From Burkholderiales bacterium (GTDB taxonomy: Bacteria > Pseudomonadota > Gammaproteobacteria > Burkholderiales > Burkholderiaceae_C), in NCBI GenBank assembly GCA_031420055.1, contig JANOLY010000328.1:1-36800 (forward strand): 36,800 nt of DNA, in the 5' to 3' direction. Position numbers and translations under genes: made by a program. The first letter of the stretch is position 1. Every line of letters starts with the position of its first letter. Below the pieces are notes generated by a model that did not search any database, was not told where the DNA came from, and saw nothing but the letters and a program-made list of their open reading frames with translations. Positions 1 through 36,800 of this stretch are shown here, piece after piece.

Positions 1-1021
1 GGCAGCGCCCTGCCCGACTGGCGCGCCACGGCGGCTGCGGCCAAGCAAAACCCCGCCGTGGTCGGTGCAGCGCCCTTCGTGGTGGCGCAAGCGCTGGTGG
101 GCCGTGGCGACGAGTTGCGCGGCGCCGTGGTGCGCGGCATCGACCCGGCCGAGGAAGGCCAGGTGACCGAGCTGGCGCGCACGCAAGCGCCCCTGCTGGC
201 CAAGCTGGTGGCGGGCGAGTGGGGCGTCGTGCTGGGCGGCGAGCTGGCGCGCATCCTGCGCGCGGTGCCGGGCGACAAGATCACGCTGGTCTCGCCCAAC
301 GGCCAGGTGACGCCGGCCGGTGTGGTGCCGCGGCTGAAGCAGTTCACGCTGGTGGGCACCTTCGAGGCCGGGCACTACGAATACGACAGCGGCCTGGCGC
401 TCATTCACATCGACGACGCCGCAAGGCTGTTCCGCGTCGAAGGCCCCACCGGCGTGCAACTGCGGCTGAAAGACGCGCAAGACGCGCGCTTCGAAGGCGC
501 GCAACTGCAGCACAGCCTGGGGCCGGGCGTGGCTGTGCGCGACTGGACCCGCACCAACCGCAACTGGTTTGACGCGGTGCAGATCGAAAAGCGGCTGATG
601 TTCATCATCCTCACGCTCATCGTTGCGGTGGCGGCCTTCAATCTTGTCAGCACGCTGGTGATGACGGTGACCGACAAACGCGCCGACATCGCCATCCTGC
701 GCACCCTGGGCGCCAGCCCGCGCTCCATCATGGGCATCTTCATGGTGCAGGGCGCGCTGGCCGGCATCATCGGCACGTTCTCGGGCGTGGCGCTGGGGCT
801 GCTGGTGGCCTTCAACATCGACGTCATCGTACCGGCCCTCGAGCGGCTGCTCGGCGTGGCGTTTTTGCCGGGCAGCATCTACGTCATCAGCCGCATGCCC
901 AGCCAACCACTGGCAGCAGACATCGTGCCCATCGTCGTGATCTCGCTGCTGCTGAGCTTTGCCGCCACGGTCTACCCGAGCTGGCGCGCCAGCCGTGTCA
1001 ACCCAGCTGAGGCGCTGCGTT

Positions 1022-1029
<8 letters not shown>
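1..1029 (+). CDS. lolC/E: Lipoprotein-releasing ABC transporter permease LolC/E family (5' part lies before the window)
   Basis: Frame is open from base 1. Motifs [62 protein letters not shown] and C-terminal [18 protein letters not shown]. Directly upstream of lolD. Confidence 0.95.
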
Positions 1030-1786
<757 letters not shown>

Positions 1787-1862
1787 GAGGCACGCGGCCA
1801 GTCAGTCCCGCCCGCCGCAACTTCAAACGCTACACTGGCCAATACACGAGTCGGAGCCAGCC

Positions 1863-2096
1863 ATGTCCACCCCGCTTGAGCAACTAACCCGGCAAGCGTT
1901 TGCGCTCTCTGAAGAGGACCGCGCCCGGCTTGCAAACCTTCTGCTTGCTTCCCTGCCCGACGGGGCGGAGGAGCCGCTGGACGAGGCTTGGGATCGAGAA
2001 ATTGAACATCGGGTCAAGTCCGTGCAGTCGGGCACGGCCACGCTGATTTCTGCAACGGATGTCCACGCTGACGCCCGAAAGATCTACGAGCGGTGA
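1863..2096 (+). CDS. Putative addiction module antitoxin (TIGR02574-like)
   Basis: 77 aa with ALSEEDRARLA..LL.SL...AWDREIEHR pattern. GGAG RBS and TACACT -10-like box upstream; overlaps the toxin start. Confidence 0.85.
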   Translation: MSTPLEQLTRQAFALSEEDRARLANLLLASLPDGAEEPLDEAWDREIEHRVKSVQSGTATLISATDVHADARKIYER

Positions 2097-2395
2097 AAGC
2101 CGTCAGGTACGTTGAAGAAGCTCGCGCTGAGTTCCTGCAGGAGATCGAGTACTTCACCGCAGTCAGTCCGCAACTCGCAAGTCGTTTTGACGACGCGGTG
2201 CAGCGGGCCGAGGCGCTGATTGCCGAGTTTGCTGACGCAGGATTTCCATACAAGTTTGGAACCCGTGGGGTGTTTCCAGGCAAGTTCAAGTTCTCACTTG
2301 TCTACCTCGTCCGCGAAGATGAAGTTGTGATTTTGGCGGTGGCACCGTTCAGACGAAAGCCTGGCTATTGGCGGCCGCGGGTCCGAAGTGCCTGA
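2093..2395 (+). CDS. Type II toxin, RelE/ParE family
   Basis: 100 aa, EARAEF..EIEYF...F...V..A..LI..F and FKFSLVY..EVVILAVAPFRRKPGYW. GTGA overlap with the antitoxin. Confidence 0.88.
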   Translation: MKAVRYVEEARAEFLQEIEYFTAVSPQLASRFDDAVQRAEALIAEFADAGFPYKFGTRGVFPGKFKFSLVYLVREDEVVILAVAPFRRKPGYWRPRVRSA

Positions 2396-2467
2396 TACCT
2401 GTTTCCATGCCGCCGAGATCGTCATCACAAGACATCGAGAACCCGGGGCGCTTCCTAGAATTCTTGC

Positions 2468-3349
2468 GTGAACTCCAAACCCATCACCCACCTCACGAAT
2501 GCCGACCTGCACAGCCACTCCAATGTGTCTGACGGCACCCTGGCCCCCGAAGACATCGCCGCGCGCGCCCACGCCCAGGGCGTGGAGCTGTGGTCACTGA
2601 CCGACCACGACGAAGTCAGCGGCCAGCGCCGCGCCCGTGATGCCGCCCTGGCCCTGGGCATGGACTACCTCACCGGCACCGAAATCTCGGTGAGCTTTGC
2701 TGGCGAGACGGTGCACATCGTGGGCCTGGGATTCGATGCCGACGACGCGGCACTGAACGCCGGCCTGGCCGCCACGCGCAGTGGCCGGCTGCAACGCGCC
2801 AAGCGCATGGCCGAGGGGCTGGCGCAGGTGGGAATACCCGGCGCGTTTGAAGGGGCCTTGCAGTACGTGGGCAACCCCGACCTGATCTCCCGCACTCACT
2901 TCGCGCGCTTCTTGGTTGAAAGCGGTGCCTGCAACGACACCTACGAGGTGTTCGGCCGCTACCTCACCGAAGGCAAGCCCGGCTATGTGCCGCACCAATG
3001 GGCGCGGCTGGGCGACGCGGTGCGCTGGATAACGGGCGCGGGCGGGCTGGCCGTCATCGCCCACCCGGCTCGCTACAAGTTCTCGCCGACCGCCGAGTAC
3101 GCGCTCTTCACCGAATTCATCGCCCACGGCGGCCGCGGCGTGGAGGTGATGACGGGCAGCCACAGCACGGCCGAGCAGGTGCGTTATGGCGACACGGCCC
3201 GCGAATTCGACCTGCTGGCCTCGCGCGGCAGCGACTTCCATTCGCCTGGCGAAAGCCGCACCGAACTGGGCAGCCTGCCCGACCTGCCCGGTGCGCTCAA
3301 GCCCGTGTGGCAGGCGCTGGTGCACCGCGTGCAGCGCTCCACGGGTTGA
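2468..3349 (+). CDS. PHP-domain 3',5'-nucleoside bisphosphate phosphatase (TrpH/YciV family)
   Basis: ADLHSHSNVSDG, LTDHD, GTEIS, HIVGL, RTHFAR, IAHPARY and GSDFHSP metal-binding motifs. Confidence 0.92.
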   Translation: MNSKPITHLTNADLHSHSNVSDGTLAPEDIAARAHAQGVELWSLTDHDEVSGQRRARDAALALGMDYLTGTEISVSFAGETVHIVGLGFDADDAALNAGLAATRSGRLQRAKRMAEGLAQVGIPGAFEGALQYVGNPDLISRTHFARFLVESGACNDTYEVFGRYLTEGKPGYVPHQWARLGDAVRWITGAGGLAVIAHPARYKFSPTAEYALFTEFIAHGGRGVEVMTGSHSTAEQVRYGDTAREFDLLASRGSDFHSPGESRTELGSLPDLPGALKPVWQALVHRVQRSTG

Positions 3350-3389
3350 GTCAGCGACAGCCGCTCATCGGGAAAACCCGAAAACCAGC

Positions 3390-3627
3390 TATACTCGTGG
3401 GCTTGGCTTGCAACTGAAGCCAAACGTTCATCCCCTTCGACCTTCGTCACCTCGCTTTTCAGGGTGCGCATTTTGTGGTCGGCGGCGATGCCTTCGCCCT
3501 GATCCGACGTCCCCGGCCCGCCCGGTGGTTGACGTATTGATGCGATTTCACCCTGACGGTGCCAACAGCGCCGCCGGTGCGCCTGCGCATGCCGCAGCTC
3601 CGCGCCGTGATTCGAGAGAGAACGACG
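3390..3627 (+). promoter_or_regulatory. Putative sigma70 -10 box (TATACT 3390-3395) and long structured 5' leader of the DEAD-box helicase
   Basis: Hairpin TTGGCTT/AAGCCAA (3403-3423). Long-range pairing of TCAGGGTG-CGCAT (3459-3471) with ATGCG..CACCCTGA (3540-3556). Confidence 0.5.
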
Positions 3628-4956
3628 ATGAGTTTCGATACCCTGGGGCTGCATGCCTCGCTGGTCCGCGCTGTCACCGACGCCGGCTACACCCAAGCCA
3701 CCGAAGTGCAATCGCGCGCCATTCCGCCCGCGATGGCCGGGCAGGACCTGATGGTCAGCAGCAGCACCGGCAGCGGCAAGACCGCCAGCTTCGTGCTGCC
3801 CGCGCTGATGCGTGTGTTGGCCGCCCGTGAACAACAGCGCACTGTTGTTGCAGGTGACGCACCGCGCGGCGACGTCGGCGCCCGCCAGTACCGCCCCGCC
3901 AGCGGCCCGCGTGTGGTGGTGCTGTGCCCCACCCGCGAACTGGCCATGCAAGTGGCCAAGGCCACGGTGGACTACGGCCGCCACATCAGCAATCTGCGTG
4001 TGGCCACCATCGTCGGCGGCGTGCCCTACGGCGCGCAGTTGAAGGCGCTGCGCGGCCCGCTGGACGTGCTGATCGCAACGCCCGGCCGTCTGATCGACCA
4101 CATGGAGTCGGGCAAGGCCCTGCTGGCCAACGTGGAGCTGCTGGTGCTGGACGAAGCCGACCGCATGCTGGACATGGGCTTCATCGAGCCCATCCAGCAC
4201 ATTGCCGGCGCCACACCGGCCACGCGCCAGACGATGATGTTCAGCGCCACCTTTGCCGGCTTTGTCGGCCGCCTGGCCGAGCAACTGCTGCGCAACCCGC
4301 AGCGCATCGACATCTCTTCGCACACCGAAGCGCATGCCGACATCGAGCAGCGCCTGCACTGGGCCGACGACCTGACGCACAAGAACGCGCTGCTGGACCA
4401 CATCCTCACCGAGCGCAGCATGGAGCAAGCGGTGGTCTTCACCAGCACCCAGCGCGACGCCGACTGGCTGGCCGACCGCCTGGCCGACATGGGCCACCAT
4501 GTCGCTTCGCTCCATGGCGGCCACCCGCAAGGCCGGCGCACGCGCGTGCTGCAAGGCCTGCGCAGCAAGCAGCTGAAGATCTTGGTGGCCACCGACGTGG
4601 CCTCGCGCGGCATCGACGTGCCCAGCATCAGCCACGTCATCAACTACGGCCTGCCGATGAAGGAAGAAGACTACGTGCACCGCATTGGCCGCACCGGCCG
4701 CGCCGGCCGCACCGGCTTGGCCGTGACGCTGGCCGAGCGCCGCGACAGCGGCATGATCCACCGCATCCAGCGCTACACCACGCAGCGCATTCCGGCGACC
4801 ATGATCGAGGGCCTGGAACCCAAGCGGCCCGAGCCGCCCAAGCCCTTCGCCCGCCCCGACCGTCCGGGCGGCAAGAGCTTCGGCCCCAAGCCTTTCGGCA
4901 AGGCCTTCAAGCCAGCGGGCAAGACCTTCTCGAAATCGGGTGATCGCCCCCGGTGA
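3628..4956 (+). CDS. DEAD/DEAH-box RNA helicase (RhlE-like)
   Basis: MSFDTLGL start with GAGAG RBS. Q motif, STGSGKT, PTRELA, TPGRL, DEAD, SAT, HRIGRTGRAG; basic C-tail. Confidence 0.95.
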   Translation: MSFDTLGLHASLVRAVTDAGYTQATEVQSRAIPPAMAGQDLMVSSSTGSGKTASFVLPALMRVLAAREQQRTVVAGDAPRGDVGARQYRPASGPRVVVLCPTRELAMQVAKATVDYGRHISNLRVATIVGGVPYGAQLKALRGPLDVLIATPGRLIDHMESGKALLANVELLVLDEADRMLDMGFIEPIQHIAGATPATRQTMMFSATFAGFVGRLAEQLLRNPQRIDISSHTEAHADIEQRLHWADDLTHKNALLDHILTERSMEQAVVFTSTQRDADWLADRLADMGHHVASLHGGHPQGRRTRVLQGLRSKQLKILVATDVASRGIDVPSISHVINYGLPMKEEDYVHRIGRTGRAGRTGLAVTLAERRDSGMIHRIQRYTTQRIPATMIEGLEPKRPEPPKPFARPDRPGGKSFGPKPFGKAFKPAGKTFSKSGDRPR

Positions 4957-4994
4957 GTTGCTGCCCTGGCGTGCCGGGGTCACGATGAAATGAG

Positions 4995-5021
4995 AACGGC
5001 CCCGTGAATCGGGGCCGTTTT
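4995..5021 (+). terminator. Rho-independent terminator between the convergent helicase and FKBP genes
   Basis: AACGGCCCCG-tgaat-CGGGGCCGTT followed by TT. Confidence 0.8.
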
Positions 5022-5038
5022 GCTTGCGGGCGGGTGCT

Positions 5039-5395
5039 CTACACCGACAACAGGTCGACCTCGAACACCAGCATCGCATTCGGCGGGATCACGCCGCCGG
5101 CGCCGCGGGCGCCGTAGCCCAGATCGGCCGGAATCGTCAGCACCCGCGTGCCGCCGACCTTCATGCCTTGCACGCCTTCGTCCCAGCCGCGGATGACCTG
5201 GCCGCCGCCCAGGCCGAAGCTGAAGGGGTCGCCGCGGTCCTTGCTGGAATCGAACTTCTTGCCGCGTGAATTCTTGGCCGTGGGGTCGTACAGCCAGCCC
5301 GTGTAGTGCACACGCACCTGGTTGCCGGCGGTGGCCTCGGCGCCGGTGCCAGGCACCGTGTCTTCGTACTGCAGGCCGGAGGGAGTGGTCGTCAT
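5039..5395 (-). CDS. FKBP-type peptidyl-prolyl cis-trans isomerase
   Basis: [68 protein letters not shown]. Confidence 0.96.
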
Positions 5396-5460
5396 TCTGG
5401 TTCCTGATTGAAATGGGGGCCCGATGATGCCAGCCCGGCGCGGCCGCCCTTGACGCAGGC

Positions 5461-6417
5461 CTACTTGGCCAGCGGCTGGCGCACCATGTCCAGCACCTGG
5501 CTGACGTTGAGGGTGCGCGCGCGCTCTTGAATCTGCGGCAGCAGCGTGCCTTGCAACTGGCGCGCGGGGCCCAGCAGACCCTGGAAGGTTTCGCGCAGCA
5601 GTTGCGTACTCATCTGCCGGCCGCCACCGTAGTAGCGCACCGCCAACTGGCCCAGCGCGTAGGTGGTGGCGAAGCTCATGGCCATGCCGGCGCCGGCACT
5701 GCCCACACCGCGGCCCAGGCCGCCCAGCACCGAACCCAACAGCCCGCCCAACAGCTTGCGGCCGAACTGCTCGACGTACTGTGATGTCAGGCCGACGCCG
5801 GCCGTGGCGATGAATTCCTTGACCATCGCCGCGTCCAGCGCCGCGCCGTGGGCCTGGCCGATGCCGTAGACCAGCTTGACCTGCAGCGGGATGATGGCCA
5901 TCGACGCCCAGCTTTGCGGCAGCAGCTCGAGCGCGCCACACAACATGGCGTAGTTCTTGATGGTGCCCTCCATCGCCGCGCGGTCCACCGCCATGCCGGC
6001 AGCCGGTGCCTGCAAAGCCGCATCCACGGGCACGCTGGCCGGCGCGTCGGTGATGGCCGCCAGCGCGTCGGCCTGCGCGTTCACCGCGCTGTCGGCGCCC
6101 AGTTGCTGCATCAAGGCGGCCAGAAACTGTTGCTCGGCCGCACTTTGCGCGCCGTCGGCATCACACACGCCCAGCGCCAGTTCGTAGGCCAGTTGCCGGT
6201 GCTCGGGCGCTTTCAGATCAGCCACGGCCTGGGCCAGTGTGACGCGCTTGAGCAGCACGTCTTGCAGCAGCACCGACACGTTCAAGCCCGCGGCCTGCGC
6301 GCCCAGGGATTCGGCAATGCGCTTGATCTCCTCGCGTTCGGCGTCGGCCTTCTGGCCATCGGCAAAAGCGGCCATCAAGGCCACGGCCAACAGGCCACGT
6401 TGTTCTTGCAGGGTCAT
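5461..6417 (-). CDS. TerB-like N-terminal domain plus DUF697/YcjF-like C-terminal domain protein
   Basis: N-terminal AAFADG....ER..I and VCDADG..SAAE..FL repeats (TerB-like). C-terminal helical Gly-rich segment ending ..[15 protein letters not shown]. Confidence 0.7.
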
Positions 6418-6485
6418 GGAGTGCTCCGGGCAGTGTGGGTACAGGGACATTGTCAGCCGCCGGGCTATCCCCCGCGGCGGGCGGG

Positions 6486-6570
6486 GCAGCCGCACAAGCA
6501 GTTGCCATGTCGACGGCTCAAGCGGCTGCTCATTCGGCTGCTTGTGCGGCTGCTCATTCGGCTGCTCAAG
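6486..6570. repeat. 12-bp tandem repeat (CGGCTGCT-N4 x4, plus one degenerate copy) with a perfect 16-bp inverted copy
   Basis: Units at 6523, 6535, 6547 and 6559, degenerate unit at 6511. GCAGCCGCACAAGCAG (6486-6501) is the exact reverse complement of 6538-6553. Confidence 0.85.
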
Positions 6571-7441
6571 CAGCCCAGCGTGCAGCCCAGGCCGTGACGG
6601 CCGACGACAGCAGCTCGGGCACGGTGCCGGCTTGCGCGGGCAGCTCCAGCACGCGCAGGGCCGCGGCCACGGTGGCGGCTGGGTTGTGCAGCGTCAGCGG
6701 TGCAGCGCCGTTTTGCTTGCTCAACTTTTGCCCGTCTGCAGCCAGCACCAGCGATGTGTGCAGATAGCTCGGTGTGGGCAGACCCAGCGCATGCTGCAAC
6801 ACGATCTGGCGCGGCGTGTTGTCGGCCAGGTCTTCGCCGCGCACCACGTGCGTGATGCCTTGCGCGGCGTCGTCCACCACCACGGCCAGCTGGTAGGCCC
6901 ACAGGCCGTCGGCGCGGCGCAGCACGAAGTCGCCCACCGCCGTGCCCACGTCCTGTGTTTGCTTGCCCAGGCGGCGGTCGTGCCAGGCCATCACGCCGTC
7001 CACACGCAGCCGCCAGGCGCGCGCGGGCTTGCCGTGCAAGCCGTGGCGGCAATTGCCCGGGTAGATGCGTTCGGCATGGCGCTGGTGCACCACGCCACGC
7101 GCGGCCCAGGCGGCATCGATGTCGCGCCGCGTGCAGCCGCAGCCGTAGGCCTGGCCGCCCTGCACCAGGCGCGCCAGGTGCTCGGCATAGACGGCGCCGC
7201 GCTGGCTCTGGCGCCAGGGCGGCTCGTCGGGCAACAGGCCGCAGCCGGCCAGCTGGGCCAGGATGTGCGCGTCCATGCCGGGCAGGCAGCGCGGCGCGTC
7301 CACGTCTTCGATGCGCACCAACCACTGCCCTGCCTGCGCACGCGCGTCCAGCCAACTGGCCAGTGCGGCCACCAGCGAGCCCGCGTGCAAGGGCCCGGTG
7401 GGCGACGGCGCAAAGCGCCCGCGGTAGCCTGGCGTGGCCAC
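6566..7441 (-). CDS. gluQ: tRNA glutamyl-Q(34) synthetase GluQRS (start uncertain)
   Basis: [61 protein letters not shown]. No anticodon-binding domain. Confidence 0.93.
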
Positions 7442-7470
7442 GGTGGATGCTGCCGGCGGGCCGGGCCGCG

Positions 7471-8457
7471 TCAGGGCCGCGGCCCGGCGTGGCGTTCCAG
7501 CAGCGCCTGGCGCGTCACCGGGCTTTGCAGCTGCTGCAACCACCACTGCAGGGCCCTGCCCAGGCCGGCCGCGCCATGCTCGGCGCGCCAGGCGTAATGC
7601 AAACTGGCCACGTACTCGCCGCGGCTGGTGGCCTTGCGCACCAGGCGCCCAGCCTCCAGGTGCGGGCGCGCCAGCGGCTCGGGCACGTAGCCACCGCCCA
7701 GCCCGCGCAAAAGCGCTTCGAGCTTGGCGCGCATGCTGGGCACGGTCAGCACGGCCTGCCCGGGCAGCAGGTTGACGGTGATGGGCGTGATCTGCTGCGC
7801 CGTGTCGGCCACGGCGACGGCACGGTGGTGCACCAGCAGCGCGTCGTCCAGCGGCGCCGACTCTGCTGCCAGCGCGTGGTGCGGTGCCACGCAGTAGACA
7901 AAGCTCAGATCGCCCAGCGGCCGCAGCTCGATGCCTCCCGGGTTGGGCAGGTGGTCGTCCACGCCGATGGCCAGGTCGACCTGGCGCGACGACAAGGCCT
8001 CCCAGGTGCCGGCCAGCACGTCGGTGCGCAGGCGCAGCCGGGTCGCCGACGCGGCTGCCTCGGGCGCTTGCAGGGCGTCGCTGTGGCAAACGCCGCAAAA
8101 GGCCTCGACCAGCTCGAACACCGTCTGCTGCGAAATCACGTCGTCCACGCTGATGGCCAACTGCGCCTCCCAGCCGCTGGCAATGCGCTGTACGCGGCTG
8201 GCCACGGCGTCCATCTCTTGCAGCAGCCGGCGGCCTTCGTGCAGCAGCTCGCGCCCGGCGGCGGTGAACTGCGCCTGGCGTGAGCTGCGGTCGAACAGCA
8301 GCACGTCCAGCGCGTCTTCAAGCTGGCGCACGCTGTAGGTCAGCGCCGACGGCACCTTGCCCAGCTCACGCGCAGCGGCGGCAAAACTGCCACTGCGCGC
8401 AATGGCGTCGATCATCGCCAGGGCATCGGGTGTCAGCGCTTGCAGGCGGTTGGACAT
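7471..8457 (-). CDS. LysR-family transcriptional regulator (YhaJ-like)
   Basis: [39 protein letters not shown] followed by a substrate-binding domain. TACCAT -10-like box 7 nt before the ATG. Confidence 0.93.
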
Positions 8458-8519
8458 GGCGGGGATGGTAGGGCAAGGTTCAAGTCCGCCGTGGCCGTGT
8501 CGAGCAGCGGGCTGGGTGC

Positions 8520-8780
8520 GTGGCGAGGCACCGCACAACCACGCCAGCGCCGCGCCATGGCAGGCGGCTGCGCCAGGGTTTACGGCGGCTGGGCGCCGTG
8601 GAGCAGGCGCGCGACTGGGTTGCCACGCTGCGCCAGCACCCGGCTTTTTACAGCCTGGAGGCCGTCCGCGTCACCGTCCTGCGCAGCTTCGACCCGGCGG
8701 CCATGGGCCAGTTGGATCAGCTGCTGGACACGCTGCGCGAGGCGGCTTGCCGGCGCAGTGAAGTGCGCTCAACGCGCTGA
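8520..8780 (+). pseudogene. Probable C-terminal remnant of a TolB-like/TPR regulator or adenylate cyclase
   Basis: LGAVEQARDWVATLRQHPAFYSL....DPAAMGQLDQLLDTLREA resembles the terminal TPR/helix of such proteins. No credible N-terminus. Confidence 0.4.
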
Positions 8781-9179
8781 CTCGGGCGTCACCACCGTCA
8801 GGCCTTTGAAGTAGTGGCGGAAGAAGCCGGCGTCCGTGGTCAGCAGGGCATGGGCCTGCTGCAGGGCATGGGCGCCGACCAGAAAGTCGGGCGCCCCCCG
8901 CTGGCGCTGCCCGCCGTTGCGGGCGTAGGCGCGCATGATGCGCGCCGCGCCCAGAGCGCTGTCCAGGCTTATGGGGTCGTGCTCGATCTGGCAGTCGGAC
9001 AGGAATTCCAGCAGGGCGCTGTCACGGCTGAAGTAGCGGCCGAGCTCGGCGACGACAACGGCGCAGGCGCACAGGCTCCCGGTGGCCAGCGCCGCCTCAA
9101 GCGCGGACAGCGCCGCCACCGCGCCCGGCGCGCCTTTGACGATGTCGAACAGCACGCTGGAATCGACAGCCGTCTTCAT
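8769..9179 (-). CDS. Type II toxin, PIN-domain VapC family
   Basis: TAVDSSVL, VVVAEL, PDFLVGAHA and LLTTDAGF PIN acidic motifs. Confidence 0.92.
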   Translation of the reverse strand: MKTAVDSSVLFDIVKGAPGAVAALSALEAALATGSLCACAVVVAELGRYFSRDSALLEFLSDCQIEHDPISLDSALGAARIMRAYARNGGQRQRGAPDFLVGAHALQQAHALLTTDAGFFRHYFKGLTVVTPESAR

Positions 9180-9475
9180 GGGCGCGCAGGCTTGCGTTTG
9201 CGCGCCACCGGCCGCGCAGCCGGCGTGTCAACGCCTGGCCAGGGAACCGGGCGCCCACGCAACTCGGTCAAGGCCTGCTCGGTGCTGAGGCCGTCGTCCA
9301 CCGCTTTGCCAACCCAGCGGCTCAGATCGAGCGACACACGCTTCTCGATGAGCAATTGGCCGCCTTGGACACGCACACTCAGGCGGGCGCCGGGCTTGAG
9401 CCCCAGCGCGTCGCGGGCCTCTTTGGGAATCACGATCTGGCCGCGCGCGGCCAAGGTGACGTCGGGGATGTCCAT
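9176..9475 (-). CDS. AbrB/MazE/SpoVT-family antitoxin
   Basis: TLAARGQIVIPKEARDALGLKPG. GAGG RBS; ATGA overlap with vapC. Confidence 0.92.
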   Translation of the reverse strand: MDIPDVTLAARGQIVIPKEARDALGLKPGARLSVRVQGGQLLIEKRVSLDLSRWVGKAVDDGLSTEQALTELRGRPVPWPGVDTPAARPVARKRKPARP

Positions 9476-9482
9476 GGCGTAC

Positions 9483-9508
9483 CTCACTGAGTCTACCGAG
9501 TGAGTATG
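9483..9508 (-). promoter_or_regulatory. Putative TA autoregulatory operator overlapping the -10 box and RBS
   Basis: Inverted repeat CTCACT (9483-9488)-N10-AGTGAG (9499-9504). CATACT -10-like box on the minus strand at 9503-9508. Confidence 0.5.
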
Positions 9509-9559
9509 CCAGGCGGTGTACGTCGTCAGTGGTACGGCGCTGCAAGCTTCAAGACTTGC

Positions 9560-10834
9560 TCAGCGAGCGGTGGAAATCGGCGGGCAATCGGCGGCGGCCG
9601 CGCTGGCCGCAGGCGTTGGCTTTTTCGCCCCACCCAAGGCCCCGAGCACCCCACCCACCGCGCCGCCGACCTGGCGGCCCCAGCCACCGCCCAGCACCGC
9701 GCCACCCACCTCGGCACCCGCCTGCGCCGCGCCACGTGGGCCATCGGCGGCGGCTGTGCGTGGCGCTGGCGGGCAGTTCGCGGGCGGGCTGGCGTTGCTG
9801 GCTGGCGGGTTGGCGGTGGCTGCGCGCACAGCGGGCGCAGCCACGGTGGCGACAGGGGCCGCAGCGCTGCCGCTGGCGGCCTGGCCATCGACAACTGACG
9901 GCACCGGCGCCGGCACCACGGCCGCAAGCTGGGCGATGCGCGCGGTGGAGGCCGCCACGTCGGGCAGGGGCTTGTCGATGAGGCTTTGCAGGTGCCCGCG
10001 GTCCAGCGCGTCCACCAGGGCGCGCCGCGCGGGGCCGTCGGGGCCTTCGATGCTGACGCTGATGTTCAGTGGCCGCAGTGCCGCGCTGCGCCGCGGGCTG
10101 GGCTGACCGAAGTGGGTCAGCACGGCGCCGTCCCGGGCGGTGTCGAAGCGCTCGGCGTTCATGACCAGGCGGATGGTGAATAGCTCGGGGCCCTGCTGCA
10201 GCTTGTCGGCCTGCTCGCGCAACGGCTCGGTCTGCGGCTTGAGGCTGTGGCGGTGGTCCGACGCCACCTGGCGCGCGGTGCTTTCCAAGCGCCGGCCTTC
10301 GGCTTGATGTTTGTCCACCTGGGCTTGCTGCTCGGGCGTGAAAGGCGGGTCGCTGCGCCGCCGCGTCGGCGTGGCGGCGTAGGCCGCGCGCATCTGCTCT
10401 TCCAGCGCCTTGCGTTGCGATTCCTTCTCAGGCGGCAGTTGTTCCAGCAGTTCGATCTGGCGCAGCAATTCACGCCGGCGCTGCGATCGGTCTTGTGCCT
10501 GCGCGGCGCTGAACTCGGCCATCAAGGCGTCGCTGACGCTGGGGGAAAACGCCCCGACCGGCGTCTGCCGGCAAAAGCCGAAGCTGGGCTTCTCGCCCGG
10601 CGCCAGCGGCTGCTTGCTGCGGCGCTGAATGGGCGCGGCCAGCGGCGGCATGCTTGCGATGAGCGCGGCACGCGCGCGTTGCGCAAAGTCGATCTCCGCG
10701 GCGGTGGCCTCGCGGGTGCCATCAACACAGTCGGCGCGTGCGGCCGGCGCCCACAGCATGGCGGCAAGGCACACGGCCATCGCCGCCGAGCTTTGGATGA
10801 GGGCGCGGCGAGCAGACACAGGGCTGGGCAACAT
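9560..10834 (-). CDS. Hypothetical exported protein with coiled coil and C-terminal glycine-zipper-like segment
   Basis: Signal peptide ending WAPAARA-D. Central E/Q/R-rich helices, Pro/Ala linker, GAEVGGAVLGGGWGRQVGGAVGGVLGALGG. GAGGGG RBS. Confidence 0.75.
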   Translation of the reverse strand: MLPSPVSARRALIQSSAAMAVCLAAMLWAPAARADCVDGTREATAAEIDFAQRARAALIASMPPLAAPIQRRSKQPLAPGEKPSFGFCRQTPVGAFSPSVSDALMAEFSAAQAQDRSQRRRELLRQIELLEQLPPEKESQRKALEEQMRAAYAATPTRRRSDPPFTPEQQAQVDKHQAEGRRLESTARQVASDHRHSLKPQTEPLREQADKLQQGPELFTIRLVMNAERFDTARDGAVLTHFGQPSPRRSAALRPLNISVSIEGPDGPARRALVDALDRGHLQSLIDKPLPDVAASTARIAQLAAVVPAPVPSVVDGQAASGSAAAPVATVAAPAVRAATANPPASNASPPANCPPAPRTAAADGPRGAAQAGAEVGGAVLGGGWGRQVGGAVGGVLGALGGAKKPTPAASAAAADCPPISTAR

Positions 10835-10888
10835 GTTGGATTCCCCTCGGGGCCGAAGCGCGGCCTGGGCTCAAATCTAGGGCGCCAG

Positions 10889-10908
10889 GCGTGACGCCAG
10901 CGTCACGC
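10889..10908. promoter_or_regulatory. Perfect 9-bp inverted repeat between divergent genes (possible operator)
   Basis: GCGTGACGC-CA-GCGTCACGC. Confidence 0.45.
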
Positions 10909-10952
10909 GGCGCGCGCCACAATGCAGGCGTCGGCATGGGGGCTCAACACAC

Positions 10953-11495
10953 GTGACTGCGCATCAGGACGTTCTTGACTTCTGGTTCACCGAGACAGCG
11001 CCCGCGCAGTGGTGGGCTGCCGACCCGGCCTTTGACAGCTTGATCACGCAGCGCTTTGGTGCGCTGCACGCCCGCGCAGCCCAGGCCGAATTGGCCGCCT
11101 GGCGTGCCAACCCACAAGGCCGGCTGGCCGAGGTGCTGGTGCTGGACCTGTTCTCGCGCAACATCCACCGCGGCAGCAAGCAGGCCTTTGCGCAGGACGG
11201 CATGGCGCTGGTACTGGCGCAAGAAGCGGTGGCCTGCGGCGCCGACCAGACCCTGCCGCCGCTGGAACGAGGCTTTCTGTACATGCCCTACATGCACAGC
11301 GAGTCGCGCGCCATTCACGGGCAGGCGCTGGCCTTGTTTGAAGCGCTGGGCAACGCCAGCCAGCTCGACTTCGAACGGCGCCACCAGGCCATCGTCGAGC
11401 GCTTCGGCCGCTACCCGCACCGCAACGCGATGCTCGGCCGCGAGTCCACGACCGAGGAGCTGCAGTTCCTGACGCTGCCGGGCTCGGCGTTCTGA
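10953..11495 (+). CDS. DUF924 family protein
   Basis: VLDFWF, LDLFSRNIHRG, FLYMPYMHSES, H..I.ERFGRYPHRNA.LGREST.EE..FL. Confidence 0.92.
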   Translation: MTAHQDVLDFWFTETAPAQWWAADPAFDSLITQRFGALHARAAQAELAAWRANPQGRLAEVLVLDLFSRNIHRGSKQAFAQDGMALVLAQEAVACGADQTLPPLERGFLYMPYMHSESRAIHGQALALFEALGNASQLDFERRHQAIVERFGRYPHRNAMLGRESTTEELQFLTLPGSAF

Positions 11496-11567
11496 CGAAG
11501 GCAGCGCCTTGGCCCGCGTCGAATCCCCTGCCGCCGTCGTACTGCGCGGCCACTGGAGTGCCTGCTG

Positions 11568-11669
11568 ATGACTGCCTCGAATTCAACGCCAACCGAGCAA
11601 GGACGGGTGGTGCTGGACGGCTGGGACCCTGAAGGCAACGTCGTTCAGTTCAAGCAGCGGGTGGATTGA
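11568..11669 (+). pseudogene. VOC/glyoxalase family remnant (33-aa ORF)
   Basis: MTASNSTPTEQGRVVLDGWDPEGNVVQFKQRVD. DPEGN is the hallmark VOC C-terminal motif; GGAG RBS upstream. Confidence 0.6.
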
Positions 11670-11883
11670 TCGGCTGCGCCGCGGGCTCGTCGCGCATCAA
11701 CCGCCACATGGCCAACATGCCAAAGACGCAGTTCAGCAGCCCTATCGTGCCGATGAGCAGCAGCCCCGTGGTGTTCAGCGGCAGCGCACGCAGCGCCCAG
11801 CCGCACACCGACGACAGCACGTTGAACATCACCATCTGCCAAAACAGCAGCGTGCCGGGCTGCCACAGCCGCTTGAGCTTCAT
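11650..11883 (-). CDS. Small two-helix membrane protein, unknown function
   Basis: MKLKRLWQPGTLLFWQMVMFNVLSS...LLNCVFGMLAMWRLMRD. Starts just after the methionine synthase stop. Confidence 0.7.
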   Translation of the reverse strand: MKLKRLWQPGTLLFWQMVMFNVLSSVCGWALRALPLNTTGLLLIGTIGLLNCVFGMLAMWRLMRDEPAAQPINPPAA

Positions 11884-11890
11884 GGCTTGA

Positions 11891-12916
11891 TCAGCCCGCG
11901 CCCAGGCGCGTGCGCGCCAACGCTGCGCCATCGGCCAGGGCGCGCAGTTTGGCTTCGGCCACGGCCCGGCTCATGGGCGCCAGGCCGCAGTTGGTGCAGG
12001 CAATCAAGCGATCTCGCGGCACGAACTGCAGCGCGCGCGCTATCGTGTCGGCAACCTCTTCGGGCGTCTCCACCGTGTCGCTGGCCACGTCGATCACACC
12101 CACCATCACGTCCTTGCCGGCCAGCAGCGCCATCAGGTCGGGCGGCACGTGCGAGTGAAAGCACTCCAGGCTGATTTGCTGGATGCTGCTCCTGGCCAGC
12201 GCCGGGAACACCTGCTCGTACTGGCGCCACTGCTCGCCCAGGGTCTTCTTCCAGTCGTTGTTGGCCTGGATGCCGTAGCCGTAGCAGATGTGTACCGCCG
12301 TCGTACACGTCAGCCCACGCGCCGCACGCTCCAGCGCCTGCACGCCCCAGTCGGCGGCCTCGGCCATGTAGACGTTGAAGGCCGGCTCGTCGAACTGCAC
12401 CACGTCCACACCATCGGCTTGCAGGGCCAGGGCTTCCTGGTTCAGCAGCTCGGCAAAGGCAAAGGCCAGCTTGACGCGGTCGCCATAAAAGCGGTCGGCC
12501 ACGGTGTCGACGATGGTCATCGGCCCGGGCAGCGTGAACTTGATCTTGCGCGTGGTGTGCGCGCGCAGGAAACGCGCCTCGGTGGCGTGCACGCGGCCCT
12601 TCAAGCGCAGCGGGGCCACCACCTGCGGCACCAGGGCCTTGTAGCGGTCGTTGCGTATGCCCATCTCGACCTTGTGCTCGAAGTCGATGCCATCGACTTG
12701 CTCCAAGAAGCCGTGCACAAAGTGCTGGCGGCTTTGCTCGCCGTCGCCGATGACGCTCAGGCCCGCGTCTTCCTGGGCCTTGATCCACAGCAGCGTGGCG
12801 TCGAGCTTGGCCTGCGCCAGCTCAGGCCCGCTGGCCTTCCACTGCGGCCAGAGCTTTTGCGTCTCGGCCAGCCAGGCGGGTTTGGGCAGGCTGCCGGCGA
12901 TTGCCGTGTCGAACAT
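11891..12916 (-). CDS. Core cobalamin-independent methionine synthase (MetE C-terminal domain only; MesD-like)
   Basis: AGSLPKPAWL, DGEQ.RQHFV, PGPMTI.DT, QFDEPAFN, Zn ligands HICYG / LEC / TNCG. AGGAGA RBS. Confidence 0.9.
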   Translation of the reverse strand: MFDTAIAGSLPKPAWLAETQKLWPQWKASGPELAQAKLDATLLWIKAQEDAGLSVIGDGEQSRQHFVHGFLEQVDGIDFEHKVEMGIRNDRYKALVPQVVAPLRLKGRVHATEARFLRAHTTRKIKFTLPGPMTIVDTVADRFYGDRVKLAFAFAELLNQEALALQADGVDVVQFDEPAFNVYMAEAADWGVQALERAARGLTCTTAVHICYGYGIQANNDWKKTLGEQWRQYEQVFPALARSSIQQISLECFHSHVPPDLMALLAGKDVMVGVIDVASDTVETPEEVADTIARALQFVPRDRLIACTNCGLAPMSRAVAEAKLRALADGAALARTRLGAG

Positions 12917-12972
12917 GGGCGTGTCTCCTGATGCGGGGCCGCAGGGTAACCCATGGCCTGCCGGCGAACCTT

Positions 12973-13950
12973 TCAACCCAGCGAGAGCCGGTCTTGCGCT
13001 ACCCAGCCCGCCTGGCTGGGCGCTTGCTGCAGCTGGGCCTGCGCGGCCAGGTCGCCCAGCAGACGCCAGCGCCACCACAGCGTGCTCAGGCGCGCCACCA
13101 AGACGTGGTGGGTGTCCTCGCGCTGCTGCGCCACGGCCGCACGCTGGAAGGGCCCGCGACCGCTGATGCGTTGCTGGCGGTTGCCGCCGAATGTCATGTG
13201 GTCGGCGCCGTCCAGCCACAGCAAGGCGCGCTGGCCGCTGGGCAGGCCGTCGTAGACCTGGGCGCGCGGCTCGCCGGAGTCGTAGCTGCCGAAAGGATCC
13301 CCGTCGAGCGAGCCGGTGATCGCCAGGCAGGGCCGCGTGATGCGGCCGAACTGTTCCTGCACCGACAGCCGGCTGCGTGTGGAGGACGGGCTCAGCGCGA
13401 TGAAGGCGCGTGGCCGCGGGTCGGACAAACTACCCGGCACCGGGTAGCGCTGACCGGCCACCGCCGCGGTCGTGACGGCGCCGAATGAATGGCCGGCCAG
13501 GCCCACGGCGTCCAGCCGGACATCACGCCAGGCGGTGTCGCCGACCTGCTGCCGGCGCGTGACCTCGTCAAGCACAAAGCGCACGTCCGCCACGCGGGCA
13601 AACAGTTGCTGTGCGTTGCCGGCGGCACGCAAGCCTGCCACGCCACCACGGCGCAGCACCTCGGTGTCGCTGCCTGGGTGCTGCAGATGCAGCACCACGA
13701 TGCCGGCCTCGCACCAGGCCTGGCCCCAAGCGTCGCCACCGTCACGGCCGCCGCCCAGGCCGTGCGAGTACAGCAGCAGCGGCCAGGGGCCGGCGCTGGT
13801 GGGCCAGCGCAGGCGCAGTGGGATGTCGCGGCTGCGTGCGGCGTCGCGCCAGCTGTCGTCTTGCACCGCGGGGGCTGCGGCGGCCGGCCGCACCAAGGCC
13901 GCCAGCGCGCACAGGGCCAGGGTGTCGCGGCGGTTCAAGCATGGGTTCAT
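12973..13950 (-). CDS. Exported alpha/beta hydrolase (dienelactone hydrolase/PAF-AH-like), possible Tat signal
   Basis: LNRRDTL signal, YSHGLGG, QHPGSD, nucleophile GHSFG, GADHMTF. Confidence 0.85.
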   Translation of the reverse strand: MNPCLNRRDTLALCALAALVRPAAAAPAVQDDSWRDAARSRDIPLRLRWPTSAGPWPLLLYSHGLGGGRDGGDAWGQAWCEAGIVVLHLQHPGSDTEVLRRGGVAGLRAAGNAQQLFARVADVRFVLDEVTRRQQVGDTAWRDVRLDAVGLAGHSFGAVTTAAVAGQRYPVPGSLSDPRPRAFIALSPSSTRSRLSVQEQFGRITRPCLAITGSLDGDPFGSYDSGEPRAQVYDGLPSGQRALLWLDGADHMTFGGNRQQRISGRGPFQRAAVAQQREDTHHVLVARLSTLWWRWRLLGDLAAQAQLQQAPSQAGWVAQDRLSLG

Positions 13951-13958
13951 GGGCAAGA

Positions 13959-15176
13959 TTGAACACCGTCAACTTTGCTGCTGTGTTGCAGCCGGGCAGC
14001 TTGAGCCTGGTGGTGCTGCAGGTGGTGCTGGGTGCGGCGCCCGATTTCCCCTGGGGCGGCCTGGCGCAGGGCGGCCTGCAATTGCTGCTGCCGCTGCTGC
14101 TGGGCCCCTGGCTGGGTGTGGCCCTGCGCCGCCGCGGTTGGGCGCCAGGACGCGAGTGGTGGGCGCTGGTGGCGCTGATGGTGGCCATGGTGCTGGGCAT
14201 GCTGGCTTTTCACACCTGGGCGGCCGAGCCCATGAAGCAGTTGATTGCCCAGGCCACTGGCCAGGTCGACCAGGACGGCAAGCGCAAGCGCGTGATCATG
14301 ATGGTGGGGCTTTCCGTGCGCACGCCCGGCGCCGACGCGGCCGATGCGGCTGCCGCTGCCGCTGCGGCATCAGCGGCATCGGCCGCGGGCAGGCCCGCTT
14401 GCACCGATTGCGAGGTGCCGGCCGAGATTCCCTTGCTCAACCGGGTGCTCAACACCCTGAGCAGTGCAACGCTGACTTTCTTCTTGGCCGGTGGCGCTGG
14501 CCTGTGGGGCTGGCGGCGTGAACGTGCCGGCCTGGCTGCGCTGGCGCGCGAGCAGGAACTGGCCCACGCACAGGCCCAGCGGCGCGAGGCCGAACTGCGC
14601 TTGTCGGTGCTGGCCGCGCAGGTGGAGCCGCACTTCTTGTTCAACACCCTGGCCGGGGTACGCAGCGCCATCGCCACCGACCCGGCGCGCGCCAGCGACA
14701 TGATCGACCGCCTGGCCGACTACCTGCGCGCGGCCATCCCGCGGCTGCGCAGCGACGGTGGCGCCCAGGCCACGCTGGGCGGGCAGTTGGACATCGTGCG
14801 CGCCTACCTGGGGCTGATGGCCACGCGCATGCCGCGGCTGTCGTTTGCCATCGACGTGCCCGCCGCGCTGCTGGCCGCACCCTTCCCGCCGTTGATGCTG
14901 ATTTCTCTGGCCGAAAACGCCGTCAAGCACAGTGTGGAGCCCAAGGTGGGGCCGGTGCGCATCACGGTGACGGCCCGGCTCGTCGAGCAAGGCCGGTTGG
15001 AGGTGACCGTGGCCGACGACGGCGCGGGCTTTGGTGCATCGACCGGCGGCAGCGGCCTGGGCCTGAGCAACATCCGCGAACGCCTGCAGCAGATGTACCC
15101 GGCGCGCGCCGCGCTCACATTGCATGCGCGGCCCGAAGGCGGCGTGGCCGCCATCATCAGCGTACCGATGGAGTGA
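13959..15176 (+). CDS. LytS/YehU-family sensor histidine kinase, probably 5'-truncated
   Basis: LAAQVEPHFLFNTL, ENAVKH, V.DDGAGF, GLGL.NIRERL; membrane helices upstream. No credible start or promoter space next to the divergent hydrolase start. Confidence 0.85.
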   Translation: MNTVNFAAVLQPGSLSLVVLQVVLGAAPDFPWGGLAQGGLQLLLPLLLGPWLGVALRRRGWAPGREWWALVALMVAMVLGMLAFHTWAAEPMKQLIAQATGQVDQDGKRKRVIMMVGLSVRTPGADAADAAAAAAAASAASAAGRPACTDCEVPAEIPLLNRVLNTLSSATLTFFLAGGAGLWGWRRERAGLAALAREQELAHAQAQRREAELRLSVLAAQVEPHFLFNTLAGVRSAIATDPARASDMIDRLADYLRAAIPRLRSDGGAQATLGGQLDIVRAYLGLMATRMPRLSFAIDVPAALLAAPFPPLMLISLAENAVKHSVEPKVGPVRITVTARLVEQGRLEVTVADDGAGFGASTGGSGLGLSNIRERLQQMYPARAALTLHARPEGGVAAIISVPME

Positions 15177-15181
15177 CGACC

Positions 15182-15386
15182 ATGCCCACCGAAGCCGCTG
15201 AGAGAGCTGGCCGATGGGCTGGACCCGGACCAGTTCTGGCAGGTGCACCGCGGCGTGATCGTGCGCGCCAGCGCCATCGCACGCGCCCAGCGCGACGAAC
15301 TCGGGCGCATCACCCTGCACCTGAAAGAGCACGCCGAAAGACTGGCCGTCAGCCAGGCCTACCAGTGGCGCTTCATGCCGATGTAG
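15182..15386 (+). pseudogene. LytTR response regulator with internal deletion of the receiver domain and a frameshift
   Basis: ATG-CCC-ACC (MPT) is joined out of frame to KPLRELADGLDPDQFWQVHRGVIV...AVSQAYQWRFMPM* (15192-15386), a LytTR C-terminus. Confidence 0.85.
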
Positions 15387-15428
15387 TGGCTTAGATGCAG
15401 CGCCAGCGCCGAGCCTGACCGCACCGCC

Positions 15429-17504
15429 TCAGGCCGGTTCGCTGGCCGACACCAAGCCGCGCTTGTGCAACAGCGGCTGCACCGTGGCGGCGCGGCCGCG
15501 AAAGGCCACATAGGCCTCGGTGGGCGGCACGGAGTTGCCGCTGCCGTAGATGTGGGTGCGCAGGCGCGCCGCCACCTCGGGCGCAAACGGGCTGCCGGCC
15601 TCAGCAAAGGCGCCGTAACCGTCGGCGTCCAGCACCTCGGCCCACAGGTAGACGTAATAGCCCGCGGCATAGCCGGCGCTGGCGAACAGGTGTTGGAAGT
15701 GCACCAGGCGGTGGTTCAGCCCCACGCCGTCGGGCAGGCCCAGTGAGCGCAGCAGCTCGGACTCGAAGGCGCACAGGTCGGCGGGCGGCTCGGCCTCATG
15801 GCGGGCGTGCACGGCCATGTCCACCAGCGCACTGGCGGTGTAGCGCACGGTCTCGTAGCCCTGGTTGAATTGGCTTGCGCGGTGCATGCGCTGCATCAGG
15901 TCGACGGGGATGGGCTGGTCGGTTTGCCAATGCCGGGCATGGCGCTGCAGCACCTCGGGCTCGGTCGCCCAATGCTCGAACAGCTGTGAGGGCAGCTCGA
16001 CGAAGTCGCGCAAGACCTGCGTGCCCGACAGCCGATGGAACTGCACGTTGGACAGCAAGCCGTGCAGGCCGTGGCCAAATTCGTGGAACAGCGTGCGCAC
16101 GTCGTCCAGCGACAGCAGCGTGGGCGCGCCAGGCGCACCGCGGGCAAAGTTGTTGTTGTTCAGGATCACGGGCAACTGCGCGCCGCCGTTGCGGCGCTGC
16201 CAGCGCAATGAACTCATCCACGCGCCGCTGCGTTTGCCGGCGCGGGCAAAGTTGTCTTGCAAAAACACGCCCACGGTGTCGCCCGACGCGTCGCGCACCT
16301 CGTAGGCCTTCACGTCGGGGTGGTAGACGGGCACGTCGTCACGTGGTGTGAAGCTCAGCCCGAACAGGCGCGACGCGCAGTCGAAGGCCGCGCCCACCAT
16401 GCGCTCAAGCTGGAAGTAGGGCTTGATCTGTGCGTCGTCCAGCTCGTAGCGCTGGCGGCGCACTTTCTCGGCCCAGAAACGCCAGTCCCAGGACTCGATG
16501 GATTCGTGCACGCCTTCGGCCTGCATCACCGCTTGTAGCGCCTGGCGCTCGCGCGCCACGGCGGCCAGCGCGCGCGGCCAGACATCGCCCAGCAGGCCTT
16601 GCACGGCAGCGGGTGTGCCGGCCATGGTGTCGGTGAGCGCGTGGTCGGCGTAGCTGTTGTGGCCATGCAGGCGCGCTTGCTCGTTGCGCCGGCGCAGGAT
16701 CTGGCGGGCGACCTCGCGGTTGTCGTGTTCGCCGGGCTGCTCGCCGCGGCCGACCCAGGCACGCCAGGCTTGCTCGCGCAGGTCGCGCCGCTGCGAGAAG
16801 GTGAGAAAGGGCACCACCAGCGAGCGCGACAGCGTGATCACATACCCCGCCACGTCGCGCTCGGTGGCCGCTTGCTGGGCCGCGGCGCGCACAAAGTCGG
16901 GCAGGCCGGCCAGCGCGGCTTCGTCGTCCAGCACCAGCTGCCAAGTGGACTCGTCATGCAGCACGTTCTGTGCAAACTGCGTCGTCAGCGCGGCCAACTC
17001 TTCCATCACCTGCGCATAGCGCGCCCGCGGCGCCGGGTCCATGCGGGCGCCAGAGCGCACGAAGTCCAGGTGCACGCGCTCGAGCAAGCGCCGGGCCTCG
17101 GGGTCCAGACCAAGTTCAGCGCGGCGGGCATGCAGGGCATCGACGCGGGCAAACAAGGCCTGGTCCATGTAGACCGCGCTGCCGTGGGCGGCCATCGGCG
17201 CGGCCATGCTGCGCTGCACGGCCTGCAACGCCGGGCTGGTGGCCGACGAGGTGAGGTTGTAAAACACGGCCGAGACGCGCTGCAACAAGGCCCCGGTGCG
17301 GTCGAAAGCGGCCACGGTGTTGTCGAAGCTGGCGGGCTCGGTCTGGGTCGAAATGGCCCGCAACTCCTCGCGCTGCGCGCGCATGCCTTCGCGCAGCGCG
17401 GGCTCGAAGTGTTCGGGCTGAAGGGCTGCAAACGGCGGCAGGCCGAATGGGGCCGTCCAGCTCTGGAGCAGCGGGTTGCGCACTGGCGTGTCGGCCGCGC
17501 CCAT
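15429..17504 (-). CDS. dcp: M3 family metallopeptidase (peptidyl-dipeptidase Dcp-like)
   Basis: NPLL.W.PFGLPPF, KRSGAWMS, LFHEFGHGLH, DFVELPSQ, HFQHLF, YAAGYY.YLWAEVLD. TGATG coupling with the upstream gene. Confidence 0.9.
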   Translation of the reverse strand: MGAADTPVRNPLLQSWTAPFGLPPFAALQPEHFEPALREGMRAQREELRAISTQTEPASFDNTVAAFDRTGALLQRVSAVFYNLTSSATSPALQAVQRSMAAPMAAHGSAVYMDQALFARVDALHARRAELGLDPEARRLLERVHLDFVRSGARMDPAPRARYAQVMEELAALTTQFAQNVLHDESTWQLVLDDEAALAGLPDFVRAAAQQAATERDVAGYVITLSRSLVVPFLTFSQRRDLREQAWRAWVGRGEQPGEHDNREVARQILRRRNEQARLHGHNSYADHALTDTMAGTPAAVQGLLGDVWPRALAAVARERQALQAVMQAEGVHESIESWDWRFWAEKVRRQRYELDDAQIKPYFQLERMVGAAFDCASRLFGLSFTPRDDVPVYHPDVKAYEVRDASGDTVGVFLQDNFARAGKRSGAWMSSLRWQRRNGGAQLPVILNNNNFARGAPGAPTLLSLDDVRTLFHEFGHGLHGLLSNVQFHRLSGTQVLRDFVELPSQLFEHWATEPEVLQRHARHWQTDQPIPVDLMQRMHRASQFNQGYETVRYTASALVDMAVHARHEAEPPADLCAFESELLRSLGLPDGVGLNHRLVHFQHLFASAGYAAGYYVYLWAEVLDADGYGAFAEAGSPFAPEVAARLRTHIYGSGNSVPPTEAYVAFRGRAATVQPLLHKRGLVSASEPA

Positions 17505-18310
17505 CACTTCTCTTTCCTGATGGCGATCTCGTCGTCTTCGCGGTAGCGCCGGTCCGAGCAACTGGTCAGCCAGCCCTTGCGCTCGGACTCCACGGCGTTG
17601 CTGCGATCGGCCCACTTGGCATTGCGCTCATTCCAGTCGGTGACACGCACTTCCAGGGTGCCCACCTTGGCGTTGTAGGCGCGAATAATCTCCTCGCTTT
17701 GCGTGGCCAGGCGCTGGCGTTCGGCCTCGAGTGTTGCCCGCTCGGCCACCAGCGCGGCTTGCTCGGTGTTCATTTCGGCACGCTGGCGTTCTGCCGGTGC
17801 GCCGCTGCGCTTGGAGGCGTTGAACTCCGCCACGCGGGCGTTCAGCGCTTCGACGCGGGTGCCGTAGGCCTTGAAGCGCACGCCCAGTTCATCGGCGACC
17901 TTGCGCAAGTCCTCGATCTTGGTGCGCTCGTCGCGTACCGCCTGCTGCTCGACACCGATGCCGGCCTTTTCGGCAGCCAGGGGTTCACGCTGCGTTTCGA
18001 GCTCGGTGATGCGGTTGCGGATCGTCTCTTCCTGCTTCAGGCAGGTGCGCAACTCATCCCGCGTCAGCAGCGGCCCGCCGGCCACGCCGCTGCCCAAGGC
18101 GGTGGGTTTGGCGGCTGCCGTGGCCGCCGCGGCAGCCGCCGTGGCCGCCGCGGGCTTGGCTGCAGCAGGCTTGGCTGTGGTGGGTTTGGCAGCGGCCGGC
18201 GCAGGCGCAGCTACCGGCTTGGCCGCTGTCTGGGCCGTCGCGCTCAGCGACAGCATGGCCAGCAGGGCGATCAGCATGCCCGCGGCGGATGCAGTTTGGG
18301 TTCTGGTCAT
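17504..18310 (-). CDS. Hypothetical exported coiled-coil protein
   Basis: Signal peptide, AAKP low-complexity linker, LLTRDELR.CL, long heptad region, C.DRRYREDDE. Confidence 0.8.
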   Translation of the reverse strand: MTRTQTASAAGMLIALLAMLSLSATAQTAAKPVAAPAPAAAKPTTAKPAAAKPAAATAAAAAATAAAKPTALGSGVAGGPLLTRDELRTCLKQEETIRNRITELETQREPLAAEKAGIGVEQQAVRDERTKIEDLRKVADELGVRFKAYGTRVEALNARVAEFNASKRSGAPAERQRAEMNTEQAALVAERATLEAERQRLATQSEEIIRAYNAKVGTLEVRVTDWNERNAKWADRSNAVESERKGWLTSCSDRRYREDDEIAIRKEK

Positions 18311-18431
18311 CGTCTCAGCCTTCGTCACAAGCAGCCGGCGACGCCAGCCCAGCGGGGAATTTTGCCACCCTTGCCTTGGCGCTTGTCGCAGGCCAAACTC
18401 GCCGCACCAAAACCCGAACACGAGGACCAAC

Positions 18432-18962
18432 ATGAAAGCGATCAAGTGGATCCTTGGCGCGCTGCTGGCGCTCGCCGCCGTGCTGGTGTTGGGCGGCCTG
18501 CTGTTGTCGCCCAAGTTCACGGTGGTGCGCAGTGTCAGCATCAACGCGCCGCCGGAAAAAGTCTACGCCTTGGTGGCCGACCCGCGGGGCTGGAAGGCCT
18601 GGTCGGTTTGGAACCAGCGCGACCCGGCCATGGAGATCACCTACTCCGGCCCGCCCTCGGGCGCCGGCGCCGCCTGGGCCTGGAAGAGCAAGACCGAAGG
18701 CGACGGCAAGATGAGCTTCACCGCCGCAGAACCGGACAAGCGCGTGGCCTACGACCTGTACTTCCCCGACTTCGGCACCACTTCCAAGGGCGACCTCACC
18801 TTCACGCCCGAGGGTAGCGCCACCAAAGTCAACTGGACCATGAACGGCGACATGGGCAGCAACCCACTGTTCCGCTGGATCGCCCTGTTTGCCGACAAGA
18901 TGGTGGGCAAGGACTTCGAAGCCGGCCTGGCCGGGCTGAAGGCCGCGGCCGAGAAGTCCTGA
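18432..18962 (+). CDS. SRPBCC/polyketide cyclase family protein with N-terminal membrane anchor
   Basis: VVRSVSINAPPEKVY..V, W..WSVW..RDP, G.G.M, VGKDFEAGL..LK. GAGG RBS. Confidence 0.9.
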   Translation: MKAIKWILGALLALAAVLVLGGLLLSPKFTVVRSVSINAPPEKVYALVADPRGWKAWSVWNQRDPAMEITYSGPPSGAGAAWAWKSKTEGDGKMSFTAAEPDKRVAYDLYFPDFGTTSKGDLTFTPEGSATKVNWTMNGDMGSNPLFRWIALFADKMVGKDFEAGLAGLKAAAEKS

Positions 18963-19093
18963 GCGGCCCGGGCACCGCTCCGTGGGCGGCCGCGGCCGCT
19001 GTGGCACAGTGCGCAGCCCTGCCTGCCGTACCACCGCACCATGCCTTCAGCGCTGCCTTTGTTCTTGAACCCGCCCTGCCCTGGGCGCCCGGC

Positions 19094-19657
19094 ATGGCAC
19101 TGAAGTCCACCATCTTCAAGGCCGCGCTGCAGATTGCCGACATGGACCGCGCGCTGTACGCCGACCACCAGCTCACCCTGGCCCGCCACCCCTCGGAAAC
19201 TGATGAGCGCCTGATGGCCCGGGTGCTGGCCTTCGCGCTGAACGTGCCGGCCGACGACCATGGCGGCGCCCTGGTGTTTGCGCGCGGCTTGGGCGACGGC
19301 GACGAGCCCGACCTGTGGCAGCACACCCTGGCCGGTGTGCTGCTGCATTGGGTAGAAGTCGGCCAGCCCGCCGACGACCGCCGCCTGGCCAAGGCCTGCA
19401 GCCGCGCCGAGCGCGTCACGCTGTACTGCTACAGCCAGGCCGCGCCGATCTGGTGGGCCGGCATCGCGCCCAAGGTGGCGCGGCTGCGCAATTTGCAGGT
19501 CTGGCAGATTCCGGCCGACGAGAGCCAGGCGCTGGCCAAATTGGTCGCGCGTTCGATGCAGTTGCAGGTGACGGTGCAAGAGGGCCAGATCTGGGTTGGC
19601 AACACCGACGACAGCGTGGAAATTCATCTCAAGTCCCTGCAGGCGCCGCACCCATGA
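19094..19657 (+). CDS. yaeQ: YaeQ family protein
   Basis: MALKSTIFKA.LQIADMDR..Y, LARHPSETDERLM.R, DEPDLW, W.EVGQP. Confidence 0.93.
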   Translation: MALKSTIFKAALQIADMDRALYADHQLTLARHPSETDERLMARVLAFALNVPADDHGGALVFARGLGDGDEPDLWQHTLAGVLLHWVEVGQPADDRRLAKACSRAERVTLYCYSQAAPIWWAGIAPKVARLRNLQVWQIPADESQALAKLVARSMQLQVTVQEGQIWVGNTDDSVEIHLKSLQAPHP

Positions 19658-21708
19658 AAGACGACGACAGCGACAACTACCTTTGGCTTGAAGAGGTCCA
19701 CGGTGAACGCGCCCTGGACTGGGTGCGCGAACGCAATGCGCACAGCCAGGCCGTGCTGCAGGCCCAGCCGGGCTTCGAGTCCATGCGCGCCGACATCCAG
19801 GCGGTGCTGGACGCCACTGACCAGATCCCCTACGTGCAGCGCCGTGGCGACTGGTTCTACAACCTGTGGAAAGACGCCACGCACCCGCGCGGCCTGTGGC
19901 GGCGCACCACCTTGGCCGAGTACCGGCGGCCCGAGCCCGCCTGGGAGACGGTGCTGGACCTCGACGCCCTGGCCGTGGCCGAGGCCGAGAACTGGGTCTG
20001 GGCCGGCGCCACCTGGTTCGGCCCCGAGTACAGGCGCTGCCTGTTGGCGCTGTCGCGGGGCGGTGCCGACGCCAAGGTCGTGCGCGAGTTCGATGCCCAG
20101 GAGCGCAAGTTCGTGGAGGGCGGCTTCTTCCTGCCCGAAGCCAAGTCCCTGGTCGAATGGATAGACATCGACCATGTCTTCGTGGGCACCGACTTCGGCC
20201 CGGGCTCGATGACCAGCTCAGGCTACCCGCGCGTCATCAAGCGCTGGCAGCGCGCCCTGCCGCTGGCCACTGCGCGCACGGTGTTCGAGGCCGAGTTCCG
20301 CGATGTCTCGGCCTCGGTCGATGTCGACCGCACGCCGGGTTTCGAACGCACGGTGTTTGCGCGCAGTCCGGACTTCTACACCTCGCGCATGAGCCTGTTG
20401 CAAGGCACGCGCCTGGTGGATATCGACAAGCCCCTGGACGCGCAGCTCAGCTTCTGGAAAGACCGCGTCCTGATCGAATTGCGCAGCGACTGGAACCTGG
20501 GCCAGACGCATTGGCCGCAAGGCTCGCTGCTGATGGGCGACGCCGCCGCCTACCTGAAGGGCCAGCGCCAGTTCAAGGCGCTGTTCACGCCCAGCGCGGG
20601 CTGCGCGCTGATGTCCTTCACTGCCACCCGCAACACCTTGTTGATGACGCTGTCCGACCAGGTCAGCAGCCGCTTGCAGGCCTGGCACGTGGATCGCGGC
20701 CAATGGCGGCTGCGTGATGTGGCCGTGCCGCCGCTGGCCACCATCAGCGCCAGCAGCCTGCATGACCCGCTGCTGTCCAGCGACGAGCTGGCCGAGGCTT
20801 ACCAGCTCGGTGTAACGGGGTTTCTTCAGCCTGAATCCCTGCACCTGGGCCATACCGCACGCGGCGGCCTGGAACTGCTGAAGTCCCGCCCCGACCAGTT
20901 CGACGCCAGCGGCATGCGCGTTGAACAGCACTGGGCCACCGGCCGCGACGGCACCCGGGTGCCCTACTTCGTCGTCTGGCCCGCGCTTGCCGTGGCCGAT
21001 GGCGACAACCCCACACTGCTGTATGGCTACGGCGGCTTTGAGGTGCCGCTGCTGCCCACGTATTCAGGCGGCATCGGCCGCGCCTGGACGGGCCGCGGCG
21101 GGGTTTTCGTGCAGGCCAACATCCGCGGCGGCGGTGAATTCGGGCCGGGCTGGCACCAGGCCGGCGTGGGCGCCAACAAGCAAAACAGCTACGACGATTT
21201 CGCGGCTGTTGCCGAAGACCTGATCGCGCGCAAGATCACGCGCCCGCAGCGGCTGGGCATCAAGGGCGGCAGCAACGGCGGGCTGCTGGTGGGTGCGGTC
21301 ATGACGCAGCGCCCAGAGCTGTTCAACGCCGTGGTCTGCCAGGTGCCATTGCTGGACATGCGGCGCTACCACCGCTTGCTGGCCGGTGCTTCATGGATGG
21401 CCGAGTACGGCGACCCCGGCAGCAAAGAGGACTGGGCCTGGATCGCCAAGTACAGCCCCTACCACCGCGTGCGCCCGGCCAGCGACGGCGCGCGCTACCC
21501 CAAGGTGCTGTTCACCACCAGCACGCGCGACGACCGCGTGCACCCGGGCCACGCCCGCAAGATGGCCGCGCGCATGCAAGCCTTTGGGCACGAGCTGCTG
21601 TACTGGGAAAATCTGGAAGGCGGCCACAGCGGCGCGGCCGACAACGCGCAGCGTGCTCACATGACTGCGCTGGAATACAGCTTTCTCTGGCAGCAACTGG
21701 GGCGTTGA
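19654..21708 (+). CDS. Prolyl oligopeptidase (S9A)
   Basis: [44 protein letters not shown] catalytic triad motifs. ATGA overlap with yaeQ. Confidence 0.95.
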
Positions 21709-21715
21709 CGCTGTC

Positions 21716-22447
21716 GTGCTGACCTGGATCGACGACGACACCCCACTGCCGCCGCCCACCCAAGCGCTGGGCGAAGACAGCGACGCGCCCGGCCTGGTGG
21801 CCGCCGGCGGCCGCATCTCGGCCGCGCGTTTGAACGAGGCCTACCGCAGCGGCATCTTCCCGTGGTACAGCGCCGGCCAGCCGGTGCTGTGGTGGAGCCC
21901 GGACCCGCGCATGGTGCTGCCCTGCGCCGAGTTCAAGCTGTCGCATTCGTTGAAGAAGGCCCTGCGCCGCTTCCTGCGCACCCCCGGCTGCACGCTGCGC
22001 TTTGATGGCGACTTCGCCCGCGTCATTACCGCCTGCGCCGCCGCCGCGCGGGCCGGGCAAGACGGCACCTGGATCGTGCCCGCGCTGATGGACGCCTACC
22101 AGGACTGGCACCGCGCCGGCCGCGTACACAGTGTCGAGACCTGGATCGACGGCGAACTGGTGGGTGGCTTGTACTTTGTGGCCATCGGGCAAATGTGCTT
22201 CGGCGAGTCGATGTTTTCGCACCGCACCGACGCCAGCAAGATCGCCCTGGCGGCTTTGGTCGCGGCCTGCCTGGAACGCGGCGTGCGCCTCATCGACTGC
22301 CAACAAAACACCGGCCACCTGGCGTCCCTGGGTGCGCGCGAGATTGCACGCAACGACTTTCTTGCCCACGTGCATCACGCTGTGGCGGCTCCCCAGCCTG
22401 TCGAATGGACCTATGATGAAAAGGCGTGGCACCACCTCGGGCTGTAG
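21716..22447 (+). CDS. aat: Leucyl/phenylalanyl-tRNA--protein transferase
   Basis: GIFPWY, WWSPDPR, GTWI, HSVETW, GGLY, GESMFS, DASK, IDCQ. Confidence 0.95.
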
Positions 22448-22480
22448 TCAGACCGGCCACCGCGAGGCAGGCCCCCACAC

Positions 22481-23227
22481 GTGACGCATCCCAAGGAGCT
22501 ACCGCTGTCGTCGTTGCAGTTCTATGCAACGGCGCCCTACCCTTGCAGCTACCTGCCCGGCCGCCAGGCACGCTCGCAGGTGGCCACGCCCAGCCACCTG
22601 ATCCACGCCGACGCCTATTCGGGCCTGGTAGCCAACGGCTTTCGGCGCAGCGGCATGTTCACCTACCGCCCTTACTGCGACGGTTGCCGCGCCTGCGTGC
22701 CCTTGCGCGTGCCGGTAGCCACCTTTGAGCCCACGCGCAGCCAGCGCCGCGCCGCGCGCCAGCATGGCCACTTGCAGGCGCGCGTGCTGCGGCTGTGTTT
22801 CATCCCCGAGCACTACCAGCTCTACCTGCGCTACCAGTCGGGCCGCCACAGCGGCGGCGGCATGGACCACGACAGCGTGGACCAGTACACGCAGTTCTTG
22901 CTGCAAAGCCGCGTCAATTCACGCTTGGTTGAATTCCGCGAGCCCGCGCCCGAGGGCCAGACCGGCGCGCTGAAAATGGTGTCGATACTGGATGTGTTGA
23001 GCGACGGCATCTCAGCCGTCTACACCTTTTATGAGCCCGAAGAGCACACCAGCTACGGCACGGCCAGCGTGATGTGGCAAGTCGACCAGACGCGGCTGCT
23101 CAAGCTGCCCTACGTGTACTTGGGCTACTGGATCGCGCAGAGCCCCAAGATGGCCTACAAAAGCCAGTTCGGCCCCCACGAGCTGCTGCTGGACGGCCGC
23201 TGGCAGGCCGCGGCAAGTTCAGGCTGA
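22481..23227 (+). CDS. bpt: Aspartate/glutamate leucyltransferase (ATE/Bpt family, often annotated arginyltransferase)
   Basis: CSYL, GFRRSG, YRPYC.GC.AC, RH.GGGM, SAVYTFY, YLGYWI..SPKM.YK. Follows aat. Confidence 0.93.
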
Positions 23228-24895
23228 GGCCGACCACAACGCGCCGGCCGCGTCCAGCCGCGCCGCGCCCTCGGCCTGTAGCTTGAGCAAGTGCGCCAGC
23301 AGCGAGCGGCGCGCCATGGCGTGCAAGGCCGCAGGCACGTCGGCATAGACCACTGGCAGCAGCACGTCCACGTCCGCCGGCCCCAGCGCCTGCACGGCGG
23401 CCAGCACCCGCGCTTCGCGGCGCAGGCGGTGCGCGATGAGTGCGCGCAACACGTCATGTGGTTGCGCCACCAAGAAACCGTGGCCGGGCGCCAGCCAGTC
23501 CAGTGGGATGTCCAGCAGCGCGCGCAGCGCAGCCAGGTAGGCGGCCATGTCACCGTCGGGCGGGTTGATGACCACGGTGGAGCCCTGCATCACGTGGTCG
23601 CCCGTGAACAGCGTGGCTTCTTCTTCGAGCAAAAAGCACAGGTGGTTGGACGCGTGCCCCGGCGTGTGCAGCACGCGCAGGGTGGCGTCGCCCTGCGCGC
23701 CGCCCAACACCAGGCGCTCCCCGTGCTGAAGCTCGCGCTGCGGCGCAAAGAGCGGGTCTTGCCACTGCGGGTGCTCGGCCGTGCGGCCCAGCACCGGCGC
23801 GCCGGTGGCCTGGGCCAAGGCGACCGCACCCGGCGAGTGGTCGCGGTGCGTGTGCGTGACGAGAATCTGCGTGATGGGCCCGCCGGCCAGTGACGCCGCG
23901 GCGAGCAAGGCCTGCAGGTGGGAATCACTTTCGGGCCCGGGGTCGATGACGGTCCAGCCGGTGTTTTCACCCGAACCCGCGCCGACCAGGTAGCTGTTGG
24001 TGCCGGGCCCCGTCATGGGGCCGGCGTTGGGTGCCGTCACGCGCCACACGCGTTCGGACAAGCGCACCGCCACGCCGGGCTGGATCTCGCAGGCCACGTC
24101 ACCGCGGCCCAGCGGGTCCAGGCGCGCGATCTCGGCGTAGGGCAACTCGTGGGGCAGCACCACGTGCGGGCCCTTGCGACTGCGGCCCACACGCGGCAAC
24201 GTCAGACGGATGTCGCTGCGCGCAGCGGCCTCGGCCAGGGCGTCGGCGGCGCTGCCAAAGCGTGCCAGGTCTTGCAGGGTGCGCCGCGTCACGGGCAGCA
24301 GCTTCAGGCCGCGTTCGGGCAGCAGCGCAGCTTGCGGGGTCAGCCACATCAGCTCTTGCGCCTCGCCGTAGTCGGCCACCGCTGTTTGCCCGGCGGGTGC
24401 CCGCGCGGCAAAGAAGCGCGTGTCGAAGCGCTTGGGGCTACCCGGCGGCGTCAACCAGTGGCTGTGGTACGCCAGGCCACGCAAGTCCAGCCGCAGTACA
24501 TGCGCGCGGCAGAAGTCGGCCATCGACACCTCACCCGACTGCAGCCGGTCGCGCCAGCCCTGCAGTTCGGCCTCGGCCGGCGTGCGGTCGTCCAGCAGCA
24601 GACCCACTTCCTCGAAGGTCTCGCGCACAGCGGCCACCAGGTAGTCCAGCCCGCCGTGGGGCAGGCCCAAGCGGGCGCTGGCCGTCGTGTCGTCGGGGCC
24701 CAGGCAATGGGCGTGGGCGTCACGGTCGCGCGGGTCGAGCACGCCGCCCGGGAACACGGCTGCGCCGCTGCGCAAGTCGCCATCGCGATCGGCACGCCGC
24801 AGCATCAGCACCTCCACGCCGCGGCTGTCCTGGGCGTCGCGCAACAACAGCAGCGAGGCGGCGTTGCGGGTGTCGGGCGAGGTCGGTTGGGTCAT
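23219..24895 (-). CDS. NUDIX (NUDT19-like) plus MBL-fold (LACTB2-like) fusion hydrolase
   Basis: [17 protein letters not shown] and [12 protein letters not shown], then [34 protein letters not shown] and PGHG. Confidence 0.9.
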
Positions 24896-26061
24896 GCGGG
24901 GTCTTCTTGTGGGGGCGCTTGCAGCACGGCGGCGGCAGCAATGAGCGCGTTGATGTCGTCGTCATGCAAACCGGCCTCGCGCAAGACCTCTCGGCTGTGC
25001 TCGCCCAGGTGCGGCGCGCGGCGCGGCATACCCGCAGGCGTGCGGCCAAAGCGCGGTGCCGGGGCTGGCTGCACGACGCCCTCCACGCTGACGAAGGCCC
25101 CGCGGGCGCGCGCATGGGCGTGGGCCGGCGCCTCGTCGAAGGACAGCACCGGGGCGAAGCAGGCATCGCTGCCTTCCAGCAGCGCGCACCAGGCGTCGCG
25201 CGTGCGCTGGCGCACTGCCGTGGCAATGGCTTGGCGCATCTCGGGCCACAGCCGGCGGTCGTGCTGGCGCTGCACGAAGCCCGGCGCAAGCGTCAGTGCA
25301 TCGGCCAGCTTGGCAAAGAACTTGGGCTCCAGCGCCGCCAGGCTGATGAAGCGGCCGTCGGCTGTCTCGTAGGTGTCGTAGAACGGCGCGCCGCCGTCGA
25401 GCAAGTTGGCGCCACGCTCTGCGGTCCACTGCCCACCGGCAGCCAGACCATAGAACACCGAGGCCAGGCTGGCCGCGCCGTCGACCATGGCCGCGTCCAC
25501 CACCTGGCCGGCGCCCGAGCGTTGGCGCTCGAACAGAGCCGCCATCACACCCAAGGCCAGGAACAGCGCGCCGCCGCCGTAGTCGCCCACCAGGTTCAGC
25601 GGCGGCACAGGCTTGCCACCCGCCGCGCCGATGGCGTGCAGCGCGCCCGACAGGGCGATGTAGTTCAGGTCGTGCCCGGCAGCCTGCGCCAAAGGGCCGG
25701 TCTGGCCAAAGCCTGTCATGCGGGCGTAGACCAAGCGCGGGTTCAGCGCCAGGCAGACGTCAGGCCCCAGGCCCAGGCCCTCGGCCACACCGGGGCGAAA
25801 GCCCTCCACCAGCACATCGGCACCTTGCACCAGGCGCAGCGCGGCGTCGCGCCCGGCGGGGGCCTTCAGGTCCAGCGCCAGCGATCGGCGGTTGCGTGCA
25901 TTCACGTCCAAGCGCCGCTCCAGCGCCAGGCCCAGGCCGCTGGGCTGCACGCGGTCCACGCGCACCACGTCGGCGCCCAGATCGGCCAACAACATGCAGC
26001 ACATGGGCACCGGCCCGATGCCGGCCAGCTCGATGATGCGCAGTCCGTGCAGTGGGCCCAT
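24892..26061 (-). CDS. CaiB/BaiF CoA-transferase family III (alpha-methylacyl-CoA racemase-like)
   Basis: [64 protein letters not shown]. Confidence 0.93.
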
Positions 26062-26207
26062 GGCGCGGGAGTGTGCACCAAGCCTGCCGCCGCGCCGCCG
26101 CCGGCAGGGCGGCTGGCACGGAGCATTCCTGGGGATGGTGACGCCCGGTGTGCCGGCCTACACTGCCCGCGGCCCAGCAACCCGCCGACAAGCCGGCACG
26201 CCCCGCC

Positions 26208-27734
26208 ATGACATTCGAACAAGACGCGTTCATCAGCTACGCGCACATCGACAACGAGCCCATCAGCGCCGGCCAGAAAGGCTGGGTGACGCAGTTTCAC
26301 GCCACGCTGCAAACCATGCTCAGCCAGCGCCTGGGCGAGCGGGCACGCATCTGGCGCGACGACAAGCTCGGCGGCGACGACATCTTTGCCGACGAGATCG
26401 CCCTCCAGTTCAACAAGACGGCGCTGCTGGTGTCCATCCTCAGTCCGCGCTACCTGCGCTCTGAATGGTGCACGCGTGAACTGCGCGAGTTCTGCGCCGC
26501 CGTCGAACGCGGCGGCAGCGTGGGCGCGGCCAACAAGAGCCGCGTCTTCAAGGTCGTGAAGACACCCTTGGACCCGGGCGCGGCCCTGCCCGATGCGATG
26601 CAGACCACGCTGGGCTACGAGTTCTTCGAAGAGGACCACGGCGCGCCGCGCGAGCTGGACCCGGCCTTTGGCGACGCTGCGCGCCAGGAATTCCTCAGCC
26701 GCATCAGCCGGCTGGCGTGGTCGCTGGCGCAAAGCCTGCAAGGGCTGCGCGGGCTGGCCGTGGCAGCGCGCGCCGACGCGGCCGACTCGGGTGCGTCGGC
26801 TGTGTCGGCTGCGTCGGCGGCACCAGCCGCGCGGCCGGCGGTGTACCTGGCCCATTGCGGTCGCGACCTGAGCGAGGTGCGCGAACAACTCGCCACCGAG
26901 CTGCGCATGCACGGCCACGAGGTGCTGCCCGCGCAGCCGCTGCCGATGTCCGAAGATCGGCTGCTGCCCGAACTCGACGCGCTGCTGGCGCGCTGCGCCG
27001 TGGCCGTGCACCTGGTGGGCCGCAGCGTGGGGCCGGTGCCCGACGGACCCAGCGGCCGGTCACTGGCCATGCTGCAGAACGACTGCGCCGCGCGGCGCTG
27101 CGAGCAAAGTGAGCTGCGCCGCATCATCTGGTTGCCGGCCGGTGTGAGCGGCGAACGTGCAGAGCAGCAGGCCTTCATCGACGCGCTGCAGCGCGACGCC
27201 GCCCAGCAGCGCGGCGCCGACTTGCTGCGCGGTGATGTCCAGGCGCTGAAGAGCACGCTGCACCATGCGCTCAAGCCCGCTGACCCGCCCCAGCCCCTGC
27301 CCGCCGCGGCCGGCCAGCGCCGCGTGCACGTGCTGATGTGCGAGACCGACCGCACGGCATCCGTGCCCTTGCTCAAGCGGCTGCGCGCGCAGGGCCTGCA
27401 GGTGTCGATACCGGTGTTCGTCGGCGACGCCGCGGCCCTGCGCAAGGCCAATGCCCAGTTGATCGCCGACTGCAACGGCCTGATCCTGTTCTACGGTGCG
27501 GGCGACGAGGTGTGGAAGTTCCACCAGCAGTGCGAGTTGCGCAAGCAGGCGGCCTTGCGCGGTGCGCCGCCTGGCGCCGCGGAGTGGACCTGGCTGGCAC
27601 CACCGCTCACCGCCGACAAGGAACTGCTGCAACTGCTGGGCGACACCCCATTGATCGACGGTCTGGCCGAAGGCGGCGTTGATGCACTGCAGCCCTTCTT
27701 TGCCGCGCTCGACGCCGTGGCGCCACCACGATGA
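26208..27734 (+). CDS. TIR-domain protein with two additional TIR/DUF4062-like domains
   Basis: DAFISYAH.D, IWRD, SPRYLRSEWC.RE (catalytic Glu). Second module VYLAH...VREQLATEL..GHEVLP...AVHLVG; third module VHVL..E.D...GLQV..P...CNGLILFYG. TACACT -10-like box at 26159-26164. Confidence 0.85.
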   Translation: MTFEQDAFISYAHIDNEPISAGQKGWVTQFHATLQTMLSQRLGERARIWRDDKLGGDDIFADEIALQFNKTALLVSILSPRYLRSEWCTRELREFCAAVERGGSVGAANKSRVFKVVKTPLDPGAALPDAMQTTLGYEFFEEDHGAPRELDPAFGDAARQEFLSRISRLAWSLAQSLQGLRGLAVAARADAADSGASAVSAASAAPAARPAVYLAHCGRDLSEVREQLATELRMHGHEVLPAQPLPMSEDRLLPELDALLARCAVAVHLVGRSVGPVPDGPSGRSLAMLQNDCAARRCEQSELRRIIWLPAGVSGERAEQQAFIDALQRDAAQQRGADLLRGDVQALKSTLHHALKPADPPQPLPAAAGQRRVHVLMCETDRTASVPLLKRLRAQGLQVSIPVFVGDAAALRKANAQLIADCNGLILFYGAGDEVWKFHQQCELRKQAALRGAPPGAAEWTWLAPPLTADKELLQLLGDTPLIDGLAEGGVDALQPFFAALDAVAPPR

Positions 27735-30196
27735 GCACGATCCAGCTGCCCAGCAACCCTTTTCCCGGGCTGCGCCCTTTCCGGCAAGGCGAAGAGGCGC
27801 TGTTCTTCGGCCGCGAAACGCAGGTCGACGCGATGATCGACAAGTTGGCCGGCACGCGCTTTCTGGCCGTGGTGGGCACCTCGGGCTCGGGCAAGTCATC
27901 ACTCGTCAACTGCGGCCTGGTGCCGGGGCTGTACCGCGGCTTGATGGACCGCGCAGGCAGCGACTGGCGCGTGGCCACGCTGCGCCCGGGCAACCGCCCC
28001 TTGCGCGCCCTGGCCGAGGCATTGGCCCGGCCCGGCTTGCTGGGCCCGCAGGCGGCCGACGACGGCACCGGCTTCAGCCCCACCGAGCTGATGGAAGCGC
28101 TGCTGCGCATGAGCAAGCTCGGCCTGGTCGACGCCTGCCAGCAAGCCCACCTGGGCCCGCGGCAAAACCTGCTGGTGGTGGTGGACCAGTTCGAGGAGCT
28201 GTTTCGCTTCCGCGCCCTGGCCGCTGACGGTCCGCAAGCGGCCAAGGGCCAGGAAGACGCCACCGCATTCGTCAACCTGCTGCTCGAAGCCGCAGCCCAC
28301 CCCGAGCTGCCGGTGTACGTGGTGCTGACCATGCGGTCGGACTTTCTCGGCGAGTGCGCCCAGTACGTCGGGCTGCCCGAAGCCATCAACCGCGGCCAGT
28401 ACCTGGTGCCACGCATGACGCGCGAAGAACGCCGCGCGGCAATAGCCGGCCCCGTGGGTGTGTGCGGCGCGCAGATCGACCCGGTGCTGTTGACCCGCTT
28501 GGTCAATGACGTGGGCGACGACCCCGACCAGCTGTCGCTGCTGCAACATGCCCTGAACCGCACCTGGGCCGACTGGCACGAAGGTGGGCGCGTCGGTGCG
28601 CTGTCGCTGGTGCATTACGAAGCGATAGGCACGATGGCCCAGGCGCTGGACAAGCACGCCGAAGAAGCCTACGCCGCCCTGGTTGGCCCGGCGCAGCAGG
28701 CCCGGTGTGCCGAGCTGTTCAAGGCCATCACCGACCGCGGCACCGACGCGCGCGGCACACGCCGGCCCACACGCATGGACACCTTGATGGCCATCACCGG
28801 TGCCAGCGCCGACGCGTTGACGGCGGTGATCGAGGTCTTGCGCGAACCCACGCGCTCCTTCCTGATGCCGCCTGCCGGCACACCGCTGGCGCCGGACACG
28901 CCCATCGACATTTCCCACGAGAGCCTGATGCGGGTCTGGCAGCGCCTGCGCAACTGGGTCGACCAGGAGGCCCGATCCGCCCAGGTCTACCGCCGCCTGG
29001 CAGAAACGGCCGAGTTGCATGCCGCCGGCCGCGCCGCGCTGCTGCGGCCCCCCGACCTGCCCTTCGCCGTGGACTGGCAGGCCCGCGAGCAACCCAGTGC
29101 CGCCTGGGCGCACCGCTACCGGCCCGGCCTGGACGCCGCCTTGCAGTTCCTGCAGCGCAGCCAGCAGGCCTACGACGAAGAAGTGCGCGCCGAGCAAGCC
29201 GAGACCGCCGAGCGCGATCAATTGCTGCGACAGCAGCGGCGCACACGGCGTCTGCTCGTCGCCGCGGGCGTCATCGGCAGCGTGCTGGTGGTGATGTTCT
29301 CGGCCATGGGTTGGCTGGTCCGCGACGCGACCCGCGAACGTGTTCGCGCCAACACCGAGGCGGCCCGCTCTGCGCAGGCCGAACGTGCCGCCCGCACCGC
29401 CCAGGCCGCGGCCGAGACCGCGTTGCTGGCCGCACGCCGCGCCGCAGACACACAGGGCTGGCAGCAGAAGATCTACAGCAACGCCTTGAGCGGCAAGATA
29501 GAGCTTCAGCGGGAAATACAGCGCGCCGTGCAAGACCGCCGCGCCGTGTACCTGCAATACGCCGACCCCGAGCAGCGGCGTGCCGTGGAAGCGCTGCGGC
29601 CGCACCTGGCCCAGGCCGGCTGGTCGGCCCCGGGCTCGGAACGCGTGCAGTCCGCGCCGAACAACGCGCAGATCCGCTACTTCCGCAAGGACGACGAAGG
29701 CGCTGCCCGCAGCCTGGCCGCGCTGTTCAAGCGCTGGGGCTGGGGCGTCCTGCGGCCGGAATTCATCAAGGGCGACGGCGGCCTGTCAGAGCAGACCAGT
29801 CAGTTTGAAGTGTGGCTCGCCCGGCCCAACCCGGCTGAGCTGGTGCGGCTGCTCAAGGCCATCGACGGACCGGTGAAGGACGACCGCCTGAAGGCCCTGC
29901 AGGCCTTGGTCGACAGCCACGGCGCGTCGCCTGCGGCCATCAGCGCGGCGCTGGACCTGGCCAGCGCCGCGCGACTCGAATCGTTGACAGCACCCGGCCG
30001 CTTCAACCAGCTGTACTTCCTGAGCCCCCCCGCCCCGCTGGCCTGGGACGACGCGCAGATTCGAACCGCCCGCGATGCCCTGGCGCGGGTGCGCAACCGT
30101 GCCGAGCCGGGCAAGGACACGCTGGAAGAAATCACCCGCATTGACAACCTCCTGGCCGCAGCGGCGGGCCGCGAAGCCTTTGGGCCGGCCTCGTGA
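27731..30196 (+). CDS. nSTAND1-type STAND NTPase with transmembrane helix and C-terminal putative extracytoplasmic domains
   Basis: NPFPGLRPF, FFGR, Walker A GTSGSGKSS, Walker B VVVDQFEELF, TMRSDF, L.LLQHAL, ISHESL.R.W.RL..W. Hydrophobic helix LLVAAGVIGSVLVVMFSAMGWLV. ATGA overlap with the TIR gene. Confidence 0.88.
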   Translation: MSTIQLPSNPFPGLRPFRQGEEALFFGRETQVDAMIDKLAGTRFLAVVGTSGSGKSSLVNCGLVPGLYRGLMDRAGSDWRVATLRPGNRPLRALAEALARPGLLGPQAADDGTGFSPTELMEALLRMSKLGLVDACQQAHLGPRQNLLVVVDQFEELFRFRALAADGPQAAKGQEDATAFVNLLLEAAAHPELPVYVVLTMRSDFLGECAQYVGLPEAINRGQYLVPRMTREERRAAIAGPVGVCGAQIDPVLLTRLVNDVGDDPDQLSLLQHALNRTWADWHEGGRVGALSLVHYEAIGTMAQALDKHAEEAYAALVGPAQQARCAELFKAITDRGTDARGTRRPTRMDTLMAITGASADALTAVIEVLREPTRSFLMPPAGTPLAPDTPIDISHESLMRVWQRLRNWVDQEARSAQVYRRLAETAELHAAGRAALLRPPDLPFAVDWQAREQPSAAWAHRYRPGLDAALQFLQRSQQAYDEEVRAEQAETAERDQLLRQQRRTRRLLVAAGVIGSVLVVMFSAMGWLVRDATRERVRANTEAARSAQAERAARTAQAAAETALLAARRAADTQGWQQKIYSNALSGKIELQREIQRAVQDRRAVYLQYADPEQRRAVEALRPHLAQAGWSAPGSERVQSAPNNAQIRYFRKDDEGAARSLAALFKRWGWGVLRPEFIKGDGGLSEQTSQFEVWLARPNPAELVRLLKAIDGPVKDDRLKALQALVDSHGASPAAISAALDLASAARLESLTAPGRFNQLYFLSPPAPLAWDDAQIRTARDALARVRNRAEPGKDTLEEITRIDNLLAAAAGREAFGPAS

Positions 30197-30231
30197 CCGT
30201 CATGCCGACAACCTGGCCTTGATGGCCGCGC

Positions 30232-30266
30232 CAGGTGCGCGGCAGGTGCGCGGCAGGTGCGCGGCA
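30232..30266. repeat. 11-bp tandem repeat CAGGTGCGCGG x3
   Basis: Exact copies at 30232, 30243 and 30254. Confidence 0.9.
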
Positions 30267-30379
30267 AAAACGGCGGTCCATCGCGTGGCCGGGCATGCGC
30301 TGCCGATCGACCGCCACAACCTGCAAGCCACGCTGGTGGCCCTGCCCAGCGACATCAGCCCAGCGATGGTGCGTGTGGC

Positions 30380-30409
30380 GTTGATTGAGTTGATTGAGTT
30401 GATCAAGTT
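30380..30409. repeat. 9-bp AT-rich tandem repeat GTTGATTGA x2 + GTTGATCAA
   Basis: Copies at 30380, 30389 and 30398, upstream of the TonB-dependent receptor. Confidence 0.85.
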
Positions 30410-30492
30410 TGACGGCCACACCCAGCATGGGTGAAATACTCCGCAGCGGCCCTGTGCCGAGTTGGCGCAGGCATGTCCACCGACCCCCCACG

Positions 30493-32703
30493 ATGAACCG
30501 ACCCCACCAACCGCCCCGCAGACACCGCGCTCGCCGCCTGGTGGCCACGGGCGTGCTCGCCCTGCCCGCGTGGGCTGCGGCCCAGACGGCCGAACCCGCG
30601 CCGGCGCAGCGTGTGGAGATCCGCGCTGACGCCAGCGCGCAGCGCCGTGCCGACACCGCCGCTCGGCAGGTGATCGCGCGCGAAGAACTGCTGCGCCATG
30701 GCGACAGCCGTCTGGCCGATGCCTTGCAGCGCGTGCCGGGCATCACCGTGGACGTCAGGGGCCAGAACACCGAATTCAAACTGGGCGGGCTGGGCGAGGG
30801 CTACACGCAGTTGTTGCTGAACGGCGAGCCCCTGCCCCGGGGCACGGCGCTGGACAGCATCGCGCTGGACAGCATCGAGCGGGTCGAGATCATCCGGGGC
30901 GCCAGCGTGCAGTCCTCGCAGGCCATAGCCGGCAGCATCAACATCATCACCCGCCGCGCCACGGCGCAGGCCACGCGCGACTACAAGCTCCACGGCGCCA
31001 GCCAGGCGGGCCGCGCACAGGCCACGGCCAGCCTGAACCTGGGCGACCGCGTGGGCCGCGCCACCTGGGGCCTGGGCCTGGTGGCCAGCAGCGAAGACCA
31101 GCTCTGGCCAGCGACCGTGCTGCAAGAGCGCCGCGAAGGCACCGCCCACTCGCTGACCCAGCGCACGCGCACCGACAAGCAGGAATTTGATCGCACCGAC
31201 GCCATCAGCCTGAACCCGCGCCTGGCCTGGAAGCACGACACCGACGCCGCCGGCCTGCGGCAGTTCAGCACCGACCACAGCCTGCGCCTGGCGCGCTCCC
31301 GCGGCGGCGTGGCCGACGAGCGCGAGCCGCTGCTGGGCCCACCGCCGGCCCAACAGTCGAGTCGCCTGGCGCTGAACTACACACGCCTGTTCTGGCGCGG
31401 GCGGCTGCAGGCCCTGCACCGCGAGCCCGACGGTGCGCAGCTCGAAGCCAAGCTGAACATGACCTACGCCAGCCGCGACCAGCAGTCGCGACTGCAAGGC
31501 GTCGACGGCACGCCCCGCTTGGTGCAAGACACGGCCGTGGACGGCAAGGCTGTGGACCAGTCGAGCGTGCTCAACCTGAACCACCAGCGGCCGCTGGGCA
31601 CGTCGCACCGCATCGACATCGGCACCGAGTGGGAACAGGCACACCGCCGCGAAGCACGCGTGCAGACCGAGCAAACGCTGCTCGGCGGCCTGCCCCCTGA
31701 GAACCTGGACGAACGCTACGACGCGCGGGCTCGCCGCTGGGCGCTGTATGTGCAGGACGACTGGTCCTTGTCCGCGACCACGGCGGCGCAACTCGGCGTT
31801 CGCCTGGAGCGGCTGGACACCGTGAGCGAAGGCAACGTGTTTGACGCGGTGCGCCAGCAGCACCGGCTGCTGGGCCCCGTGCTGCGACTGTCCACCGAAC
31901 CCGCCCCGGGCCTGGGCACCTTCAAGCTGGGCCTGTCGCGCGGCTTCAAGCTGCCCGTGCCGCGCGACGTGATGCCGCGCCGCTACGTGCCGATCGAAGT
32001 CTCACCCACCGCGCCGGCGTTTTCCGGCAACCCGCAACTGCGGCCCGAACGCGCCTGGAGCCTGGACGGCAGCTGGCAGGCCAAGGCCGCCCCGGCAGGC
32101 AGCGACCTGGTGCTGTCGGCCTCGCTGCGGCACATCGACGACGTGATCCTGGACCGGCTGATCTACCAACCCGCCGTGGTGACCGCCCCGTGGTTGCTAC
32201 AGCGCTTCAACGGCGGGCGGGCGTGGAGCGCCAGCCTGGAACTGGAATGGCGCGGCAGGGCCCAGCACGCGCTTGTGGCGCAAGCCCCCTTGCGCTGGCA
32301 AGCCAGCCTGGCCCTGGCCCGGTCACGCCTGATCGACGTGGCCGGCGAGCGGCCCGCAATCGCCGGGCAGGCGCCCTGGCAGGTCAAGCTGGACCTGACC
32401 CAACTGCTCACACCGGGCTGGACAGCCCAGCTGGGGTTTGAGGCGCGCGGCGCTGCGCTGGCCGACCAGCCCAGCGGTCGGCGCATTGAAAACGCGGCCC
32501 GGCACAGCATGAGCGCCGCGCTGAGCTGGCAAGCCCGGCCGCGCCAGACCTGGCGCTTGTCTGCCACGCAACTCGGCGCCACCGACGCTGTGGACATCAA
32601 GACCGTGCGCACCCAGGACGCCGGCGGGCCGGTCAGCTACCAGGCGCGCGACGCCTGGCAGCGCGACGTGGTGTGGCGGCTGGCTTTTGAGAGCGCCTTC
32701 TGA
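30493..32703 (+). CDS. TonB-dependent outer-membrane receptor
   Basis: Signal peptide, TonB-box-like QRVEIRA, plug L.DAL.RVPGI, IERVEIIRG, AIAG.INIIT, GNPQLRPE, terminal Phe. Start could be 30409-30493. Confidence 0.9.
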   Translation: MNRPHQPPRRHRARRLVATGVLALPAWAAAQTAEPAPAQRVEIRADASAQRRADTAARQVIAREELLRHGDSRLADALQRVPGITVDVRGQNTEFKLGGLGEGYTQLLLNGEPLPRGTALDSIALDSIERVEIIRGASVQSSQAIAGSINIITRRATAQATRDYKLHGASQAGRAQATASLNLGDRVGRATWGLGLVASSEDQLWPATVLQERREGTAHSLTQRTRTDKQEFDRTDAISLNPRLAWKHDTDAAGLRQFSTDHSLRLARSRGGVADEREPLLGPPPAQQSSRLALNYTRLFWRGRLQALHREPDGAQLEAKLNMTYASRDQQSRLQGVDGTPRLVQDTAVDGKAVDQSSVLNLNHQRPLGTSHRIDIGTEWEQAHRREARVQTEQTLLGGLPPENLDERYDARARRWALYVQDDWSLSATTAAQLGVRLERLDTVSEGNVFDAVRQQHRLLGPVLRLSTEPAPGLGTFKLGLSRGFKLPVPRDVMPRRYVPIEVSPTAPAFSGNPQLRPERAWSLDGSWQAKAAPAGSDLVLSASLRHIDDVILDRLIYQPAVVTAPWLLQRFNGGRAWSASLELEWRGRAQHALVAQAPLRWQASLALARSRLIDVAGERPAIAGQAPWQVKLDLTQLLTPGWTAQLGFEARGAALADQPSGRRIENAARHSMSAALSWQARPRQTWRLSATQLGATDAVDIKTVRTQDAGGPVSYQARDAWQRDVVWRLAFESAF

Positions 32704-32799
32704 CGCGCCAAAGGCAGGACATGGCCCTGGCCAATGACGTTTGGCAGGCCTGACAGCGGCGCAAGCGTGTGGCCATCGAGGAGTGCCCTGCCGGGCGCC

Positions 32800-33339
32800 T
32801 CAAGCCAGGGCACTGTAGAGATTGAAGCTGCTGATCAACACAATCACCGTGCCGACCAGCGCCAGCAAGGTCTTGGTGCGCAGCCGCTGCGTCAGCAGCG
32901 CGGCAAAGGGCGCCGCGAAGAGACCGCCCACCACCAGACCCGCCACGGTGACCCAGGGGCTTTCAGACACCAGCATTGCAAACACGCCGGCACTGACAAA
33001 GGTGAGAAAGAACTCGGCCAGGTTCACCGAGCCTATGGTCATGCGGGGGTCGTTGCCGGTGCCCACCAGTGTGGTCGTCACCACAGGGCCCCAGCCACCG
33101 CCACCGGCTGCATCGACGAAACCACCGAGCAAACCGAGCTTGGCGACATGTCGGGGCTCAGCGCGCTGCGGCTTGATGACGCGAAAGACCTTGCTGATGA
33201 CGTACAGCCCCATCAGCAGCAGGTAGGCCGCAACAAACGGCTTGATGGCGGCGCCGTCAACGCTGGAGACCAGCCAGGCCCCAGCGGCAGCGCCCACCAT
33301 GCCAGGCACCAGCAAGCGCAGGAACAGGCGCTTGTTCAC
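32800..33339 (-). pseudogene. Sulfite exporter TauE/SafE family, 5'-truncated
   Basis: Begins mid-protein at VNKRLFLRLLVPGMVGAAAG. GGFVDAAGGGGWGPVVTT, PR.TIGSVNLAEFF. The first TM segments are missing. Confidence 0.85.
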
Positions 33340-34393
33340 GTGGCTGGCCCGGCACCGCGACCCGGATACGGGTAAGCAGGCGCAGAACCCGCTGGGCGAG
33401 TTCCCCGACCTCGCCGCAGGCGCGCGCTTCGACGCCGCTGTGAAGGCCGCCCGTGAGTGGTTCGGCCACCTGGCCCGCGGCGGGAAGAAGGAACCGTTGA
33501 CCGTGAAGCAAGCGTGCGCGAACTACATCGACCAACTGAAGGCCGCTGGCAAGGCTCAGGCTGCGGCGGACACCGAAAAGCGCTTCGCCCGGTGGGTGGA
33601 TGACCACAAGGTCGGTGGCATCACCTTGCAGAAGCTCAAGTCCGGCGACATCGACGAGTGGCGTAAGGGCCTGGCGGCGACGCCAACCATTCCGCAGGAC
33701 AAGAAGAGCGACAAGCCGACGCGGGCACGGAGCGCGAGCACGCTCAACCGCGACATGACATCGCTGCGAGCCGCCCTGAACCTGGCCATCGAGAACGCCG
33801 ACGCAACAAGCGACGCCGCCTGGAAGGTCAAGCTGCGGCCCGTGAAAGATGCAGACCGCCGCCGCGACGTGTACCTCGACCTGACACAGCGTCGTGCACT
33901 GATCGCCAAGGCCCCTGCCGATCTGGCCCTCTTCCTGAGCGCCCTGTCTCTGGTGCCGCTGCGCCCCGGCGCCATGGCCGCGCTGGTGGCCGGCAACTTC
34001 GACAAGCGCCTGTCCACACTGACCATCGGCAAGGACAAGCACGGGCAGGACCGAAAGATCACGCTGCCGCCGGCCACCGCCGCCTTCTTCGCCGCACAGT
34101 GCAAGGGCAAGCTGCCTACTGCGCCACTGCTGGCCCGGGCCGATGGCTCGGCGTGGAACAAGGATGCGTGGAAGTACCCGATCAAGGACGCCGTCATCGC
34201 GGCCGAGTTGCCGACAGCCGCCACAGCCTACGCGCTGCGGCACTCCACCATCACCGACCTGATCGCCCTGCACAAGCTCGACACGCTGACCGTTGCGCAG
34301 TTGTCGGGCACGAGCCTGCTGATGATCGAGAAGCACTACGGGCACCTGTTGCGCGAGCACGCGGCCAAGGCGTTGGCGTCGCTTACGCTGTAG
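33338..34393 (+). pseudogene. Tyrosine recombinase/integrase, 5'-truncated
   Basis: Arm-binding remnant TWLARHRD...LGEF, TLNRDMT.LRAALN, catalytic LRPG, GKDK, YALRHS.IT, SGTS..MIEKHYGH. No native start upstream of 33338. Confidence 0.85.
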
Positions 34394-34511
34394 ATCGTGC
34401 GCGCCAGCCCTGAGCTGGGCTGAGCGCAACGCGTGCTGCCGGCGCTGTCCTGACGACGTTGGCGCGGGCACGCGAACAGCCGCAGCGCGGACCGAGCGAC
34501 CAGGCTACCGT

Positions 34512-36800
34512 TTACTCCACCTCGAATCCCTGGCTCGTGAATTTCAAGGTCCGGCTGTTCTCCGTTACGGTGCGCACGACGTTGTCTGGTGCGCCGCCGG
34601 GCAAGGCGGCCTCAATCTCGATCGTGACGGTCACCTCGGCGCCGACGAGACCGGCAAGATGTGCGATCACCTCGTCGGCGATGCGACTTGCGTCGCGGCC
34701 GACGCGGGCGCTGTCAAGCGTGGCCGTGCCGTGAAATCGCTTGGGCTTTGCGGCCGCTGGCGGCAGGGCTGACTCGCCAATCGGGCTTGGTCCCGAAACT
34801 GCCGCTGCTGTCCCGGCTCCATCCGTCGTGGCACATCCAATCGTGGCCCCAAAACCGCCCGCCGCTGTTGCAGCGGCGGCCGCATCGGCATCACTCTGTG
34901 CACGAGCGACACTGGGCTTGACCAGCAGGCCCGAAGAATGTGCGTCGGCAATCGACACCGTCTGGCCCGTTCGCAGCCCACGGTAGCGCGCCGCAACATC
35001 ATCGTGGCTGTCGGCAAGCGCGAAGCTGTCCTGCTCCCAGGTCATCAGCGACAGACCGTCCCGGATCGAGTTGACCAGCACCGACGAGTTCGCCAGGCGT
35101 GGCAAGTACAGGTAACGACCGAAGTCCTCTGCCAACTGACTGATGGCCACATGAGCGCCGCCGCGCCAGAGTGGCACACGGTCCAGTTCCATGCGCAGGC
35201 GCGACGGCGCAAAGCCCGTGAGCAGAAGTTCGTCGCTGCGCAGCTTCTTGCTCGCCCGCACGGCCAGCGCATCCTGCCCTGTCAGGCGCATGGCCTGCCA
35301 TTCGATGGCCGACTGAGGCGTTGCCTGCACCGGCACCAGCAGCCACTGATAGGTTTCCGGCACGCGGGCCGTTACCGCCCCATCGGCCGCCTTCAATTGC
35401 GTCTCGGCCTGCTTCACCTGCTGCGGATCGAGATTCAGCGTCTTCTGCTCATCGATGATCGAAGCCCACGCCAGGTACTTGCGCGCCGCCTCATCCAGGT
35501 CCTGCAGGCGAATCTTGTCGGCGGCCAAGAAGACGAGCGCATTGCGATACAGCCGCGGCGTGTTGCCGCGTAACTCCAGCATCGCCTTCGCCGCCACCTC
35601 GGCCGCGTTGCCCGGGTCCTTGCTGTAAGGCTGATCGACCGATAAGACAACCAGTCGCGCATCGATATCGTCCGGCACGTCCTGGCTGGCTTGCGGCATG
35701 GGGTGGATGCGACTGAAATCGCCCGTGCGGCGCAGGTCATCGCGCAGGCGGCGATCCAGTTCATGCACCACCTTGTCAGGCTCGCGCTTCAGTTGTTCAG
35801 CACGGTCTTCTGCCAGCTTGGTGACCGTGGGCTGTGTTGAGTACCAGTACCGTGGGCCATCCTGGTAGAGGTAGGTCGCGGCCCCGGCCAGCCGCCGCAG
35901 CGCATCACCGAACACGGCGGGCGATTCCCCGGGCATCACACAGCCGAGCTTGACGCGCCGGTCTTCGAGCCCACGGTGCGCGGCCTGGGTCAGCGGTGCC
36001 GACCCCAAGTAGATCGCGCGCGCCACACGCCGGCAGGCCGAGAACTTGCCGAGGTTCGGCAGTTCGCTGTCCAACCGCAGCGGCAGCGAGCTCGGTCCGT
36101 CCACGTCCTTCTCGATCACCGGCACCCAGTTGTCCGACAAGTAGCGCGTCAACTCGGACTGCACCCGCGGGTCGTCCACGGCGATGTTGGCCGGCAGGAT
36201 GAGCGGGCTGCGATCGCCTTTCTCCCACAGGCTGTGGATCACCGCCGCCATCAGCCGCAGCACGCCGCGTGTCCGCTGAAACTTCACCAGCGTGGACCAG
36301 TCGGTGTACAGCCGGTCGAAAATCTCGGGGTGGATCGGGTAGGCCGCCTTTAACCGCTTCTCGTAGTCGCTGTCGCCGCACTCCGGCGGAAACTCGGTCT
36401 TCTGCGTGCGATAGAAGTCGGCAAAGGCCCGCGCCACCACGTCGCGGTCCTTGAACTGCGCCGGGTCCGACAGCGGTTCGAACAGCCGACGCCGCACGAT
36501 CTCGAAGCCCTCTTCGGCGCTGGCAGGCCGCCATGACGATTCGACCCGTCCCACCACGTTGCGCAGCCGGTCAAGCGCCTCCCTCCCGCGAGTGCCGCCC
36601 ACCTCCACATCATCCGATTGCGTGTGCGGCGACCCGGTCGTGTCCGACGCCGGCAGGCTGATGACCAGCAGGCAGTTGTTCGCCAGCTTGGCCGATTCGG
36701 TCAGCACCTGCGCAAAGGTGAATTGCGTCTCGAAGCCACCCGCCGGCAAGTCACTCTGGTCATGCAACTGGCGCGCGTAGGCCACCCATTCGTCGATCAG
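34512..36800 (-). CDS. DUF499-family AAA+ ATPase (5' part lies beyond the window)
   Basis: Frame is open to the window end with Walker B LIDEWVAYAR. EGFEIVRRRLF, AYPIHPE.FDRLY.DW..L.KFQRTRGVLRLMA, C-terminal VRTVTENSRTLKF. Confidence 0.88.
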   Translation of the reverse strand: MIDEWVAYARQLHDQSDLPAGGFETQFTFAQVLTESAKLANNCLLVISLPASDTTGSPHTQSDDVEVGGTRGREALDRLRNVVGRVESSWRPASAEEGFEIVRRRLFEPLSDPAQFKDRDVVARAFADFYRTQKTEFPPECGDSDYEKRLKAAYPIHPEIFDRLYTDWSTLVKFQRTRGVLRLMAAVIHSLWEKGDRSPLILPANIAVDDPRVQSELTRYLSDNWVPVIEKDVDGPSSLPLRLDSELPNLGKFSACRRVARAIYLGSAPLTQAAHRGLEDRRVKLGCVMPGESPAVFGDALRRLAGAATYLYQDGPRYWYSTQPTVTKLAEDRAEQLKREPDKVVHELDRRLRDDLRRTGDFSRIHPMPQASQDVPDDIDARLVVLSVDQPYSKDPGNAAEVAAKAMLELRGNTPRLYRNALVFLAADKIRLQDLDEAARKYLAWASIIDEQKTLNLDPQQVKQAETQLKAADGAVTARVPETYQWLLVPVQATPQSAIEWQAMRLTGQDALAVRASKKLRSDELLLTGFAPSRLRMELDRVPLWRGGAHVAISQLAEDFGRYLYLPRLANSSVLVNSIRDGLSLMTWEQDSFALADSHDDVAARYRGLRTGQTVSIADAHSSGLLVKPSVARAQSDADAAAAATAAGGFGATIGCATTDGAGTAAAVSGPSPIGESALPPAAAKPKRFHGTATLDSARVGRDASRIADEVIAHLAGLVGAEVTVTIEIEAALPGGAPDNVVRTVTENSRTLKFTSQGFEVE

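What the first reader, a model, noticed from the sequence alone, without database searches (positions are those of the whole stretch)
26208..30196. Split NLR-like system: multi-TIR effector coupled to an effector-less, membrane-anchored nSTAND1 NTPase
Seen: two genes joined by an ATGA overlap (27731-27734). Gene 1 has an N-terminal TIR domain with the WC-x-x-E catalytic glutamate. Gene 2 starts directly with the nSTAND1 NTPase, so it has no N-terminal effector; it continues with a membrane helix and a C-terminal region lacking WD40/TPR repeats. Established: STAND NTPases such as Avs and bacterial NACHT proteins oligomerise on sensing and activate fused effectors, including TIR NADases. Inference: the TIR protein is an effector supplied in trans, and the STAND relays an envelope/periplasmic cue across the inner membrane, giving a transmembrane NLR-like immune or signalling receptor. 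It lies about 3 kb from an integrase/DUF499 locus.
Basis: partly seen in the sequence, partly recalled or inferred. Interest (0 to 1): 0.85.

Follow-up and report, generated by a model that had tools for sequence, protein, structure and literature searches.

The report
TIR enzyme docking on membrane STAND
Two overlapping bacterial genes encode a likely NAD-cutting enzyme and a membrane-anchored immune-type ATPase that are always found side by side and are predicted to clip together, so that damage sensed outside the inner membrane would switch on the enzyme inside; the gene pair is already catalogued, but it has not been tested.

Summary
Observation confirmed. Gene 1 (26208-27734) has an N-terminal TIR with Glu91, invariant in 121 of 121 homologues, then two TIR/DrHyd-fold domains lacking that Glu in this copy. 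Gene 2 (27731-30196) is nSTAND1 without a fused effector, then a membrane helix, a LytR_C-like domain and HEAT-like helices. The genes are adjacent in 77 of 77 informative loci from seven phyla. The C-terminal part is swapped freely (WD40, SPOR, FGE, RDD, TPR), and positive-inside bias plus SPOR fusions put it in the periplasm. New here: a complex prediction passed (ipSAE 0.71, best control 0.00; mark reached by 116 of 157 solved and 2 of 215 mismatched pairs). The third domain docks on the STAND and the catalytic TIR stays free. The arrangement is not new: Kaur 2021 source data list 'TIR+DrHyd -> nSTAND1+TM', and this scan reported the pair twice on other DNA. Defence is inferred only: no PADLOC match, mostly housekeeping neighbours, and the integrase/DUF499 locus is separate. 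Verdict: a new variant of a catalogued, untested kind.

The parts
26208..27734 (+). Gene 1, 508 aa three-domain TIR protein (P0001)
   Evidence: 1050 relatives at E<=0.001 among 7992 candidates scored
26214..26741 (+). Domain 1: TIR, probably an active NAD+ hydrolase; E91 at 26478-26480
   Evidence: TIR_2 40.7 bits against 28; E91 in 121 of 121 and 67 of 67; VIA Z 13.6 to TIRAP, 13.5 to RPP1 TIR; weak FxsC_Nterm 49.4 against 130
26829..27275 (+). Domain 2: DrHyd/DUF4062-like Rossmann domain; Gln290 (27075-27077) at the inferred catalytic Glu position
   Evidence: DUF4062 16.5 bits, under the 24.7 cut-off; VIA Z 11.7, rmsd 3.4, 128 aligned to MilB; position 290 is Q in 78 and E in 40 of 121; the position is placed by a recalled motif, not by a structural alignment
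27312..27722 (+). Domain 3: TIR/receiver-fold domain without the W-x3-E glutamate; predicted docking adaptor for the STAND
   Evidence: VIA Z 11.9 to TRIF TIR, tied with 11.6 to a receiver domain; W436+4 is Q, I, V or T; interface residues 378-380, 404-412, 432-452
27731..27734 (+). ATGA stop/start overlap (translational coupling)
   Evidence: ATGA or GTGA overlap in 64 of 76 loci with a partner hit
27731..30196 (+). Gene 2, 821 aa single-pass membrane STAND protein (P0002)
27758..29020 (+). nSTAND1 NTPase module with intact Walker A (49-57) and Walker B (147-156); predicted docking face at residues 20-37, 65-79 and 230-263
   Evidence: 324 bits against 27.1; invariant G49, G54, K55, S56, D152, E155, R202 in 67 of 67
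29252..29308 (+). Transmembrane helix (residues 508-526), N-terminus inside by the positive-inside rule
   Evidence: 62 of 66 partners have such a helix at KD>=1.6; 55 of 62 have more K/R on the N side
29540..29830 (+). LytR_C-like domain (about 604-700), predicted periplasmic
   Evidence: LytR_C 16.0 bits, under the 22.2 cut-off; 8 of 15 aligned members hit it at E<=1, best 1.8e-4; a homologue passes at 34.9; fused to SPOR in 4 partners; 98 of 125 carriers have an upstream TM helix against 2 of 71 controls
29831..30166 (+). HEAT/ARM-like helical repeat domain (about 701-812)
   Evidence: model pLDDT 88; VIA Z 10.8, rmsd 3.2, 116 aligned to importin beta, below the level that is specific for helical repeats; shared by 9 of 66 partners

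Best explanation
Gene 1 encodes a TIR protein that is predicted to dock through its third, catalytically degenerate domain onto the cytoplasmic NTPase of gene 2, a single-pass membrane STAND whose likely periplasmic end would sense an envelope cue and trigger NAD+ cleavage. Shown by sequence and comparison: domain content, intact catalytic motifs, strict gene coupling, membrane helix, exchangeable C-terminal domains. Predicted: the domain 3 / NTPase interface and the periplasmic topology. Inferred from STAND and TIR biology: a cue at the cell wall (for example a breach by a phage or a predator) clusters the receptor; the STAND exchanges nucleotide and oligomerises; the docked TIR-1 domains are brought together and deplete NAD+, arresting or killing the cell. 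The split lets a membrane receptor swap its outer sensor while it keeps one soluble effector.
For: Coupling: of 80 loci (best 80 of 569 confirmed), 76 have nSTAND1 directly downstream, L069 shows its start at the contig end, and 3 are uninformative (two contig ends, one N gap). Walker A lies at residue 42-64 in 71 of 76 partners. Pairwise identities of the two proteins correlate at r=0.85 (kin not independent). Docking: ipSAE 0.71/0.71/0.68, best of 3 controls 0.00; mark reached by 116 of 157 solved and 2 of 215 mismatched pairs; runs agree in at least 87% of contacts; partner pLDDT at least 83. No solved relative of this STAND by sequence; TIR-1 is not in the interface. Fused counterparts: TIR+nSTAND1+TM+same outer domain (P0271, P0280) and TIR+TM+outer domain (P0207, P0213, P0281). 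Topology. Accessory behaviour: full-length gene 1 not found in 24 genus relatives or 16 other genomes of the order; different genes follow the CoA-transferase in 6 of 6 relatives fetched. Other TIR-type or phospholipase genes flank 6 loci.
Against: No PADLOC model matches gene 1; gene 2 has only P-loop-level hits. Of 139 neighbour representatives, 11 hit PADLOC at E<=1e-10 and only 7 look like conflict genes (no control run); most named neighbours are housekeeping genes such as gyrB, dnaX, proA, aroC. The Acidobacteriaceae copies keep one site beside dnaX-ybaB-recR in 9 loci, which is unlike a fast-turnover defence gene. Predicted interface positions are not less retained than other conserved positions in 13 effector-fused nSTAND1 (0.37 against 0.42, p=0.31) and are hardly more conserved than average (0.77 against 0.75; 0.67 against 0.62). 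LytR_C membership is below cut-off and its fold was not confirmed. No activity or expression data.
Confidence: 0.55

Rival explanations
1. Same receptor and docking, but a non-lethal signalling device: the STAND reports cell-wall or surface-contact status and TIR-1 makes an ADPR-type second messenger for envelope or community behaviour, not abortive infection.
For: Mostly housekeeping neighbours; stable site in Acidobacteriaceae and Zoogloea; LytR_C proteins act in wall upkeep (passages of PMC11832169); defence and non-defence STAND clades are interspersed (PMC13581612 section 5).
Against: No conserved third gene that could read a messenger; patchy spread over seven phyla and rapid sensor exchange; the same outer domain is fused to caspase, CHAT and TIR effectors.
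Confidence: 0.2
2. Inverse logic: the resting STAND holds the TIR protein inactive at the membrane, like an antitoxin; sensing releases it, and the free protein self-assembles through domains 2 and 3 into an active NADase.
For: The passing model is a 1:1 complex without nucleotide or oligomer, so it may be the resting state. Translational coupling in 64 of 76 loci suits fixed stoichiometry. Inactive TIRs are proposed to aid multimerisation in TIR-ParA systems (10.64898/2026.10.19.760177, passages).
Against: Fused TIR+nSTAND1+TM proteins cannot release their TIR. The toxic gene is upstream, whereas antitoxin-first order is commoner (recalled).
Confidence: 0.15
3. An immune pair whose C-terminal domains are not periplasmic sensors: the helix is only a tether or the tail is a passive wall anchor, and the cue (a phage protein or membrane change) is read on the cytoplasmic side.
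For: Topology rests on hydropathy and charge only; 4 of 66 partners fall under the hydropathy threshold, among them two with the same LytR_C-like/HEAT tail; WD40 and TPR sensors of tested STANDs are cytoplasmic (recalled); some partners have very short tails (L037, L061).
Against: SPOR fusions in 4 partners; 98 of 125 LytR_C-like carriers have an upstream TM helix; tails vary far more than an anchor would need.
Confidence: 0.1

Closest known systems
'TIR+DrHyd -> nSTAND1+TM(+BetaPropeller)' neighbourhoods, Kaur et al. eLife 2021 (PMC8195603), Figure 2 source data
   Same: Same gene order and domains; many rows. One row, ETX08407.1 of Ca. Entotheonella gemina, is 1401 aa, the length of the partner in my locus L023 from the same genus.
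   Different: Listed without discussion in section 7 and untested. The third domain is mostly unannotated there; 'LytR' has 0 occurrences in that file; no docking model.
TIR-ParA systems (FxsC/FxsT), bioRxiv 10.64898/2026.10.19.760177 section 25
   Same: Upstream active TIR with an inactive TIR behind it; downstream NTPase; STAND-fused and single-TM receptor subtypes, the latter with LytR-C sensors; proposed NAD+ destruction after peptidoglycan breach.
   Different: No ParA and no TIR-FT on gene 2. The ParA-less variants described there fuse TIR to STAND instead of splitting them. FxsC_Nterm score is 49.4 against 130.
EAD-coupled STAND systems (EAD8/bDLD3 + nSTAND1 + FGS)
   Same: Effector on a separate gene, recruited to a STAND.
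   Different: Those use the same adaptor on both proteins. Here the STAND has no adaptor domain and the predicted contact is heterotypic, on the NTPase itself.
Avs and bacterial NACHT receptors (PMC13581612; others recalled)
   Same: STAND switch between a variable sensor and a lethal effector.
   Different: Soluble, fused effector, cytoplasmic sensing of phage proteins; experimentally proven. No PADLOC match here.

Membership tests
nSTAND1 (PF20703) | Profile match over the curated cut-off, with intact Walker A and B | tested here: met
   324 against 27.1 bits; motifs invariant in 67 of 67
Kaur 2021 TIR+DrHyd -> nSTAND1+TM neighbourhood | TIR+DrHyd gene directly upstream of effector-less nSTAND1+TM | tested here: met
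TIR NAD+ hydrolase | TIR fold with catalytic Glu in helix C | tested here: met
   E91 in 121 of 121; Z 13.6
TIR NAD+ hydrolase | NAD+ cleavage and its product | not testable with these tools
   needs an assay
DrHyd/DUF4062 (domain 2) | Profile and fold match | tested here: inconclusive
   16.5 against 24.7 bits; MilB Z 11.7, TIR-STING Z 10.5
DrHyd/DUF4062 (domain 2) | Catalytic Glu | tested here: not met
   Q290 in this copy; E in 40 of 121 and 11 of 67; position set by a recalled motif
Avs / bacterial NACHT receptors | Effector fused N-terminal to the STAND | tested here: not met
   Walker A at residue 49; 42-64 in 71 of 76 partners
Avs / bacterial NACHT receptors | Soluble protein with cytoplasmic repeat sensor | tested here: not met
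   TM helix before the tail in 62 of 66; prediction only
Avs / bacterial NACHT receptors | Protection against phage | not testable with these tools
   needs phage challenge
TIR-ParA (FxsC/FxsT) | ParA domain on the downstream protein | tested here: not met
   nSTAND1 starts at residue 10; no ParA family
TIR-ParA (FxsC/FxsT) | Upstream TIR of the TIR-FC type with inactive C-terminal TIR | tested here: inconclusive
   FxsC_Nterm E 4.9e-13 but 49.4 against 130; domain 3 is TIR-like without the Glu
EAD-coupled STAND systems | Same adaptor domain on effector and STAND | tested here: not met
   no domain before the NTPase
LytR_C (PF13399) | Profile match over cut-off, or fold match | tested here: inconclusive
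   16.0 against 22.2 here; 34.9 in homologue P0140; fold lists were filled by the helical domain
Thoeris | TIR gene with a ThsA-type effector gene beside it | tested here: not met
   neighbours are a CoA-transferase and a TonB receptor; no PADLOC hit

The most novel reading that the evidence does not exclude
A bacterial NLR turned into a cell-surface receptor: a single-pass STAND that senses peptidoglycan breach in the periplasm and recruits a soluble NADase through a dead TIR-fold adaptor that binds the NTPase directly, a Toll-like/NLR hybrid with plug-in outer sensors.
Probability: 0.35. Interest if true: 0.8.

Novelty: new variant of a known kind. Interest (0 to 1): 0.52.

Why it matters
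The STAND receptors tested so far, in the papers I read and from recall, are soluble and sense phage proteins in the cytoplasm. A membrane-spanning one could act at entry or on predation. The predicted interface gives named residues on two soluble fragments, so the open question of how a STAND without a fused effector or an EAD reaches its effector can be tested at the bench. The value is limited because the gene arrangement is already catalogued, an analogous ParA receptor model is in print, and defence is not shown.

Tried and rejected
PADLOC on both proteins: nothing beyond P-loop noise. Profile-profile and BLAST comparison of the three gene 1 domains: not significant, so no evidence of recent triplication. 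Search for longer proteins carrying domains 2-3 (fused forms): none among 7992 candidates of 890-2540 aa, weak evidence. Interface-specific conservation test: negative, p=0.31; a G-L-M motif at 70-72 is in 1 of 13 fused nSTAND1, but I saw this after the fact and it follows clade. Fold confirmation of the LytR_C-like domain: three searches were filled by the helical domain or gave nothing at E<=0.001; PDB sequence search gave nothing; the Atlas gave no answer. Expression: no RNA holder listed. Membership of the integrase element: rejected as unlikely, because a TonB receptor and a truncated tauE intervene and relatives carry the integrase beside other genes without the pair. The STAND tree is the quick version; the careful search did not finish. 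Literature searches; none listed an experimental study of this pair. Not seen: file 13 and most of the 103 'TIR+DrHyd' places in the Kaur supplements, the preprint's supplements, and the supplementary tables of PMC13581612, which may include this clade or a tested member.
Full report
What is there. The window is contig C328 of a 4.2 Mb, 96% complete genome, about 70% GC; the nearest named relative of the pair is from Burkholderiales. Gene 1 (26208-27734) and gene 2 (27731-30196) overlap by ATGA. A CoA-transferase lies upstream on the other strand and a TonB-dependent receptor downstream.

Gene 1. AlphaFold2 gives three separate Rossmann-type domains (pLDDT 86, pTM 0.49). Domain 1 is a TIR by sequence (40.7 against 28 bits) and by fold (Z 13.6). 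Its Glu91 is invariant in 121 of 121 close homologues and 67 of 67 paired loci. Domain 2 is DrHyd/DUF4062-like (16.5 bits, below cut-off; best fold match MilB, Z 11.7); the inferred catalytic position is Gln here, Gln in 78 and Glu in 40 of 121, so it is degenerate in most but not all copies. Domain 3 has a TIR or receiver fold (Z 11.9 and 11.6, tied) and no Glu four residues after W436. The three domains are not significantly alike as profiles.

Gene 2. nSTAND1 spans 10-430 with intact Walker motifs. A membrane helix follows at 508-526, then a helical linker and two domains modelled at pLDDT 88. The first is LytR_C-like: below cut-off here, hit by 8 of 15 aligned members at E<=1, above cut-off in one homologue. 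The second is a HEAT/ARM-like solenoid (Z 10.8, not specific for helical repeats).

Coupling. Of these, 76 have nSTAND1 directly downstream, one more shows its start at a contig end, and three cannot tell (two contig ends, one N gap). The 4-base overlap recurs in 64 of 76, and Walker A sits at residue 42-64 in 71 of 76. Hosts include Pseudomonadota, Acidobacteriota, Cyanobacteriota, Tectimicrobiota, Verrucomicrobiota, Myxococcota and a Desulfobacterota bin. The loci were chosen by likeness to gene 1 and include kin, so they are not independent. From the other side, 12 of 251 genomes of the class have a strong nSTAND1 match; among those loci I scored 10 as effector-fused and 7 as effector-less, of which three follow a gene ending in a domain that looks like domain 3 by eye, two follow SIR2-like genes by eye, and two were not resolved. 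Full-length gene 1 was not found in 24 genus relatives; one other genus member has a distant pair elsewhere.

Sensor exchange and topology. Of 66 partners long enough to score (10 of 76 dropped as short, cut or frameshifted), 29 end in WD40, 4 in SPOR, 3 in RDD, 2 in FGE-sulfatase, 1 in TPR, 1 in DUF2914 and 26 in no Pfam family; 9 of the 26 have our two domains. The four SPOR partners carry the LytR_C-like domain just before SPOR, a periplasmic glycan-binding domain (recalled). A helix of KD>=1.6 is present in 62 of 66, with more K/R on the N side in 55 of 62. The LytR_C-like profile finds 3025 representatives; of the best 150, 125 had enough upstream sequence and 98 have a TM helix, against 2 of 71 control stretches. 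In the 64 I scanned, it is fused to nSTAND1, TIR, caspase, CHAT and ParA, including TIR+nSTAND1+TM fusions.

Docking. The one complex job, full gene 1 against gene 2 residues 1-440 with my own paired alignments, passed: ipSAE 0.71, 0.71, 0.68; best of three controls 0.00; the mark was reached by 116 of 157 solved and 2 of 215 mismatched pairs (counts hold only roughly with my alignments); runs agree in at least 87% of contacts; partner pLDDT at least 83. The contacts are domain 3 (404-412, 432-452) and the end of domain 2 (328-353) against the NTPase (20-37, 65-79, 230-263); domain 1 is not named. F404, G406, A408, R412 and W436 are conserved in 65-67 of 67. Sequence searches found no solved relative of the STAND beyond P-loop matches and only a weak plant TIR match for gene 1, so recall of a like complex is unlikely though not excluded. 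An independent conservation test did not support the interface (p=0.31). The model supports binding; it does not show it.

Is it defence? Not shown. PADLOC does not know the pair. Of 139 neighbour representatives, 11 hit PADLOC; 7 in 6 loci look like conflict genes, and the rest are QueC, Lon, a probable RecF and a piece of a frameshifted partner. Most named neighbours are housekeeping. The integrase and DUF499 genes are real and 3.0-4.3 kb away, but the integrase and tauE both look cut at their junction, and relatives have the integrase without the pair. The case for conflict rests on the NADase effector, patchy spread, sensor exchange and analogy.

What is in print. PMC8195603 (passages, section 7, and rows of supplementary file 1) defines nSTAND1 and lists 'TIR+DrHyd -> nSTAND1+TM' many times without discussion in what I read. 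The ParA preprint (passages and section 25) describes the analogous TIR-ParA receptors with LytR-C sensors. PMC13581612 (abstract, passages, sections 5 and 15) covers STAND clades broadly; 'transmembrane' occurs once, in a legend. PMC10907252 (passages) notes STAND targets with predicted periplasmic lectin domains. PMC11832169 (passages) gives the wall link of LytR_C. Six searches listed no experimental test of this pair. The scan noted the same pair on two other genomes.

Verdict. Real, intact and tightly coupled; a catalogued but untested system. New here are the LytR_C-like/HEAT outer part and a controlled prediction that the dead third domain docks directly on the NTPase. Interest 0.52.

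Noticed in passing
L027, L031, L046, L047, L051, L060, L064, L084, just downstream of the STAND gene (e.g. L084:13383-14810): In 8 Zoogloea-type loci the WD40 version of the pair is followed on the same strand by a phage tail sheath gene (Pfam Phage_sheath_1) and a tube-like gene, possibly a contractile injection cluster.
   Followed up: partly
window 32800-34393: tauE lacks its N-terminus (profile 62-234 of 237) and the opposed integrase-like ORF lacks about 45 N-terminal residues against its G024 relative; the junction looks like a deletion or insertion scar.
   Followed up: partly
window 34512-36800 (-): DUF499 anti-phage-associated ATPase gene, cut by the contig end; in G024 the same integrase is followed by REase-ARP, YgjP and type I restriction genes, so this element seems to carry variable defence cargo.
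   Followed up: partly
P0135-P0284 (profile of window 29516-29836): The LytR_C-like domain is a widespread mobile module (3025 representatives) on nSTAND1, TIR, caspase, CHAT, ParA and SPOR proteins, mostly unrecognised by Pfam; it may mark a wider set of envelope-sensing conflict receptors.
   Followed up: partly
L112, L115 (upstream of nSTAND1): A second effector-less nSTAND1 clade follows a SIR2-like gene (judged by eye), suggesting that the split design is reused with other NAD-targeting effectors.
   Followed up: no
L052, L056, L070, L073, L075, L079, L080, L089, L091 (partner residues 470 onward): Acidobacteriaceae partners share a tail of about 390 aa with no Pfam match; most sit stably before dnaX-ybaB-recR.
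   Followed up: no
window 8769-9487 (-): Small two-gene unit that looks like an AbrB-type antitoxin and a PIN-type toxin, by eye.
   Followed up: no
L081:3691-5712: One ORF joins domains 1-2 of the TIR protein in frame to the STAND from about residue 71, lacking domain 3 and Walker A; a deletion or a misassembly.
   Followed up: no
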